Translations under genes and position numbers: made by a program
The notes under the pieces: generated by a model
What the model was told of the DNA's origin: nothing
Databases searched by the model: none
What the model saw: the letters and a program-made list of their open reading frames with translations, nothing else
Shown here: positions 1-64,000 of the stretch, piece by piece
How the letters are laid out: every line of letters starts with the position of its first letter
How positions within the stretch are numbered: position 1 is the first letter of the stretch
Virus record (IMG/VR): IMGVR_UViG_3300047160_002226
Coordinates: 32,001-96,000 of that record
DNA length: 64,000 nucleotides
Direction: 5' to 3' (one strand)
Source of the DNA: a virus

Positions 1-1
1 T

Positions 2-148
2 CCACTTGGACTAGCTGGGTTCCCTCTCAGAGTCTACGCCAACAACGGGCAAGATTCCAACGGAGTTGTCCTTGGAGTCCTCGTTGCTGCTTACGTGCAA
101 GGCGCAAGCAGCACGAGCGGAAGTCTCACTCTAGGGACATACCGATGA
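2..148 (+). CDS. 3' end of a gene truncated by the window edge (beta-rich, possibly structural)
   Basis: Frame 2 is open from base 2 (PLGLAGFPLRVYANNGQDSNG...LTLGTYR*) and ends in a TGA overlapping the next ATG (ATGA at 145-148). Confidence 0.6.
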   Translation, partial: PLGLAGFPLRVYANNGQDSNGVVLGVLVAAYVQGASSTSGSLTLGTYR

Positions 149-657
149 CCTATCTCTGGGAAGATCGTAAAAGTACATGGGCTCGGATGATAGCGGATGC
201 TTTCTTCCGTGGCCGCGAAGGTGGCGAGCACCTCAAGCCCGCTGACCAGTTCCGTGCTGCCTATCGGTCCTATGCAAAGGAGATGAGCAGGCTCTCTAGT
301 GAGGAACAAAGAGTAATACTCATAATGGCCGAGAAGGAGATCGAGTCAAAAGGCGTCGATATGCTTAGCGGCTATTCTCCAGAGCAGTGGATCGAGGATG
401 AAGAGGAGCAAAAGGCTAACGCTCTTGAAGTCGTCTCTATCTTCAAGGACCTTGTGAAAGGCAAGAAGAACAATGTTCGCAGGCAGTTCGATCTTGCTGT
501 CGCCTATTTTCTAGGACTTACCGACGATATGGACAAAAACAGTCAAGAGTTCAAACGAATCCTCTATTTGCTTGCGCATGACGAAGATGTCCGAGAACTT
601 ATTGCAACCGCAAGACCGTATCTGCTGATTGAAGGCTACAAGGTGGATGATTTCTGA
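145..657 (+). CDS. hypothetical phage protein
   Basis: 170 aa ORF, translationally coupled on both sides, typical codon usage. Confidence 0.75.
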   Translation: MTYLWEDRKSTWARMIADAFFRGREGGEHLKPADQFRAAYRSYAKEMSRLSSEEQRVILIMAEKEIESKGVDMLSGYSPEQWIEDEEEQKANALEVVSIFKDLVKGKKNNVRRQFDLAVAYFLGLTDDMDKNSQEFKRILYLLAHDEDVRELIATARPYLLIEGYKVDDF

Positions 658-1754
658 TGTCTAAGCGAAGTCACAGGAAGAAGAGGCGTAGTCACATGGC
701 GAAGAAGTTGGCAAGCGAGAGTCGAGAACTCGACCTCACGGCCAAGTCGGCTCATGCCTCGACCGTCAAGACGGGACAAAAGATCAAGCTAAAGCCTGGA
801 GCTGGCAAGATCCGTACGCCAGAGGAGCAGGAGCACTGCTTGAGGCACGGGCCAGATGCATTGGAGAGCGTGGAGCCTGAGAAGATGACGGTTGGACAGT
901 TCTTCGATCTTCTGGAGAAGAAGAAAAAGAAGCGCGGCCCGACGAATGTGCTCAACAAGGACCCTGCGACGGATCCGACGATTCGTCAGGTGAACCCAGA
1001 GCTTGTTGATCCAGCTCAGCAAGCAGCGCAGAACGCGGCTGCGGGGCCTCAGACAGCGCCGCAGCAGGGCGCACAGCTCGACCCTACCCAGATCGCTCAG
1101 CAGGCTGCTGTAGGCGGTCCTGCGGCCCTTCCTGACACTGCCCAGCTAGACCCTGAGATGAAGCAGCTTGTAGCGCAAGCCATCGCTGCGCAGCTCACAC
1201 AAGGGCAGGGACCAGCTCCAGTCGGTGCAGGTGGTGAAGCTCCACCTCCACAGGACCAGGAGGGCCAGGGACAGGCTCAGGTAGCGCCACAGCAGGGAGG
1301 GGAACAGCCTCCTCAGCAAGAACCATCCGCTCCAGGTCAACCAGGACAGGATCAAGGTCAGCCTGGGATGGAACAGCCAGGGCAAGAGGGACAGCCACAG
1401 CTTGTGGGGCCAGAGATGGTGGGAGAGCTACCACCAACCATGCCGATCAAGTACGACCAGGCTGGAGCCCCTGACAAGTACACGCTGGACGGACATACGG
1501 TCAGGTGGGACGGACGGGAGTACATCCTTTCCTGGGAACCTGAGAAGTATGTCTACCGTCTAGTGGATCCGATGACGATGATCGTCAGGCTTCGTGTGAA
1601 GCCTGAGCAGATCTCTGTGATTCAGCCAGATAAGAGCTTGGCTTCACTATCGAATGAATCGGTAGCAGATTCGATCCCAGGGCTCGCTCATGGCGATAGT
1701 TTGGCGGATCATCTTCGTCTTCTACTGTGGGACGCACCTATTCTGGTTGCTTGA
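657..1754 (+). CDS. Gln/Pro/Gly-rich hypothetical protein, probable head-internal protein
   Basis: 365 aa; basic N-terminus, long Q/P/G low-complexity centre, small beta domain, C-terminal shared 22-aa motif (see findings). Confidence 0.7.
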   Translation: MSKRSHRKKRRSHMAKKLASESRELDLTAKSAHASTVKTGQKIKLKPGAGKIRTPEEQEHCLRHGPDALESVEPEKMTVGQFFDLLEKKKKKRGPTNVLNKDPATDPTIRQVNPELVDPAQQAAQNAAAGPQTAPQQGAQLDPTQIAQQAAVGGPAALPDTAQLDPEMKQLVAQAIAAQLTQGQGPAPVGAGGEAPPPQDQEGQGQAQVAPQQGGEQPPQQEPSAPGQPGQDQGQPGMEQPGQEGQPQLVGPEMVGELPPTMPIKYDQAGAPDKYTLDGHTVRWDGREYILSWEPEKYVYRLVDPMTMIVRLRVKPEQISVIQPDKSLASLSNESVADSIPGLAHGDSLADHLRLLLWDAPILVA

Positions 1755-1772
1755 GGAACAAACAGCCACGCG

Positions 1773-1832
1773 GTACGGATTCTAGGGTACAATTAGAACA
1801 AGTACTAAGTACTTAGGTACAACAACGGGTAC
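1773..1832. promoter_or_regulatory. GTAC-dense intergenic element with a 12-bp palindrome
   Basis: GTAC at 1773, 1787, 1802, 1809, 1817 and 1829; perfect palindrome CTAAGTACTTAG at 1805-1816. The function is inferred, not shown. Confidence 0.5.
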
Positions 1833-1837
1833 TAGAC

Positions 1838-2470
1838 ATGACAGAACGTAGAGATATACAAGAGTTTCTGCATGTACTAGCTCGTGAGGGCTGGGAACAC
1901 TACGGGCGGAAGGCTGTCGATCCGTACACCCTGCAGGGCACTGAGACTCAGCGCCAAGCTAGGGGCAGAGTTCTTGCCACAGGTAAGGAAGCACTCAAGA
2001 TAGCTTCTCAACGAGCAGCTAAGGGTCAACACGTTGACTATCACGATGTCCTTGGGCTAGCATCTCAGCGTGTATACGGGCACGGGATAGGCTACCATTC
2101 GGATCTCCATGGAGATCCTCACGACCATTTCTCTCATGCTGGGTACGAGCCTCACGCTCTAACTGGAGTAGGTGCTGGTCCTAAGATCCCACGTTCAGCT
2201 ACATCTCTCCTTCCATCTGAGAAAGATGCAGCTATCAAAGGACTAAGTGGACTTGCAGCTAATCTAGCTATGCACGATGAGTTCCATTCGCATGACCTCA
2301 TGGTACAGCTAGGGCACGCGCTCGAACGGTATTCGACTTTCAACCCGAAGCCAGGGCTAGATCCAGAGAAGAGGTTGGAAGACGAGATCGGTCATCTTCC
2401 TACTTCTGTCATGCTGGACTTCTATCACAAGTTCAATGACAAATACGGACATCTACGTCCGCACTTTTGA
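1838..2470 (+). CDS. hypothetical His-rich phage protein
   Basis: 210 aa ORF in operon context. Confidence 0.75.
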   Translation: MTERRDIQEFLHVLAREGWEHYGRKAVDPYTLQGTETQRQARGRVLATGKEALKIASQRAAKGQHVDYHDVLGLASQRVYGHGIGYHSDLHGDPHDHFSHAGYEPHALTGVGAGPKIPRSATSLLPSEKDAAIKGLSGLAANLAMHDEFHSHDLMVQLGHALERYSTFNPKPGLDPEKRLEDEIGHLPTSVMLDFYHKFNDKYGHLRPHF

Positions 2471-2473
2471 ATC

Positions 2474-2941
2474 ATGTCCGTATCTCGTCAAGCCTATTTC
2501 GAGAAGGTGGCTCGAAAGAGGCGCGCAGAACAGAGGATCGTACGACCTCGTAAGAAGCCACCCCCTGATCTGCCTCAGATCCCAGGTCTTCCACCTCGCT
2601 CCACAATAGCTCAGTTCAGTCAACGTTTGCTCTGGCTGAACGAACGAACCCGTACTCGTATCATTAGAGAAGCTGCCGTTCGCCGTCTTAGAATATGGAT
2701 CCTCTATACAAAGATCACTGGAGCAAAGGATACGAAGGCATGGCGCATCGAGCCGTATTCCTATCGAATCAGAAGGATGAAGGCTGGCGGTAGGTACAAG
2801 GTCGGAATTCCGAAGACCTTTTTGTTTGGATACGACCAATTCGGAGAGGGCACGATCAAGATGTTCCTCAAGCAAAACATCCTTGACGTGCTTATGACAC
2901 GATCCACCTACACACCACGATGGCGAGTAGAGATACGCTAA
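2474..2941 (+). CDS. stand-alone WYL-domain protein
   Basis: IWILY...WRIEPYSY...FLFGYD...TIKMFLKQNILDV...YTPRW follows the WYL pattern (I.Y...R.IEPY...YL.A.D...IR.F...RI). Confidence 0.65.
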   Translation: MSVSRQAYFEKVARKRRAEQRIVRPRKKPPPDLPQIPGLPPRSTIAQFSQRLLWLNERTRTRIIREAAVRRLRIWILYTKITGAKDTKAWRIEPYSYRIRRMKAGGRYKVGIPKTFLFGYDQFGEGTIKMFLKQNILDVLMTRSTYTPRWRVEIR

Positions 2942-4116
2942 TGTGTCAAAACAAAGAAGTATGGTTCGTAGACGACCAACCAGACACACCAAGTCTTCTC
3001 GAAGAGCTTTTCAGAGATGAGGGGTACCCTCATTCCTATTACGTTGGGGATGCTACAGCCGCTATTCGTGAACTAGGCAAGGGTCGCCGTCCGTGTATGA
3101 TCGTCGTAGATTGGTACATGCCGCATATGGACGGCCCCGCATTCATCAAGTGGGTCCGTTCTCAGCCTGATGTAGCGCTTGCAGATACTCCTCTTGTTCT
3201 GTTCACGGGGCGAGATGAAGCACATGGCGTTGACGCTGATGTTGTTTTGCGGAAAGGTATGCCATCTGTTGATCGCTTCTTTGATGTTGCTAAGCAACAA
3301 ATCGCTCACCACTATCTAGAACCACCGAAGGGTCAGCGGGCTCTTCCTTTTACTGGCTTTCTCTCTCCTCGTGACTTCCGACGCTGGGAGCATGTCCTTG
3401 TGTCTAGGCCACCTGAGAGGCGCAGAACGCCTCGTGTAGATCCAGAAGATCCCAGACATTGGCCTCAACATCCAGGGCAGATGGATCTCCCATTCAAAGA
3501 TGACCCCAAGCAGATGCACTTTCCAGGTTTCGGAGAGAACATGGATCCTTACGACTACGCAAGAGGACGCTATCTCTTCCTTCTAGAAACAAAGAAAAAG
3601 CCGAAGAAGCCGAAGGTTGGAGTCGGAACGATTGCGTACCATGCTGGTCGTGGTGTCTACCACTCAGCGCAAGCGGCTATCGGCGCTGGCATCTCAGGGG
3701 CCTCTATTGCGTCACTTAATCCAGATACACGTGGGGTATTGCACAAGTTCGCAAGCCGCGTAGCGAACCCAGATGTCAAGGAGCCCGAAGATCCGTCTGC
3801 GTACGGAGCTGAGCACAAGATCCAACATAATACACAGCAGGCTGCGAAGCGCGAGAAGTTCCAGCATGACGTTGAGAAGGTATCAGGCCATCCAGCTATG
3901 GTTCCTGTCCACGTCGCTGCGGCTGGCCTTGGCGCAGAGCACGCACACAAGCACGGCGTTCAGGCTTACGATGCTTTCAAAACAGCCTATCAGGCTGCAA
4001 GGCACCGTTTCGGCAGTGGCCCGCCTCCCGCTGCACCGAAAGCGAAGGTCTCACACCCAACCAAGCCACTCAGCCAGAAGGCCATCTCAGCAGCAGCCAA
4101 GGCAGTTAAGGAGTAA
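2941..4116 (+). CDS. response-regulator receiver (REC) domain fused to a low-complexity/helical region
   Basis: VWFVDD (acidic pocket), IVVDWYMPHMDG (phosphoacceptor Asp), LVLFTG (Thr) and VLRK (Lys). ATG at 2941 overlaps the upstream TAA. Confidence 0.8.
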   Translation: MCQNKEVWFVDDQPDTPSLLEELFRDEGYPHSYYVGDATAAIRELGKGRRPCMIVVDWYMPHMDGPAFIKWVRSQPDVALADTPLVLFTGRDEAHGVDADVVLRKGMPSVDRFFDVAKQQIAHHYLEPPKGQRALPFTGFLSPRDFRRWEHVLVSRPPERRRTPRVDPEDPRHWPQHPGQMDLPFKDDPKQMHFPGFGENMDPYDYARGRYLFLLETKKKPKKPKVGVGTIAYHAGRGVYHSAQAAIGAGISGASIASLNPDTRGVLHKFASRVANPDVKEPEDPSAYGAEHKIQHNTQQAAKREKFQHDVEKVSGHPAMVPVHVAAAGLGAEHAHKHGVQAYDAFKTAYQAARHRFGSGPPPAAPKAKVSHPTKPLSQKAISAAAKAVKE

Positions 4117-4118
4117 CC

Positions 4119-4460
4119 ATGACATTCGCGTCCGATCAGAAAATTGGGCAAGCGCTTTTGACAATCGTAGAGAAGGTCACAGGCAATAACTTTACGCTCA
4201 ATCTCGATCTCAACTTTGATGTACCGCTCGATCAGCTTACCGATTGGGTCGCGATGAATTTCGCTGCAGGTGAAGGCTTTACGAGGCACTTCACAGATCC
4301 AGTCACAGGCGATGACATTGGTAGCTTCACGTGGGACCAATCTGCTCGCCGTATCTACACGTTCTGGAAGAGCGGAGCGGCTGGAGCAATGGATATGGGG
4401 CTCACCTTGTTCGAGAATGGTGTGCATAGCGGCGATACCATCGAACTACATCACAGGTAA
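4119..4460 (+). CDS. hypothetical protein
   Basis: 113 aa ORF, 2-3 nt spacing from both neighbours. Confidence 0.7.
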   Translation: MTFASDQKIGQALLTIVEKVTGNNFTLNLDLNFDVPLDQLTDWVAMNFAAGEGFTRHFTDPVTGDDIGSFTWDQSARRIYTFWKSGAAGAMDMGLTLFENGVHSGDTIELHHR

Positions 4461-4463
4461 ACC

Positions 4464-5057
4464 ATGCCGACGATGACTTTTGACGCGCTGATGGGGATGG
4501 CGCTCAAGTGCTGCACTGACAATCGTGGGTGTCTTAGCCTTGACAAGCTCTTTCCACCAGGAGCATCAGTCCAGGTGAGTGCTACAGCGCCGAAGTTGTC
4601 GGCAAGCGCCTCACTGTCGGCCAAGATCGACCCTTGCATGATCGCTGCTCTTGCCTCGGAGATGGCAGCACAGAGTCTTCCGCCAGCAGATCCAGCGACG
4701 ATGGGCGAGCTTGTGCAGAAGATTCTCGGCGTCAATCTTCCAGCAGGCATAACGGTCCCTTCTGTGATTGATGACATCAAGAAGGCTGGCTCAGTACCTA
4801 TCGTCAACAACCTAGAAGAACAAGCCGCAGCTATCGCTGGTGGGAAGAACGTCGTTGTCCTTCAAACAGGACAGATTCCTGTTCCCCCGAATGGGGTCCA
4901 AATCCCAGATGGCTTCATTCCAGTTCCCATTCCAGCAGGCCACATAGCCGTTCAGCTTGCTGCGAATGAGTTTCCCGTAGATGGAGGCGTTCGTACAGGC
5001 CCCCCTATCGCCGTTACACATGATGCTAACGGCAACCCAACGAGTATTACCTACTAA
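4464..5057 (+). CDS. hypothetical virion protein, paralog of next gene
   Basis: Shares AL.CC.D...CL...K, A..LPP.DP.T, VP.NG...P.G...V.IP.G..AV.L.AN and a terminal T.I.Y with 5060..5578. Confidence 0.7.
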   Translation: MPTMTFDALMGMALKCCTDNRGCLSLDKLFPPGASVQVSATAPKLSASASLSAKIDPCMIAALASEMAAQSLPPADPATMGELVQKILGVNLPAGITVPSVIDDIKKAGSVPIVNNLEEQAAAIAGGKNVVVLQTGQIPVPPNGVQIPDGFIPVPIPAGHIAVQLAANEFPVDGGVRTGPPIAVTHDANGNPTSITY

Positions 5058-5059
5058 CT

Positions 5060-5578
5060 ATGGCTGCTACAAACACCCTTATCGTGAGTCCTCTTCTAAA
5101 TGCGGCTCTGTCCTGCTGCTCTGATATCGTAAACAAGTGCCTCGATGTCAGTAAGCCAGCTCTCAACGCGCAGCTCAATGCGTCACTCGATCTTGGCTCT
5201 GCTAGCGCTGGAGCAAAGACAGATAGCAATTCGTGTTTTCAGTTCACGTTGGATATAGCAGCGTCAGCAAACGCTCTTCCTCCTCTCGATCCAAACACTC
5301 TACAGCAGACAGTTCGTGCGCTTGCTGCTGAGGCTGAACCTACCGTCCCAGCAGGCAAGGTCCAGAAGGTCATGGGGCTCAATGAAGTGGCTGTGCCTGT
5401 AAACGGCATCCCCGTTCCAGAAGGAATGGTTGCCGTCACTATTCCGACTGGCAGTACGGCTGTAGTGCTAGGCGCTAATGATGTTCTGGCATCTCAGGTT
5501 GGTGGCTTCCGAACTGCTGCGCAAGGCTCAACAACGGTAACATCCGTTGGTGGGCAGATTACGCAGATCCAATACTGA
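5060..5578 (+). CDS. hypothetical virion protein, paralog of previous gene
   Basis: Same conserved blocks as 4464..5057. Confidence 0.7.
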   Translation: MAATNTLIVSPLLNAALSCCSDIVNKCLDVSKPALNAQLNASLDLGSASAGAKTDSNSCFQFTLDIAASANALPPLDPNTLQQTVRALAAEAEPTVPAGKVQKVMGLNEVAVPVNGIPVPEGMVAVTIPTGSTAVVLGANDVLASQVGGFRTAAQGSTTVTSVGGQITQIQY

Positions 5579-5589
5579 AAGGGCTGACA

Positions 5590-6321
5590 ATGGATGAATC
5601 GTACGGCGCTCAGACTACAGAAGGCAAGTCGATGAAGGATGCGGTCAAGAACGCTATTGCTGCCCGTATCTCCAAAGGCGACTTCAAGCTTACAGAGTCA
5701 CGTGAACCACAGTGGGGGCCACCTGCTGGGTTCCCAGGTTTTAATCAAGGAACACGTGCGGCACGTGCCCCACAACACGAAACAACGCTATCTGCTGGTG
5801 TTGGCGACTTCATGAAGAGCCAACTAGGCGAACAACCAATATACGCACGTAGACCGATTGAGCAATTGCAGCTCAGATCCTCTATCACTCAGCTCGAAGT
5901 TGCCATTTCCAACGTTCGTCGTCTTTTGGCTATGGCTAATACTAGGCTAGATACAGGAGAAGTATCGAGGCTGCAATCGGCAATAGCAGAACTCTCCGAA
6001 CGTATGATCGCGGGAACGTCGAATACTTTGCGTCCCGCGATTATCCAAGCGGGGATCCTAGAGTCTCGGTTTATAGCTGCGGCTGATCCAGAAACGGGCG
6101 AGGTTCTTTCGCCTGAGAATGATCTTGGCGCACGCTGGCGCCAGTGGATTGGAGAGGCTGGAGATCCAGAGACAGTGGACAACGTTGCAAACCAGCTTAG
6201 TTCTATTCCAGCGAATGTCGTATTCAATAACGTCGTAGCCGCTTGTGGTATGACGCATGATAGAGCCAAGCTCGAAACTCTAAATAAGGCTCATACATTC
6301 ATTCGGAGCTTGTTGACGTGA
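5590..6321 (+). CDS. hypothetical helical protein, possible prohead-core protein
   Basis: 243 aa; KLTE-S and ILE-S resemble T4 gp21-type cleavage sites. Confidence 0.65.
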   Translation: MDESYGAQTTEGKSMKDAVKNAIAARISKGDFKLTESREPQWGPPAGFPGFNQGTRAARAPQHETTLSAGVGDFMKSQLGEQPIYARRPIEQLQLRSSITQLEVAISNVRRLLAMANTRLDTGEVSRLQSAIAELSERMIAGTSNTLRPAIIQAGILESRFIAAADPETGEVLSPENDLGARWRQWIGEAGDPETVDNVANQLSSIPANVVFNNVVAACGMTHDRAKLETLNKAHTFIRSLLT

Positions 6322-6686
6322 AGACGTGTCGCGTCTGCCTCAAGGAGAAATCAGAAAGTTATTTCTCTAAAGGCGGAAGAACAGATAGTGGTAAACAACG
6401 TTATCAAACTATCTGTAGCTCTTGTTTTCAAGAGGCTTATGACGGACCTAGACATAAGCATCTCGACGCGCTAAGGGCTATTTGGAAGAATGTCCCATGT
6501 GCGGATTGTGGTGGATGGTTTCCGCCTGAGTGCATGGATTTTGACCATAGAGACCCATCGACTAAGCGATGCGCTGTGAGTCAGGCTAAGAGTGAGCGGG
6601 CACTTATGCACGAAATGGCGAAGTGCGAAGTCGTTTGTGCGAACTGCCATCGGATTAGGTCAAAGAAACAACTTCAAGAGAAATAA
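6318..6686 (+). CDS. HNH homing endonuclease
   Basis: N-terminal CxxC...CxxC; PCADCG...MDFDH...KCEVVCANCHRIR; more AT-rich than neighbours. Confidence 0.85.
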   Translation: MKTCRVCLKEKSESYFSKGGRTDSGKQRYQTICSSCFQEAYDGPRHKHLDALRAIWKNVPCADCGGWFPPECMDFDHRDPSTKRCAVSQAKSERALMHEMAKCEVVCANCHRIRSKKQLQEK

Positions 6687-6701
6687 TAAGGAGAGATTAA
6701 C

Positions 6702-7022
6702 ATGGGATTGCCTCTTAGCGGTTTTGACTCCTTTGGTCAGGCCCTCCCCACCCATCCAGAAGATAACACAATCTTCCCGCAGGGTAACGCCCTTGGAATC
6801 CTTGGATTCTACGGAGTCCAGATCAAGCGTGGCGTGACCCTCGCGGCCACACTTGCAGCACTCGAAACGCTTGCTCCACCTGTCGGCACGCTTGTCTACG
6901 TGGTCGATGGTCGCAAGACAGACGAGGCTGCTGGTATGGGCACGGGTCTCCATGGATTCGTCGCTTCAAGCGGTCCAACGGTCATCAAGAACCTCGCGAC
7001 AGACCAGGTCATCCTGGCCTAA
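6702..7022 (+). CDS. small virion protein, possible head decoration/fibre
   Basis: Strong RBS (AAGGAG), highly biased codons, YVVDGRK..EAAG.GTG module, followed by a hairpin. Confidence 0.55.
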   Translation: MGLPLSGFDSFGQALPTHPEDNTIFPQGNALGILGFYGVQIKRGVTLAATLAALETLAPPVGTLVYVVDGRKTDEAAGMGTGLHGFVASSGPTVIKNLATDQVILA

Positions 7023-7042
7023 ATCGTTCTTGCTGGAACAAG

Positions 7043-7072
7043 CACCCTGGCACGGGCAACCGCGCCAGGGTG
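7043..7072 (+). terminator. GC-rich hairpin with GCAA tetraloop, probable terminator or stabiliser
   Basis: CACCCTGGC-A-CGG GCAA CCG-C-GCCAGGGTG; weak U tract. Confidence 0.55.
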
Positions 7073-7077
7073 TCTCC

Positions 7078-7422
7078 ATGTACATGAACGAGCCCAAACC
7101 GCTCAACGAAGAGCTTCCGCCTGGCTACTCTACTGACGGTCTTCGTCTTGAAGAAGGCCAACAGCTCTCTTCACTTGAACCTCTGTTCATTGCACCACCT
7201 CCTGACAAGTCAGAAGAAGCGGTGCTGAACCTAGATCAAGCCATAGACAGAGCCGTCTCATCGTTTGAGGAAATCGAGCGTTCGGTTGCCTACTTGAAGA
7301 CGAAGCTGGAGCATCCTGACCAACTTACGGCGCTCAATGAAATGCAAGCTCTCATCGATGAGGCACTTGCTCCGTATCTCGATGAGCTAGCCGAACAGTA
7401 TCGTCGGATAACTGACGCATAG
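7078..7422 (+). CDS. acidic helical hypothetical protein
   Basis: ATG at 7078 is more plausible than the ORF-track start 6853, which overlaps the upstream gene. Confidence 0.65.
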   Translation: MYMNEPKPLNEELPPGYSTDGLRLEEGQQLSSLEPLFIAPPPDKSEEAVLNLDQAIDRAVSSFEEIERSVAYLKTKLEHPDQLTALNEMQALIDEALAPYLDELAEQYRRITDA

Positions 7423-7434
7423 AGAGTGTGAGCC

Positions 7435-7812
7435 ATGTCCGCACCCATCATCAACGTAGGCGTCGATAGCAGAGGTCGCTTGATTTACCAGGAAGAGAAC
7501 CTGGAGCCTATCGTCATCAAGCCTCTTGCCGATCTCTTTCTCCAGAACCTTAGCTCCATCACTTCCTTCCGTTTCACGCTGCCGTCAGGCGCGACTGACC
7601 AGGAAGTCGTTTTTGCTCCTGCTATCACATCAGCACGAGCACTTATCATTTTCACTGCAGCAGACATCACGTTCAAGGTGAACTCGATTGGATCTTCTCC
7701 GATCCCGTGTAATCCATACGCGATCATGCTTGGAGATAATTGCGGTATCACGAACCTGTATCTCACCAATCTTGGAACACCAGTTGACGTTATGGTCTGG
7801 GTTGGAGCCTAA
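7435..7812 (+). CDS. small beta-rich hypothetical protein
   Basis: 125 aa, alternating hydrophobic strands. Confidence 0.7.
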   Translation: MSAPIINVGVDSRGRLIYQEENLEPIVIKPLADLFLQNLSSITSFRFTLPSGATDQEVVFAPAITSARALIIFTAADITFKVNSIGSSPIPCNPYAIMLGDNCGITNLYLTNLGTPVDVMVWVGA

Positions 7813-7814
7813 CG

Positions 7815-8273
7815 ATGGATCATGAGATGACACAACAGGAGTGGAACTCCTACCAGGTCTTCGCTCCAGAGCTTCTTCAACACATCCAGCGTGTGATGCA
7901 CGGCACGCCTGTAGAGGTCGTCGTTGGCGATATGCTCCACGAGGATGAGGAAGAAGAAAAGAAGAAGAAGGGCGAAGAGCACGGTGAAGACGATCCATCT
8001 CATCGTTATCGCTACAAAACCCACCTTGGTCGATTCCTTGGCGGCGAATATCACAGGACTGGACGTATCGCGAAGGTCAAGAAGAACATCCAGCACGACA
8101 TAGGGCACGTTGCTGGACAGAAGTTCGCTAAGACAAGGGAGAGGTGGCGCGAGGTTTCTACGCATCGCAAGCAACTTGCTGCAGCGTTCGTCAAGCACCC
8201 GTTGACACACGTTCTAGCCAAGAAGGTCGGAAAGGCTAGTATCGAGGTCATCAAGGGCCTCAAAGGCAAGTAA
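7815..8273 (+). CDS. basic hypothetical protein, probable internal head protein
   Basis: N-terminal shared 22-aa motif ending MLHE, then a Lys/His/Arg-rich body. Confidence 0.65.
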   Translation: MDHEMTQQEWNSYQVFAPELLQHIQRVMHGTPVEVVVGDMLHEDEEEEKKKKGEEHGEDDPSHRYRYKTHLGRFLGGEYHRTGRIAKVKKNIQHDIGHVAGQKFAKTRERWREVSTHRKQLAAAFVKHPLTHVLAKKVGKASIEVIKGLKGK

Positions 8274-8275
8274 CT

Positions 8276-8683
8276 ATGGGCAAGAACCTCGATGAAGGCT
8301 TCGGAGCGGTCTATGCCCACTACTACGCTAACCAAGATGATTGGGTAGGTGGTCCTGTGTGGCGAGAGAATCCACTTCTTGAGAAACACATTCGTGCGTT
8401 CGCCAAGGGCGGTATCCCGACGCTCACAGCAGTTGGCCTCCTCATGAACCCAGAACAGCCGCTCCAAGAGCAGCAGCTTGATGAGCAAGGTCAACATCAC
8501 TTCGCAGCTATCTACGACAACTACTTCGTTGCTCCCGCGCGCCGTTACCACGGCGTTCAGAATCCGCTCGGAGCCCTTGATGGCGACCATGATCCACTCG
8601 AACCCTCACCAGTGAAGCGAGCTATTGAGACATACCTACGAGGTCGCAGTGCTGGCGAGGTCGTAGGGTCGATGCTTTCGTAA
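8276..8683 (+). CDS. hypothetical protein, probable internal head protein
   Basis: Begins MGKNLDE-G; C-terminal shared 22-aa motif. Confidence 0.65.
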   Translation: MGKNLDEGFGAVYAHYYANQDDWVGGPVWRENPLLEKHIRAFAKGGIPTLTAVGLLMNPEQPLQEQQLDEQGQHHFAAIYDNYFVAPARRYHGVQNPLGALDGDHDPLEPSPVKRAIETYLRGRSAGEVVGSMLS

Positions 8684-8698
8684 GGATGGGCCACTGAT

Positions 8699-10072
8699 AT
8701 GCCTCTGACCGCAACGCCGACTGTATTTCAGATACCTTTCCATCCTGACCTTAGTACGAAGGTCGAGACAACGTCTCCACGTCAAGCCTACGATGGATCG
8801 AACTTCGCAAACAATGGCGATATGGTCCATCTTGGTGTCGGTACGACGATCTACGACAATCCAACGATTGTCACACTAGCCCGCACAGGAAATACAGCCT
8901 CGATCAACCCAACGACAGGGCAGCTTTCCCTGTCAGCCGCTAATATCGCGGCTTTCGGTGATGTTGGTCTCCAAGTTTCTCAGTCTCGAACGAACCTGCT
9001 GTCCACGTCCAACATGGATATCGACGGTGGCGGCGGTGTTCCTATCAGTTTCCTACAAAGCGTTACGCCTGGCCCTGCCACGATCATCACAACACAGGCA
9101 ATTGTTCCTGGTGCTGGACCTGGGTACAGCAATAGTGCTATCCATTATGTCGTCAACAATACGACTGGCTCAACTCAGACGATTACACTTTTCCAAGGGC
9201 CATTCTCAGGCACCCTCAACCAGTGGTTCTCAGCTCAAGCACGGGTCAAGATCGTCTCTCAGACAAACGTGACAGGTGTGTATCTGACCGTGCATGACGT
9301 TCAGAACGCCATATCACAGAATACTCCGTCCAATCTCTCTAACCTCGGCAATTGGCAGCTTGTGAACAGCTCTCTCCAGCTCACGGTTGGCGCATCAACG
9401 AACCTCCGCTGGGAAATGAATGCTGTTATTTTGGCTGGCGGAACGCTTGAGTTCTACATCACGAACAGTCAGCTTGCTTCCGATGTACCGTGGACGACTC
9501 ACTACGTTCCGTCCGCTGCTGGTCCAACTCTTCGAGGTGCGGACGTAGTCAACGTGACCAACAGTTGGTATACGCCAGCGAACGTGTGGACCATTGATTT
9601 CCGCGCCCTTGCTCCTCTCAACGCTACTGTTCCGAATGCTTCGCAGCTTATGTACTTGTTCTCGTCTTACAACGGCACACAAGGATCATCTATCTTTATG
9701 AATACTGTCAATACGCTTACATGGCGTATCGACAACAGCGGTGTTTTCACTGATCTGACGCTTACCTCTACCGCTGGCGGGCCTCTAGGACTCACTCCAT
9801 GGCGTGTATGGTTCATTTCACGGCCTGATCCGCTTCCAGCAGTAACGTTCAATCGTATGCTGGCTCTTGAACGACTTGACTCTGGAGTTCTCGTGACTCC
9901 TGTGACCAGCTCAGGTGAAGCCGCTGTGCCGTTCACTGGAACGACGCTCAAGCTTGGACGCGACAACACGGACGCGAACAACTTCGAGGGCTTCATTGGT
10001 CGGTTCACGTATTGGGGAGCCAGGTCAAATGTTTCGCTGTCCCGCACGGTCAATGGCTGGCCGTTCCCGTAA
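8699..10072 (+). CDS. virion spike/fibre protein with carbohydrate-binding-like and LamG-like domains
   Basis: T/S/N/G-rich; GLQVSQSRTNLL, YVPS....LRGAD and LKLGR...FEGFIGRFTYW patterns typical of phage spike-fibre proteins. Confidence 0.6.
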   Translation: MPLTATPTVFQIPFHPDLSTKVETTSPRQAYDGSNFANNGDMVHLGVGTTIYDNPTIVTLARTGNTASINPTTGQLSLSAANIAAFGDVGLQVSQSRTNLLSTSNMDIDGGGGVPISFLQSVTPGPATIITTQAIVPGAGPGYSNSAIHYVVNNTTGSTQTITLFQGPFSGTLNQWFSAQARVKIVSQTNVTGVYLTVHDVQNAISQNTPSNLSNLGNWQLVNSSLQLTVGASTNLRWEMNAVILAGGTLEFYITNSQLASDVPWTTHYVPSAAGPTLRGADVVNVTNSWYTPANVWTIDFRALAPLNATVPNASQLMYLFSSYNGTQGSSIFMNTVNTLTWRIDNSGVFTDLTLTSTAGGPLGLTPWRVWFISRPDPLPAVTFNRMLALERLDSGVLVTPVTSSGEAAVPFTGTTLKLGRDNTDANNFEGFIGRFTYWGARSNVSLSRTVNGWPFP

Positions 10073-10085
10073 GAGGTTGTAAGCG

Positions 10086-11624
10086 ATGCCTATTTCAATT
10101 CCAGCATACGGCGGTGAAGACCTTGTCAGCTTGCCGACAACGCTCGACAAGCACATCTTCCTGTTCTCGGATCTCCAATCCCGCGTCAGGACGGCAGGGG
10201 TACTGCTACGTTCTGTGTCTGGCACGATCACCACTGTTGGAACCGCCGTTACTGGTACTGGCACCAGCTTCCAGTCTCAGTTGCAGGTCGGGGATTACAT
10301 AGGAAACGCAACTGTAGGATTCCGTAAGATAACACTCATCACGAGCAACGTCGCACTTACGATCTTGAGTGCGTTCCTCCCAGACCTCACATCTTCCACA
10401 ACCGTGCAGGCTACAGCGTTTTCACTTGCTACGGCTTACAGTGCAAAGGTCATTGGTCCTGACAACCAAGCTGTTACCAGAACGAGTAACAACTTGACCT
10501 ATGTTGATCCTGGGACGAAACTTATCACGCTGGCCCAGAACAATATCCCTCGTTTCGAGGCTGCAGGGCTTAATCTAGAACCAGAGTCAATATCACAGCT
10601 TTGTCAGAGCACAGCAGCTTTCTCGTCAGCTCCGTGGGTCACGCAAGGTGGTCTGACAGTTACAGCACCGCCAGGAACGATCTTCGCTCCAGATGGAACG
10701 AGTACTGCTTGGCAACTAAATAATCCATCCGCTGGGTCAAAGCAGCTTTTCCAGCAGATACAGAGTTTCCCTGGAAACGATACCTTCTCGTTTTCAGTTT
10801 ATCTCATGCCAGTTCCAGGCGATCTTAGCCCACCGAAGATAAACCTGTATGGCATCTTCCAGCAGGGTATCGGTTCGCCACAAACTTTTCCAAACCCTCT
10901 AATCGACATCACATTGCTTCCGAATTCAGGATGGCGTCGATATGACGTGATCATCCCCGTAGGCATTTTCAATTCTTGCAAGGCTTACATCCAGGTTCAG
11001 AATCCAGGGGCAGGAGCGAAGGCTGTATATGCCTGGGGAGCACAGTTCACGGAAAGCACAGCTACATTCTCGTATCGCCCTCGTGGAACAAATGCAGCCG
11101 CTATTGATGGACAGGAGCGACTTACATATCCTATCGAAGCTTTCGGACTACAGCCGAATTCTCAGGATGTCACGTTCATCTGGGAATTCATTCCAATCGG
11201 AGATCCTGGTTTTCATTATCCTCTTTGCGCAATCGGTGGCGGTGCTAGTGATCCGCTGCTGACCAATATGTTCACACTAGGCACGAAGTTTATCGGCTTC
11301 GGTGGAACCGATCTTCCAAGCAACAACGGTCTTGCTCTCTACGACGAAGTTTCAGCCGTTCCAGTAACATACGTGAGTCCTACAACCTACACTTGGAGCA
11401 GATACAGCTTGCAAAGGTGGGCCTGGAAGATCTTCAACGCAGGGCAGGCTGTCTCCTTCTTTGCGAACGGTCTGTTTCTCGGGACTCAGACTTTTCCTCC
11501 GTTGCCTACTGATGGTGGTTACACGAAGTTCGCCTTCGTCAACGGGGCTATCCAGAGGAAGCTAGAGATGTATCCGTATCTCTTCACGGATGCGAATCTC
11601 CAAGACATCACGACGGTGAGTTAG
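10086..11624 (+). CDS. virion spike/fibre protein
   Basis: GTITTVGTAVTGTGTSF module; NIPRFE..GLNLEPE, APDGTSTA, GWRRY and YAWGAQ motifs. Confidence 0.6.
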   Translation: MPISIPAYGGEDLVSLPTTLDKHIFLFSDLQSRVRTAGVLLRSVSGTITTVGTAVTGTGTSFQSQLQVGDYIGNATVGFRKITLITSNVALTILSAFLPDLTSSTTVQATAFSLATAYSAKVIGPDNQAVTRTSNNLTYVDPGTKLITLAQNNIPRFEAAGLNLEPESISQLCQSTAAFSSAPWVTQGGLTVTAPPGTIFAPDGTSTAWQLNNPSAGSKQLFQQIQSFPGNDTFSFSVYLMPVPGDLSPPKINLYGIFQQGIGSPQTFPNPLIDITLLPNSGWRRYDVIIPVGIFNSCKAYIQVQNPGAGAKAVYAWGAQFTESTATFSYRPRGTNAAAIDGQERLTYPIEAFGLQPNSQDVTFIWEFIPIGDPGFHYPLCAIGGGASDPLLTNMFTLGTKFIGFGGTDLPSNNGLALYDEVSAVPVTYVSPTTYTWSRYSLQRWAWKIFNAGQAVSFFANGLFLGTQTFPPLPTDGGYTKFAFVNGAIQRKLEMYPYLFTDANLQDITTVS

Positions 11625-11627
11625 CCC

Positions 11628-12059
11628 ATGCAATATCTCGATGGAAGTCTCTCGAAGACGTATACTCCGATTCCTGCCGCATACACAGGAGCTAACGATC
11701 TTCTTTCGATGCGTACACGTGGGCAGGTTATCGTTCTCGTCAACTACACGAAAGGCTCAGAGCCAGGACTTGAACTCATAGTAGAGATCTCTCCAGATCC
11801 GACTGGAGCTACTTCGTTTTACCAAACGGTCGAGATGACATCATCAGGACTGTCATTCGATGTAGGGCCTGTATCCTACGTCTTTGCTGTAACTGGCCTG
11901 TATCAGCTCCCGATTCCCACGGTGATGCGCGCCCAGCGGATGAGGCTCCAGGTTCGTGGAACAGGCGGCGTTGCTGGTAATGGAACCGCAATCATGCGGG
12001 TAATTGACGATTCTGCTTTCGGAACAGATCCACTACTCAATCCTCCGCTTGGACCATAA
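11628..12059 (+). CDS. small beta-sandwich virion protein
   Basis: 143 aa; LIVEISPD...FY and RMRLQV strand pattern. Confidence 0.55.
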   Translation: MQYLDGSLSKTYTPIPAAYTGANDLLSMRTRGQVIVLVNYTKGSEPGLELIVEISPDPTGATSFYQTVEMTSSGLSFDVGPVSYVFAVTGLYQLPIPTVMRAQRMRLQVRGTGGVAGNGTAIMRVIDDSAFGTDPLLNPPLGP

Positions 12060-12071
12060 AGGATGTGAACC

Positions 12072-13037
12072 ATGGGTCGCCCGTTCTCGCTGCGTGGGCG
12101 GTTCAATGCGGTTCGGACGGGCGATGGATCTGGAAGCGTCACTGTCACCTCCATTGGGGATCCTGTCCAAGATCTCCCAGCTCTTGCAGCAATCCCTCCT
12201 ACAGATCGTTCCAATGGTCAGCTCCGCGTTGTGCTCACACCTGGCGGCGGGATCTACGGGGCTCTTTACGTCTTCTCAGAAGATGCTCCGAGCGGCGACG
12301 TTATCCCAAACGTCGGTACTGGCTTCTGGCTCGCTGTTCAGTCAGGTGGAGGCGGTGGTCCGTCCACGCCAGTCTCTCAGATCGTGACCTTCCAGACGCC
12401 GTTCGCTTACACGTCTGCGAATCCGCTAGATTTTGGCAGCTTGATCGCTCAAGATGAGATTTTCGTATCGGAAATTGTTATAGACACAGCATTCGATGAT
12501 CCTGGTTCTATGTTGTCTCTCGGGCTTGTTAGCAGCCCTGGAAACATTTTGCCTATTGATGCTAATGACCCTACGGTTCTCGGCACATACACGAGTCCAG
12601 AGAATATCTTGGTCTCTGGTTTCGATGCATTTCGGCTACAGATTCTTCCAGGGGCTTCCACTCAAGGTCAAGGTCGTTCGCTCGCCCTAGCTCGCAGGCT
12701 CACCCCCGTTCCAAGTACGCTGATGACCTTCGAGACGCAGTTTGTTTACTCGACACCAAGTCCATTTGATTTCAGCATCCTCAATCCCAACGACGAGATC
12801 ATCTCGGCTGAGATCATCATCTCCACGCCATTCAATGATGCGTCTGCCACTATCTCACTTGGGCAGACTTCTAATCCTGGCAACCTTCTGTCTCTAATTG
12901 ATGCGAGCGTAGCTGGAACTGTGCGTAGCGCTGAAAACGTTCTCGTTACAGCTTCGGATTCGCTCAGGGTCCAGATTTTCCCTGGAACGGCGACTCAAGG
13001 TACAGGCCGTATTTTTGTCATAGTTCGGAGGCTATAA
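12072..13037 (+). CDS. virion protein with two tandem beta-domain repeats
   Basis: TFQTPFAY...DEIFVSEIVIDTAFDD...LQILPGASTQGQGR recurs as TFETQFVY...DEIISAEIIISTPFND...VQIFPGTATQGTGR. Confidence 0.65.
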   Translation: MGRPFSLRGRFNAVRTGDGSGSVTVTSIGDPVQDLPALAAIPPTDRSNGQLRVVLTPGGGIYGALYVFSEDAPSGDVIPNVGTGFWLAVQSGGGGGPSTPVSQIVTFQTPFAYTSANPLDFGSLIAQDEIFVSEIVIDTAFDDPGSMLSLGLVSSPGNILPIDANDPTVLGTYTSPENILVSGFDAFRLQILPGASTQGQGRSLALARRLTPVPSTLMTFETQFVYSTPSPFDFSILNPNDEIISAEIIISTPFNDASATISLGQTSNPGNLLSLIDASVAGTVRSAENVLVTASDSLRVQIFPGTATQGTGRIFVIVRRL

Positions 13038-13041
13038 GGTT

Positions 13042-13584
13042 ATGTCTTACTTCGAGAAGCTACGTGGCACCTTTGAGACGATCTTCCAGATCGGCAAGGC
13101 TGGCCCAAATATCAAGAACAACTCAGGAGTCATTGAGAATCGAAACAATGCCGACAGTGGGTTCGTTGTTGTTCGTGGTGCCGATCCCGTCGCCGCCAAC
13201 GACCTCCTCACTCTCCAGTACTTCAACGCTCATAACGCTGGTGCTGCGGGTTGGGAAGCTGTAGCACTTACGCTTGGCACGAGTAGCGTTGTGTCTACTG
13301 CGGCACTTCCTGATAGCTCAACAATCTTCAAGGCTATCTTGGACGTTACGACCGCATATGACCCTGGAACAACGTGGACCTTCAAGCGTACAGGCGATGC
13401 AACGAAGGTTCTCCAGGCCGTAAGCGATAATGATCCTACGGTCATCGGCACATACGAAGTTCCCCAGGTGTTGAATTGGGGTACTACGGGTGCTGGAACC
13501 GTGACGGCCACAATCGGTGGAACTCCTGCGGCTGGCGTTGCTACACTCTACATCATCTACTCAACGCCAATCAGCATCAACTAA
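13042..13584 (+). CDS. virion protein with a related beta domain
   Basis: IFKAILDVTTAYD...DNDPTVIGTY resembles the repeats of the previous gene (ANDPTVLGTY). Confidence 0.6.
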   Translation: MSYFEKLRGTFETIFQIGKAGPNIKNNSGVIENRNNADSGFVVVRGADPVAANDLLTLQYFNAHNAGAAGWEAVALTLGTSSVVSTAALPDSSTIFKAILDVTTAYDPGTTWTFKRTGDATKVLQAVSDNDPTVIGTYEVPQVLNWGTTGAGTVTATIGGTPAAGVATLYIIYSTPISIN

Positions 13585-13609
13585 GCTGTGAAGGTGCTAA
13601 GGTGAACCT

Positions 13610-14131
13610 GTGGCGCTCAGGGCCTACACCGAAAATCGCCATTCTAACTCTGTTAGCCATACCTCCGACCCGACATCAGCAAACGATAGCTCACAAGGCT
13701 ACGCTGTCGGGTCGGAGTGGGTTAACAAGACACTAGGGACCGTCTGGTTTTGCGTTAGCGCAGCGGTCGGCGCCGCCGTCTGGAAGCCAAGTCCAGCGAC
13801 CTACCAGTTGAACCTGGGAGGACGACTTGACATCCCTACTCTTCCTCTCTCGGGTGTAGGGATAGAGCTTTCTGATGGAGCCTATGTCCTCACGTACTTC
13901 CAAGCTCGGCGCGGTACTGCAGGAACCTCTGGAACTACGACGATACAGCTAGAACTCAATGGAGCAGTGGTGGGTGGAGCAACTCTATCGTGGACTGGAG
14001 GCACAGACGCGAATAACGCGCTCAAAAACGTGGCGATAAGCCAGGTCATAGCTCTTGGCGATAGAATCTCTTTTCGCCTTACTGCGATTGAAGCTGGTTC
14101 CCCCCAAGACATCTATGCGCAGGTCTGGTAA
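13610..14131 (+). CDS. virion fibre-associated protein
   Basis: DPTSANDSSQGYAVGSEWVN...VWFCV.AAVGAAVW module recurrent in phage fibres; GTG start. Confidence 0.6.
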   Translation: MALRAYTENRHSNSVSHTSDPTSANDSSQGYAVGSEWVNKTLGTVWFCVSAAVGAAVWKPSPATYQLNLGGRLDIPTLPLSGVGIELSDGAYVLTYFQARRGTAGTSGTTTIQLELNGAVVGGATLSWTGGTDANNALKNVAISQVIALGDRISFRLTAIEAGSPQDIYAQVW

Positions 14132-15438
14132 TGAGCACAACCATCATTGATACGCTCTACGCCATAGGTGACACCCTCAGCGGCAAGTTCATGCGCATCA
14201 TGGGTGGCAGGCAGGATACTGGAACTGCCACGGCGATGCGCGTTGATCCGCTTGGTCAATTTTACGCTCTACCAGGACGTGGGAACGCTACTACTTATAG
14301 TAGATTTAATGTTACCCAACCTCAAATCATAGTTGACGCGAAACAGATTCTCGATAATGCGCCACTTGTGCTTGATACACAGCTCGTAGGCGCTGGAACA
14401 GCAACATACTCACTAGCCACCGCTTCGACAACGATGTCCCTTACTACAGCAAGTGGCGACAGCGTCGTTCGTCAGACGAAGCAATATGCCATCTATGACC
14501 CTGGTAAGGGCGTTCGCTGCATGATGACTGGTGTGATGCCACCAGCTAAGGCGAACGTAATAGGTCGTATCGGCTATTTTGACGCAAACAATGGCTTCTA
14601 CTTCCAGATGGATAGCACGGGGGCGTCCGTTGGCGTCCGTACAGATACTTCTGGTGCTGCTGTTGATACTCTTGTTGCACAAGCTAGCTGGAATCTTGAC
14701 CCGCTGAATGGTACTGGTTCATCTGGGATAACGGTAGATTTCACGAAAATCCAGGTGTTCGTCTTTGACTTCGGTTGGCTAGGCGGCGCAGGGGTCAAAT
14801 TCGGCTTTCTTCTTGGTGACAGAATTATTTTCTGTCATCGTTACGATTCTGCAAACACACTAGCTCTTCCTTACATCGGCCAGCCACAACTTCCCATGAG
14901 ATGGGAGATCACGAATACTGCTGCTGCTGCATCTGCTACTACGATGCTCCAGGTCAGTGGTGTGGTTCAGACTACTGCTGACATCGCTACTCGCGGATAT
15001 CTCGGTTCTGCTGCTAATACGACAGCGAGAACTGTCGCCGCCGTTCCTTTCCCGATACTATCTATACGCTTGAAACCAGCATATATCCGTGCAACGGTCT
15101 ATCCACTCGAATGGGGCGCAGCCACGGGTAACATCGGTATGCTTGGGCAATTGGTTCTCAATGGTACGTTGACAGGAGCGACGTTCGCCGTTACTGGATC
15201 AACGGCTGTTGATGTTGATATAGCTGCCACAGCTATCTCTGGCGGTCAAGCTATAGATGCAGCGGTCTGCACAAATAACGGCGACCGAACGATATCAGAA
15301 GTTCTTCCAGCTTACGGTGGTCCAGTGTTGGCTTCAAACATCGCTGGAACATCTGACATCTTGTCAGTTGTTCTCACGAATACTGGTGGTGGTAATGCCC
15401 TGACCAATGCCTTTCTTACTTGGCGGGAGATGTACTGA
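14131..15438 (+). CDS. conserved virion structural protein (lectin-like fold)
   Basis: VRQTK..YDPGK, RIGYFD.NGFYF, QASWNLD..NG.G.SG and DFGWLG motifs. Confidence 0.6.
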   Translation: MSTTIIDTLYAIGDTLSGKFMRIMGGRQDTGTATAMRVDPLGQFYALPGRGNATTYSRFNVTQPQIIVDAKQILDNAPLVLDTQLVGAGTATYSLATASTTMSLTTASGDSVVRQTKQYAIYDPGKGVRCMMTGVMPPAKANVIGRIGYFDANNGFYFQMDSTGASVGVRTDTSGAAVDTLVAQASWNLDPLNGTGSSGITVDFTKIQVFVFDFGWLGGAGVKFGFLLGDRIIFCHRYDSANTLALPYIGQPQLPMRWEITNTAAAASATTMLQVSGVVQTTADIATRGYLGSAANTTARTVAAVPFPILSIRLKPAYIRATVYPLEWGAATGNIGMLGQLVLNGTLTGATFAVTGSTAVDVDIAATAISGGQAIDAAVCTNNGDRTISEVLPAYGGPVLASNIAGTSDILSVVLTNTGGGNALTNAFLTWREMY

Positions 15439-16211
15439 TGCCTTTTAACTTCATAACAGATCCCAGCATCGGAGGGACTTGTCGGCTAACGCTTACAGAA
15501 GCGATTATGGTTGGCCTCATCCCAGGAACAGGGTCGGGTGTTCCTGTTGGTTATACTGCCACGTCAGCTACGGGTCCAACTCCTATCCGTGCGACCGTTT
15601 ACACAGCGCCAGGTGCAGCAGCACAGCGCAGCATCAAGAGTGCTAGTGCTAACGACGCAGCAGCGGGAACGGGCGCCCAGACTGTCAGAATCACCTACTA
15701 CGATGCTTCGATGAACGGCCCATTCACAGAGGTCGTCACACTCAACGGACTAACAGGCGTAAACACCGTTGGTACAAACATAGCCAATATCGAGAGGATG
15801 GATGTCGTCAAAGTAGGGTCAGGTGGGGCAAATGCTGGCGTTATCTCATTGATGACCCAAACTGGTGGTAACGGAACGGCAATCGGATCAATCAACACAA
15901 ATGATAACAGAACATTCTGGGCTCATCATCACGTTCCTCCTGGCTTTACGACGTTTATCACAAATATTACATCGTCTTGTTCTGCAGGAGGCGCAGGTGC
16001 CGTTACTCTGAACGTCCTCAACCCAATAGATTCGACAGTACCTTCGGTTATTCCTACTGGCATCCTTCGTCATGGTACTACAGCAGCCGCGCTGACCTTC
16101 TCAGTACCTGTCGGTATACCTGGACCAGCTCTTGTATTCTTGATCGAGCGACCTGACTCAGCAACAGCTCAGACGAATTTCGCTTCGTTCGGTTACATAG
16201 ACCTATCCTAG
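15438..16211 (+). CDS. virion structural protein
   Basis: SASANDAAAGTGAQTVRI...EVVTLNG motif; ATG overlaps the upstream TGA. Confidence 0.6.
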   Translation: MPFNFITDPSIGGTCRLTLTEAIMVGLIPGTGSGVPVGYTATSATGPTPIRATVYTAPGAAAQRSIKSASANDAAAGTGAQTVRITYYDASMNGPFTEVVTLNGLTGVNTVGTNIANIERMDVVKVGSGGANAGVISLMTQTGGNGTAIGSINTNDNRTFWAHHHVPPGFTTFITNITSSCSAGGAGAVTLNVLNPIDSTVPSVIPTGILRHGTTAAALTFSVPVGIPGPALVFLIERPDSATAQTNFASFGYIDLS

Positions 16212-16239
16212 AAATCACCAATCGGGCGTCATAGGGTGG

Positions 16240-16270
16240 AGCGGAGCAGGCAAAGTCCTGCTCCGCTTTG
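16240..16270 (+). terminator. intrinsic terminator
   Basis: AGCGGAGCAGG-CAAAGT-CCTGCTCCGCT (11-bp perfect stem) followed by TTG, at the end of the appendage cluster. Confidence 0.65.
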
Positions 16271-16318
16271 CTGTACGCACATCGTAGCCTGTCTACAGTG
16301 ACAGATACGGAGTTCGAT

Positions 16319-16732
16319 ATGCCAGTTCCAGCCATAAAAGCTGCAGCGAAGCATAGCAGTATCACCACTGCCCGCGCCGAACATCTCTGGCAGCGTGCAA
16401 AAGAGCACGCCAAGGCCCAAGGGATGGAAGGTCGCTGGGGATACGTCATGAATATTTTTAAGAGCAGCATGGGCAAGAAGCGCATGAGGCCCCTCCACAA
16501 GAAGCGTGAATGGACCAAGCCTGAGCAGTGGGACACCCTCAAGGGAGGCGGTTCAGTAAAGGGTGACACGTCAAAGAAAGAGTCTCTCGTGGATGAGGCA
16601 GTTACGGCAGCTCTTCTAGGAGTGCCCATTGCTGACCTTATCGGAGTGCTCCTAGACGATGGCCCAGAAGCTCTTCCTGCCGACGAAGGACTTTCGACAG
16701 GTGGTTCTCTATCGGGAACCAATGGAGAGTGA
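16319..16732 (+). CDS. small basic helical head-region protein
   Basis: MP..IK..A......E.LW..AK..A......YV..I.K..MG pattern plus the shared 22-aa motif; GGAG RBS before ATG 16319. Confidence 0.65.
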   Translation: MPVPAIKAAAKHSSITTARAEHLWQRAKEHAKAQGMEGRWGYVMNIFKSSMGKKRMRPLHKKREWTKPEQWDTLKGGGSVKGDTSKKESLVDEAVTAALLGVPIADLIGVLLDDGPEALPADEGLSTGGSLSGTNGE

Positions 16733-17000
16733 TGTCTGGGTCATCTTCCCAGAGCATGAGAACGCCTCATATCGTGCTGACCTTGAAGTTGTAAGACGTT
16801 GGATGCTGTTGATGTGGAAGGGCGAATGGCACTTTGTTGATCTCGCCCTTGACCAACTCTGGAATCTCTACCACGTCGGATTGAGGATCGGTTCAACCAG
16901 AACCGATGTACGTCCGCTGAGTGCTGCTAAGAAGTACTTCGCGGCCCACGAGGGTCTAGAGACAGTCATCGATGCAACGCACAGAAGGCCGTTGTTTTGA
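16722..17000 (+). CDS. hypothetical protein
   Basis: About 92 aa from ATG 16722, coupled to both neighbours. Confidence 0.5.
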   Translation: MESDVWVIFPEHENASYRADLEVVRRWMLLMWKGEWHFVDLALDQLWNLYHVGLRIGSTRTDVRPLSAAKKYFAAHEGLETVIDATHRRPLF

Positions 17001-17416
17001 GCCATAGAAATACAAGAGTCTGCTGCAAGTGTGGTCGGAGGCGGCACGCCTCATTCTTTAGACTTTTTATCAAGTGCATTGATTGCGAAGAGGGACGAGT
17101 CGAACCAGAAAACTTGCAAGTTGATGAGGCTTTCTTTGAACGGCGAACGTTCAACAACTATTTGAAGTGCGTGTATGGCACTAATGTTGAGACTTACGAA
17201 CGATTGCTAGAAGAACAGAACGGTCTTTGCGCTATCTGTAGAAAGCCTGAGCTTGCAAAGAGTCGATTGGCTGTGGACCACGACCATGATACTGGTGAGG
17301 TGCGTGGCCTTCTTTGCGGTAGATGCAATACAGCTATCGGTCTTCTTCGAGAGGACCCAGAAATCATAGATCGCGCCAAATCCTACATTATGGAGCACAA
17401 AGCATGGGCGAGATGA
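16997..17416 (+). CDS. endonuclease VII-family (recombination/homing) endonuclease
   Basis: YG.....YE.LL..QNGLCAIC...LAVDHDHDTGEVRGLLC..CNTAIG. Confidence 0.9.
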   Translation: MSHRNTRVCCKCGRRRHASFFRLFIKCIDCEEGRVEPENLQVDEAFFERRTFNNYLKCVYGTNVETYERLLEEQNGLCAICRKPELAKSRLAVDHDHDTGEVRGLLCGRCNTAIGLLREDPEIIDRAKSYIMEHKAWAR

Positions 17417-19206
17417 AGCTGCTTATGGAAGGTGCTGGTGGGGCACAGTACTTTTCGCTCCAAGATCTACGAAAGTCGCCTGACGGTGGGCGCACCCTTC
17501 TCCAGCTCACAGAGTCGGAGTTGTCAGCGTTTCTAAATGAGCGCCTGAGCCCGATGGCACCCCCCGTATCGAGTACCAGTACAAACAAAGTGCTGGATGA
17601 AAAAGCGCGTTTTTTGCTCGAAGCACGAGATAGCGACGGCTATCTCTACGTTGAAGGCCCATTCCAAGAAGCTGACAAGAAGAACGGGAATGGACGAATA
17701 TATGAGCGCGGGTTGTGGGAAGCAATTAGCACGAACCGCAAGCTCTTTGAACGTTGTCTCAACGGTGGCGCGATGGGCCACATGGAGCACCCGAAGGACG
17801 GGCGCACCGATCTCTCGCTGGTTTCTCACTTGATCGTTCCTATCAAGGAGAACGCAATCTTCGATATTGATGCAGGTGGCAGAGTTCTCGGGCGTGCCAA
17901 GATCCTCAATACAACTGCGGGAAAGAATCTGCAGGAACTTTTCCGTGGTGGTGCTCGGGTCGGAATCTCATCGCGCGGCAAGGGCTCGACATTCCGTCGA
18001 GGTGGCCTGGAGTACGTCGCACGCGACTACCAGTGGGACACCTTTGACACGGTTTCGACCCCTAGCGTCGAGATAGCAGTTCCTACTCCAGTTGCAAGCG
18101 CTGCTCCCGCTGCCCAGCCGTCTATATCAGCGGAACCTGTCCTTGCAGGAGTTGCCGATTCAGCAGCCCGTAACGGTTACGGCGAGTCGCTGGAGGGGAA
18201 CAAGAAGAACACCAAAGCTACGGAGGCTACAAGAAACATGAGTGGGCTCGATACGCTCAAGAAGCAGGAAGCCCGCGTTCGCGAGATTGCAGAGAGCCTT
18301 GACGGTTCCGACGCAATCAAGCTAGCGGGTGTCCGTGATGAGCTTCTAGAGATGCAAATGGAAGCTCGTCGTCAGGTGGAGCAGGACCCTACCCTCCGCG
18401 ACTACGCAGATGATCTTGCTGGCGCAGCGAAGGAAGTCCGCACAAAGGCAACGGCTCAGCTAGAGAGCCTTACCGACAAGTCACTCACAGAGTCCGTCAA
18501 GAAGGCTGTTGCAGGCAATCTTGATGAGGCCGCAGGCGAGGACGTGAAGTCACTGCTTGCCAAGACTCACGAGCGCATGGAGCACTATCGCTCGCAGTGC
18601 CAGGAACTCGCTGAGAGCGAGAACACTGTCACACGCAGAGAGTACGAGGCATCCGTCGCCATCGCTGATGGTCTTCTCAAGGAATGCAAGAAGTTCCAGG
18701 CTGAGAACGCCGATCTCAAGGAATCCCTCATCGTCAAGGAGAAGGAACTTGAGGAACTTGGCGAGGCTATTACCGCCGAAGGTGGCGTTGTAGATCCTGC
18801 TGAGTTCGGAGTCCTCAAGGAGCGCTACGAGAAGTCGCTACTCATCATCGAAGAGCTTGCTCAGCGTATCCGCAGTGCTCAGGTCCACGACCGTGTCGAG
18901 GAGTGCATCCGTCAAGAGCCGACGCTTGGTCGGGTCCGCGATGTTCTTCTTGAGTCGAAGACCGTCGAAGAGGTCAATACGAAGGTCGGGCAGATGCTCA
19001 AGTTGCTTGAGGGACAGATGGTCTATGTGCCTGTCAAGCCCGCTGTCCCAGCTCCGAAGGCGCAGAGCAATGTTGCAGCTACCGCAGCATCGCTCCTAGA
19101 GTCGCGCGCACAGCCTCCGAAGCCCCGTCCAACGTCGCCTGTGCTTGCTCACAGGATCGGTCTCATCGAGTCCATCGTCAAGAAGAACGGTGCATTCCGC
19201 AAGTGA
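17404..19206 (+). CDS. prohead protease (T4 gp21-like) fused to a coiled-coil scaffold protein
   Basis: LYVEGPFQEADKKNGNGRIY, GHMEHP, VSH, ILNT..GK, VGISSRGKG; C-terminal half is E/K/A-rich coiled coil with many LxES sites. Confidence 0.9.
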   Translation: MGEMKLLMEGAGGAQYFSLQDLRKSPDGGRTLLQLTESELSAFLNERLSPMAPPVSSTSTNKVLDEKARFLLEARDSDGYLYVEGPFQEADKKNGNGRIYERGLWEAISTNRKLFERCLNGGAMGHMEHPKDGRTDLSLVSHLIVPIKENAIFDIDAGGRVLGRAKILNTTAGKNLQELFRGGARVGISSRGKGSTFRRGGLEYVARDYQWDTFDTVSTPSVEIAVPTPVASAAPAAQPSISAEPVLAGVADSAARNGYGESLEGNKKNTKATEATRNMSGLDTLKKQEARVREIAESLDGSDAIKLAGVRDELLEMQMEARRQVEQDPTLRDYADDLAGAAKEVRTKATAQLESLTDKSLTESVKKAVAGNLDEAAGEDVKSLLAKTHERMEHYRSQCQELAESENTVTRREYEASVAIADGLLKECKKFQAENADLKESLIVKEKELEELGEAITAEGGVVDPAEFGVLKERYEKSLLIIEELAQRIRSAQVHDRVEECIRQEPTLGRVRDVLLESKTVEEVNTKVGQMLKLLEGQMVYVPVKPAVPAPKAQSNVAATAASLLESRAQPPKPRPTSPVLAHRIGLIESIVKKNGAFRK

Positions 19207-19249
19207 GCGGAGTGAGTAAGCACCAGGTAAACAAGAAGGAGAAATTACA

Positions 19250-20650
19250 GTGATTAGCGCACCCGATGTGCCCGCGCTCATGGATACTCGCGAGCGTTCG
19301 AGCCTTCTAGAGCAGAACATCTCCTGGGGTCGGCAGCTTGCCGAATCCAAGTGGGGTGCTGAATGCCAGGGTCTCCAGGGGTTTGACGCGGCTTGCTGCG
19401 CCATCCTTCTTGAGAACATGGAGAAGTACTTCCACAGCCTTACGGAGACAACCAAGGCCATCTCGATTGGCGACTTCGAGAAGTTTGCGTTCCCGATTGT
19501 TCGGGCAGTGTTCCCGAACCTCATTGCGAACGAGATCGTCTCGGTTCAGCCAATGTCTGGCCCAATCTCGCTTGTCTTCTACCTCGATTTCACATACGGG
19601 AACTCGAAGGGCTCGATCAACAAGGGCGACCTTGCGTTCAGCAGCCTAACGGGTCCTGCGTCGAATGCATCTTACACCAGTGAGACCATCGATGTCGAGG
19701 CAGTAGCAACGACAGACGGCGTCAACACGCACTTCGAGACCAACCTTGCTTGGCTCCCGATTCGTGCTGGCACGGTTGTCATGACAGACGGCACGCTCAC
19801 CCTCACGGACAACGGCGCAGGCGTTCTTGTGTCGTCTCCTGCAGGTGCGTCGGGCACTGTTGACTACAACAGTGGCCGCGTGACGATTGACTACGTCGCT
19901 CTTCCTGCGGCTGGTCTGCCGATCACGGTGACGTACGAGTTCGATATGGAGGCCAACCAGAACCTCCCGCAGATCGACCTCCGCTTGACCTCAACGCCCG
20001 TTACAGCGCGTCCGCGTAAGCTGCGCGCTCGGTGGTCGCTTGAGGCTTCCCAGAACCTCCAGGCTCTCCACGGCCTAGACGCTGAGGCTGAGCTTGTGGC
20101 GGTCATCGCTGAGGAGATCAAGCGTGAGATCGACCGTACGATTCTCAACGACCTCTTCAACGGTGCAATCGGCGGCTCTGGCGCCTTCGACCGCAAGGTG
20201 CCTGATGGCATCTCGTTCACGGAGCACAAGCTCTCGTTCATCGACACCATCGTTGAGATGTCGAACGAGATCTTCCGTGTAACGCAGCGTGCGCACGCCA
20301 ACTGGCTTGTCACTGGAATGCAGGGCGCGTCGATCATCGAAACGCTTCCCACATTCAAGGCTGAGCCTGTTCCTGCTGGCGTCACGGGTCCTGTCCGTAT
20401 CGGCGTCCTCAACGGTCGCTGGGCGGTCTACAAGGATCCGCAGATGGCCGTCGAGCGGTTCCTCGTCGGTTACAAGGGCGGAACGTTCCTTGACGCGGGC
20501 TACGTCTATGCCCCGTTCATCCCGCTCTACGCAACGCCTACGGTCCTGCTTGACGACTTCCTCGGTCGTAAGGGCCTGGCAACGCGCTTCGGCAAGAAGT
20601 TCATCAACGGTCGTTACTACTCAAAGGGCACGATCATCACGAGCGCGTAA
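19250..20650 (+). CDS. gp23: major capsid protein, T4 gp23-like
   Basis: PIVRAVFPNLIANEIVSVQPMSGP, VTARPRKLRARWSLEASQNLQALHGLDAEAEL, EIKREIDR, VGYKG..LDAGYVYAPF; AAGGAG RBS. Confidence 0.97.
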   Translation: MISAPDVPALMDTRERSSLLEQNISWGRQLAESKWGAECQGLQGFDAACCAILLENMEKYFHSLTETTKAISIGDFEKFAFPIVRAVFPNLIANEIVSVQPMSGPISLVFYLDFTYGNSKGSINKGDLAFSSLTGPASNASYTSETIDVEAVATTDGVNTHFETNLAWLPIRAGTVVMTDGTLTLTDNGAGVLVSSPAGASGTVDYNSGRVTIDYVALPAAGLPITVTYEFDMEANQNLPQIDLRLTSTPVTARPRKLRARWSLEASQNLQALHGLDAEAELVAVIAEEIKREIDRTILNDLFNGAIGGSGAFDRKVPDGISFTEHKLSFIDTIVEMSNEIFRVTQRAHANWLVTGMQGASIIETLPTFKAEPVPAGVTGPVRIGVLNGRWAVYKDPQMAVERFLVGYKGGTFLDAGYVYAPFIPLYATPTVLLDDFLGRKGLATRFGKKFINGRYYSKGTIITSA

Positions 20651-20695
20651 AGCAGCGTGAAGAAGTCTCAGCAGTAGTAGTGGGTCTAGGTGGGA

Positions 20696-20735
20696 ACACC
20701 CAAGGGATCGTCAAGGTCCCTTGGGTGTCTCTCTG
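20696..20735 (+). terminator. hairpin terminator after the major capsid gene
   Basis: ACACCCAAGGGA...TCCCTTGGGTGT 12-bp perfect stem followed by a pyrimidine run. Confidence 0.65.
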
Positions 20736-20738
20736 TAC

Positions 20739-21290
20739 ATGGGAAATCGGCTAGAGCGCTACTTCTCGAATCTCCCTGAGCGCGGCATGAAGCTGAATAA
20801 GCTTCTTATCGCTGGGAAGACGTTGTTGGATGACGAGATCTGGCTCTTGGTCAAGGACTTTGAGTGCGAGCTAAGCGAAGTCTTCGTCAACCAAGAGACT
20901 ATCCTTGAGAGAATAGGCTATAGGACGTTCTATTACTCTCAAAGTGATACATGGCTCAATGCAGATGACAGAACTGCTCTCATGGAGTTCATCGCTGACA
21001 AGGAGAAGGATTGGATCGGTTGTGCTGTAACTGGCTCATGTGACAAGTTCGATAGACTTTTTACAGAGTCCGTTCTTGGTAGAGCCCACAACGGCTACTT
21101 CGTGCGTCACGTCATCGTTACTCTTGCACGAGCTGTTGTACATCCAGAGAGCTTCGACTATCTCAGAGCCCAACCATCTCTTGTAAAGCACGTCAAGCGA
21201 GTCGAATACTACCGTCTTCCTTGTGAGGAGATAGCGCATAGGTGGCTCCAGGGCCAGACCCTCGATCCAAGGCGCCTCTGCTGGAGATAG
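20739..21290 (+). CDS. hypothetical protein
   Basis: About 183 aa; ATG just after the hairpin. Confidence 0.65.
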   Translation: MGNRLERYFSNLPERGMKLNKLLIAGKTLLDDEIWLLVKDFECELSEVFVNQETILERIGYRTFYYSQSDTWLNADDRTALMEFIADKEKDWIGCAVTGSCDKFDRLFTESVLGRAHNGYFVRHVIVTLARAVVHPESFDYLRAQPSLVKHVKRVEYYRLPCEEIAHRWLQGQTLDPRRLCWR

Positions 21291-21293
21291 CCC

Positions 21294-22733
21294 ATGTCAA
21301 ACGTGATCCACCAGATGATCCAGGGCGTGCTCTCAGAGATGGCAGCTCGCAATAAGGATAAGGACATTGCCCTCGTTGCCAAGTGGTTCCTCCACAAGCA
21401 CCAGAAGGGCGAAGATGCTATGTCACAAGCGGCTTTCGCTAAGAAAGCTGGCATAGATCAAGCTTCATTCAATCGTCTAGCGAAGATTCATCGTGACGAT
21501 GCGCTTGCTTCGCTCCAAGGTAAGGGTCACGATGCACAAAAGGTTAAGGCGTCGATTACTCCAAAGTACCGCACAGGGCGCCCAAGCAGCAAATCAGATG
21601 AAGAATGGCACGATATCGTCGCAGACTTTAACCAGATGCGCGAGAAGGATCCTGACTGGTCCTACTACGCGCACGCGAAAAGGCACAGTATCAGCTCTAT
21701 CGACACGCTCAAAGCAAAGGTTGGCGAGCTGCTAGGTAAGATCAAAAAAGCTGGCGAAACGAAGCGCGCCAGGGTAGCAGGGCTCGCTAAGGCTCGCGAC
21801 GTTCTAGCAACGAAGCGCGCCGCCAAGAAGAAGAAGCCAGATCCAGAGGTCTCCCTACCTCCTCCTAAGCATGAGATTCCTGAGCCTATTGTCATGGCGC
21901 CGCCACCAATTAGAGCGCCTATGTCACCTCATCCTTCGTTGCCACCTACACCGCATGTTGCGATGCCGCCAGAAACGCACATTGGAGCTGAATACGGTCT
22001 ACTTGGCTTCGCTCCAACGGTAGGCACAAGTCTCAGGGGGCAGATCCATCCACCAATCCACATGCAGCCACCAGCTCCCGTTCCAACGGTAGGAATGGCT
22101 CATCATCCTCCGCTTGAGGTCACGCATAAGGTTGATCCTCTTGCAACACTTGATCTTTGGACGCGCCCATATAGCCACACTACGATAGAGGAGCCACGCG
22201 CACCAGAAGATGTCATAAGAGCCCATCTCCAGCAACCAGGACCAGAGCTTCCCCACCACGAGCCTTTGCGCAAGCAGCTTGCTAAGGTAACAGGTGAGAA
22301 AGCTCCTCTCCGTGGCTGGAAGTTTCCTGAGAGAAAGCCTCGTGTCCTTCTCATCGGTGGCACATCCAGTGTGCCTGAGTGGGCAAAGGATCGTTTTGAA
22401 CTCCTTGTCATCGATGGTACAGCTTCGGGCCGTATGGAATCTTCGGCTTACAACAAGATCTTGAAGTTCCATCCAGACCTCATTCTTAGTAACAAGCAGA
22501 TACGTCCGACGCTAAGAGAGCCAGTCAAGACCGCCGCCGATTACATCGACAAGCCTTACGTTCACTCGTTCCAAGGAAGCTGGTCACAGGCGTTTCACAC
22601 GGCGGCTGATCGTTACCGCCTTGAGTGGGTCACTGCAGCATCAGAAGAGAACGAAAGTCTGAAAGACGCGATTTACGATGTCATCAAGAATGGCTCGATA
22701 CACGGAGCTATCTCTGATATACTTCGATCATAG
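21294..22733 (+). CDS. multi-domain protein: tandem HTH, Pro-rich linker, DUF2325-like alpha/beta domain
   Basis: MSQAAFAKKAGIDQASFNR (HTH); WSYYAHAKRHSISSIDTLK (second HTH-like); RVLLIGG...PDLIL...VKTAA...KPYV (DUF2325-like); C-terminal shared motif. Confidence 0.6.
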   Translation: MSNVIHQMIQGVLSEMAARNKDKDIALVAKWFLHKHQKGEDAMSQAAFAKKAGIDQASFNRLAKIHRDDALASLQGKGHDAQKVKASITPKYRTGRPSSKSDEEWHDIVADFNQMREKDPDWSYYAHAKRHSISSIDTLKAKVGELLGKIKKAGETKRARVAGLAKARDVLATKRAAKKKKPDPEVSLPPPKHEIPEPIVMAPPPIRAPMSPHPSLPPTPHVAMPPETHIGAEYGLLGFAPTVGTSLRGQIHPPIHMQPPAPVPTVGMAHHPPLEVTHKVDPLATLDLWTRPYSHTTIEEPRAPEDVIRAHLQQPGPELPHHEPLRKQLAKVTGEKAPLRGWKFPERKPRVLLIGGTSSVPEWAKDRFELLVIDGTASGRMESSAYNKILKFHPDLILSNKQIRPTLREPVKTAADYIDKPYVHSFQGSWSQAFHTAADRYRLEWVTAASEENESLKDAIYDVIKNGSIHGAISDILRS

Positions 22734-22738
22734 AACCA

Positions 22739-22826
22739 AGTTCGGAGCAACGTCTTCTTCTATGGCTGGTGAAGAGGGGAGTTCGCTCCGAACTGTAGAT
22801 AACACCTACACCCCTCTTCCCCAGCC
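22739..22826 (+). promoter_or_regulatory. intergenic structured RNA element with two alternative folds
   Basis: 22739-22748 pairs perfectly with 22785-22794; alternatively 22764-22779 pairs with 22811-22826. Confidence 0.45.
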
Positions 22827-22848
22827 CTACGGAATGGAGTTTTGATTT

Positions 22849-23322
22849 GTGATGACTGAAAAGACTGATACGGCGGCTGAACCTGAGTTCATCAATGCCA
22901 CCAACACGAGGCTCATGCTTTCCACTGAGGGGAGAGCGACGTTCTGGCTGGATCCTGGCAAGACGGTGAAGGGTAAGCGCTACCGCGCTTTCATTCCGAT
23001 AGGGCTCAAGGAGGTCAAGAGCGAGCCTTTTCCAGCAGCTCCAAAGCCGCCTCAAGCTGCGGCTAAGCCATCTCTGGAAGCTCTTTTGGCGAAGACAGCG
23101 GCAAAGGTGGAAGCCGTAAAGCCAGTGCAAAAGACTTCGCAGCAGAAGCGTGATGGAGAGCCAACGATCTCGAAGGCTTTGCCATCTGACGATGAGATTT
23201 CAACTCCAATCGTCTCTGACCCAACTAACTTCCCGTTTGCGTGTGATGCAGAAGGTTGCACCGAACGGTTTGGCTCTGCGAGTGGCCTCAAGAACCACAA
23301 GAGGCGACACGCGAGCAGCTAA
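22849..23322 (+). CDS. hypothetical protein with C-terminal C2H2 zinc finger
   Basis: FACDAEGCTERFGSASGLKNHKRRH = F-x-C-x4-C-x3-F-x5-L-x2-H-x3-H. Confidence 0.75.
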   Translation: MMTEKTDTAAEPEFINATNTRLMLSTEGRATFWLDPGKTVKGKRYRAFIPIGLKEVKSEPFPAAPKPPQAAAKPSLEALLAKTAAKVEAVKPVQKTSQQKRDGEPTISKALPSDDEISTPIVSDPTNFPFACDAEGCTERFGSASGLKNHKRRHASS

Positions 23323-23334
23323 GGAAGCGTAGCG

Positions 23335-24063
23335 TTGTCACTCCAGTACGAGGATGTAAGGAACTATGTGCGCCTCCGTCTCGGTTCTGGCTTCGTCCGA
23401 ATCGAGCTGGAGGATAAGCACATTGACCTCGCTACCGACGAGGCGGTGAAGGTCTATGGGCGCTTCATCCCGCTCCTGCGCTTCAAGAAGATCCAACTTG
23501 TAGATGCCGATGAACCTTCGACTGATAACCCGACTGGTCGGGCCTATCCACTCGATTCAGATATCACTGGCATCTACAAGATGGACTTCGTCTTCCGCCA
23601 GACCTCTCTGGCGGTAGTCGAAGACATCTTCCATCGCCGTTACTATGAGCCTATCCATGATATGGACTCGTATGCACGGTATCTTCACTACATAGATATG
23701 CTCAAGCGGGTTCTTTCAATTGAACCTGATTGGAGCTTCGACCGTACTGATCCGCATAACCCAAAGGTATGGATCTGGGCACCTCGCCAGGCTCAGACTA
23801 TCCTCGCTTGTGCTGTTTGTTACGTGAAACGTGGATTGCACCAGATACAACCACTGCATGAGGACTGGATCGAGCGATACTCTCTGATGCAGTGCAAGGA
23901 AACACTGGCTCGTCCTCGTAGTAAGTGGCAGAACATCCCAGCTCCATCAGGTGGTCAACAGCTCGACGGCCAGATGCTCCTCTCAGAGTCGAAAGAGGAG
24001 AAGGCCGAACTCATGGCAGAGATCAAGTCGTGGCAAACGACTCTCCCGCCGATCTGGGGGTAA
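23335..24063 (+). CDS. neck protein, T4 gp13-like
   Basis: YVRLRLG...IELE...I..A; WIERYSL..CKE.L...RSKW..IP.P.G...LDG..L..E. Confidence 0.85.
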   Translation: MSLQYEDVRNYVRLRLGSGFVRIELEDKHIDLATDEAVKVYGRFIPLLRFKKIQLVDADEPSTDNPTGRAYPLDSDITGIYKMDFVFRQTSLAVVEDIFHRRYYEPIHDMDSYARYLHYIDMLKRVLSIEPDWSFDRTDPHNPKVWIWAPRQAQTILACAVCYVKRGLHQIQPLHEDWIERYSLMQCKETLARPRSKWQNIPAPSGGQQLDGQMLLSESKEEKAELMAEIKSWQTTLPPIWG

Positions 24064-24066
24064 GCC

Positions 24067-24642
24067 ATGAACGAACCTTCTTTCGTCATCCCGCCCAATC
24101 CAGATGTGCCTTCGCCTCCTTGGGCGCAAGGTCTGTGGACTGGCGAAGGTCTGGAGACCACAGATCTAGAACAAGCGAAGCAGTTCCAAAGGGAACAGTT
24201 CGACCTGTTCTTCCCAAGACTCCCTATCAAGCGGCTCGACCGTAAGCGCACACCTTTCGACCCTATCCGTGGCGAACCTCAGCTTAGGTACGGTCCCACA
24301 GGACGTGTGCTTCCGCCTGATCGGCAGAAGCGTTTCCTAGCTCCTATCTACTATCCGACCTATCCTGACCACCATCCTCGTGAGAATACGCTCATAAAGT
24401 ACGGGATGGATCACCCTCGCGATGCAGCGTTCACTTACCTCGACTTCGTTCTCAGGGCCAACAACGTGATCCTTGTGCCTGGTGATTTGATCGAGTGGGA
24501 GGGCCAAGACTTCGAGATCAAGGCGATACAAGCTCCTACGATGGCATATTGGGTCAATACGCCATTTCATTTCTACTTCATTGCCTTCTGTGACCTCTAC
24601 AGGACAGAGGGTAATCGTGTGGAGTCGTGGCGTGATCCGTGA
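24067..24642 (+). CDS. neck/head-closure protein, gp14-like
   Basis: Synteny; DPIRGE...F..P, KYGM..., PGDLI motifs. Confidence 0.65.
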   Translation: MNEPSFVIPPNPDVPSPPWAQGLWTGEGLETTDLEQAKQFQREQFDLFFPRLPIKRLDRKRTPFDPIRGEPQLRYGPTGRVLPPDRQKRFLAPIYYPTYPDHHPRENTLIKYGMDHPRDAAFTYLDFVLRANNVILVPGDLIEWEGQDFEIKAIQAPTMAYWVNTPFHFYFIAFCDLYRTEGNRVESWRDP

Positions 24643-25072
24643 GACTAGAGAAAAAGGAACGACTCCTGCCCAGGCCAAGCGCATGGCTGCTGGCGCTAAG
24701 AAGGGAATTGACAAGGAGTTCGAGAAAACCAAGAAGGGCGCTGAGCACGCTGCTCAGCGTCGGGCTGAAACATTCAAGAATGCGGTCATACAGAAGCTCC
24801 AGGCAGCGTCTACTTCTACAGGAACCTCAACGTCTCTTGGAGATGGGATACCTGCACTTATCGAGGCGCTAGAGGTTAAGCCGCAGCGTGTCCGAGGTAT
24901 GACAGGCTTTGTAATTGGACTCAAGAACCCAAAGGCTATCGACAAGGAAACAGGCAAGAGTCTTGAGACTATTGCTAAATCAATCGAATATGGAACCTCT
25001 GGGCAAAAACCCCTGTCACCGTGGCGGTGGGTCGCCCGTAGGATCGGAACCATCAAAGACACAGGACGCTAA
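24632..25072 (+). CDS. tail completion protein (HK97 gp10-like)
   Basis: IAKSIEYGT..KP..PWR motif; GTG 24632 follows GGAG. Confidence 0.6.
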   Translation: MIRETREKGTTPAQAKRMAAGAKKGIDKEFEKTKKGAEHAAQRRAETFKNAVIQKLQAASTSTGTSTSLGDGIPALIEALEVKPQRVRGMTGFVIGLKNPKAIDKETGKSLETIAKSIEYGTSGQKPLSPWRWVARRIGTIKDTGR

Positions 25073-25104
25073 GAAGCCTGTCTTCTAGGTTGAAGGAGCT
25101 ACTC

Positions 25105-25494
25105 ATGGCAAATCTCGTTGGAAACCCAAGCGCACCGCTCAGTGGCGTCCGTAAGCTCTCGTTGGGCTCGGAAGTTGCCGAAGACCAGATCCATGGCGAG
25201 GTCGATAGCACCAATCAGGCTCTTCTGAACATGATTGTTGCCGCCAATCCTGGCCTGGCTGGTTCAGGTGGCGCTGTGGCAATGGAGGCGTTCACTCTCG
25301 TCGCTGCTCAGACGGATGTCATCCTCTCCAGGGATGCCACAGCTCTCATTGGCGTGATCGGCTTCTCGCCAGAACCAGGGGCCATCGTCGCCGCGCTCGG
25401 TATCACTGGAGCCACGATTGACGGCACGAACCATGCGAAGGTTGACCTTGCTGGTACTGTTACCGCAGGTCAGCTCCTAGTTCTCTACAAGTAA
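25105..25494 (+). CDS. small virion protein
   Basis: AAGGAG RBS, Ala/Gly-rich, highly biased codons. Confidence 0.65.
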   Translation: MANLVGNPSAPLSGVRKLSLGSEVAEDQIHGEVDSTNQALLNMIVAANPGLAGSGGAVAMEAFTLVAAQTDVILSRDATALIGVIGFSPEPGAIVAALGITGATIDGTNHAKVDLAGTVTAGQLLVLYK

Positions 25495-25530
25495 GCGCAG
25501 AGAGCAAGCGCTTAGTGTCAAAGGTATCCT

Positions 25531-26373
25531 GTGGTCTTCGACGGAACGTGGTCAAATGACCCGACAATGCCTGGCGTACGCGCTGATCGGTATCTACCGA
25601 ACACGCCAGATCAACTGGCAGCGTACGACCAGGCTTTGTTCTGTTGGCTTCGCAGGATGACTTTTGATTATGGTTCGGAAGGCCATCCAGTTATTGAGCC
25701 TCTTCGTGTAGTGAAGGCTACTCCTGAGCGGGCATTCGCTGAGCTTGCTTACAAGGAGAAGCTAGAGGACTACGAGACAAAGCAGGATCAACTACCTCTT
25801 CCATTGTGCTCATTTGTTCGCACGGATCTAACTCCAGATAAGTCGCGTTTCAGAGTTAGCAAGTTCCATGCGTCGTATACGAATCCGCCGAACATGCTTT
25901 ATCCTCGTGCGTCTACAAAGGATGAGATTTACAGGGGATGCTATCCCCAGCCTTACAACCTCACATATCAGCTTGACTTTTGGGCTAGATACGAAGCCAC
26001 AATTGACCAGATACGAGTGTGGCTAGCTCTTGCAGTTCGGTATCTGACTTATTTCTATCTGCCTGTGAACTTCTCTTCACTCCCAGGATTCGGTCGGTTC
26101 TTTCAGAACCAGAATGTGTATGTGACGTTTAGTGGTTTGCAAGACGCTTCTGACCTGGAACCTGGAGCAGAGCAGCGTATCGAGCGGGTGACATCGACTC
26201 TTGACGTTCAGGGCTGGTTCTTCTTCCCAGAAGAAACGCAGAAGACGGTTCTCGACGGAATTGTGGATGTCTCCATTACTACCGAGGTTGGTGTCGATCT
26301 CGATACGGTAGACCCTGCAACGCTTATCACAGAGCGCGTCGAGGTGAAGGCAGACGTAGCAGAAGGCAAATGA
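25531..26373 (+). CDS. tail terminator/sheath stabiliser, gp15-like
   Basis: ATPERA...LPLP..S...D..R, PQPYNLTYQLDFWA; lies just upstream of the sheath gene. Confidence 0.75.
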   Translation: MVFDGTWSNDPTMPGVRADRYLPNTPDQLAAYDQALFCWLRRMTFDYGSEGHPVIEPLRVVKATPERAFAELAYKEKLEDYETKQDQLPLPLCSFVRTDLTPDKSRFRVSKFHASYTNPPNMLYPRASTKDEIYRGCYPQPYNLTYQLDFWARYEATIDQIRVWLALAVRYLTYFYLPVNFSSLPGFGRFFQNQNVYVTFSGLQDASDLEPGAEQRIERVTSTLDVQGWFFFPEETQKTVLDGIVDVSITTEVGVDLDTVDPATLITERVEVKADVAEGK

Positions 26374-26376
26374 GAA

Positions 26377-26565
26377 GTGAGTAACGCAGAGTACCATATT
26401 GATAAGGGGATCACTGTTATCGCCAAGCGGCTATATGAAGACGACTTCCCCGCTAACTTCACGATACTTTGCTTCAACTGTAACTGCGGAAAAGCTCGAA
26501 ATAACGGCATAGGTCCGCGTCAAGTTGAAGCATTTTGCTCCTCTCACGAGGAAAACGGAGCCTAA
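26377..26565 (+). pseudogene. HNH endonuclease remnant
   Basis: L...DFP.NFTILCFNCNCGK matches the C-terminal half of a phage HNH family; the N-terminal Zn-binding part is missing. Confidence 0.55.
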
Positions 26566-26567
26566 CT

Positions 26568-29219
26568 ATGGGTGGTGTCTTCGTTAGTCCAGGCGTATAT
26601 GTTCTGGAACAAGATCTCTCGGATTACGTTCCCGCTCTAGCAAGCTCGATCTTCGGAGTAGTTGGTGCTGCTTCGTGGGGTCCGATAAACGTACTCACCG
26701 ATACCACGAATGAGAACTCGTTGGTCAATACCTTCGGTGCGCCAGCTCTTGGTGCTCTCGTAGATACGCAGCGTCTCATCTACAAGCCGCTCTATCCTGC
26801 GATCATCGCCATGATCCAGTATCTCCGTCAGGGACAACAGGGCAAGTTCGTCCGTGTCTCCGATGGAACGGATGCTCCTGCAACGGCGCAGCTCCCAGAC
26901 AATGGAACGCCTGCCGTGGCAACAGGCACCATCGACGTTTCAGGTACGAAAGATCTCAGCGTCGATCACTTGGTCAACGTTTCGGTCAACGGTGGACCTC
27001 CAGTCCTGGTCGATCTTCGTCAAGGCGCCGTAGACGATACACAAGTCACTGCAGCCGAGATGCTCACCGCTCTCCAGAACCAGCTCATCTCTCAGCCTGT
27101 GCTAGCTTCTCTCCAGACGGTCGGCGCAGCGAAGTACCTCGCTCTCACGACAACGACTGGTGGCTCAACAAAGAGCATCGTCTTCACAGCACCTCCAGGT
27201 GGTGGTGCAACTCCAGCATCGCTAGATTCGGCTGCTGGTCCGTTCAACCTACAGTTCATCCCATCACCACAGCTCAGTCTCAAGATCGACGGTGGAGCCC
27301 AGCAGGACTTCGCGTTCACTGGTGTTAGCGCGAAAGCAACGACAAGTGTTGCTCCGTTCAATCTTGCACCGATTGGCGCTGTCAACCAGTCGTTCGCGGT
27401 TCAGGTGAAGTTGCCTGGTCAAACGGGCTTCTTCACGCAGCAGACGATCACCTTCGATCCTCTGGCGACGAATTATACCTTTGCCAGCATGGCTGCAGCA
27501 ACGAACCTTGAAACCGCTGCAGCTATCAATGCTCAAGCGGTTGGCTTCTACGCAGAAGCTCCAACTTCTGGTCCAGACGCAGGCAAGGTCGTCATCGCCA
27601 CGGATAAAGAGGGCTCTGGTGCGCAGCTCAATCTCATCAGCGGTTCTGCGCTCACCTCTCTCGGTCTCACGCCTGGTATCACGAATGGCACAGGCACCGT
27701 AGCGGACCTCTCTGCAGTGTCAACTGCAGATGTCGTAACTGTCGTTTCTGCCACGATCCTGAATGCGACATGCACGCTCGTCAGCAACCTCGCTGTTCTC
27801 ACGACGGCGTCTGTCGGTGCGACCTCAGAGATCCAGATCCTCAACGGCTCTGGCATGTTCGCTGGGACGGTCTTCGGATCTGCTGCTTCCGCAACAGCGG
27901 ATGCTACAGGTATCGTCTTCTTCTCTCCGCTTCCTCCGTATCCGATCACTTACACAGGATCGGGTCCTCTTGGAACGGTTCTTGTCACAGCGCTCTACAG
28001 CGGCACACGTGGTAACACGATTGCCGTCAAGGTCGGGCCTGGCAAGCTGGTAGGTAACAAGTATACGGTCAACGTCAACGGTCTCGATGCTGAGGTCTTT
28101 GACAACGTCGTGCGTCTGCCAACTACGGGTCAGACTGACATCACGATGGTCGTCTCGTCGTGGATCACGTTGGCTGGACTCACGGGTCCTGGTACATCAA
28201 CGAACAATCCAGCAACGGGCACCTATCCGCTTACGGGTGGCTCTGACGGTATGGCAGGGCTCAATGCAGGGTCCTACATCGGCTCGATCCAGGGCAACAA
28301 GATCACAGGGCTCCAGCTCTTCAAGGACGGCGATGCTGTTGACGTGAACATCCTCGCGGTTCCTGGCGACCTTGACAACGGAATCTATCCTGGTCAAGTC
28401 GGGTTCGTAGACGTTCTCGGCCCTGTCGAGGCAGCTCTAGACGAGATCTGCTCTGGACGCGGTGACTGTATGTTCGTCATCGACCCTCCGCTTGGTCTCC
28501 AGGTGGATAGTGGTGGCCTGACACCATCGGTCGTTGACTGGCATAACGGGCAGGCTGGCTACAACCATGCCGCCTTCAACACGAGCTACGGCGCAACCTA
28601 CTGGTCGCACGTCGAGTGGTACGACAACTACTCGCAGGCGAACATCTGGGCATCGCCCTCTGGCTTCGCTGCGCAGGCGTATGCCTTCACGGACTTCAAC
28701 GCAGACCCGTGGTTTGCACCCGCTGGCTACGTGCGCGGTGTCATCAAGGAAGGTCTGGCTGTCGAGCATTCGCCTGACCAGGGCCAGCGCGACAATATGT
28801 ATAGCGGTGGCAACTCTGTCAACCCGATAGTCAATTTCCACTCTGCTGGCATCATCATCTTCGGTCAGCGCACGCTGCAGCGTCAGCCAACGGCGCTCGA
28901 CCGTATCAATGTCCGTCGTCTGATGCTGTATCTGCGCAAGGTCATTGCAACGTCTGTCAAGCGTCTTCTCTTCGAGCCGAATGATAAGGGAACATGGACG
29001 CGGTTCATCAACCTCGTTGAGCCGTTCATGCGGTCTGTTCAGGCGCGTCGTGGTGTCACGGACTTCAAGGTCATCATGGACGAGACAACGAACACGCCTG
29101 ACGTTATCAATCGGAACGAGATGCACGGTCGAATCCTTCTCATCCCAACCAAGGCTGCGGAGGTTCTCGTCATCGAGTTCACGCTGCTCCCAACAGGAGC
29201 AACGTTCGCTCAGGTGTAA
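26568..29219 (+). CDS. gp18: contractile tail sheath protein, gp18-like
   Basis: VSPGVYVLEQDLS, GAASWGPIN, PWFAPAG..RG, VNPI, IFGQRTL, ALDRINVRRL, FEPND. Confidence 0.97.
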   Translation: MGGVFVSPGVYVLEQDLSDYVPALASSIFGVVGAASWGPINVLTDTTNENSLVNTFGAPALGALVDTQRLIYKPLYPAIIAMIQYLRQGQQGKFVRVSDGTDAPATAQLPDNGTPAVATGTIDVSGTKDLSVDHLVNVSVNGGPPVLVDLRQGAVDDTQVTAAEMLTALQNQLISQPVLASLQTVGAAKYLALTTTTGGSTKSIVFTAPPGGGATPASLDSAAGPFNLQFIPSPQLSLKIDGGAQQDFAFTGVSAKATTSVAPFNLAPIGAVNQSFAVQVKLPGQTGFFTQQTITFDPLATNYTFASMAAATNLETAAAINAQAVGFYAEAPTSGPDAGKVVIATDKEGSGAQLNLISGSALTSLGLTPGITNGTGTVADLSAVSTADVVTVVSATILNATCTLVSNLAVLTTASVGATSEIQILNGSGMFAGTVFGSAASATADATGIVFFSPLPPYPITYTGSGPLGTVLVTALYSGTRGNTIAVKVGPGKLVGNKYTVNVNGLDAEVFDNVVRLPTTGQTDITMVVSSWITLAGLTGPGTSTNNPATGTYPLTGGSDGMAGLNAGSYIGSIQGNKITGLQLFKDGDAVDVNILAVPGDLDNGIYPGQVGFVDVLGPVEAALDEICSGRGDCMFVIDPPLGLQVDSGGLTPSVVDWHNGQAGYNHAAFNTSYGATYWSHVEWYDNYSQANIWASPSGFAAQAYAFTDFNADPWFAPAGYVRGVIKEGLAVEHSPDQGQRDNMYSGGNSVNPIVNFHSAGIIIFGQRTLQRQPTALDRINVRRLMLYLRKVIATSVKRLLFEPNDKGTWTRFINLVEPFMRSVQARRGVTDFKVIMDETTNTPDVINRNEMHGRILLIPTKAAEVLVIEFTLLPTGATFAQV

Positions 29220-29261
29220 TCAATCTATCGCCTCTACTAAGAGCGATAAGGGAGCATCACT

Positions 29262-29816
29262 ATGCCGCTTACTGGTGATATGTCAGCGGGTGTCTACGAC
29301 ACCTTGGAACCGCAGCGCCAGGATAATTGGATCCTAGATATAGCTCCACCTGGTTCTGGGTCTACGTCTATCGGTGACGCCATCAAGCTGGCAATCCAGG
29401 TGATGGCGCTTCCGAACGAAACGACCGATCTGGTCGAACTGCATTACCTCAATGAGCGTCGGCACTATGCTGGCAAGACGCTCTATGAGGGCGGTACGAT
29501 CCAGTGCGTTGATTTCATCGATCAACACATCGCTACGCAGATCAATGCTTGGCGTCGGCTCGTTTACAATCCACTGAACGGTAAGGTCGGCTGGAAGGCC
29601 AACTATGCTGGGCAGGGGAACATCTGGCTCTACGCGCCGAACGGTCAAGGCGAGCGTATGTGGGAGCTTCGTGGTCTATGGCCCTCATCTGTCAATTGGG
29701 GCGGCTTGGACTACAACTCAGGCGATAAGGTTCTGATCGACATCACGCTTGTCTACGACAAGGCTGTCTTCAAGAACACTGAGCCAGCTTCTACCACGCC
29801 GATTGACACGAACTGA
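29262..29816 (+). CDS. gp19: tail tube protein, gp19-like
   Basis: Follows the sheath; ELHYLN..HYAGK, W.L.G.WP..V.WG.LDY, I..TL.YD. Confidence 0.9.
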   Translation: MPLTGDMSAGVYDTLEPQRQDNWILDIAPPGSGSTSIGDAIKLAIQVMALPNETTDLVELHYLNERRHYAGKTLYEGGTIQCVDFIDQHIATQINAWRRLVYNPLNGKVGWKANYAGQGNIWLYAPNGQGERMWELRGLWPSSVNWGGLDYNSGDKVLIDITLVYDKAVFKNTEPASTTPIDTN

Positions 29817-29871
29817 TATAACGTAACCGTCTGCTTCTGGTATTTTGCACCTGGACCTCTGGAGGTCTGTT

Positions 29872-30717
29872 ATGGAAAACGTCAATACAAGCCCCGTCCA
29901 GGCTCAGCCTGGCGGGGCTCCTGCCGTTACACCGCAGCAGCCACGTGATGCCTTTGATATCAAGGATCTAATCACCGATATCACTTTCCCTTCAAAGGGA
30001 CAGTTCTATGGTGACAAGCTTCCCGATGGGAAGGCCAAGATTCGTGGTTGGCGCACTTCTGAGATCAAGCTCATTGCCAACGCACGTAGGGGCTCTCCAA
30101 ACCAGCTAGAGCAAGCTCTGGATCGCGTCGTAGATAACTGTCTTATCCTCCCTAGCACCATGAAGTCTGGTGATCTTCTCTATACTGATGGCTTCTACGC
30201 CATGCTGATGCAACGTATCCTCACCTACAACGAGACATACAAGACAGAGATCAAGTGTGACTCGTGTGGTTTCAAGGATCCGTCAGTGTCGATTGATCTC
30301 ATGAAGGATCTCGACGTGATCTGGATAAAGCCAGAGATCCGTGAGCCAATCATAGTCGCTCTTCCGCATCAGGGAGCTGATATCGGTTTGCGCCTTCTCA
30401 GGCGCAGTGACACCATCAAGATCTCAAAGTACGCTGACCAGAAGATGCAGCAGAGTCCTGACCTTGGCGATCCAGCTTTTACCTATCGCCTCGCTCTCCA
30501 GATCGACACCATTGACAACGAAAAGGTCGATCTTGGTAAGAAGGTGGCATGGGTTGATAATCTTCTCGCCAAAGACCTCGTTGTCCTCAGCGATGCACTT
30601 GAAGGCGCTGTATCTGGCGTTGATCCGAAGATTCGCCACGAGTGCAGGAAGTGTGGTGAGACTGATGAGATTCTTCTTCCACTCTCGCTAGACTTTTTTC
30701 GTCCAAGGTCTGCCTGA
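29872..30717 (+). CDS. baseplate hub/tail assembly chaperone, gp26-like
   Basis: FPSKG.FY, two CxxC motifs (CDSC, CRKC), ends DFFRP; GGAGG RBS. Confidence 0.8.
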   Translation: MENVNTSPVQAQPGGAPAVTPQQPRDAFDIKDLITDITFPSKGQFYGDKLPDGKAKIRGWRTSEIKLIANARRGSPNQLEQALDRVVDNCLILPSTMKSGDLLYTDGFYAMLMQRILTYNETYKTEIKCDSCGFKDPSVSIDLMKDLDVIWIKPEIREPIIVALPHQGADIGLRLLRRSDTIKISKYADQKMQQSPDLGDPAFTYRLALQIDTIDNEKVDLGKKVAWVDNLLAKDLVVLSDALEGAVSGVDPKIRHECRKCGETDEILLPLSLDFFRPRSA

Positions 30718-31012
30718 AACTACTCAACTTCTCGACCAGTTTTTCGAGTTGGTGTATTACGGTCGATTTGCAGAAACTTCCTATCTAGAAGATTTGCCCT
30801 GGCGCGACTTCCTCTATCTGCATCGCAAGCTAGTGCAAACGAAGAAAGATGAGAAGGAGGCACATGAACGTGCCTCTGCATCGGGTGGAAAAGCCACTCG
30901 TACTGCAGGCCCACCTTCTACCAATCTGCCAAAACCGCCTTCACCAACGTCTCCTCTACCGAAGCCACCTCGCAGCATGATGCTGCCCCGTGGGAAACCG
31001 CCTCGTAGGTAA
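30692..31012 (+). CDS. gp51-like chaperone partner, probably expressed by frameshift from the upstream gene
   Basis: The +1 frame is open from 30692 with no usable start ATG: LLDQFFELVYYG...LPWRDF...L...K..E. Confidence 0.6.
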   Translation, partial: TFFVQGLPETTQLLDQFFELVYYGRFAETSYLEDLPWRDFLYLHRKLVQTKKDEKEAHERASASGGKATRTAGPPSTNLPKPPSPTSPLPKPPRSMMLPRGKPPRR

Positions 31013-31026
31013 AAAGGTCGAGAACC

Positions 31027-33807
31027 GTGCCTGATCCGTCGAACACCTTTCTCTTTACCATCGCGGTCAAGAACCTTGCGACGGAAGTGCTCAAGGACAG
31101 CGAAAAGCTATTTACTAGCTTGGGCGATGTCACAAGCAATGTCGCGAAGGGTCTCGGTCTAGTCAACGACGCCCAGCTCGAAATGATAAAGACTGGCGCC
31201 AAGGAGATGGCAGCGACCTTCGGCCAGGGCCTTCTCCCTACATTCCTGCTAGGCAAGCTTGACAAGATCGGCTTCGGTAAGGAGTCGAAGCTCGCTTTGG
31301 ACTTCATGAAGGACTTGAACACCACGCTCAAGCAAGATTTCGGGAAGAGTCTCAAAGACATTCTCGGAATGATGAAGAACATGGATGCCAAGGGCATCGT
31401 TAAGTCCTTGCTGGCTGGGTTCGCGAAGCAAAAGGTCATGCAAGCGTTCGTCACTGTCATGCAGATGGCAACTGATGAAGCCTTTAAGCTCAACGATGCT
31501 GTCATAGCGATACGCCAAAACTTCCGTATGACAACCAAGGAAGCCTCTGACCTTGGTGATTCCATGGTCAATGCAGCGATAAATACTGGTTCCTCTCTCG
31601 ATGAAGCTGCAGACGCGGCTGGTGCTCTAGCGAAGGTAAACCTTCGTGGAGCTAAGAATATGGATGAATACGGCGAACTAACGCTCAAGATGTCCCAGGC
31701 GTGGGGCATGAGTGCTCTCGAAGCCGCCGAATTCGAGAAGACGGCCAATAAGATCTACGGTGTTGGAGCCGCAGGGCTTACTGGCATCGCCTCAGCCTTT
31801 GACCGCATTGGCCGTACATCGATGATGAGTCGCAAGGAGCTTGTCGAATTCAGTAAATCACTTACGCCACTTTTGCTTCGGATTCCTAAGACTCTTCGTT
31901 CACAAGTTGCCCCACAAGTCATCGCAACAATCGGTGCTATATCCGCAGAATTCAAAGATATGGGCATTGATCCACAATTCGTTGTCGAAAAACTCCAAGC
32001 CCTCAAGGATCCGATTAGCTCCGAAGGTCGTAAGCTCCAGGCGATGATTGTTGGTTACGGTGGTGCTACTGCTAAGCAGTTTACAAAAGCTCTACACGAC
32101 AATGATATGGGCGTAATCATGGAGGCCCAGCTCAAGGCCGTCCAGAACTTGAAGAAGAGAATTGGTGATGAGAGGTTTACGCGCAACATCACCCTGTACG
32201 CCAAAGCCTGGGGTATGACCGCTGAGCAACTGCAATCAATTTCTGAGATGAGTATCAAAGACCTTCATGATCGAGTAACTGTATCGGATGAGGATCGAAA
32301 GAATCTTGAGAGCTTCAATAAGGGATGGGATGACTTTACATCTTCAATCAAAGTCTTCAAGGAGAAGATCGGCAACGTCTTCAAGGGATTCTTGATGCTC
32401 ATCGGTAAGCCGCTCTTCTATGTGCTAAATGCGATTACATCTGGTCTCAACTGGTTCTTGAGCTTGCTTGGCAAGATTGACAAGGATACGAAATCGTTCG
32501 TCGGTAATGTCGTAGGGCTAGCTGGCTTTGCCTTGATGATTTGGAAGATCGTGGCAGGCTGGTCAACGATGGCAGGCTGGATAGAGACAGCGTTCTTCTG
32601 GATGATGAAGTTCGGTTGGTTCCGAACACTTATGCCAATCATCTACAATGGAATTGTTTCGATTGTAGCAGCACTAGGATTCTGGCTAGTAGCTATCGTT
32701 GCAGTAGTAGCTGCGGTAGTTCTTTTGTACAAGGTCTGGAAAGCTAACCAAGACAAGTTCATGAAACTCTTTGATAGGATGGCACCAATCCTCAAGAAGA
32801 TCGGCCTCATCATCGCAGGTATCACTCTTTTGTTCAATCCAATGCTGATACCTATACTTGCTGTGGCTGGTGCGATCTATGCCGTTTACAAGTATTGGGA
32901 TGATTTCTACGCGGCTATGAAGCCTGGTCTTGAAGATCTTGAGGGTGCCTGGAACGCAATCGTAGAGGCGGTTGGAGATGTTGTAGACCAGCTATCAGAA
33001 GCGCTAGGCCCAGCTCAGGAAGATACTGCAGGCTTCGGAGAGATCATCACGAAGGTGTTCAAGGGCGTTGCTAAGGCCATTGGCACTGTCGCTTCGTGGG
33101 TTTCAACGTTTGTCGCGCTGCTAGTTCACTTCCTCAAGCCAGCGATCACAGGAATCGGTGTAGTACTTGAACCTATCTTCAAGATCCTCGGAGACATCTT
33201 CAACAAGAAGGCTGCAACTTCGTGGGGTGATGCGATCATCGACGTGTTCTACCAGATTATTCGCATCGTATACACGCCGTTCCGCCTAATAGACAATTTT
33301 ATCAAGACGATGTTCGGCTTTAGCCCAATCGACAAGTTCGTGGAGAAGCTCAAAGGTTTCTTCAAATGGGTCACAGATATGTGGGCCGTTCTCAAGAATG
33401 GTGTCGTCAAAGTCTGGGCCTCTATCAAGGATGAGGTTGGTAGTTTTGTTGAGTGGATGATCAAGCAGCTCAAGAACATTGGCAGAAGTCTCGTCAAGGC
33501 GATCCCTGGCGGTTCTACCGTCTTGAAGATGCTCGGGTGGGACGCTCCAGAGCCAGAGGCCCAGGCCCAGGGCGGTATAGCCACAGGCCGACAGACAATC
33601 ACAGTCGGTGAAGGGGGCCAGCCAGAGGCCATCGTTCCACTCAGCAAGATGAAGCAAGTTGCGAAGGATGCTGGTGTTGCGCATCCACAACAGCAGATGA
33701 TGAGCATGGATGATGTTATCGCGGCGATCAAGCATCTTGAAGATACGATGGTCAGGATCTCGAATCGTAGCGGAGCTGCGGCAATGGTCCGCACGGGAGG
33801 TTTCTAA
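31027..33807 (+). CDS. tape measure protein
   Basis: 926 aa, helical, hydrophobic segments, Trp/Phe periodicity, C-terminal AQGGI...VGEGG.PEAIVPL. Confidence 0.9.
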   Translation: MPDPSNTFLFTIAVKNLATEVLKDSEKLFTSLGDVTSNVAKGLGLVNDAQLEMIKTGAKEMAATFGQGLLPTFLLGKLDKIGFGKESKLALDFMKDLNTTLKQDFGKSLKDILGMMKNMDAKGIVKSLLAGFAKQKVMQAFVTVMQMATDEAFKLNDAVIAIRQNFRMTTKEASDLGDSMVNAAINTGSSLDEAADAAGALAKVNLRGAKNMDEYGELTLKMSQAWGMSALEAAEFEKTANKIYGVGAAGLTGIASAFDRIGRTSMMSRKELVEFSKSLTPLLLRIPKTLRSQVAPQVIATIGAISAEFKDMGIDPQFVVEKLQALKDPISSEGRKLQAMIVGYGGATAKQFTKALHDNDMGVIMEAQLKAVQNLKKRIGDERFTRNITLYAKAWGMTAEQLQSISEMSIKDLHDRVTVSDEDRKNLESFNKGWDDFTSSIKVFKEKIGNVFKGFLMLIGKPLFYVLNAITSGLNWFLSLLGKIDKDTKSFVGNVVGLAGFALMIWKIVAGWSTMAGWIETAFFWMMKFGWFRTLMPIIYNGIVSIVAALGFWLVAIVAVVAAVVLLYKVWKANQDKFMKLFDRMAPILKKIGLIIAGITLLFNPMLIPILAVAGAIYAVYKYWDDFYAAMKPGLEDLEGAWNAIVEAVGDVVDQLSEALGPAQEDTAGFGEIITKVFKGVAKAIGTVASWVSTFVALLVHFLKPAITGIGVVLEPIFKILGDIFNKKAATSWGDAIIDVFYQIIRIVYTPFRLIDNFIKTMFGFSPIDKFVEKLKGFFKWVTDMWAVLKNGVVKVWASIKDEVGSFVEWMIKQLKNIGRSLVKAIPGGSTVLKMLGWDAPEPEAQAQGGIATGRQTITVGEGGQPEAIVPLSKMKQVAKDAGVAHPQQQMMSMDDVIAAIKHLEDTMVRISNRSGAAAMVRTGGF

Positions 33808-33810
33808 CCC

Positions 33811-34365
33811 ATGCCCGCAGAATTGGTAAACAACTGTTATCTGGTCATTGACGATCAGAACGCTGGTGCTACTAATCAGAAGTACTTGTATTTCCAGAGT
33901 ATGCCAGACGATCTACAGTCCACTAAGACGGCTAACATCAACGAGATCCAGATCCTCGGTCGTTCTGAGCCGATTAAGACTTACGGTTCATCTGGGCCGA
34001 GATCATGGAACCTGGAGCTTCATTTCTTCAACAATGACGGAAACAGCGTCAATGAGGTTGTGAACTGGACTAATTGGTTAGAGTCCTTGGCATATCCTAT
34101 CTATCTTAATGGCATCTCGTACGGACTTCCTCGTCTTATCTTCTCTTTCGGAAAGGTTCTGACAGTCCGTGTTATTTGTTCGAGTGTTACAACGACATGG
34201 AACTCTCCATGGGATGCAGATGGTACCATGACAGATAGTCAAATGATTACGAATATAGTCGGTCCTATGCACGCTTCATCGCAGATTGTTCTAGACCAGA
34301 TCAGCAGAATACCGTTTGGGCACAACGAAGTATTCAATGGTGCCCACAACAACAGCACTGACTGA
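33811..34365 (+). CDS. tail tube initiator/baseplate protein
   Basis: FQ.MP.......AN...I.ILGRSEP...Y..SGPR...L.L.F; WL.SL.YP.Y. Confidence 0.7.
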   Translation: MPAELVNNCYLVIDDQNAGATNQKYLYFQSMPDDLQSTKTANINEIQILGRSEPIKTYGSSGPRSWNLELHFFNNDGNSVNEVVNWTNWLESLAYPIYLNGISYGLPRLIFSFGKVLTVRVICSSVTTTWNSPWDADGTMTDSQMITNIVGPMHASSQIVLDQISRIPFGHNEVFNGAHNNSTD

Positions 34366-34372
34366 GACTAAC

Positions 34373-34705
34373 ATGAGAACGATCAATCTTCCTATCACTT
34401 CACGCTTGTCCGCGACTCCACTTATCCAGTCGCCTACAGACAACGTGTACTACTTTGGCGTCTGGGGTGTCATCGACTTTCCTGTATCCCCAGAAGATGA
34501 ATTCTACAGGCTTACTGCGCGGGATGTAGTCCGCTGGGATATCCTCGCGAACACTAAATACCGCGACTACAACAAGATGTGGATTTTCTGGGCTGCGAAC
34601 AACATCATGGATCCGTTCAACGTCATGCCAGGCACGTTGATCCGTATACCAGGAAACAAGACAGTTAACTCTGTTCTGCAATCCATCAACGGAAACGCGC
34701 CGTAG
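34373..34705 (+). CDS. LysM-like baseplate wedge protein (gp53/gpX-like)
   Basis: RWDILA..KY....MWI..AANNIMDPF...PG..IRIP. Confidence 0.8.
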   Translation: MRTINLPITSRLSATPLIQSPTDNVYYFGVWGVIDFPVSPEDEFYRLTARDVVRWDILANTKYRDYNKMWIFWAANNIMDPFNVMPGTLIRIPGNKTVNSVLQSINGNAP

Positions 34706-34718
34706 TGGAGCTATCCTA

Positions 34719-36113
34719 ATGCCTCTGCCACAGATACCGCCTGAGAGTGATCGTGGTTTCGGGCAGGTAATTACACCTGCTGATACCCCGTTCGTCAAGC
34801 TCATGGCCCAAGGTAACGATCTTTCTGTCGTTCCAAATTTCTTGAAAAGCTTTACATTCGAGCACAATTTTGGTGAGGACGGTGCTAGCCAAGCGACAAT
34901 TCAACTATTCGATCCAAATTTCGATCAGCTTGAAAACGTTATATTCAGCAGTAGTCTAGCGATATCATTCCAGTGGGGCTGGGCTAATGGCACGAAGTCT
35001 AATCTTCACGAGGCCATAATCGCCAGCTATGATGTGGCATTTGAGTGGGGCCAAGGCACCTTGCTCACACTGACTACGACCGATATAACGCAACAATTTC
35101 TCAATAACACTACAGATAACACGAGCTGGAAGGCAAGTGATAAACCTTCTGAAATTGCTCAATTCTTTGCGACTAAGCACAATCTGACACCGATTGTTGA
35201 AGAGTCGTATCCGCTCAATGTTCCTCTTACGCAACCAGTAGGGTTGTCAGATTTGGCTTTCTTGCAAACTATCAAGAAACTAGCTATTTCAGCACGTACT
35301 GGCATTGGTGGCTATGTATTCTCCGTCACTGCGAATAACGAGTTGCACTTCCACACTAGAAATTACGTTCAAGATGAGGCAAAGAAGTTCATCTATTATC
35401 TTGGGCGCGAGCGCAATGGCGTCATTATGGAGTTTTCACCAGTAGTTGAATCACAGACGCAGCTCGCGTTTGGTGGTTCAGGTTTCCAGGTCCAGTGCTA
35501 CGACCCTGTCAATAAGAAAGATATAGTCTATACAGCGAACAATGAGACACTTGTTGGTATGCCATCCACAGGTCAAAAAGTACCGAAGGATGCAGCTACC
35601 CCACGTGTAGCCCGCGTTCCGTACTTTGCGTTCCAAAATGCCCAAGCGGTAGCTCAAGATCGTTTTATTGCTCACTCATCTGGTAACTACGACGCGACTA
35701 TAAAGATGTACGGCAACCCAACCATTCGTCCTGGTGACATTATTGACATCGAAGTTCTCATCCCCAAGAGTGGCCCTCTTCCAGAGCGTCTGCACTATAC
35801 ATCTGGCCCTTACTTCGTACAATCAGCTACCCATGAGATCGATGATGGCGGATCGTACACAACGACCTGCAAGGCGCAGCGCCAAGGATCATCAATGGAT
35901 GATCTGCCGAATGGTGGTTCATCCTTCAATACTACAACACCGCCTCAAGAGCCGAGCGTCCTTCCCCAAGATGGAAATGCGCAGCCTGCGACGAGGCAGA
36001 AGACGGCGGCAAGCAAACAAGAACTCATCAACCAAGCCAACGATCTCTTCAAGCAGGGGAAGACACAGGAAGCGCTGTCCACTCTTCGTCAAGCAGCCAA
36101 TTCAGGAAACTAG
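34719..36113 (+). CDS. baseplate hub protein (gp27/GPD-like)
   Basis: QWGW, Q...SDL.FL, LHF, GNP.IRPG..I.I, SG.Y.V...H.I...Y.T. Confidence 0.8.
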   Translation: MPLPQIPPESDRGFGQVITPADTPFVKLMAQGNDLSVVPNFLKSFTFEHNFGEDGASQATIQLFDPNFDQLENVIFSSSLAISFQWGWANGTKSNLHEAIIASYDVAFEWGQGTLLTLTTTDITQQFLNNTTDNTSWKASDKPSEIAQFFATKHNLTPIVEESYPLNVPLTQPVGLSDLAFLQTIKKLAISARTGIGGYVFSVTANNELHFHTRNYVQDEAKKFIYYLGRERNGVIMEFSPVVESQTQLAFGGSGFQVQCYDPVNKKDIVYTANNETLVGMPSTGQKVPKDAATPRVARVPYFAFQNAQAVAQDRFIAHSSGNYDATIKMYGNPTIRPGDIIDIEVLIPKSGPLPERLHYTSGPYFVQSATHEIDDGGSYTTTCKAQRQGSSMDDLPNGGSSFNTTTPPQEPSVLPQDGNAQPATRQKTAASKQELINQANDLFKQGKTQEALSTLRQAANSGN

Positions 36114-36115
36114 CG

Positions 36116-37360
36116 ATGCCGTCACCAGTTCCGTCTATCCTCGATATCATCAAGAACCCAGAGCAATATCTCCAGGGAGCGCCCCTTCGTGCTGTCTATC
36201 GTGGGTTGATCGAGGATGTCAATGATCCAGACCAGCTTGGTAGAGTACGGGTCAGAGTAAAGAGCATCTGGTCTTCTCAGGTTCCAACTGACAATCTACC
36301 GTGGGCTGAGATAGCAAACAGCGGCAGTATGTCGCAGCAGGGCCTTTTCTCGATTCCTCCTGTTGGCTCTACTGCGTTCGTGATATTCCAAGAGGGCAAT
36401 AGCTCGTTCCCGATCATCATTGGCGGATGGTACGGCAAGACGAATGGTCAGAACGAGGTCCCGAAGGCCGCAATCGGTCAGCAGGACACTGGAGGGTCGG
36501 GTAAAGGAAACGATCAAGGAACGGGTGCCGCAGGAGCCCAGCTCCAAGAGCCTGCGAATCCATTTGCTCCGACCTATCCTAACAACCATGTCTACAAAGG
36601 TACTAGTGGCAACCTGATAGAAGTTGACGATACGCAAGGTCACGAGCGTATCGACATAGTTCACAAGAGTGGATCGTGGATCGAGTTCCATCCAGATGGG
36701 TCCATTGTCGTAGGATGCCAGAAGAAGATCTACGTTTTCTCAACAGATGTAACTCAGATACATTCCCACAAGGATCTCGATGCGCTGGCAGACAACCAGA
36801 TGACGGCGAAGGCAGGGAAGGATCTCCAGGTTCAAACGGGGAGAGACGAGGCGCACGTCGTTGGGCGTGATCTCACCGTTCAAGCAGCCCGTGATATTCT
36901 CCTCAACGCCGCCCGCAATTTCTCAGAGATCGCAGCGCAAGCTGGGATGATCCAGACTGGTACGAATCTTACGATGACGGCTGGTCAAGACATAACGGCC
37001 ACTGCTGGTGGCACTCTCACTTTTCAGGCAGCTCTTGCCACAGTCATCAACACGGCGGCAGCTCTCACACTGCAAGCGGCCACAGCGTTGAGCCTAATTA
37101 GTGGTACCACGCTCAATATGACTTCTGGGGCCGCTATGAGCATTGAATCTGGTGCTGCGCTTTCAATAGTTTCTAGTGCTATTACAGACATTCTTTCTAG
37201 TGGCATTTTGACGATGATTGCACCTGTCATCGACATAGAGTCTCCGCTAGTAACTATCGGAGGAATCACGCCTGGGAACGTTGTGACTGATGTAACTCAC
37301 CCGATTGACTTCATAACTGGATTGCCTATCGTTGGAACCCCTGTTGTAAGAGCTGGATGA
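36116..37360 (+). CDS. baseplate central spike (gp5/gpV/VgrG-like OB fold plus beta-helix)
   Basis: YRG.IEDVNDP..LGRVRV..., LPWA, PPVG..V.F.EG, SG..IE.DDT..HERI...HKSG, followed by roughly 8-residue beta-helix repeats. Confidence 0.9.
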   Translation: MPSPVPSILDIIKNPEQYLQGAPLRAVYRGLIEDVNDPDQLGRVRVRVKSIWSSQVPTDNLPWAEIANSGSMSQQGLFSIPPVGSTAFVIFQEGNSSFPIIIGGWYGKTNGQNEVPKAAIGQQDTGGSGKGNDQGTGAAGAQLQEPANPFAPTYPNNHVYKGTSGNLIEVDDTQGHERIDIVHKSGSWIEFHPDGSIVVGCQKKIYVFSTDVTQIHSHKDLDALADNQMTAKAGKDLQVQTGRDEAHVVGRDLTVQAARDILLNAARNFSEIAAQAGMIQTGTNLTMTAGQDITATAGGTLTFQAALATVINTAAALTLQAATALSLISGTTLNMTSGAAMSIESGAALSIVSSAITDILSSGILTMIAPVIDIESPLVTIGGITPGNVVTDVTHPIDFITGLPIVGTPVVRAG

Positions 37361-37369
37361 AGGTGGCTG

Positions 37370-38056
37370 ATGCCTCTTGTAGCTGCTGCTATGGGCGCGG
37401 ATATGCTTAGTCGTGCAGTAAGTAAGGGCCTTATCGACGCGCCACCATATTTTGCGCTTTCTAGAATATACAATGCTGTAGCTACTGGCATTGTAAAGAC
37501 GCTCCAAGCTGCTGCTACCGTTGTCACGGTGCAGTGGACAGGCTTCGTACCTGTCGGTGCGAGTATAGGTACTGCAAACAGTATAAGTGGTCCTGATCCT
37601 GATGGTTACGGGACTGACACTCAAACAGAGGCAGGGCACACTGGACCTTTTGCTCCACCGTTCTATTACGGGCTAGGGGGTGTCATCGATTACATTAAGC
37701 CGAACATCTCGTTTGTAGATCTCTTGTGTCCTGTTGCTGCAGGTGGGGCTGGTGTCCTCGTCTCTATTGTCGTGCCGATATCTGAATGCCACGACAACAT
37801 TGTAGCGGCCATGCCTGACGACTTCCTCTGTAAGAATCCGAACCCACCAGGTTGTCCAGATGGCTCAGTAAGAGCCCCGCCGCCACGGTTCGTGCCGTTC
37901 AATTACGTGTACTACGAGATGGACCAGATGATCAAGGCTGCGTCACACCAACTGGCCGTGTATCTGTTGCATCCAACGCAGACGACGTGGACAATGACTG
38001 GTGTTCCGACTATCGCCCCTATCAGCACTACTGACATCTTTACAAGAATACTCTAG
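37370..38056 (+). CDS. baseplate-region hypothetical protein
   Basis: 228 aa between the spike and gp25 genes. Confidence 0.65.
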   Translation: MPLVAAAMGADMLSRAVSKGLIDAPPYFALSRIYNAVATGIVKTLQAAATVVTVQWTGFVPVGASIGTANSISGPDPDGYGTDTQTEAGHTGPFAPPFYYGLGGVIDYIKPNISFVDLLCPVAAGGAGVLVSIVVPISECHDNIVAAMPDDFLCKNPNPPGCPDGSVRAPPPRFVPFNYVYYEMDQMIKAASHQLAVYLLHPTQTTWTMTGVPTIAPISTTDIFTRIL

Positions 38057-38064
38057 AGGCACAT

Positions 38065-38445
38065 ATGGGAGATAGATGGCACGGGCTAGTATTCCCATTC
38101 AAGCGTGGGCCACAAGGCTGGTTCAGTGACGGATCAGATGATGATCTCATTTCATCGTCTATCCAATTCATCATTGGCATTTGCCTAAACGACTACATCT
38201 GTTTGCCAGACTTCGGTGCCAACGTTTGTCCTCTCATCTTCGAGCCAAATGATGACGTTCTTTCAGTTCTTCTCAGGAGCCGCATCAACGAAGCTCTCTC
38301 AAGATGGGAGCCACGTATATCCGTACAAACTATAAATACGCTCATCAACGACGATCAGGTCAATGTCACGATCTCCTACGTCTTTGTCAGTGAACCAGGA
38401 ACGATCCGCTTCTTCAACGATTCGTTCCAGAGGCTCACAGCATGA
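38065..38445 (+). CDS. gp25: baseplate wedge protein, gp25-like
   Basis: G..FPF, PDFG....IFEP, I..AL.RWEPRI.V. Confidence 0.9.
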   Translation: MGDRWHGLVFPFKRGPQGWFSDGSDDDLISSSIQFIIGICLNDYICLPDFGANVCPLIFEPNDDVLSVLLRSRINEALSRWEPRISVQTINTLINDDQVNVTISYVFVSEPGTIRFFNDSFQRLTA

Positions 38446-38463
38446 GCGCAAGACAGGTGAGCC

Positions 38464-39969
38464 GTGGCTGATCTTCCCCCGATTGATTACGCCTCTGGCG
38501 ATTTCCAGACATTCCTAGATAACGAGCTAGCGTTTCTCCAGGCTGAGCTTGACCAGAGCGACTTCAACGACTTCGTGGCCTCTCAGATCACGATGTTTCT
38601 CGCTCGCCTGAATGCGTATACCTCTGGTATTCAGGCTTTCAAGCTCGACATCACGGCCAATGAGATCTTCCTCGTCACGGCGACTCAGCGTCGGTCAATC
38701 ATCCGCTTCGCAAAGCCTCTTGGCTACATTATGGCGCTGCCTACAGCAGCGTCAGTCAATCTTTCGCTACTGCTTCAAGCACCTTACCCACAGCCACTCT
38801 ACATTACCGCAGGAACGCAGTTCCAGGCTGGCGGAAAATTCTGGGAAGTAGACGATACCTACATCCTCCAGGCGAACACTCTAGCCTCTATAGTTCGTGC
38901 TAGCAACCCGACGATGACGCCTATCTCAGTCATCGGTGCGAATGAAGGCCAGACATTCACGGAAACGTTCTCCGCAACTGGAGCCCTCAACCAGCAGTTC
39001 GTTCTAACACGTTCTCCGATCATCAATAACACCGTATCGATGACTGTAGATGGCGTTCCATGGACCCAGATCGACTATATCGTCTTTGCTGCAGCGACAG
39101 ATAAAGCTTACGTCGTGGCCTTCGATGAGAACCAAGCTGGCACCGTTGAGTTCGGCAACAGCAAGTACGGTCTCATCCCTTCGCTCGGATCAACGATCCA
39201 AGTTACTTACCGCATCGGTGGTGGGACCGCTGGAGATCTCTCGGCTGGGGCTATCAACACGACGATCCTGGGGCTCCTCAACAACATCACGCCAGTCCAA
39301 GTGCCTGTCACCAACCCGACCGCTGCGACTGGTGGTGCTGATGCTGAATCAATCGACCACGCCAAGCTCTACATCCCGAAGTTCCTCAAGACTATCGAGC
39401 ACGCGGTCACGATCCAAGACTACAACACTCTCGCATCGGTCTTCTCGGATCCCGCTTCTGGAACAGTCACTAAGGCGATAACTCAACTTCGTGGTGGCGA
39501 GCTGAACAAGGTTGACGTGTTCATCTGGGTCACGGATCCAGTTACGGGGGCTCTTGTCGGTGGGCTCAACGTACCTGTTGCTCTGTTGAACTCACTTTAC
39601 GATTATCTTGCCGTTAGGAACGTTCTCGTTCACGATCTACACGTTTTTGCAGGTATCGTAACGCCTGTTTATATCGTTGCAAACGTGCTTTACCAGCACA
39701 ACAAGACGCCTACTGACGTAGCTGCGGCCTTGCAGCTCGCTGCGCAGGGATTCTTCAATGCAGCATCCTTCAACCCAGGTGAGATGGTTTCGATTTCGCA
39801 ACTCTACGAGACATTCCAGTTGGTAGATGGTGTCGATTCTCTCGTCATAACTGGACTTGACAAGGTTTCATCACCTGTGGTAGCTGGAAACGTTGCTATA
39901 GACGGTGATAAGATCGCTGTTCTAGGCACAGCTACATTCAATCTGACCTCAGCTCCGCTGGTGCCGTAA
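38464..39969 (+). CDS. baseplate wedge protein, gp6/J-like
   Basis: IDY..DF, E.FL.TA.QR.S....A..LGY, FG...G.IP, YR.GGG..G, GGADAES, AVT..DY. Confidence 0.9.
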   Translation: MADLPPIDYASGDFQTFLDNELAFLQAELDQSDFNDFVASQITMFLARLNAYTSGIQAFKLDITANEIFLVTATQRRSIIRFAKPLGYIMALPTAASVNLSLLLQAPYPQPLYITAGTQFQAGGKFWEVDDTYILQANTLASIVRASNPTMTPISVIGANEGQTFTETFSATGALNQQFVLTRSPIINNTVSMTVDGVPWTQIDYIVFAAATDKAYVVAFDENQAGTVEFGNSKYGLIPSLGSTIQVTYRIGGGTAGDLSAGAINTTILGLLNNITPVQVPVTNPTAATGGADAESIDHAKLYIPKFLKTIEHAVTIQDYNTLASVFSDPASGTVTKAITQLRGGELNKVDVFIWVTDPVTGALVGGLNVPVALLNSLYDYLAVRNVLVHDLHVFAGIVTPVYIVANVLYQHNKTPTDVAAALQLAAQGFFNAASFNPGEMVSISQLYETFQLVDGVDSLVITGLDKVSSPVVAGNVAIDGDKIAVLGTATFNLTSAPLVP

Positions 39970-41978
39970 TGGGCGTAAACTTCCAAGATCTGTTGCCTGA
40001 GTACATTCAGTCTCATGATCGACGCCAGTTCATCATGAATCTGATGCAGGCATGGCAGAACAACTATTACGACATCGACTCACAGATAGACGGTCTCCTC
40101 GTCATCACCGACGTGGATGACTGTCCATCGCAGTACCTTGACTACATCGCTGCGATGATCGGATTCCCTCTTCTTGGCATTGACTCCGATGAGGAGAAGC
40201 GGGTTCAGATCAAGAACGCTGTTGCCTTCTACAAGATCAAGGGAACGTTGGAGTCCTGGCACATAGTATTCGCTTCGCTGGGCTTCGATGTTACAGTCCA
40301 AGAGCTATGGTATCCTCCGACACCAGATACGGTTAACATCACTCCTGGCAACCTTATCCCATACAACCCACGTGTAGAAATCCCCGTGATCGGTAGGGAC
40401 AATGTAACACAGCCGATTACAGCTCGTCTGTTGTCGGTAGATCTTACAACACCACTAGATCTTACTGGTAATACGCAGCTAACGGTCGTGGTGAACGGTG
40501 GATCTCCAACAACTGTGGATATCGTTTTGGGCGGCTATCTTGTGGCTGGAGACTCTGCTGCATCGGTGTCCCGTCCATCGCTCATCGCAGCGCTCAACGC
40601 GGCTGGTGCTGGAGCAGCAGTAGCTCAGGCATATCCACCGTCCACGCCGCCAGCGGCTTTCGGTGCCTCCTTCTTGCTTTACAAAACGATCTTGAGCGGT
40701 TCCACTGCTTCGCTCACTGTCTCTGGTTCAGCGGCGCCACTCATCTTCGGTGCGACAACTTCCGCCGTTGGAGCTGATCCGCCGACCCTTGGAACAGCGG
40801 CGTCCCTTACGTTCCTCGATACGCAGCTTGCAGCTCAGCCGACGATCACCGTCAACGCTTCGACTAACGGTGTCTGGGGCAATTTCATCTACATCTCGAT
40901 TACCGACCCAGCCGATCTTACACAAGATCCATTGGTGACGTTCGACCTGCATATCCTTTTCGACAATGGGCTAGGGCCAGAGGAAGTCCGCTACTTCCCA
41001 AATCTCACGAAGGGCGGCACACCTTATGTGGACAATGTCGTTTCAACTGTAGAAGGTCAAACGTTTTACATTGACATCGAGTCTCTTGCGACCTCACTCT
41101 TCCGTCCAGCTAACACTGGTTCGCCAGTAGCACTTGTAGGTGGGGTGCCTCCAACGACTACTAAGAGTCCATACGTGGACATTACTCTCTCCACTAGCTT
41201 CCTTGACCCAGCCTTCTTGAACAAGGGTCAGTTCTTCGATGGCCGCATCGAGGAGGTCAAGGCAGCTCACATTCGGATACGAACGAAGAGGATTGCGATC
41301 TCGTTCTCCGAGCAAGCGATCACGCGGGCAGAGGTCTTTGACCCAGCGACTTCGCAGTTCATTCCGCTTGTTCAAATCGACTACGATGATTCGGCGTGTA
41401 ACGCACTTGTCAACGCAATGATCGTTGATCTTCTGCAGCCTTCTTGCCGCTACCCCGTTGGCGCTATCACCGTTTACTTCCACAATGGCTTCATCGTTGG
41501 ACGAGATGGCACGTACTATCACGGCTATCTGCCGTTCACATTCGACGGTGGGATCCCCGATACACCACCCGCTGGCCTTACAGGCGTTCCTGGTTACGTC
41601 TATGGTTATGACAACGCTGCGAGTCTAACCTACGGGACTACTCTCGACCTGGAAGGACACCAGTTTATCTATGGTCTTACGTTCGATGCATCATTCTGCG
41701 ATACGGATGTCCTCAACGTCTCTGTTGGTGGTAGCGGCACCATACTGACTGACTCAAGCTTCTACGGCGTGACGGTATCTCAACAGCCTCTCTTCAATGG
41801 GCAAGGTCTATCTACGACTTTCAGTGGCTATATCCCATTTGACTCTAATGTGTTTGGGTCTGATACAAATGGAGCACCTGCAGCACTACCCGATCCAGAG
41901 AACTCAACGGCCATTATCGCCAAGGATCCAGTGTCGGGCGAAACGTTCCTGGTCGATGACTGGCGCTACGCAAACTAG
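39969..41978 (+). CDS. baseplate protein, P2 gpI/gp7-like, with inserted sheath-like domains
   Basis: DVD.CP..YL.YIA..IG, R..IK.A...YK.KGT, and a distal VKAAH. Confidence 0.8.
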   Translation: MGVNFQDLLPEYIQSHDRRQFIMNLMQAWQNNYYDIDSQIDGLLVITDVDDCPSQYLDYIAAMIGFPLLGIDSDEEKRVQIKNAVAFYKIKGTLESWHIVFASLGFDVTVQELWYPPTPDTVNITPGNLIPYNPRVEIPVIGRDNVTQPITARLLSVDLTTPLDLTGNTQLTVVVNGGSPTTVDIVLGGYLVAGDSAASVSRPSLIAALNAAGAGAAVAQAYPPSTPPAAFGASFLLYKTILSGSTASLTVSGSAAPLIFGATTSAVGADPPTLGTAASLTFLDTQLAAQPTITVNASTNGVWGNFIYISITDPADLTQDPLVTFDLHILFDNGLGPEEVRYFPNLTKGGTPYVDNVVSTVEGQTFYIDIESLATSLFRPANTGSPVALVGGVPPTTTKSPYVDITLSTSFLDPAFLNKGQFFDGRIEEVKAAHIRIRTKRIAISFSEQAITRAEVFDPATSQFIPLVQIDYDDSACNALVNAMIVDLLQPSCRYPVGAITVYFHNGFIVGRDGTYYHGYLPFTFDGGIPDTPPAGLTGVPGYVYGYDNAASLTYGTTLDLEGHQFIYGLTFDASFCDTDVLNVSVGGSGTILTDSSFYGVTVSQQPLFNGQGLSTTFSGYIPFDSNVFGSDTNGAPAALPDPENSTAIIAKDPVSGETFLVDDWRYAN

Positions 41979-41993
41979 CGCGCGAGGATTTAG

Positions 41994-42629
41994 ATGAGCA
42001 CCTTTCCGCTAGATCTTAGTGATCTCCCAAAGCCTTGGCAGCGTCTCCTCGTAGACCGCATTGGGGAGCCCAGAGGCTTCGTCAGGATTCGTAGATACAA
42101 CCCAGAGCTAGGAATCTCGGAACCTGTAGAGCCATGGTCTGAGAATCTAGTAGTCAACAGTGGCCGTGGAGTCATATCCCAGCAGATTTCTGGCTACTTC
42201 ATGACGGGACCTGTGGCGTGGACGCAACTCACCAGCGCTACGCCAGGCCAGGGTGCTACGCAGAACACCGTTACTCGTGCTCTCATCGGCATTGGCGGGC
42301 ATGATCCGATGACCCTTCTCCCGCTTACTCCAAGCCTAACGGATGTGAATCTTGGCAGTTTCGTTGCTAGCGGCGAGCTAACGATGGATGCTGTCACATT
42401 CCCGACATCAACGTCCGTTGCTTTCCAGTTCCACATTGACGCATCCAGCCCTATCCCAGCCTTCTCCGAAGCTGGCCTTGCCGTACAAGGTGCTGGGGCT
42501 CCAACAGCGTGGAGTGCTGCAGATCCAGGTGCTAACCCAACTCACATTCTGTTCTCCCGCAAGTGCTTCGGTTACATCACGAAGGTAGCAGGTTGGCAGT
42601 ACCAATTCTCATGGATCATTGTGTTCTGA
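41994..42629 (+). CDS. baseplate/fibre-attachment protein
   Basis: NLVVNSGR, IGIGG, EAGL, LFSRK.F..ITK......FSW.IVF. Confidence 0.7.
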   Translation: MSTFPLDLSDLPKPWQRLLVDRIGEPRGFVRIRRYNPELGISEPVEPWSENLVVNSGRGVISQQISGYFMTGPVAWTQLTSATPGQGATQNTVTRALIGIGGHDPMTLLPLTPSLTDVNLGSFVASGELTMDAVTFPTSTSVAFQFHIDASSPIPAFSEAGLAVQGAGAPTAWSAADPGANPTHILFSRKCFGYITKVAGWQYQFSWIIVF

Positions 42630-42643
42630 GCTGATAAGCGAGG

Positions 42644-43042
42644 TTGCCTGTGCCCCAAGGCGTCAATGGAAATTTGTTGGACATCACCTACTACACGAAC
42701 ACTACGCCCGTGTACTACACGTCGTCCAACATCCCTCTCCAGAACCTCAACAGCAACATCCTCACACTTGACCAGCAGCTTAACGGGTGGGTCGCTACAG
42801 GTATCTCAGCTCAGAGTCGCCCTGGCGATGGCGTATTCAATACTGGTATTGTGTTTCCGTTTACGATGAACACCGTTCCTCGTATAGTCCTTGGTCGCTC
42901 CGAGGAATCAACGCTCGCGGTTGGAAAGTTGTATGTGGCTGCAAGTAGCAGAACTACAGCAGGGTTCAACTTGGTTGTCATAGCGAACGGCACAGGTGGT
43001 GCCTGGACAGCCAATATCAACTGGCTAGCGGACGGGAGGTAA
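42644..43042 (+). CDS. short tail fibre protein with C-terminal lectin-like tip
   Basis: Shared N-terminal module; FP......P.IV...TTAGF......NWLA.G tip. Confidence 0.65.
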   Translation: MPVPQGVNGNLLDITYYTNTTPVYYTSSNIPLQNLNSNILTLDQQLNGWVATGISAQSRPGDGVFNTGIVFPFTMNTVPRIVLGRSEESTLAVGKLYVAASSRTTAGFNLVVIANGTGGAWTANINWLADGR

Positions 43043-43045
43043 GCT

Positions 43046-44185
43046 ATGCCTACACTCATAGCCATCCGCTACTACACAGAATCTACGCCAGTCCTTGCAA
43101 CACGGGACAACGAACCACTGCAAGATCTGAGTACCAATATCAACACCGTCAACGCCGCTGTTGACGGTCTAACAACCTCATTCAACACGCTGAACACGGA
43201 CTATACGACTCACCACAAGGGTCTAGGCGCAGATCCTAACGGTACACCGCTGGCAGGCATTACTCACCAGAACGCCACAGCCACGACCTCTGGCTTCATG
43301 TCGTCCTCGCAGTACACCAAGCTCTCGTTGATCCAAGACAATGCTCAGGTAAACGCCCTGGCGCTCGTAGAGGCCCTTGAGCTGGTCTCTCGTGGTTCTA
43401 CGACTCTCCACAGGCACAGGAACGCTGATTCCAACGCACCCGATCCCACTCCTGCTGGCGTATACCACGATGGGTTCATGTCAGCATCGCAGGCTGCTCG
43501 TCTCGCATCTATTGCCTTCGGCGCTCAGCCACAAGATCCAGAGTACGTAGCAGCCAAACCAGCCATATTGCATGGCACTACGCCAGTCGGTGGGCTTTAT
43601 CCTGCTGACGCTTACCACAAACATGCTAATCAACTGACGGTTGGCACTCCGACTCCTAGTCCTCCACCATCTTTCTCGAATATCACGAGTTTGAACATCA
43701 TTGGCGCTGGTGGGCTTGGTGTTGGCATTGTCTCGCCTTCGCCTGGACAAGCGAACGTCACTCTGACACAAGCTGCTGGTCCGACGCCAACACCAACTCC
43801 TGGGCCGACTCCACTTCCAACGCAGGATCATTCATATCAACCTGTTGCGCACTTCTTCTCAGTCGCTAACATCAGCGGAACAGGCACTATCAGTGTACCA
43901 TCTAACTTTACACCGATTGCTGCTTGGGGTCAAACGTCCGATAACAACGGCTTCGTTTCCCAGGGCTTCACGGAGGCTGGTGCAACGACGCCGCAGCAGG
44001 GAGCACAAGTCACAGGCAACAGCAACGCTCAGCTCAGCGGCCACTTTGGATTCGGTAACTTCGGCAATCAATTGACAGTTACAGCGTTCACCAGCTCTGG
44101 ACTGGCGTACAGCGTGAATACAGGTGCGTTCTGGATTACAGGCATCATGCTTGGTTACACAACTGCGGTTATCACGTTCCCGTGA
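43046..44185 (+). CDS. tail fibre protein
   Basis: Shared N-terminal module; GFMS..(Q)..KL repeated twice; Pro/Thr hinge. Confidence 0.7.
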   Translation: MPTLIAIRYYTESTPVLATRDNEPLQDLSTNINTVNAAVDGLTTSFNTLNTDYTTHHKGLGADPNGTPLAGITHQNATATTSGFMSSSQYTKLSLIQDNAQVNALALVEALELVSRGSTTLHRHRNADSNAPDPTPAGVYHDGFMSASQAARLASIAFGAQPQDPEYVAAKPAILHGTTPVGGLYPADAYHKHANQLTVGTPTPSPPPSFSNITSLNIIGAGGLGVGIVSPSPGQANVTLTQAAGPTPTPTPGPTPLPTQDHSYQPVAHFFSVANISGTGTISVPSNFTPIAAWGQTSDNNGFVSQGFTEAGATTPQQGAQVTGNSNAQLSGHFGFGNFGNQLTVTAFTSSGLAYSVNTGAFWITGIMLGYTTAVITFP

Positions 44186-44205
44186 GCGCTTAGAAGGTAT
44201 CTGCT

Positions 44206-45837
44206 ATGGGTAAGGGCACACACGGCGATCTCTTTCCAGTTCGTTACTACCTCAACACAACCCCTGTCAATTGGGTTGAGGCTAACGAACCGCTACAGGA
44301 TCTTGAAGCGAACCTCCTGGTTCTCGATTCCAAGATCGCTGACCTCTATGCCCATGGCATTGCTGGTGGTGGAGGTGGTGGAGGAGGCGGTGGCGGTGGT
44401 GGTGGATCAACGGTCGTTGCTACGACAGCAACCATCAGTCGCGCCGTAGAGGCTACATACGACATTACTGGTACGCCAGCACCTACCGTTGGAACGGTTG
44501 GTACAGATCTCACCGCTCTCGTCTTCACCAACACAGGAGGCGCAGGACAGAAGGCAGAGATCTCGGTTCCAGAGGACTATTCTAACGGTCCTATCTCGTT
44601 CATGCTCACCTATGCTATGTCCGCTGCTGGAAGTGGATTTGTTGTATTTAACGTAGTTGGTGAGATAGCCCATGTTAACGACTCAATCACACCATTCGGT
44701 GCCCCAGACATTGAGAATCTCGTCGTCAACAACAACGTAAACCCAGGCGAGGTTCAGCTCTATCAAATCCCAGAGGGCAACTTCGCCAAGGGCGACCGTA
44801 TTCGTCTCGACTTCACTCGCTCTGCATCTGATCCAAACACAGCCGATATGTCCGTAATGGCTATCTTTTACGAATATACAGGCTTTGTCAATCAGAATCG
44901 CAGCTACTCAGCTATCGCAGAGATCATCTACGATTCGGCAGAAACACCACCAAACGCTGGAACGTATGGAACGGACCTCAATACGTTCGATTTCCCATTT
45001 GCAACCGACTCTGGCTCTAAGGTTCTCGGCATCGTTCCAGAGGAATGGGATGGCGTAACGGATCCGTATCTGGTCCTCACGTACGCGATGTCTGGTACAC
45101 CTGCAGCAAACGCTGTCGTGCGTATCGAGTCGAGCGGTCAAGTAGCTAATGTCGCCTCACCAGGGGTGCTGAACACGCTTCCAGTGACTCAGTTCACTTT
45201 CCCTGTGTCAGCCGATACACAACCACATCGCACGCTTTCTATGCCGTTCGCGTCCTCGAACTTCTCGAAGGGCAGCGCTTACGCTATCAAGTTCGCTAGA
45301 CGTACAACAGCGGTTCCCAACAACGCCCTCTTCAACTTCCAGCTCCTAAGTGCAGAGGTCATCTTCGGCTTCCCGACAAGTATCGGGCCTCCACAACAGG
45401 AGATGACGCTACCACCAGGCATATTCAAGCCCGTTACGAATGACGTAGCGACGGATGTGCTACCGACTGACTTCACTGGTGACTTCGACCGTTACAACTA
45501 CATGAAAGCCAACTCAGCTTCCAGCGTGTGCCACGTCCATGTTTTCAACTGTATGCCATCTGGCACAACGAAGCTAACGCGGACAAAGATTTCACTCAAG
45601 TTCTCATCGGCTTCCGACTCCGCGCTCATCAAAATCTACGCGAAGTCGGTTGGCGTTTCACCTGTCTTGACCTATGGACCTGTGAGCCCAACATCTCGCA
45701 CCGTCTATACTTTCGCCAACACAGACCTTTCGGCGCAACCTGCGGGCACTGGTGAGTACCTCATCGTCGTTGAAGTGACACTCGCGGCTATCAATGATGA
45801 AGCCTTCGTTGGTGCTGCACGAGTTATCCATACCTGA
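44206..45837 (+). CDS. tail fibre/receptor-binding protein with tandem beta domains
   Basis: Shared N-terminal module, Gly14 hinge (44365-44406), internal repeat E..YD...P..GT.GTDL...VPE...LTYAMS twice. Confidence 0.7.
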   Translation: MGKGTHGDLFPVRYYLNTTPVNWVEANEPLQDLEANLLVLDSKIADLYAHGIAGGGGGGGGGGGGGGSTVVATTATISRAVEATYDITGTPAPTVGTVGTDLTALVFTNTGGAGQKAEISVPEDYSNGPISFMLTYAMSAAGSGFVVFNVVGEIAHVNDSITPFGAPDIENLVVNNNVNPGEVQLYQIPEGNFAKGDRIRLDFTRSASDPNTADMSVMAIFYEYTGFVNQNRSYSAIAEIIYDSAETPPNAGTYGTDLNTFDFPFATDSGSKVLGIVPEEWDGVTDPYLVLTYAMSGTPAANAVVRIESSGQVANVASPGVLNTLPVTQFTFPVSADTQPHRTLSMPFASSNFSKGSAYAIKFARRTTAVPNNALFNFQLLSAEVIFGFPTSIGPPQQEMTLPPGIFKPVTNDVATDVLPTDFTGDFDRYNYMKANSASSVCHVHVFNCMPSGTTKLTRTKISLKFSSASDSALIKIYAKSVGVSPVLTYGPVSPTSRTVYTFANTDLSAQPAGTGEYLIVVEVTLAAINDEAFVGAARVIHT

Positions 45838-45849
45838 GCGGTGTGACCT

Positions 45850-46509
45850 ATGGCTGCAAGCAAAAGATCAACGAAGATAGGTGAGATTCCCGTAGGTGGT
45901 GTCATCGCTTGGATGTCACCGCTGGCGATCACATCTACGACCCCGCCTCCAGGCTGGGAGTTCTGTGACGGTACTGCTGTCACCACGGTAGGCTCGTTTC
46001 TTCTAGGGCAAACGAAGCCATCGCTCATGATAACCACGGGTGGTGGCGCACAGCGCTTCATTCGTGGGCATAACCTCACAAGCGGAACCTATGGCGGCGG
46101 TGCAGCTTTCACGACAGGCGGTTCTGACTCAGCACCAGTGCCAGGACTCTCTGATCCTGGTCACTCCCATGGCGCAGGGCATAGCCACGGCGGTTCAGGT
46201 TCGACAAATAACGACGGTTCTCACTCTCACGGCATGAGCTTCAACACTGGCTTCGTGCAGAATCGCTCAGAGAACAGTGGTCACACGTTCTTCACGAACA
46301 ACTGCACCAACCTTGGTGGCGAAGATCATAACCACTTCGTCAGTGCTAATACGAATGTCGATGGAGCCCACAACCACAGCATCAACGTGAACGTTGCTAC
46401 GTCGAACAGTGGAACGAACACCAATTCGACTGGTATTAGTCTAACTGGCGGCGGTGGCGACAATAGACCATCGTTTGTCCACATGGTCTGGATCGTGAGA
46501 GTACTGTAA
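45850..46509 (+). CDS. tail-collar domain short fibre protein
   Basis: IPVGGVIAW...PPGWEFCDG...FIRG, HxH repeats, DNRP.F....WIVR. Confidence 0.85.
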   Translation: MAASKRSTKIGEIPVGGVIAWMSPLAITSTTPPPGWEFCDGTAVTTVGSFLLGQTKPSLMITTGGGAQRFIRGHNLTSGTYGGGAAFTTGGSDSAPVPGLSDPGHSHGAGHSHGGSGSTNNDGSHSHGMSFNTGFVQNRSENSGHTFFTNNCTNLGGEDHNHFVSANTNVDGAHNHSINVNVATSNSGTNTNSTGISLTGGGGDNRPSFVHMVWIVRVL

Positions 46510-46517
46510 GGTGAATT

Positions 46518-46916
46518 ATGGCTGAGCTACTTTCTCCGCACGGAACCCCTGATATCTGCCCGCTGTGCATGGGACACGCAGGGTTCCTCAACGCATGGGT
46601 TCAGAACGGCTGGGGTCCAGAGGGCGACCAGACCCGTGTCTTTTTGCCTGATGACCTTACGCTCACTGAGGTTCAGGAAGTTGCTGACTACCTTGCAACG
46701 GCTCCCAACGGTCATGTGCCTGGGATGCACTCACCAGAACCTCCGATGACACGGAAGTGGATCTCAAACTACTGGCTTCTCTGGAAGACTTACGCCAACG
46801 CTATACCAGCAGTTCCCGCGTCTGGTACTGACGCCTATCAGGCTCTCAGGACCAGAGCTGGTGAGATGCTGGCTATGGTAGAGGCAATGGCTGAGCACTA
46901 TGGAGGTCTGGGATGA
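46518..46916 (+). CDS. hypothetical protein, possible fibre chaperone
   Basis: 132 aa directly after the fibre gene. Confidence 0.6.
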   Translation: MAELLSPHGTPDICPLCMGHAGFLNAWVQNGWGPEGDQTRVFLPDDLTLTEVQEVADYLATAPNGHVPGMHSPEPPMTRKWISNYWLLWKTYANAIPAVPASGTDAYQALRTRAGEMLAMVEAMAEHYGGLG

Positions 46917-47284
46917 AGACTGTGAAGAAGAGCAAGAAGAAGACCCACGGGCATGACCACGTGGCAGAAGTACCTATTTCTGCTGACGGATTTGCTAAAG
47001 AGCGAGAGATGGTGATTTCTGACATCTTCTCGCCTTCTGTTCTCTTCATTGGATGTGATAGGTGCAAGAAGAACATTCCGATATTCGTCGGCACAGGTCG
47101 TTTCCGTATCAAAGGCGAGTTGTCAGTTATGTGCCTGTCATGCGGAAATATCACGAAGTTGGAAGGAGAATGGGGTCACAACCTGCAGCGAGAGGTTGCT
47201 GTGCGTGAGCATCTGCGCAACGGCATCACTGCAGACGCGGTCTGTAAGATCCGAGACATCCGCACTACGTTCCTGTTCTCATGA
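46913..47284 (+). CDS. zinc-ribbon protein
   Basis: CDRC...CLSC; ATGA coupling. Confidence 0.6.
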   Translation: MKTVKKSKKKTHGHDHVAEVPISADGFAKEREMVISDIFSPSVLFIGCDRCKKNIPIFVGTGRFRIKGELSVMCLSCGNITKLEGEWGHNLQREVAVREHLRNGITADAVCKIRDIRTTFLFS

Positions 47285-47478
47285 CGCAATCGCCTGATGA
47301 CCTTCTCGCGTACGGGGAAGCGGCTAAGTACGTCGAGATATGCCCTGGCAAGCTCGTCAGAATGGTTAACGAGGGCCTTCTGCCTCATCCCGACGAATTT
47401 ATGCGCTTCAAACGTTCTGATCTGGATAAGTTGAGAGAGAAACTACATGCATCGAGAAGGAATACTGGCGTCTCCTGA
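47281..47478 (+). CDS. small HTH DNA-binding protein (excisionase/MerR-like)
   Basis: LL..GEAAKYVEI....L.RMV.EG.LP...RFKRSDLD. Confidence 0.75.
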   Translation: MTQSPDDLLAYGEAAKYVEICPGKLVRMVNEGLLPHPDEFMRFKRSDLDKLREKLHASRRNTGVS

Positions 47479-47782
47479 GCAGGGTCCGCTTGCTCCGTCT
47501 ATCGTTGAAAATCACGTTCGTATCATTCGCGTTGAATATACCGCTACCAAAGCGGCTGTAACGCTTTCCGTTGGTCATATCGACGGCACTCCCAAGTTCA
47601 TCGAGTTCCGCAAGTTTCCAATGGATATCAAGGACGTGCCGCCAGCGACGGATTTCACTACTCTTAACGGCATCTTCGACGTAAAACTCCGTGAGGAGAA
47701 CATACTGACTTTGGCGTTCAACCGAGGTCTAGTCGGCGCCTACACGCCACCTTTCCAAGATCAAACCGTTGCTGGACCATAG
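47447..47782 (+). CDS. hypothetical protein
   Basis: 111 aa ORF in operon context. Confidence 0.6.
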   Translation: MHREGILASPEQGPLAPSIVENHVRIIRVEYTATKAAVTLSVGHIDGTPKFIEFRKFPMDIKDVPPATDFTTLNGIFDVKLREENILTLAFNRGLVGAYTPPFQDQTVAGP

Positions 47783-47790
47783 AGGATCCT

Positions 47791-48147
47791 GTGAGGTTAA
47801 TCGCTGCACTGCTTGTTTTCAGCGTTCTCAGTCTCGTAAGTTGTTCCTACCGCGATAAATATCGCGAGGACAAAGACACCATAGACGCAGTAAGCATCGA
47901 TCTTGCTATGTTGCACTCATACGTTGTCACGGAAATCAGGAACGACCCCAATCTTACTCCGCAGGAGAAAGCTGAGAAGCTCGCACTTTGGATAGAGATG
48001 AGAAAGCGTGTCTATAAGGCTCAGACTGGCGTTCCTGTCATCATATATCATGATGATCAATTCTATGCAGTTTCTCCAGATGGACACGAAACTGAGGTAA
48101 GGTGGTTACTGTGGATTACAGCAATATCCAATCGTGTGGTGGAATGA
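47791..48147 (+). CDS. predicted lipoprotein
   Basis: MRLIAALLVFSVLSLVS-C signal peptide with lipobox. Confidence 0.65.
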   Translation: MRLIAALLVFSVLSLVSCSYRDKYREDKDTIDAVSIDLAMLHSYVVTEIRNDPNLTPQEKAEKLALWIEMRKRVYKAQTGVPVIIYHDDQFYAVSPDGHETEVRWLLWITAISNRVVE

Positions 48148-48506
48148 CGAGGTCTATTATGGAAGTCCATGATGATGAGGAAAAGCCGCCCATCGGCACG
48201 ATTATTCGTCCTGCTGCTGTGAACAAGTTCGATCCCACGACGAAGACAATGGTCTTTTCGTACGAGGATCTCATGGTCACTCCCCATGGTAAGAGCCCGA
48301 AGGGCGATTGGTTCTACCGTGTGAGGCGGGTGAACGGTATTTGGCGTAGCGTTCTCCCTGGAGACCGTGAAGGTGGACTCATCGTCTTCGTTCGCGAGGA
48401 TGCTCCACCAGCCTACGAGATCTTCGAGCAGAAGCAGAAGTTGATGATCAGGGTAGTTAAAATCCTGTCCAACGCTGTCGTCGGGGTACTGCTCGTCGGT
48501 TCATAG
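48144..48506 (+). CDS. hypothetical protein
   Basis: ATGA coupling at 48144 (alternative start 48159). Confidence 0.6.
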   Translation: MTRSIMEVHDDEEKPPIGTIIRPAAVNKFDPTTKTMVFSYEDLMVTPHGKSPKGDWFYRVRRVNGIWRSVLPGDREGGLIVFVREDAPPAYEIFEQKQKLMIRVVKILSNAVVGVLLVGS

Positions 48507-48525
48507 AATCCATGGTAATGTCTCA

Positions 48526-48575
48526 CCCCGAACAAGGAGCCGACACTAGCATGTCGGCTCCTACCATCTTCGGGG
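48526..48575 (+). promoter_or_regulatory. extended hairpin at the structural/replication junction
   Basis: AGGAGCCGACA/TGTCGGCTCCT 11-bp stem inside a CCCCGAA/TTCGGGG 7-bp stem. Confidence 0.55.
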
Positions 48576-48581
48576 AACTGA

Positions 48582-50102
48582 ATGTATCTAGAGATAGTAG
48601 AAGGATACGCCACCTGCGCTGCTTCTGGCGACGTGGAAGGGATCGCTTGGCTAGAGGCTAAGCTGACGATCACTATTGAAGGCGAGACCATCTCCTTCCT
48701 TGACATACATACGAACCGCAGAGGTAACTTCCCCTCTGGGCTCTTGGCCTATCTTCTCAGGCTCGCCGCCAGTGATAAGGTAGCAATCGTCGTCAAGGCA
48801 CTGCCACCACGTCCAATCGAAGAGTGCCCCACGGACGTTCTTCGTGGCGTCTCGTTGCGCAGCTACCAGGTTGTAGCTGTGAAGAAGGCTCTCCACCTTC
48901 GGCGTGGTATCTTCAACATCGCTACGGGAGGCGGCAAGACAGAGACGTTCATCGCTATCGCTGCACTTCTTGAAGACCATTGTGGAGGGAAAGGTCGGCG
49001 CACGTCGCTCACGATCCTGCCCTCGAAGATCAGTGCAAAGCAAACCTATGGGCGTTTCAAGGAGCGAGGACTCACCTCCGTAGGTCTCGTCTCTGGCAGC
49101 AGGCGTGACTTCAAGAAGAAACACGTCGTTGCGAATTACAAGACTCTCGCAGCTCGTCTCAAGGCAGACGATCCTGACGCACGAGATCTTCTCAGGAATG
49201 TATGTGCTGTCTTCTTCGATGAGTGCCATCACCTTGGCACATCGCCGTCGTGGCAAACGATAGCCAAGGCGTGTCAAGCTGAGTTCCGTTTTGGTTTCTC
49301 TGGAACCCCATTCACATCTGGCATCCCGATTGTCCCGTTGGATAGCCTGGACGCCACATTGTCGGACTTCCGCCTCGTCTCCCAGACTGGCGAGGTTATT
49401 ATCTACACCCCGTCGAAGCTGCTACGGGACCACAAAATCCTAGTCGATCCAAAGATTTACGTTCTTCCAGTCTTCTCACCGAACCTCTACTACATGCCGT
49501 TCCCACGCTGGAAGACGATCTACAAGAAAGGAATCACCGAGAACGCGGAGCGTAATCGCGTCGTTATCAACGTCGCCTACAAGCTCTTCAAACGCGGTCA
49601 TCGAGTCTGCATCCTGATAACTGCTATCGACCACGGCATAGCTCTCATGAAGGAGCTTGTGCGTGCTGGCCTCAACGTCGCTTTCTCAAAAGGCAATGGT
49701 GAAGTGCTCACGTGGGACGGCGACAAAATATCTACCACTGACCACGAGGATGCTCAGGAAGAGGCACAAGCTGCGTTCTCGAATGGAGAAATCGACCTTC
49801 TTGTTTGTAGTGTGGTGTATGACGAGTCCGTTGACCTTCCAGCGATGTCTGCACTGGTTCTGGCTAGTGGAATGAAGTCGCCCGTGAGGGCTATCCAACG
49901 CATTGGCCGTTCTATCCGTCGCAGTGAAGGCAAAGAGGAAGCCATCGTCGTGGACTTCCGAGATAAGACCCATTATTTCCTAGACAACCACACCAACAAG
50001 CGGTTGAAGATGTACTCGCTACACGAGTACTCCTACGAGGAGATGCCTTCGGTCGAAGCGTTCTTCTCCTCTCTTCCACCGATTGAGGTAGCAGAGGTTT
50101 AA
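48582..50102 (+). CDS. superfamily 2 DExH helicase (UvsW-like)
   Basis: LRSYQ, ATGGGKT, DECHH, GFSGTP, ESVDLP, IQRIGRSIR. Confidence 0.95.
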   Translation: MYLEIVEGYATCAASGDVEGIAWLEAKLTITIEGETISFLDIHTNRRGNFPSGLLAYLLRLAASDKVAIVVKALPPRPIEECPTDVLRGVSLRSYQVVAVKKALHLRRGIFNIATGGGKTETFIAIAALLEDHCGGKGRRTSLTILPSKISAKQTYGRFKERGLTSVGLVSGSRRDFKKKHVVANYKTLAARLKADDPDARDLLRNVCAVFFDECHHLGTSPSWQTIAKACQAEFRFGFSGTPFTSGIPIVPLDSLDATLSDFRLVSQTGEVIIYTPSKLLRDHKILVDPKIYVLPVFSPNLYYMPFPRWKTIYKKGITENAERNRVVINVAYKLFKRGHRVCILITAIDHGIALMKELVRAGLNVAFSKGNGEVLTWDGDKISTTDHEDAQEEAQAAFSNGEIDLLVCSVVYDESVDLPAMSALVLASGMKSPVRAIQRIGRSIRRSEGKEEAIVVDFRDKTHYFLDNHTNKRLKMYSLHEYSYEEMPSVEAFFSSLPPIEVAEV

Positions 50103-50104
50103 CC

Positions 50105-51544
50105 ATGGACGTGGAAAAGAATTACCACTACGGACCCAACTTCGAGATCGGTGTACTCGCGCTCCTAGCTCAAGATCCAGGGTTCCGCGCCAACTTCGAG
50201 GATGTCATCAAGCCCGCCTATTTCACGTCGGAGCCGATGTCCTCGATATGTCGTTTGATTCTGGATATACATCGAAAAGGAAAGGCAGTTTCCCCTGACG
50301 CACTACAAGCTGAGCTGGTGGACTACTGCTCGCTGTTTAGCGTCGGTGATGCAACACGTAACCACCTGCTCAACCTAGCGCGGCAGGTCTACCAGACGAA
50401 CATCGACTTCCTCGACTACATCCCAGATAGGGCTGTCCACTTCGCTCGTCGCCAGGCTTGCGCTGACGCTTTGACTCGCATGGTCGAGATGATGCAGGAG
50501 GACAAGGATCCCGAATCTCTGCGGAACGTGCTCGATACGGCCTTGCAGGTCGGAGCAGCTCGTGACCTTGGCATCGACATACATGACTCCGTAGCTCGTC
50601 TAGGAGCGCTCCTGGCTGAGTCCTCGATGGACGAGTCACGGAAGATCCCAACTGGCCTTCCGTCACTGGACTCTGCGATGCGCGGTGGTCTAGGCGCAGG
50701 CCAGCTTGGCATGATCCTTGGGCCAACAGGGCGCGGTAAGTCTATCGTCCTCGTCAACCTCGCGGCGTTCGCTCTACGAGCTGGTAAGAAGGTCTGTTAT
50801 GTGACCTTCGAGCTTACAGAGGTCGAAGTCCTTGTCCGTATGCTCCAGAGGCTCACTGGCTGCATCGACACAGATGTCATCAAGCAAACTGACGACTTTA
50901 AGAAGAAGATCGCTGTTATCAACCAGAAGACCCACAAGTTTCTCAAGATCAAGTACTACGCTCCAGGCACAATTACGACAGGCCAGCTCAGAGCCTACGT
51001 TGCACGGCTCAAATCACATGAGAACTGGACTCCTGATCTCCTGATTCTTGACGACGGTGATTCGTTCCGTGTTCCTCTTGCACGAGGCGGCGACTCTAGC
51101 TCAGCCACCTACTACGCCCAAGGCCAGACATACACTGAGATCATTGGAATCATCAACGACTACAAGGCGTGCTGCTGGGCCGCTACGCAGGCAACGCGCG
51201 CCGCCTACGATATGGAAACTGTTACCGTAGGGCACACAGCGGAGAGCTTCAAGAAGGTCCACCGTGCCCAAGCTGCCATCGCCGTGTGCCAGACGAAGCA
51301 GGAAGCGGTAACAGAGATCGCTCGTCTCTATGTGGCGAAGGGTCGCGGCTTCCGCGATGGCTTCTACGTGCCGATCAAGTTCCACAAGAACATCATGTGC
51401 ATAGAGGAACTGCCGCCTCCAAGCCCTGGCGATCAAGCAGGCCCGAAGTTGAATCTCGCTGCCACGCCGCTGACGATTTCGGATATGGAGGCCATGGTAG
51501 GACAGGAACACGAAAAGGATATCGTTGACAGTTCTGCAACCTAA
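50105..51544 (+). CDS. replicative DNA helicase (DnaB/gp41-like)
   Basis: IPTG...LD..M.GGL..G.L, GPTGRGKS, YVTFEL, LLILDD, WAATQ, AES..K. Confidence 0.92.
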   Translation: MDVEKNYHYGPNFEIGVLALLAQDPGFRANFEDVIKPAYFTSEPMSSICRLILDIHRKGKAVSPDALQAELVDYCSLFSVGDATRNHLLNLARQVYQTNIDFLDYIPDRAVHFARRQACADALTRMVEMMQEDKDPESLRNVLDTALQVGAARDLGIDIHDSVARLGALLAESSMDESRKIPTGLPSLDSAMRGGLGAGQLGMILGPTGRGKSIVLVNLAAFALRAGKKVCYVTFELTEVEVLVRMLQRLTGCIDTDVIKQTDDFKKKIAVINQKTHKFLKIKYYAPGTITTGQLRAYVARLKSHENWTPDLLILDDGDSFRVPLARGGDSSSATYYAQGQTYTEIIGIINDYKACCWAATQATRAAYDMETVTVGHTAESFKKVHRAQAAIAVCQTKQEAVTEIARLYVAKGRGFRDGFYVPIKFHKNIMCIEELPPPSPGDQAGPKLNLAATPLTISDMEAMVGQEHEKDIVDSSAT

Positions 51545-51556
51545 TGGGGTGTTTGG

Positions 51557-52537
51557 GTGGTCCACAAACCGCCTGAGTTCTTTGGTGAAGTCCTAGAGTC
51601 CTGCTCTGGTCCTGAGCTGCGGTTCAACTGCCCGTTCTGCGAAACGAAGGGCAAAACCGAAGATACGAAGTACCACCTCTACTTCAACGAGGATTCTGGG
51701 CTCTATTTCTGTCAACGGTGTGAGACAGGTGGTCACATTGACCGCCTCAACAGGATTAGGGGTGGCCTCGAAGAGATTGTTCCTGTCAGGGATCGCGAGG
51801 CTGATCTACAGCGTATCCGCAAGATCCTCATGGGCATCCCCGTGGAGGATCCGTCGAAGAAGCCAATCCTGACAGCTCCTCTGCCAGAAGACTATGTACC
51901 TATCACTCTTCTACCTGACACAGCCGCAGAGGCTTACCTACTCAACAGAGGCATCACGCGGGATCAGATAGTTCAATACAGGCTTGGCTTCGGCACAGGG
52001 GAGAACAGAGGCCGCATCATCTTCCCCGTGTTCGATCCTGCTAACAAGGAACGATGCGTCTTCTGGGTAGCTCGTTCCTACATGAATACGAGCCACAGTA
52101 AGGATTGCAAGTGCTTCGCGTGCCTCGCCAAGTACAAGAACGCCCCCCATGTGCATCGCCGTTACTACCTCTTCGGGCTGGACCAGGTGCAAGGCGATGA
52201 GGTCTGTGTAGCGGAGGGTCCAATCTCTGCGCTTTGCTGTGGCCCAAACTCTGTAGCGACACTAGGGAAACACGTGACAAGCGACCAGATAGAGATGCTT
52301 GCGAAGTTCAAGAAGGTTATCGTAGCTCTCGATGACGACGCTGTAGCTCAGTCCCACAAGCTCATTCAGAGTCTCATGCGCAAGGGCGTTGAGGTCTACT
52401 TCATTCCGTTTCCGAAGGGCCAGGACCCAGGCGATCTCGGTCAAGCCAAAATGGCTGAACTTCGTAAGAATGCCGTCCGAATTGATAGGTTCACACATCC
52501 AGCGGTGCTCATGTGGAAACAACAGTTGAGAAAGTAG
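51557..52537 (+). CDS. DNA primase (Zn finger plus TOPRIM)
   Basis: CPFC...H...CQRC, YL..RGI, RIIFP, KYKN, AEGP, ALDDD, DPG. Confidence 0.92.
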   Translation: MVHKPPEFFGEVLESCSGPELRFNCPFCETKGKTEDTKYHLYFNEDSGLYFCQRCETGGHIDRLNRIRGGLEEIVPVRDREADLQRIRKILMGIPVEDPSKKPILTAPLPEDYVPITLLPDTAAEAYLLNRGITRDQIVQYRLGFGTGENRGRIIFPVFDPANKERCVFWVARSYMNTSHSKDCKCFACLAKYKNAPHVHRRYYLFGLDQVQGDEVCVAEGPISALCCGPNSVATLGKHVTSDQIEMLAKFKKVIVALDDDAVAQSHKLIQSLMRKGVEVYFIPFPKGQDPGDLGQAKMAELRKNAVRIDRFTHPAVLMWKQQLRK

Positions 52538-52743
52538 TTGATCGACTTATCGAGATTGGTGTCCTCCTGCCAGAGCTGCGGGAGTATACAATCCGTCGTC
52601 TCGACTACGAGATGAAGCGTCATGCCAACAGACTAGCCCGTGCTCTAGCTGAGGGAAAGGTGAGGAAACATGAACGACGAGGACGACGAGATCGAGAACA
52701 ACCCCCTGATTTGCGTGATCGGCTTCCCGAAATCCAAGGCTGA
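52513..52743 (+). CDS. small hypothetical protein
   Basis: Fills the gap between primase and the next gene; 3' end overlaps the next ORF. Confidence 0.4.
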   Translation: METTVEKVVDRLIEIGVLLPELREYTIRRLDYEMKRHANRLARALAEGKVRKHERRGRRDREQPPDLRDRLPEIQG

Positions 52744-53173
52744 CAAGCTGGCAGACAGGATTAGAAAGGCTGGCTTTGCTTGTCATGACGGTGTTGAGCA
52801 ACTCGACGCAACCGAAGTGATAGATCATCCGCTTGCCTGTCACTGCGATGCGTGGGAGAAGATCCTCGATCCACTCGAAGAGAGTGACGTGATCGTTGCT
52901 TACTACGATGAGCATGAGCCAAATACGGTCGAGACGGCGCTCCTTCTTGGTTTGACCTACTCAAATGGCAAGGTTTGTATCCTCTACACAGAGAAGCCAC
53001 TTGAGCGGGCTTTCTTCACCTTGGCAGCTATCGTTGCTGCCCATGCTGTTGGTGAGAAGGATCTCCTCGCAGTGCTGAATCGTCTGCGCGGGGTCGATCT
53101 AGACGAACCGTCGAAGAAAACAGCGGAGGCGGTAGCCCTTCTTGCGGGGCTCCATCGCATCAAGACTTCATGA
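52670..53173 (+). CDS. nucleoside 2'-deoxyribosyltransferase-like fold protein, apparently degenerate
   Basis: SDVIVAYYD...NTVETALLLGLTYSNGKVCILY compared with the NDT consensus D.vva..d...GTa.ElG.A.a.GKpv. Confidence 0.5.
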   Translation: MNDEDDEIENNPLICVIGFPKSKADKLADRIRKAGFACHDGVEQLDATEVIDHPLACHCDAWEKILDPLEESDVIVAYYDEHEPNTVETALLLGLTYSNGKVCILYTEKPLERAFFTLAAIVAAHAVGEKDLLAVLNRLRGVDLDEPSKKTAEAVALLAGLHRIKTS

Positions 53174-53685
53174 GTAGTTGCCAGGACGAGCTTTTCCGTA
53201 GTTCATGCGCCCACTGTGGGGTGGACGCCCGCTATCTATTTTGTTCAGTGTGCCAGTCGGTAGCAGAGCGGCTTGTCCTCAATGCTCACGGCGATATCAA
53301 CCAGGGTACTTCACTTGAAGATGTAAAGGTCAAGCTCGGTTCGTGGTGGCATGAGCTTCCTTCTGTCAACCGTGAGCAACTGGAGAGGCATGTGGCTGAC
53401 TATTCACGAGCAAAGCAGGAATACGACCGACTTTGCCGAGAGGAAGAAGAAAAGCTCCCGAAGAACGAAAGGCAGCGTAGAGTGGGCGAATTCGATGACG
53501 GGTTTGAAGGGACTGACGAACGGTCTGAGAAGGTCTACCCGACCCTCTTGAAGCTCAACCCGAAGACTGATCTCTATGCCCGCAGGGCAATTCGCCGTTA
53601 CGCGAAGGATATCTCTCCGCTTATGCCAGATCGAGCGAAGGAACTGCTGGACTGGATGGACCATATCGACAAGACCGAAGAGTAG
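53170..53685 (+). CDS. hypothetical protein with N-terminal CxxC-CxxC
   Basis: CAHC...CSVC. Confidence 0.6.
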   Translation: MSSCQDELFRSSCAHCGVDARYLFCSVCQSVAERLVLNAHGDINQGTSLEDVKVKLGSWWHELPSVNREQLERHVADYSRAKQEYDRLCREEEEKLPKNERQRRVGEFDDGFEGTDERSEKVYPTLLKLNPKTDLYARRAIRRYAKDISPLMPDRAKELLDWMDHIDKTEE

Positions 53686-53688
53686 AAC

Positions 53689-56610
53689 ATGACGGATCTC
53701 CCTATCCTCAACGACCCCCACTGCACGCGCTGTCACCTTCACCAAGAAGCCACGAACGTCTGCGTCCCGTCGAAGGGCTCAGAGAACCCTGAGATTCTGC
53801 TTGTAGGTATTGGCCCAGGTTACAACGAGGACAAGAAGGGTGAATGCTTCATCGGACCTGCTGGTCAGATGCTCGACTCCATGCTCAAGGAAGCAAACGT
53901 TCCAGTTGAGAAGGTCCGCTTCGCCAATCTGGTTCGATGTGTTCCTTGGCAGAACAAAGCGACGGCTAAAGTACGTGACCCCACCTTTGAAGAGATCCAG
54001 ATCTGTGCTCCATACTTGCTAGCAGAGATCGCAAAGTACAAGCCAAAGGTCATCGTCCCTCTGGGAGCTGTCGTAGCTAACTACTTCAACCCTCAAGCTG
54101 AGGGGCAGCGTATCTCTGCGCTTCGTGGTAAGCCGACGAATTGGAAGCATCCGACTACCAACGACGAATACGCAATCTTGCCGACGTTTCACCCTGCGGC
54201 TGTCTGCCGTGCAGAGCATATGTACCGCAGGCACGTGGTCAACGACTTCCTTTTCGTCAATCAGCTCATCGGCGCGAAGGACGTATTCGAGGGAACTCAT
54301 TACGAGCTGCTGGACACGGAGGAGAAGATCCGTGCCGCAGTAGATCGTATGTTGAGGCTGAACGCGATTGACGAAGACTTCGTCGTGTCAGTTGATACTG
54401 AGACTGGATTCGCTGACAACATTCCAGAGAAGTATCCGCGCACGAGGAAGCAGATACAACTCAACCCGTTCGACCCATTCCACACCCTTGTGTCGGTGCA
54501 GCTTTCATTTGCTCCGAAGCAGGGCTACATCATCCTTCTCCACCACAAGGACTCAACTTTCACTGATACTCTCCAGCATTCGATGATCCGCTTCCACTTG
54601 CAGCGGCTCTTCGACGTGGTGAAGGTTGCAGGTCAGAATTTCAAGTTCGATTACAAGGAATTTCTCGTCAAGCTCGGAGTTGAAGTCAAGCACTTCTACT
54701 TCGACGCCATGCTTGCTCACTTCTTGCGCTACGGCAAGGACGATCCTCGTAGCTTGGAGTCGATTGGAGCCCGCTTCATAGATATGGCGGGTTACAAGAG
54801 CGAGATGGGTAAGGCCCTGGCAACGCTCCCAGAGGAGCGCAGGCACATGGGCTACGTCGATCTTGACAAGCTCATCCGCTACGGCTGTGGTGACTCTGAC
54901 GCTGTAATGCGGTACATGAAGCTCATAAAGCCTGAGCTAGAGGAAATGGGCTTCTGGGGCGTCTACACTGACATCCTTCAACAAGCAACGGTCTCTGCAG
55001 CTATCGTTGAGACCAATGGCATGTTCCTCGACAGGACTCGTCACGAGAAGCTCAAGGAGGAGTTCCCGAAGGAGCTGGCGAAGCTCACTGAGACCATGCG
55101 TAGCAGCGCATGGATCAAGGCATTCGAGCTTGAGTGGGAGACTGAGAAGAAGCAACAGGCGCTCACCGAAGCGATCATCAAGCAGCACCAGACAGGTAAG
55201 CCGAAGAAGCCGAAGACGGTAAAGCCGATCATCTTCAAGCCCAGCTCGTCACGTCACCTCACACGGCTCTTCTTCCAGACTATGAAGCTCCCTACCAAGG
55301 GGCTCAAGAGGACGAAGAGTGGCAAGGGCTACAAAACCGACAAGACCACCCGCGATATCCTGCTCAACTTCTGCAAGGAGCAGAAGAATGAAGAGGGCGC
55401 CAAGCTCATAGCTGCTATCCAGCTATGGAAGATCAAGGACAAGCTCAATTCGGCCTATGTAAAGAACGCACATAAGCTGATCTATGACGACGGCACCTAC
55501 CCGCATAGCATGGGGGAGTTCAAGCCTGAGACGATTGTGCCTTGGTGCTTCCACTCGAACATCAAGCTAGAAGGCACGCATACAGGGCGTCTATCGGTCG
55601 AGCTTCCAAACTTCCAGCAGGTGCCACGCAAGTCTCTTATCAAGTGGATGTTCGTGTCTCGCTATCACGACGTTGGCGGGTTCATGATGCAGGGAGACTA
55701 TTCACAGGCAGAGCTTCGTGTGCTCGCGATGCTTGCTGGTGAGACCTCCATGCTCGAAGCCTTTGGTAAGGGCGACGACATACATATGTATGTCGCTTCC
55801 ATGGTGTTCGGAAAGCATGGTAAGCCTCTGGAGCGATCTCAGATCACCAAGGCAATGCGTTCGATTGCGAAGTCGGCTTCGTTCGGCATCGTCTACGGCA
55901 TGGGAGCCCCAGCTCTTGCCCTCAAGTTCGGAACGTCTGTTGAAGAGGCTCAACAGATCATTAACACACTCTATTCTGTCTTCCCGAAGCTCCGTCCCTG
56001 GATGGACGCGAAGATACAGGAGTGCCGTGACTATGGGCTCGTTACTAGCCCGATGGGCAGGGTTCGTTTCATCCCTGATATCTGGTTCGTTGGTGACGAC
56101 TCGAAGCACCAAGAACTTGTCCGTGCAGGAGCCGAAAGGCGTGCCGTCAATACTCCAATCCAGAGTGCCGCGTCAGACTGGAATCTCTGCGCCCTGAACG
56201 CAATCGTACCGCGAACTCGTGGTATGAAGTCTCTCCCCGTTGCGACGATTCACGACGCGATCATGTTCGATGTGCATCCCATGGAGTTCTTCACTGTGCT
56301 GCACGTCATGAAGGAAGAAATGATGCCGAACCTCCAGAAGAGGTTCGACTGGATCACGCTCACGCCCAAGGCCGATTTCGAGTTTGGCGAAAACTGGCAG
56401 GCGATGACGGACTTCGAGGAAGAAGCCCCAGGCATCTTCAAGATCAAGGGTCCTCCCAAGGATCTAAAGCTCAACCTTGAGCACATACATGAGAAGGGTG
56501 GTCTCGATCTCGAATGGATAGATCAGATCTTTGTGGAGAAGAAGGAAGAGGACTCCTGGTGCAGAGTGAAGCTACAGCTACCCACCTTCGCATCCGCAGC
56601 ACAGAGGTGA
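53689..56610 (+). CDS. polA: family A DNA polymerase with N-terminal family-4 uracil-DNA-glycosylase domain and 3'-5' exonuclease
   Basis: UDG: CTRC, G.GPG..E...G..F.G.AG, HPAA. Exonuclease: VDTET, QNFKFD, YGCGD. Polymerase: TGRLS, DYSQAELR, R..AK...FG..YG, IHDA. Confidence 0.95.
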   Translation: MTDLPILNDPHCTRCHLHQEATNVCVPSKGSENPEILLVGIGPGYNEDKKGECFIGPAGQMLDSMLKEANVPVEKVRFANLVRCVPWQNKATAKVRDPTFEEIQICAPYLLAEIAKYKPKVIVPLGAVVANYFNPQAEGQRISALRGKPTNWKHPTTNDEYAILPTFHPAAVCRAEHMYRRHVVNDFLFVNQLIGAKDVFEGTHYELLDTEEKIRAAVDRMLRLNAIDEDFVVSVDTETGFADNIPEKYPRTRKQIQLNPFDPFHTLVSVQLSFAPKQGYIILLHHKDSTFTDTLQHSMIRFHLQRLFDVVKVAGQNFKFDYKEFLVKLGVEVKHFYFDAMLAHFLRYGKDDPRSLESIGARFIDMAGYKSEMGKALATLPEERRHMGYVDLDKLIRYGCGDSDAVMRYMKLIKPELEEMGFWGVYTDILQQATVSAAIVETNGMFLDRTRHEKLKEEFPKELAKLTETMRSSAWIKAFELEWETEKKQQALTEAIIKQHQTGKPKKPKTVKPIIFKPSSSRHLTRLFFQTMKLPTKGLKRTKSGKGYKTDKTTRDILLNFCKEQKNEEGAKLIAAIQLWKIKDKLNSAYVKNAHKLIYDDGTYPHSMGEFKPETIVPWCFHSNIKLEGTHTGRLSVELPNFQQVPRKSLIKWMFVSRYHDVGGFMMQGDYSQAELRVLAMLAGETSMLEAFGKGDDIHMYVASMVFGKHGKPLERSQITKAMRSIAKSASFGIVYGMGAPALALKFGTSVEEAQQIINTLYSVFPKLRPWMDAKIQECRDYGLVTSPMGRVRFIPDIWFVGDDSKHQELVRAGAERRAVNTPIQSAASDWNLCALNAIVPRTRGMKSLPVATIHDAIMFDVHPMEFFTVLHVMKEEMMPNLQKRFDWITLTPKADFEFGENWQAMTDFEEEAPGIFKIKGPPKDLKLNLEHIHEKGGLDLEWIDQIFVEKKEEDSWCRVKLQLPTFASAAQR

Positions 56611-57374
56611 TGCTCTACAACGAGGATTGGCTCAATGGATTCCGTCGCTTCACTGAGGCGACTGACGTGGTTGTAACCTCACCCCCATACAACTTGGGTG
56701 TGAACTACAACACCTACGATGACGACATTCCACGTGATGCCTATTTGCGCTGGACAGAGCGATGGATTGCTGCTGTAGCTTTCGTACTCAAGAAGGATGG
56801 CTCCTTCTTCCTCAACATGGGCGGGAAACCGTCCGATATGACAGGCCCGTTCGATGTGCTTGAGGTTGCACGTAAATTCTTCAAGCTCCAGAACGTTATT
56901 CACTGGATCAAGTCGATCAACGTCGATGGTGTGACTCGTGGTCACTGTAAACCAATCAACAGTGATCGGTATCTAACAGATCAACACGAATACATCTTCC
57001 ACTTGACACATAATGGAGATGTTCTCCTCAACAAACTCGCAGTTGGGGTAGAATATGCGGACAAGTCGAACCTGACAAGAGGCTCGCGGGGTAAGAACGG
57101 CGACTGTCGGGATCGAGGTAACACTTGGTTCATCAACTACGCCACAAGGCGGGAGAAGAAGTCTCACCCAACAACGTTTCCCGTCGAACTTCCTGAGTGG
57201 TGCATCAAGCTTCACGGCGTTGACAAGGCGAAGCTAGTTGTAGATCCATTCATGGGAAGCGGAACTACTGCTGTTGCTGGTGTTAGGTTGGGTGTGCCGA
57301 AGGTCGCAGGCTTCGAGATCGACACGCTCTATCACGCTGCTGCTGTCACTGAACTCTGCGGACAACAACTATGA
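56610..57374 (+). CDS. beta-class amino DNA methyltransferase (N4-C likely), M.MjaV-like
   Basis: VVTSPPYN precedes DPFMGSGTT; central GH.KPINSDRYL...HEYIFH...L.KLA.GV.Y.DKSN...RDRGNTWFI.Y resembles my recollection of M.MjaV (GTAC). Confidence 0.88.
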   Translation: MLYNEDWLNGFRRFTEATDVVVTSPPYNLGVNYNTYDDDIPRDAYLRWTERWIAAVAFVLKKDGSFFLNMGGKPSDMTGPFDVLEVARKFFKLQNVIHWIKSINVDGVTRGHCKPINSDRYLTDQHEYIFHLTHNGDVLLNKLAVGVEYADKSNLTRGSRGKNGDCRDRGNTWFINYATRREKKSHPTTFPVELPEWCIKLHGVDKAKLVVDPFMGSGTTAVAGVRLGVPKVAGFEIDTLYHAAAVTELCGQQL

Positions 57375-57877
57375 CAGACCAATACGACGATCAAGCACAC
57401 TACGGTCACACAAATGACCCAATCGACAAACTACGGAAAGGAGGTCAATTCAAGGAGATTGACGCTCAGCTCGTGTCGTTTCAAAAGGGTATGGAAGAGC
57501 TTGCACTAGCTGAATCTGGCTCTTTTGGCAGCGAACCTAAACTGGATCAACTAGCCCGTGCAACGTCGTATCTCACTCAATCAGCTTCAATAGTGCATGG
57601 GGTGTTGAGAAAGTTGAAGTGGGAGCTGCACAAGAAGGAACGTACGCTCTACCTTGAGACTCGAAACCGCTATGTAACAAAACCAACGGAAAAGGTCATA
57701 GAGGGAGAGATGCTCAAGGACAAAGCGTTCGTTACTCTTACGGAGAAAGTCAACGAACTAGAAGAGATTGCAGATCTCTTTGACAGCCAAGCGAAACAAA
57801 TTCAATCGAAGCAATGGCTACGACACCAGTACAAGAAAGAAGACAATAACCTCTACCAGTCGAGACGCTACGAATAG
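57371..57877 (+). CDS. UvsY-like recombination mediator (putative)
   Basis: Coiled coil with KPTEKVIE motif, positioned before SSB and RecA. Confidence 0.5.
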   Translation: MTDQYDDQAHYGHTNDPIDKLRKGGQFKEIDAQLVSFQKGMEELALAESGSFGSEPKLDQLARATSYLTQSASIVHGVLRKLKWELHKKERTLYLETRNRYVTKPTEKVIEGEMLKDKAFVTLTEKVNELEEIADLFDSQAKQIQSKQWLRHQYKKEDNNLYQSRRYE

Positions 57878-57885
57878 GAGACACT

Positions 57886-58896
57886 ATGGCTTCCAAACTA
57901 GACCTCAACCTCATCAAGCAGAAGGCCCAAGAGATCGCTCAGCGTGAGAAGGATCGCGCCGAATTCAAGAGCGGCGACCGTGGCCCTGGCCTCTTCCTCA
58001 AGATCCCGAAGGGCATGTTCGAGTTCTATCTCGCTCCTCCGTGGAACAATGAAGGAAAGCTTGCCAAGGAGCTGTACACGCACTTCTCAGTCGGCCCGAA
58101 CAAGAACGTGGTTGAGTGCGTTCAGCTCTCTTACCCGCAGCTCGGACTCAAGTGCGAGGTTCATGAGATCATCGACCAGGCGAAGGACAAGGTCAACCTG
58201 CAGCGCCAGCGTGCAGCGTTTACTCCTCGCGTGAACATCTATCTTCCCGACTCTGATACGAATCGTGCTAACGCCGATCTCGTCAAGGAGGCACAGCAGC
58301 TTGGTCGCTTGATGATCCTCCAGCTCACAGGTGGAGCGTGGAACCAAGTCATCAACATCCTCGCGAATCCTCGTGTTGGTGACATCACCGACTTGCACAA
58401 TGCTGTGCCCCTCAGCATCACGAAGACCGTCGCTGGTCCTGAGCCACGAGATACGAAGTATCTCGTCCAGGCGCTTCCGTTCCGTGGCCCTATCCTCGAT
58501 GACAATGCTGCTATCGACGCATTGCTCACGAAGCTGCCAGATCTCGACAAGATCTTCACGCCTCCCGATGATGCAAGGAAGGCGAAGTTCCACCAGATCT
58601 GCCAGGACTTCCGTGCGAGTGTGCTGGAACTTTCGTCACATCCGAGCCTCCAGAACCCATCTCCGACGCCTCCTAGTGGGGCTCCTGCTGATGGTAAGTC
58701 GGTCTCTGCTGTGCAGATGGATGCCCAAGGGAAGCCAGTGTGCTTCTCGAACGCGAATGTCTACAACCCCGCCTCTGCGGTTTGTGGCTCATGCGCGTGG
58801 GAAGCAGCCTGCGTGACGGAGATCAAGGCCAAGGCAGCTCGTGGCGAAGTTGACGAGAAGCCTGCCAAGGCAAAGAAGGCTAAGGCTGCTAAGTGA
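57886..58896 (+). CDS. single-stranded DNA-binding protein (gp32-like)
   Basis: FLKIP.G....PP, H...C...C, GDITD......ITK...DTKY.V, LPDLD; strong RBS; position in the operon. Confidence 0.75.
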   Translation: MASKLDLNLIKQKAQEIAQREKDRAEFKSGDRGPGLFLKIPKGMFEFYLAPPWNNEGKLAKELYTHFSVGPNKNVVECVQLSYPQLGLKCEVHEIIDQAKDKVNLQRQRAAFTPRVNIYLPDSDTNRANADLVKEAQQLGRLMILQLTGGAWNQVINILANPRVGDITDLHNAVPLSITKTVAGPEPRDTKYLVQALPFRGPILDDNAAIDALLTKLPDLDKIFTPPDDARKAKFHQICQDFRASVLELSSHPSLQNPSPTPPSGAPADGKSVSAVQMDAQGKPVCFSNANVYNPASAVCGSCAWEAACVTEIKAKAARGEVDEKPAKAKKAKAAK

Positions 58897-60356
58897 GCGT
58901 CATGGCCCCTTCAAAGAAGAAGGGCAAGGAAGACGAGGGGCCTGTTGAGCCCCTCGCTTCTTTCTCTGCCCGAGAATTCGTAGAAGCTTTCAAGAAGAAG
59001 CACGGCGAGAAGTACGCCACGCTCGTCACAGGACTCGACTACGAGTCCGCTGACGTGCCGCTGTACGTCTCGTGCGGCTCCACAGCTCTTGACATCGCCT
59101 TCGGCGGGCTTGGTCTGCCTGGAGGGCGCATCGTTGAGGTCGCTGGTGATAGGTCAGCAGGCAAGTCGCTCCTTGGCGAAGCTGCTTGCATCACGGCACA
59201 GAAGCGTGGTGGTGTTGCGGTGATCCTCGATGCAGAGGGAACCTTCAACAAGTCCCGCTACGGTGCTGCAGGTGGCAACCTCACCGACACGATCTTCATC
59301 GACAAGACCGATACGCTCGAAGACGGTTTCGAGGGTATCGAACGCACGGTGAAGATGCTGCTTGAGATCGAGGGGCTCAAAGGTAAGCCAATCGTTGTGG
59401 TGTGGGACACAATCTGCACCGACAAGACGAGGGCAGAGCAACAGCAAGGCAAGTACTCGATGGGCATGATGTATGGCCCGAAAGTACTCAAGGAAAAACT
59501 GAAAGACCTCGTTCGGCTCATTTCGGGCACGAACGTGAGCTTCCTCATGCTCAACCAGCAGTACGCAGGCAACGTCAAGAACGAACCATCGAAGGTCCAG
59601 CAAGTCTATCAAGGCTCTGGGAAGATCATAGGTGGTGGAGGCGGTCCTGAGTACTACTGCACGATCATCTGTGAGCTGGTTGAGCTTGCCTCTTATCAGT
59701 CGCTTCGGACTGGCAAGCCAGGCAAGCTGATGTCGCTCACGATCCTCAAGTCGAAGATGAGTTCGACACCTCGTAAGGCTGTGTTCGCTTGCGATGAGAT
59801 CGGCGTGGACGACACGATGTCGATCTTCTTCAACCTCTCAAGAACCGCAAGGACTCCTGAGAGGGACAAGCAGGGTCTCATCAGCCACGACCACTTCTCA
59901 GCAAGTGCTTCATGGACCTCTGTGGAGCACCCAAAGTTCGGGAAGATCTCATGGCAGAACGAGGAAGGTTTCTACAAGCACGTGCAGAAGCACGGTGAAG
60001 AACTCGTAAGTTGGCTTGCGGGTTTGTTGTGGGACCTCTTCCCAGCTTCACCACCGACGATTGATATCGCGGACGCGGCTTACGTCGAGAAGCACAAGCT
60101 ACACAGCCCGTGGGTCACGGAAGGTAAGCAGTATGTCCGCTGCCCAATCTCCAACCATCGCTGTGAGCCTGGCGCCTGGACTATGTGTCAGGCAGTGTTC
60201 TTTACGGCGTGTGAGAAGAAGCTGCCTGACGTACAGCCTCTCAAGCGGGTCTATCACGATCCGCTAGTGATCGACGCGGAGATCCCAGATCCGCCGAAGC
60301 CTGACTCGAAGACGAAAGCTGAGGACATACTTCGGAAGTTGACCGACGATGCCTGA
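58893..60356 (+). CDS. recA: RecA/UvsX-like recombinase
   Basis: S.GS.ALD.A.G..GLP.GRIVE.AG..S.GKS, LDAE, VVWDT, LNQ, GG. Confidence 0.9.
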   Translation: MSVMAPSKKKGKEDEGPVEPLASFSAREFVEAFKKKHGEKYATLVTGLDYESADVPLYVSCGSTALDIAFGGLGLPGGRIVEVAGDRSAGKSLLGEAACITAQKRGGVAVILDAEGTFNKSRYGAAGGNLTDTIFIDKTDTLEDGFEGIERTVKMLLEIEGLKGKPIVVVWDTICTDKTRAEQQQGKYSMGMMYGPKVLKEKLKDLVRLISGTNVSFLMLNQQYAGNVKNEPSKVQQVYQGSGKIIGGGGGPEYYCTIICELVELASYQSLRTGKPGKLMSLTILKSKMSSTPRKAVFACDEIGVDDTMSIFFNLSRTARTPERDKQGLISHDHFSASASWTSVEHPKFGKISWQNEEGFYKHVQKHGEELVSWLAGLLWDLFPASPPTIDIADAAYVEKHKLHSPWVTEGKQYVRCPISNHRCEPGAWTMCQAVFFTACEKKLPDVQPLKRVYHDPLVIDAEIPDPPKPDSKTKAEDILRKLTDDA

Positions 60357-61299
60357 TACAACGCTTCTTTTCGATGGCAACCACCTGATGCATAGGGTGT
60401 CCCATCTGAAAGAGCTTGAAGGTCTCACTACGCGCGACGGAACGCCTACGGGGGCGGTCATGGGGTTTCTCCGTGCCATCCACGGCTCCGTCGTGCGTTT
60501 TGAGCCTACCCGTATCATCGTCGTGTGGGACGACTCTCATTCAGAGCGTAGAAAGAAGCTCTTGCCAGCCTACAAGGTCCGAGCTGAGCCGAAGACCGAA
60601 AAGGATAAGCTGGAGCTTGCTGAGCGAATCAGGAAGTGGAATATCCAGAAGCCGCTCCTCAAGGAGCTTCTTCCAAAGCTAGCCATTCGCCAGCTACAGA
60701 TCCCAGGCTACGAGGGTGACGACGCGCTAGAGCTACTTTGCCGTGACCTTCAAGGCAAAACGATCATCGTCTCAGAAGACAAGGATCTTTTCCAGCTTGT
60801 AGAAGAGAATATCTCGATCTATCGGCCTATCCGTGACGAGCTGGTCTCATTCGACAACGTATCTGAGCACATGGGGGTAGTTCGCGATGGATTCGTTTTC
60901 CTCAAGGCTATCGTCGGGGATGACTCAGACTGTATCCCAGGGGTTCCTGGCGTTGGCCCTGTCACTGCCTCCAAGCTTCTCAATGAAGCCCAGAAGATGT
61001 TCGACGGTGGTGATTGGACGCCGCGCCTTGTCAAGAAGCTGGCGGCGGGTGCTTTAGACAAGCGGACACAGAAGATAGCTGAGCAGTGGGAAGTAGTAGA
61101 ACGTAACTTGGAGCTAGTAGACCTTCGTAAAGTCGAAGCTAGTCCAGAAGCGCGCGGCATGGTAGAATCCGTGCTATCTACCGACAAGTCAGGGATGGCC
61201 CCCGACTTGGCCCTTATCCGAGAGTTTCAGCGACTTGAGATGGAGTCTATCCTCTCGATGTTTGGCACATGGATCGTGCCGTTTCGGAGGCTAACATGA
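60349..61299 (+). CDS. 5'-3' exonuclease/flap endonuclease (T4 RNase H/PolI N-terminal-like)
   Basis: LFDGN...R, VWD, R....P.YK, EGDD, SEDKDL.QL, GD.SD.IPGVPGVG..TA. Confidence 0.93.
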   Translation: MPDTTLLFDGNHLMHRVSHLKELEGLTTRDGTPTGAVMGFLRAIHGSVVRFEPTRIIVVWDDSHSERRKKLLPAYKVRAEPKTEKDKLELAERIRKWNIQKPLLKELLPKLAIRQLQIPGYEGDDALELLCRDLQGKTIIVSEDKDLFQLVEENISIYRPIRDELVSFDNVSEHMGVVRDGFVFLKAIVGDDSDCIPGVPGVGPVTASKLLNEAQKMFDGGDWTPRLVKKLAAGALDKRTQKIAEQWEVVERNLELVDLRKVEASPEARGMVESVLSTDKSGMAPDLALIREFQRLEMESILSMFGTWIVPFRRLT

Positions 61300-62048
61300 C
61301 TCTCAACACGTCCGAGGAAGGTTATCGAGACCTCTGTGACTTCCTACTGCTCACAGAGGACCGCGATCTGGAGACTGGCAAGTTCCTCATGACCTACGCC
61401 ACGCTCCATGAAGTCTTTGACGGAAAAACGCTTCTCACACGGATACGCGAAGCTTCGTCAGCTTTTCGTCTTGATAGAGATAAATTTGAGGCTGGCAACG
61501 CCGACAAGAAGTACCCAAAGTGGGATCCACGGTGGAAGCCTGACATCAGGCCATTCTTCTGTTCACTGTTCTTCAATTGCATCCAGTTCACACACCGTAT
61601 TCCAGATGAGGCCGATATCAGTCACTTACTCAAGACGTACTGGCCGAAGGAACCGTCACTACAGCTACCTTGGCGCACCGAGCGCACGGTGAATGGTCGA
61701 ATTCATAACGCCGTCATGGGCAATCTCCGCGATATCGCCACTGGTGCTGAATTGTTGCTCATTCGCCCAAAGGCGCGATATGTGAAGGACTACTCGAAGG
61801 ATATTCACGATAAAACCGATTTCTGCTATGAGGAGCGCACTGCATCGGTGCCATGTACTTTGAAAGCGGCGCGTTACTCTGACCATGACAACACAAAGGT
61901 GGAGGGAGAACGCAGCAAGTACAAACTGATCCGCGAGGTAGGATCGAATCCATTCGGGCTAGAGATTCCGTCTAAGGCTGACTTGCAGGATCTTGCTAAA
62001 CATCTCGGGAGCTTGCTCCATGCGCCGAACCCTTCTCCTATTCAGTGA
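61296..62048 (+). CDS. hypothetical protein, possible PD-(D/E)xK-like nuclease
   Basis: GGAGG RBS and ATGA coupling; GRI.NA...LRD and D...KTD motifs only weakly suggest a nuclease. Confidence 0.55.
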   Translation: MTLNTSEEGYRDLCDFLLLTEDRDLETGKFLMTYATLHEVFDGKTLLTRIREASSAFRLDRDKFEAGNADKKYPKWDPRWKPDIRPFFCSLFFNCIQFTHRIPDEADISHLLKTYWPKEPSLQLPWRTERTVNGRIHNAVMGNLRDIATGAELLLIRPKARYVKDYSKDIHDKTDFCYEERTASVPCTLKAARYSDHDNTKVEGERSKYKLIREVGSNPFGLEIPSKADLQDLAKHLGSLLHAPNPSPIQ

Positions 62049-63087
62049 TTTCCACATCTCGTCTGCAGGAAGGCGTACACTGCGCCGCCTTGACGAGTGC
62101 ATGGCTACTGCCAAGTGGATTGCGGACCTCATCGAACTGACAAGTCCGAACCTTGTCGTCAATCTTGGCGATACGTTCGACAACCACGCCATACTCGATG
62201 TGCCTTCGCTATGTACTGGCTGGCGGGCAATGGGGCTCATCGCACAAGCTTGCAAGACGCAGCAGATTGCCTATGTGATTATCCCTGGAAACCACGATGC
62301 CTATGATAAGAACTATGCTTCTGTCGAGGTTTTTCGTGATCTCGGATCTCACGTCTACTTGCCGTTCAAGTCAACAATCGTGGGAGGCTTCGGGTTCTTT
62401 CCATTCACGAAGCGTTTTGATCTAGCAACGAATGAGCTTCACGCACTCGAAGAGAAGTGTCCAGCCGTTCTAACTCACGTGGATGTCATCAATGCATCGT
62501 TTGCCAATCCAGCTATACAGAGCCCGAACACTCGCTCGCCCGTTGGTGTCGATCCTCACGCCTTCCGAGGACCGATTTTCTGCGGTCACTACCATCACCC
62601 AGCCGATCTCGGAGCCTTCCGATTCATCGGTTCCGTCATGTACCACAACTTCACGGACGAGGTGGTTCCTGGTCGGCCTCGTGGCGTCACTCTGGCGACG
62701 TTTGACGACGCCCGCTTGATCTCGACCAAAGTATTCCCGAACGGGAATAGCCCTGTCTACGTCAAAGCATCATCGTTCAACACCAAGTCTATAGAGTCGC
62801 TGCTTGCGATACCTATTCCCGAACGGGAACGAACTCACGTTTCGGTGAAGTCCGACGAGAAGAACGCTCCGAAGGTCAAGGAGAAACTGGAGTATGCTGG
62901 CTTTGCTTCCTTCCGTATCGTCATTGAGAAGGAGCCAGAAGCTATCAGTCGAAATGGAGATGTCACTCCTGATACGAATCCCGTGGAAGTTCTTGACAAC
63001 TACATGAAGGCCAAAGGCACGGCTGAACTTGACGGGAAGAGGCTCAGGGCAGTTGGCGAGGATATGCTCAAGGAGGCGCGGTTGTGA
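62020..63087 (+). CDS. sbcD: recombination nuclease SbcD/Mre11 (gp47-like)
   Basis: SDFH, LGDTFD, PGNHD, H, GHYH metallophosphoesterase motifs. Confidence 0.93.
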   Translation: MRRTLLLFSDFHISSAGRRTLRRLDECMATAKWIADLIELTSPNLVVNLGDTFDNHAILDVPSLCTGWRAMGLIAQACKTQQIAYVIIPGNHDAYDKNYASVEVFRDLGSHVYLPFKSTIVGGFGFFPFTKRFDLATNELHALEEKCPAVLTHVDVINASFANPAIQSPNTRSPVGVDPHAFRGPIFCGHYHHPADLGAFRFIGSVMYHNFTDEVVPGRPRGVTLATFDDARLISTKVFPNGNSPVYVKASSFNTKSIESLLAIPIPERERTHVSVKSDEKNAPKVKEKLEYAGFASFRIVIEKEPEAISRNGDVTPDTNPVEVLDNYMKAKGTAELDGKRLRAVGEDMLKEARL

Positions 63088-64000
63088 AGCTCAGGTCAGC
63101 GTCTATCAGCAATTTCCTCGCAATCGGTAACGCTGCGTTCAAGCTCTCCGATCAAGGACTCATCCTTGTTCTAGGAGACAATCAAGACATCGATGCCGCT
63201 GACAGCAATGGAGCTGGGAAGTCATCGCTTTTTGAAGCGATATGCTGGGCGCTGTACGGCGTAACGTACCAGGGCCTTTCCCACGACGATGTTGTCAACA
63301 ATCGCATCGGCAAAGACACAGCCGTTACCGTTGAACTAGAGGCCAAGGGACATCATCTCTCCATTACGCGCTATCGTAAGCACACGACAATGGGAAACAA
63401 GATCAAGATCGTCGTGGATGGCAAGGACCAGACCCCATTCAACGCTCCAGACCAAGAGAAGATGCTTGTAGGTCTTCTCCCGCTCTCAGTCGGAGCCTTC
63501 AAGCACGTGGCTTACTTCGGCCAGGGCCTTGGTGCCCGCTTCTCTGCACTCAACGATGTTGGGCGCAAGGAGCTGCTAGAGGAGCTGCTTGGCCTTGAGA
63601 TCTACGCCAAAGCTCACGAGGATGCCAAGGCCAAGGTCTCTGGCGTTGATCGTCAGCTTGCTACGCTCCAAGGTGAGAAGAGCCAGGCAGAACACCAGAT
63701 CACCGTCGAAGAGGAAGAGTGCAAACGTATCGAGGAAGCTGAGGCCACAGCGAAGGCCAGGATCGTGCTCCAGCAGAAGACCCTTTACGGGGCGCGCGAC
63801 GACGTGAAGAAGAAGCTGGAGAACGCAAAGGAGCGCCTTGCTACCCTCGAAGAGATCCACACCAGGGCCAAGGACAATGCCTCAACGCAGCTCAAGCATG
63901 TCCAGGGGCTCCAACAGCTTGAACGAGACAAGGACCGCGACGTATCGGCACTCCAAGGCGAGCTACGTCGTGCTGAGAAGGAGAAGAAGGAGATCTCCTC
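63084..64000 (+). CDS. sbcC: recombination ATPase SbcC/Rad50 (gp46-like), truncated by the window end
   Basis: Not in the ORF track. GTG 63084 after AAGGAGG: MKLRSASISNFLAIG...GLILVLGDN...SNGAGKSSLFEAICWALYG, FGQG, then coiled coil. Confidence 0.93.
   Translation, partial: MKLRSASISNFLAIGNAAFKLSDQGLILVLGDNQDIDAADSNGAGKSSLFEAICWALYGVTYQGLSHDDVVNNRIGKDTAVTVELEAKGHHLSITRYRKHTTMGNKIKIVVDGKDQTPFNAPDQEKMLVGLLPLSVGAFKHVAYFGQGLGARFSALNDVGRKELLEELLGLEIYAKAHEDAKAKVSGVDRQLATLQGEKSQAEHQITVEEEECKRIEEAEATAKARIVLQQKTLYGARDDVKKKLENAKERLATLEEIHTRAKDNASTQLKHVQGLQQLERDKDRDVSALQGELRRAEKEKKEIS

Follow-up and report, generated by a model that had tools for sequence, protein, structure and literature searches.

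A short intergenic gap of a soil myovirus carries six GTAC sites within 60 nt, a cluster without equal elsewhere in the genome. Two diverged copies of a bipartite unit, duplicated in frame, make up the cluster, and we tentatively read it as a cis-regulatory array of sites in front of the gene that follows. The same phage encodes a DNA methyltransferase whose target is probably GTAC itself. For a functional link between the cluster and this enzyme, no positive evidence was found, and some of the evidence speaks against the generality of such a link.

The GTAC cluster and its setting

The DNA analysed here (the window) is a stretch of 64,000 nt, bases 32001-96000 of a 116,149-bp IMG/VR record that is rated linear and 79% complete. 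All of its large ORFs lie on the + strand, and they include a block of structural genes followed by a replication block (Table 1). The nearest named capsids, at about 40% identity, belong to the Bacillus phages SP-15 and HSE3 and to the Listeria phage LIS04. Close capsid relatives were found only in two short IMG/VR contigs, L002 (80% identity) and L003 (92%), neither of which extends to the GTAC locus. The stretch around the cluster is present in 24 soil metagenome runs, and the four that were examined gave identical low-depth contigs without variants. Its gene content, capsid matches and occurrence in soil mark the virus as a soil myovirus of the T4 superfamily that has been poorly sampled.

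Table 1. Features discussed in the text (positions are those of the window unless stated otherwise).
Feature	Position	Strand	Details
Upstream gene, 365 aa, without assigned family	657-1754	+	ORF, profile searches
Possible mini-ORF, 21 codons	1751-1816	+	TTG start overlapping upstream TGA (cTTGA); ends at TAG 1814
Intergenic gap, 83 nt	1755-1837		Between two co-directional + strand ORFs; 44.6% G+C; contains all six GTAC
Six GTAC sites	1773-1832		Starts at 1773, 1787, 1802, 1809, 1817, 1829
Repeat unit A: AGG-GTACAA-TTAGAACAA-GTACTA	1784-1807	+	GTAC nos. 2 and 3, starts 15 nt apart
TACAAT hexamer in unit A	1788-1793		Resembles a -10 hexamer
Perfect palindrome CTAAGTACTTAG, 12 bp	1805-1816		At the junction of units A and B; GTAC no. 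4
LexA-like site AGTACTTAGGTACA	1808-1821		GTAC-N4-GTAC, A before first GTAC; 12/14 positions against the cyanobacterial LexA consensus AGTACWNWTGTACT
Repeat unit B: TAG-GTACAA-CAACGG-GTACTA	1814-1834	+	GTAC nos. 5 and 6, starts 12 nt apart
Downstream gene, 210 aa, His-rich, without assigned family	1838-2470	+	Start confirmed by alignment to its sole homologue, P0001
Receiver-domain gene	2920-4116	+	PF00072
gp23-like major head protein, prohead protease, tail sheath, tape measure, baseplate	~14-47 kb	+	PHROG matches
HNH-endonuclease-like motif	~17150-17320	+	Seen by eye
Unlisted 64-codon ORF	47281-47475	+	HTH_17
Replication block: helicases, primase, DNA polymerase, UvsX-like recombinase, nucleases	48-63 kb	+	PHROG matches
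DNA polymerase gene	53689-56610	+	Stop overlaps methylase start by one base (TGATG)
Orphan beta-class DNA methyltransferase, M.MjaV/M.RsaI-like, probably GTAC m4C	56610-57374	+	PF01555
tRNA-Leu(TAG)	108226-108300 (record)		Outside the window
tRNA-Val(TAC)	109413-109485 (record)		Outside the window

A first-pass annotation, made from the sequence of the window, had reported six GTAC sites in 60 bp of this gap together with a palindrome at 1805-1816. Both were reproduced, the sites at their claimed starts and the palindrome as a perfect one of 12 bp, where the expected number of GTAC per 60 nt is 0.15 from the genome-wide rate and 0.27 from the base composition of the gap. Equally dense clusters are absent elsewhere: every other 60-nt stretch holds three GTAC at most, in the window as in the entire 116,149-bp record, and none of the other 15 four-base palindromes exceeds four per 60 nt in the window. 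With the gap-composition expectation, the Poisson probability of at least six sites is 4e-7; in 200,000 mononucleotide shuffles of the gap, five GTAC never occurred, and uniform placement of 286 sites in 116 kb produced a six-in-60-nt cluster in 4 of 20,000 trials, all these figures being subject to the caveat that the six sites are not independent, since two pairs of them belong to a diverged 21-24-nt duplication. The gap itself is one of about 30 in the record that measure at least 35 nt, and it lies directly 5′ of a start codon.

Few conventional signals accompany the cluster. Neither a sigma-70 promoter pair nor a terminator was found in the gap; the -10-like hexamers TACAAT and TACAAC overlap GTAC nos. 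2 and 5, and TACAAT has no -35 element. An NtcA-type GTA-N8-TAC is absent, as is any GTAC pair at a 10-nt start spacing, and there is no T4 late promoter in the gap (TATAAATA occurs once in the record). The gap has no motif in common with the other gaps. The predicted RNA fold is not better than that of shuffled sequences (z -0.86) and no Rfam family matches, which makes a structured RNA at the gap unlikely. A core Shine-Dalgarno (SD) sequence is missing before ATG 1838, and by the same rough test it is missing from 37-58% of the phage genes.

Searches for relatives of the locus returned little. Neither the 210-aa nor the 365-aa neighbour protein matched Pfam, PHROGs or NCBIfam, and the ESM Atlas gave no usable match for them. 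Viral contigs contained no relative of the locus when the 210-aa, 365-aa and 398-aa neighbours were used as queries, and they gave no match to an exact 19-nt core of the cluster. Two scans of metagenome contigs gave nothing and then one unrelated locus (L119), and megablast and tblastn searches of GenBank phages gave no match for the locus.

Several other features of the neighbourhood may be recorded here. Three genes downstream of the gap lies a gene whose product combines a receiver domain of the response-regulator type (PF00072, E 3e-10) with some 290 further residues without assigned family; its only homologue is 50% identical. An unlisted 64-codon ORF, which stands at the head of the replication block and whose start overlaps the preceding stop (ATGA), encodes an HTH_17 (excisionase/MerR-like) DNA-binding domain with an E value of 3.8e-7, above the Pfam cut-off. 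This protein is the sole sequence-specific DNA-binding candidate met in the window. Between the head genes and directly ahead of the prohead protease gene, a motif resembling an HNH endonuclease (C-x-x-C ... DHDH ... VRGLLC) may mark a nuclease gene of the homing type or its remnant. In addition, GTCATAG occurs ten times in the record, six times at most 90 nt upstream of predicted starts (e.g., 13017, 14045, 16228, 42977), and several copies follow T-rich sequence. As an indication of a phage-specific promoter word this is weak and not significant after multiple testing, and GTCATAG is absent from the GTAC gap.

Repeat units and reading-frame history

Four of the six GTAC sites belong to two repeat units, A and B, each of which contains GTACAA followed by GTACTA (Table 1). 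The units are joined by AGTACT, which creates the palindrome, and unit B ends 3 nt before the ATG. TRF reported no tandem repeat in the gap. When the units are aligned over 21 positions, they differ by five substitutions and a 3-nt indel. None of the five substitutions falls within the 12 positions of GTACAA and GTACTA, for which P = 0.006 if they were evenly spread, a post hoc value that depends on a single alignment. Unit B sits after an in-frame stop and before the ATG, and coding constraint therefore cannot account for the identity of the hexamers. That the hexamers agree in both units, although one unit is certainly not translated, suggests that GTACAA and GTACTA are under selection as words of DNA or RNA.

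Among 5.8 billion proteins, a single homologue of the downstream protein was found. This homologue, P0001, shows 78% amino-acid identity and is encoded on a 2.8-kb Logan contig. The P0001 gene call extends 22 codons further upstream with no stop. This extension aligns to the gap solely in the frame of the downstream gene, with a score of 39 (reached by 1 of 2000 shuffles) versus 14-15 in the other frames. The alignment runs via QPRG, VQ and EQVL and contains two in-frame indels; a further 27 nt, corresponding to one unit, are absent in P0001. In its read-through, V-Q and E-Q-V-L stand at the matching places, residues that are compatible with one unit having been kept. Judged from the protein residues alone, GTAC would be possible in P0001 only at V-Q and V-L, that is, at no more than two of the six sites, and the first site is excluded by the residues R-G-K found there. 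The start-to-start spacing within a GTAC pair would be 18 nt in P0001, against 15 in unit A and 12 in unit B. P0001 also shows the V-L-x-M arrangement seen where unit B meets the ATG.

In this phage, the corresponding frame of the gap has no in-frame ATG and stops at TAG 1814. It is rich in rare codons, among them TTA, which makes up 1% of Leu codons. Four of the six GTAC are in phase 0 of the downstream-gene frame, which is the rarest phase for GTAC inside phage genes (49 of 255). The possible mini-ORF listed in Table 1 is homologous to the N-terminal extension of the P0001 gene call; it contains GTAC nos. 1-4 and the rare codons TTA, AGG, GTA and CTA, with no SD before its start.

Taken together, the spacing in steps of three, the similarity to P0001 in one frame and the unconserved six-site state point to a coding-type history and a recent duplication. 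One alternative reading is a neutral account of the cluster. An ancestral N-terminal extension, real or only read as such, would have contained Val-Gln (GTA CAA) and Val-Leu (GTA CTA) codon pairs that gave GTAC by chance; a 27-nt in-frame duplication would then have doubled them and added a stop, leaving a remnant without function as DNA. The one-frame alignment with its in-frame indels, the four sites in phase 0, the variation of unit spacing by multiples of three and the lack of a promoter, terminator or RNA signal in the gap are what such a history would leave behind. However, the copy in this phage, with its stop and without an in-frame ATG, is not translated within the gene, and it is rich in rare codons. 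Under neutrality, five substitutions should not all have missed the two hexamers (P = 0.006), GTAC nos. 1 and 4 are not explained by the duplication, and phase 0 is the phase in which phage genes carry GTAC least often. On balance, we consider this neutral account somewhat unlikely.

The orphan methyltransferase and the loss of restriction sites

The first-pass annotation had paired the cluster with a beta-class methyltransferase said to abut the polymerase gene and, in its central region, to resemble M.MjaV closely. The adjacency is real, the ATG of the methylase gene overlapping the TGA of the polymerase gene. The product matches PF01555 (N6_N4_Mtase) with an E value of 5.7e-41 over residues 19-245 of 254. 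Its motifs stand in the beta order, with VVTSPPYN at residues 20-27 (SPPY at 23-26, in place of D/N-P-P-Y) and the AdoMet motif I, DPFMGSGTT, near residue 212. SPPY is a mark of m4C enzymes, and the beta order is typical of them. The family is very large and conserved: over 5,500 proteins were matched at E <= 1e-10, and many of these, from a range of bacterial and archaeal phyla, show 50-59% identity.

The likeness to M.MjaV extends over the full length. The phage enzyme is 51.7% identical over 269 columns, end to end and including the central target-recognition region, to a Methanocaldococcus jannaschii ORF at 1.4708 Mb; it differs from the archaeal enzyme by the absence of an 11-residue loop. 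Three m4C-type PF01555 genes are present in the M. jannaschii genome, at 0.917, 1.153 and 1.471 Mb, and with the products of the other two the phage enzyme aligns only at the N- and C-terminal motifs. We take this genome to be that of M. jannaschii from a 100% match to a 60-aa stretch of TyrRS, for which sister genomes give 87-93%. The three positions fit the locus tags of M.MjaI (MJ0985), M.MjaVI (MJ1200) and M.MjaV (MJ1498), and the ORF at 1.471 Mb is thus presumably M.MjaV, an equation that rests on those tags. M.MjaI, M.MjaVI and M.MjaV mark CTAG, CCGG and GTAC, respectively, all as m4C (PMC11033074). Another GTAC system is that of RsaI, which cuts this word, and its methylase M.RsaI makes m4C (PMC2588503). 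The methylases of the cyanophages Syn19 and ACG-2014j, which are 41-42% identical to the phage enzyme, overlap genes that their depositors annotated as 'R.RsaI endonuclease'. A tblastn search with the Syn19 protein so annotated gave nothing significant in the phage record, and with no RsaI-like gene there, the methylase is classed as an orphan. From these sequence comparisons, its specificity is likely to be GTAC and its product m4C. It thus shares with M.MjaV and M.RsaI the PF01555 fold, the beta motif order and the SPPY catalytic motif, whereas it differs from them in being an orphan, in its coupling to a DNA polymerase gene and in lacking the 11-residue loop.

Phage-encoded orphan methylases are usually regarded as anti-restriction devices. 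GTAC is kept at 286 copies in the record (observed/expected 0.65), whereas more than 20 restriction words are wholly absent from it. Those with zero copies, with the expected number in parentheses, are CCGG (257), GAGCTC (62), CAGCTG (54), CTCGAG (44), CGATCG (40), TTCGAA (36), AGGCCT (36), TGGCCA (35), GACGTC (32) and GTCGAC (31). GGGCCC, GCATGC, ACGCGT, CCGCGG, GTGCAC, CCTAGG, CCTNAGG and GGTNACC are also absent, as are the asymmetric words CTGAAG, ACTGGG and GACTGC. This implies a host, or a host pool, with very many restriction systems. L002 and L003 likewise lack GAGCTC, CAGCTG, CTCGAG and CGATCG; CCGG is present in both (17 and 7 copies), and its loss is therefore specific to the sublineage of this phage. 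The loss of so many restriction sites alongside the retention of GTAC makes anti-restriction the simplest role for the methylase: if unprotected sites are lost and the one site open to methylation is retained, the presence of the enzyme in the phage calls for no other explanation. The contrast between the words lost and the GTAC kept offers a natural test of site loss versus methylation in phage defence.

The first-pass annotation had proposed a further role, in which GTAC methylation gates a switch at the cluster. A regulator, or RNA polymerase at TACAAT/TACAAC, would distinguish methylated DNA from unmethylated DNA that has just entered the cell or been replicated, and downstream expression would thereby be tied to replication. 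There are grounds for the idea. The orphan methylase is probably GTAC-specific and of the m4C type, its gene is translationally coupled to that of the DNA polymerase, and the cluster is the sole dense set of its target sites in the genome; a mechanism based on site density instead of exact spacing would also tolerate variable spacing. By analogy, Dam methylation of GATC provides precedents in the mom region of phage Mu (three GATC, with OxyR), in the -10 GATC of IS10 pIN and in the seven GATC of P1 pac. The gap shares with these Dam-dependent sites a pile-up of the methylase target word in a short non-coding stretch beside a gene start. In those systems, however, a host methylase places m6A, and a protein or a cleavage that responds to methylation is known; here the methylase is encoded by the phage, its mark is probably m4C and no promoter was found in the gap.

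The comparison with other phages did not support the proposed switch. Syn19, ACG-2014j, ACG-2014f and the 595-kb phage LR756511 all carry a homologous methylase, and in none of them do three GTAC follow one another within 12-nt gaps; a reversed control word gave 1, 4, 0 and 8 such triple runs per strand, respectively. Conservation of the cluster together with the methylase, which the first-pass annotation had regarded as a test of its proposal, is thus absent from four other methylase-bearing phages, and P0001 has at most two of the six sites. The gap has no demonstrable promoter, and the anti-restriction role is simpler. A methylation-gated switch is therefore improbable. The same holds for its specific form, in which the phage's own m4C at GTAC, in the -10-like hexamers and the palindrome, would alter the binding of RNA polymerase or of a repressor, and the downstream head-associated genes would be expressed differently according to template methylation. 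To our knowledge, no virus is known to use m4C for regulation, and we know of no m4C-sensitive regulator in any phage. If true, such a system would be the first m4C epigenetic switch in a virus, and GTAC methylation that is read at the cluster would give it wider importance.

Possible functions of the gap

The reading that we tentatively prefer is that of a cis-regulatory site array before the downstream gene, and it is given a slight preference because the conservation of the hexamers was weighed slightly above the signs of coding-type history and duplication. The gap would then be a short cis-acting control element, with GTAC-core sites of two types (GGTACAA and RGTACTA) and the junction palindrome. 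A sequence-specific factor would probably bind the array and thereby set the expression of the downstream gene or genes, one unit having presumably become two by the in-frame 27-nt duplication in this lineage. Candidate binders may be a phage regulator, e.g., the HTH_17 protein, or a host repressor with a GTAC-type box, which might act at a weak promoter, activator-type or -10-only (TACAAT of unit A), or on the leader. The orphan methylase would probably place m4C on all six sites through a probable genome-wide marking of GTAC against restriction; an effect of methylation at the array may exist as a secondary possibility and not as the purpose of the cluster.

By analogy, the perfect palindrome at the junction has the usual form of a dimer operator, and one of the sites matches a known repressor box at 12 of 14 positions. 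A possible parallel, which serves as a lead only, is found in phAPEC8 (NC_020079), where nine GTAC lie in a divergent intergenic gap (57941-58134, about 195 bp) as a one-off cluster; no PF01555 enzyme was found in this phage. The two cases have in common a one-off dense set of GTAC in a non-coding control region of a large virulent myovirus. However, phAPEC8 is an unrelated phage, its cluster is larger, AT-rich and located between divergent genes with annotated promoters, and any methylase would be of another family. This unique GTAC cluster in a promoter region could be cited in favour of the methylation switch as well. Against the array, the 12/15/18-nt steps resemble insertions or deletions of codons and are ill suited to a rigid dimer site, no promoter, terminator or common motif was found, the six-site state is not conserved and the binder is represented by candidates only. 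The kind of element is already known, and membership in a known family is not established.

The more specific alternatives were weighed against this array. The first-pass annotation had noted a LexA-like operator as another option, and there are real but weak grounds for it. In cyanobacteria, the LexA box is described as RGTACNNNDGTWCB or AGTACWNWTGTACT (PMC3091678). The site in the gap agrees with these cyanobacterial consensus sequences at 13 and 12 of 14 positions, respectively. No site in the record matches better, one intragenic site matches equally well, and no other intergenic site reaches this quality; the site shares with the cyanobacterial box the GTAC-N4-GTAC core, the preceding A and a location shortly ahead of a start codon, the distance of 17-30 nt to the ATG being within the reported range (PMC3091678). 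A host SOS operator of this type, perhaps with neighbouring half-sites, would repress the downstream genes until DNA damage. However, the last base breaks the degenerate pattern, which has no exact match in the record, and no other good box is present in the phage, whether before its repair or recombination genes or elsewhere. Six GTAC in 60 nt make one N4 pair likely by chance, a single box does not require six GTAC, and the five further sites have spacings unsuited to a LexA dimer. The soil source and the nearest capsid relatives, which infect Bacillus or Listeria (at about 40% identity), also speak against it. A LexA-type operator is thus very unlikely, and we judge an RNA-level leader to be just as hard to credit. 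In the latter, repeated GUAC/CAA-rich elements of the 5′ UTR would serve as binding sites for a translational regulator or boost initiation without a Shine-Dalgarno sequence. The missing core SD before the ATG, the 3-nt distance of unit B from it and the V-L-x-M arrangement shared with P0001 are in keeping with such a leader, and single-stranded RNA motifs would tolerate variable spacing more easily. On the other side, many phage genes do without a core SD as well, the RNA fold does not stand out from shuffled sequence and matches no Rfam family, and we know of no GUAC-binding translational regulator.

The packaging (pac) site or replication origin proposed in the first-pass annotation found no support at the gap and is the least probable of all these readings, to the point of being hardly tenable. 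What speaks for it is the analogy with P1 pac and oriC, both rich in GATC, and the fact that the cluster is unique. The terminase search covered one family, Terminase_6N, which had no match in the 79%-complete record. The capsid is gp23-like, and phages of the T4 type package by headful without a defined pac site. At 83 nt and 44.6% G+C, the gap shows neither an AT-rich unwinding tract nor a skew turn, its sites, spaced by 14, 15, 7, 8 and 12, are not helically phased, and the replication genes lie 46 kb away.

Should the cluster prove to be an operator or a duplication relic only, it would be of local interest for the annotation of a poorly sampled soil myovirus. One further detail concerns the codons in which the sites are written. 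The record has just two tRNA genes, for Leu(TAG) and Val(TAC), and the codons they read, CUA and GUA, are those that yield GTAC when they stand as GTA-CTA in the gap frame; in the phage genes, GTA makes up 16% of Val codons and CTA 13% of Leu codons. The match between the two tRNAs and the gap codons is probably a coincidence.
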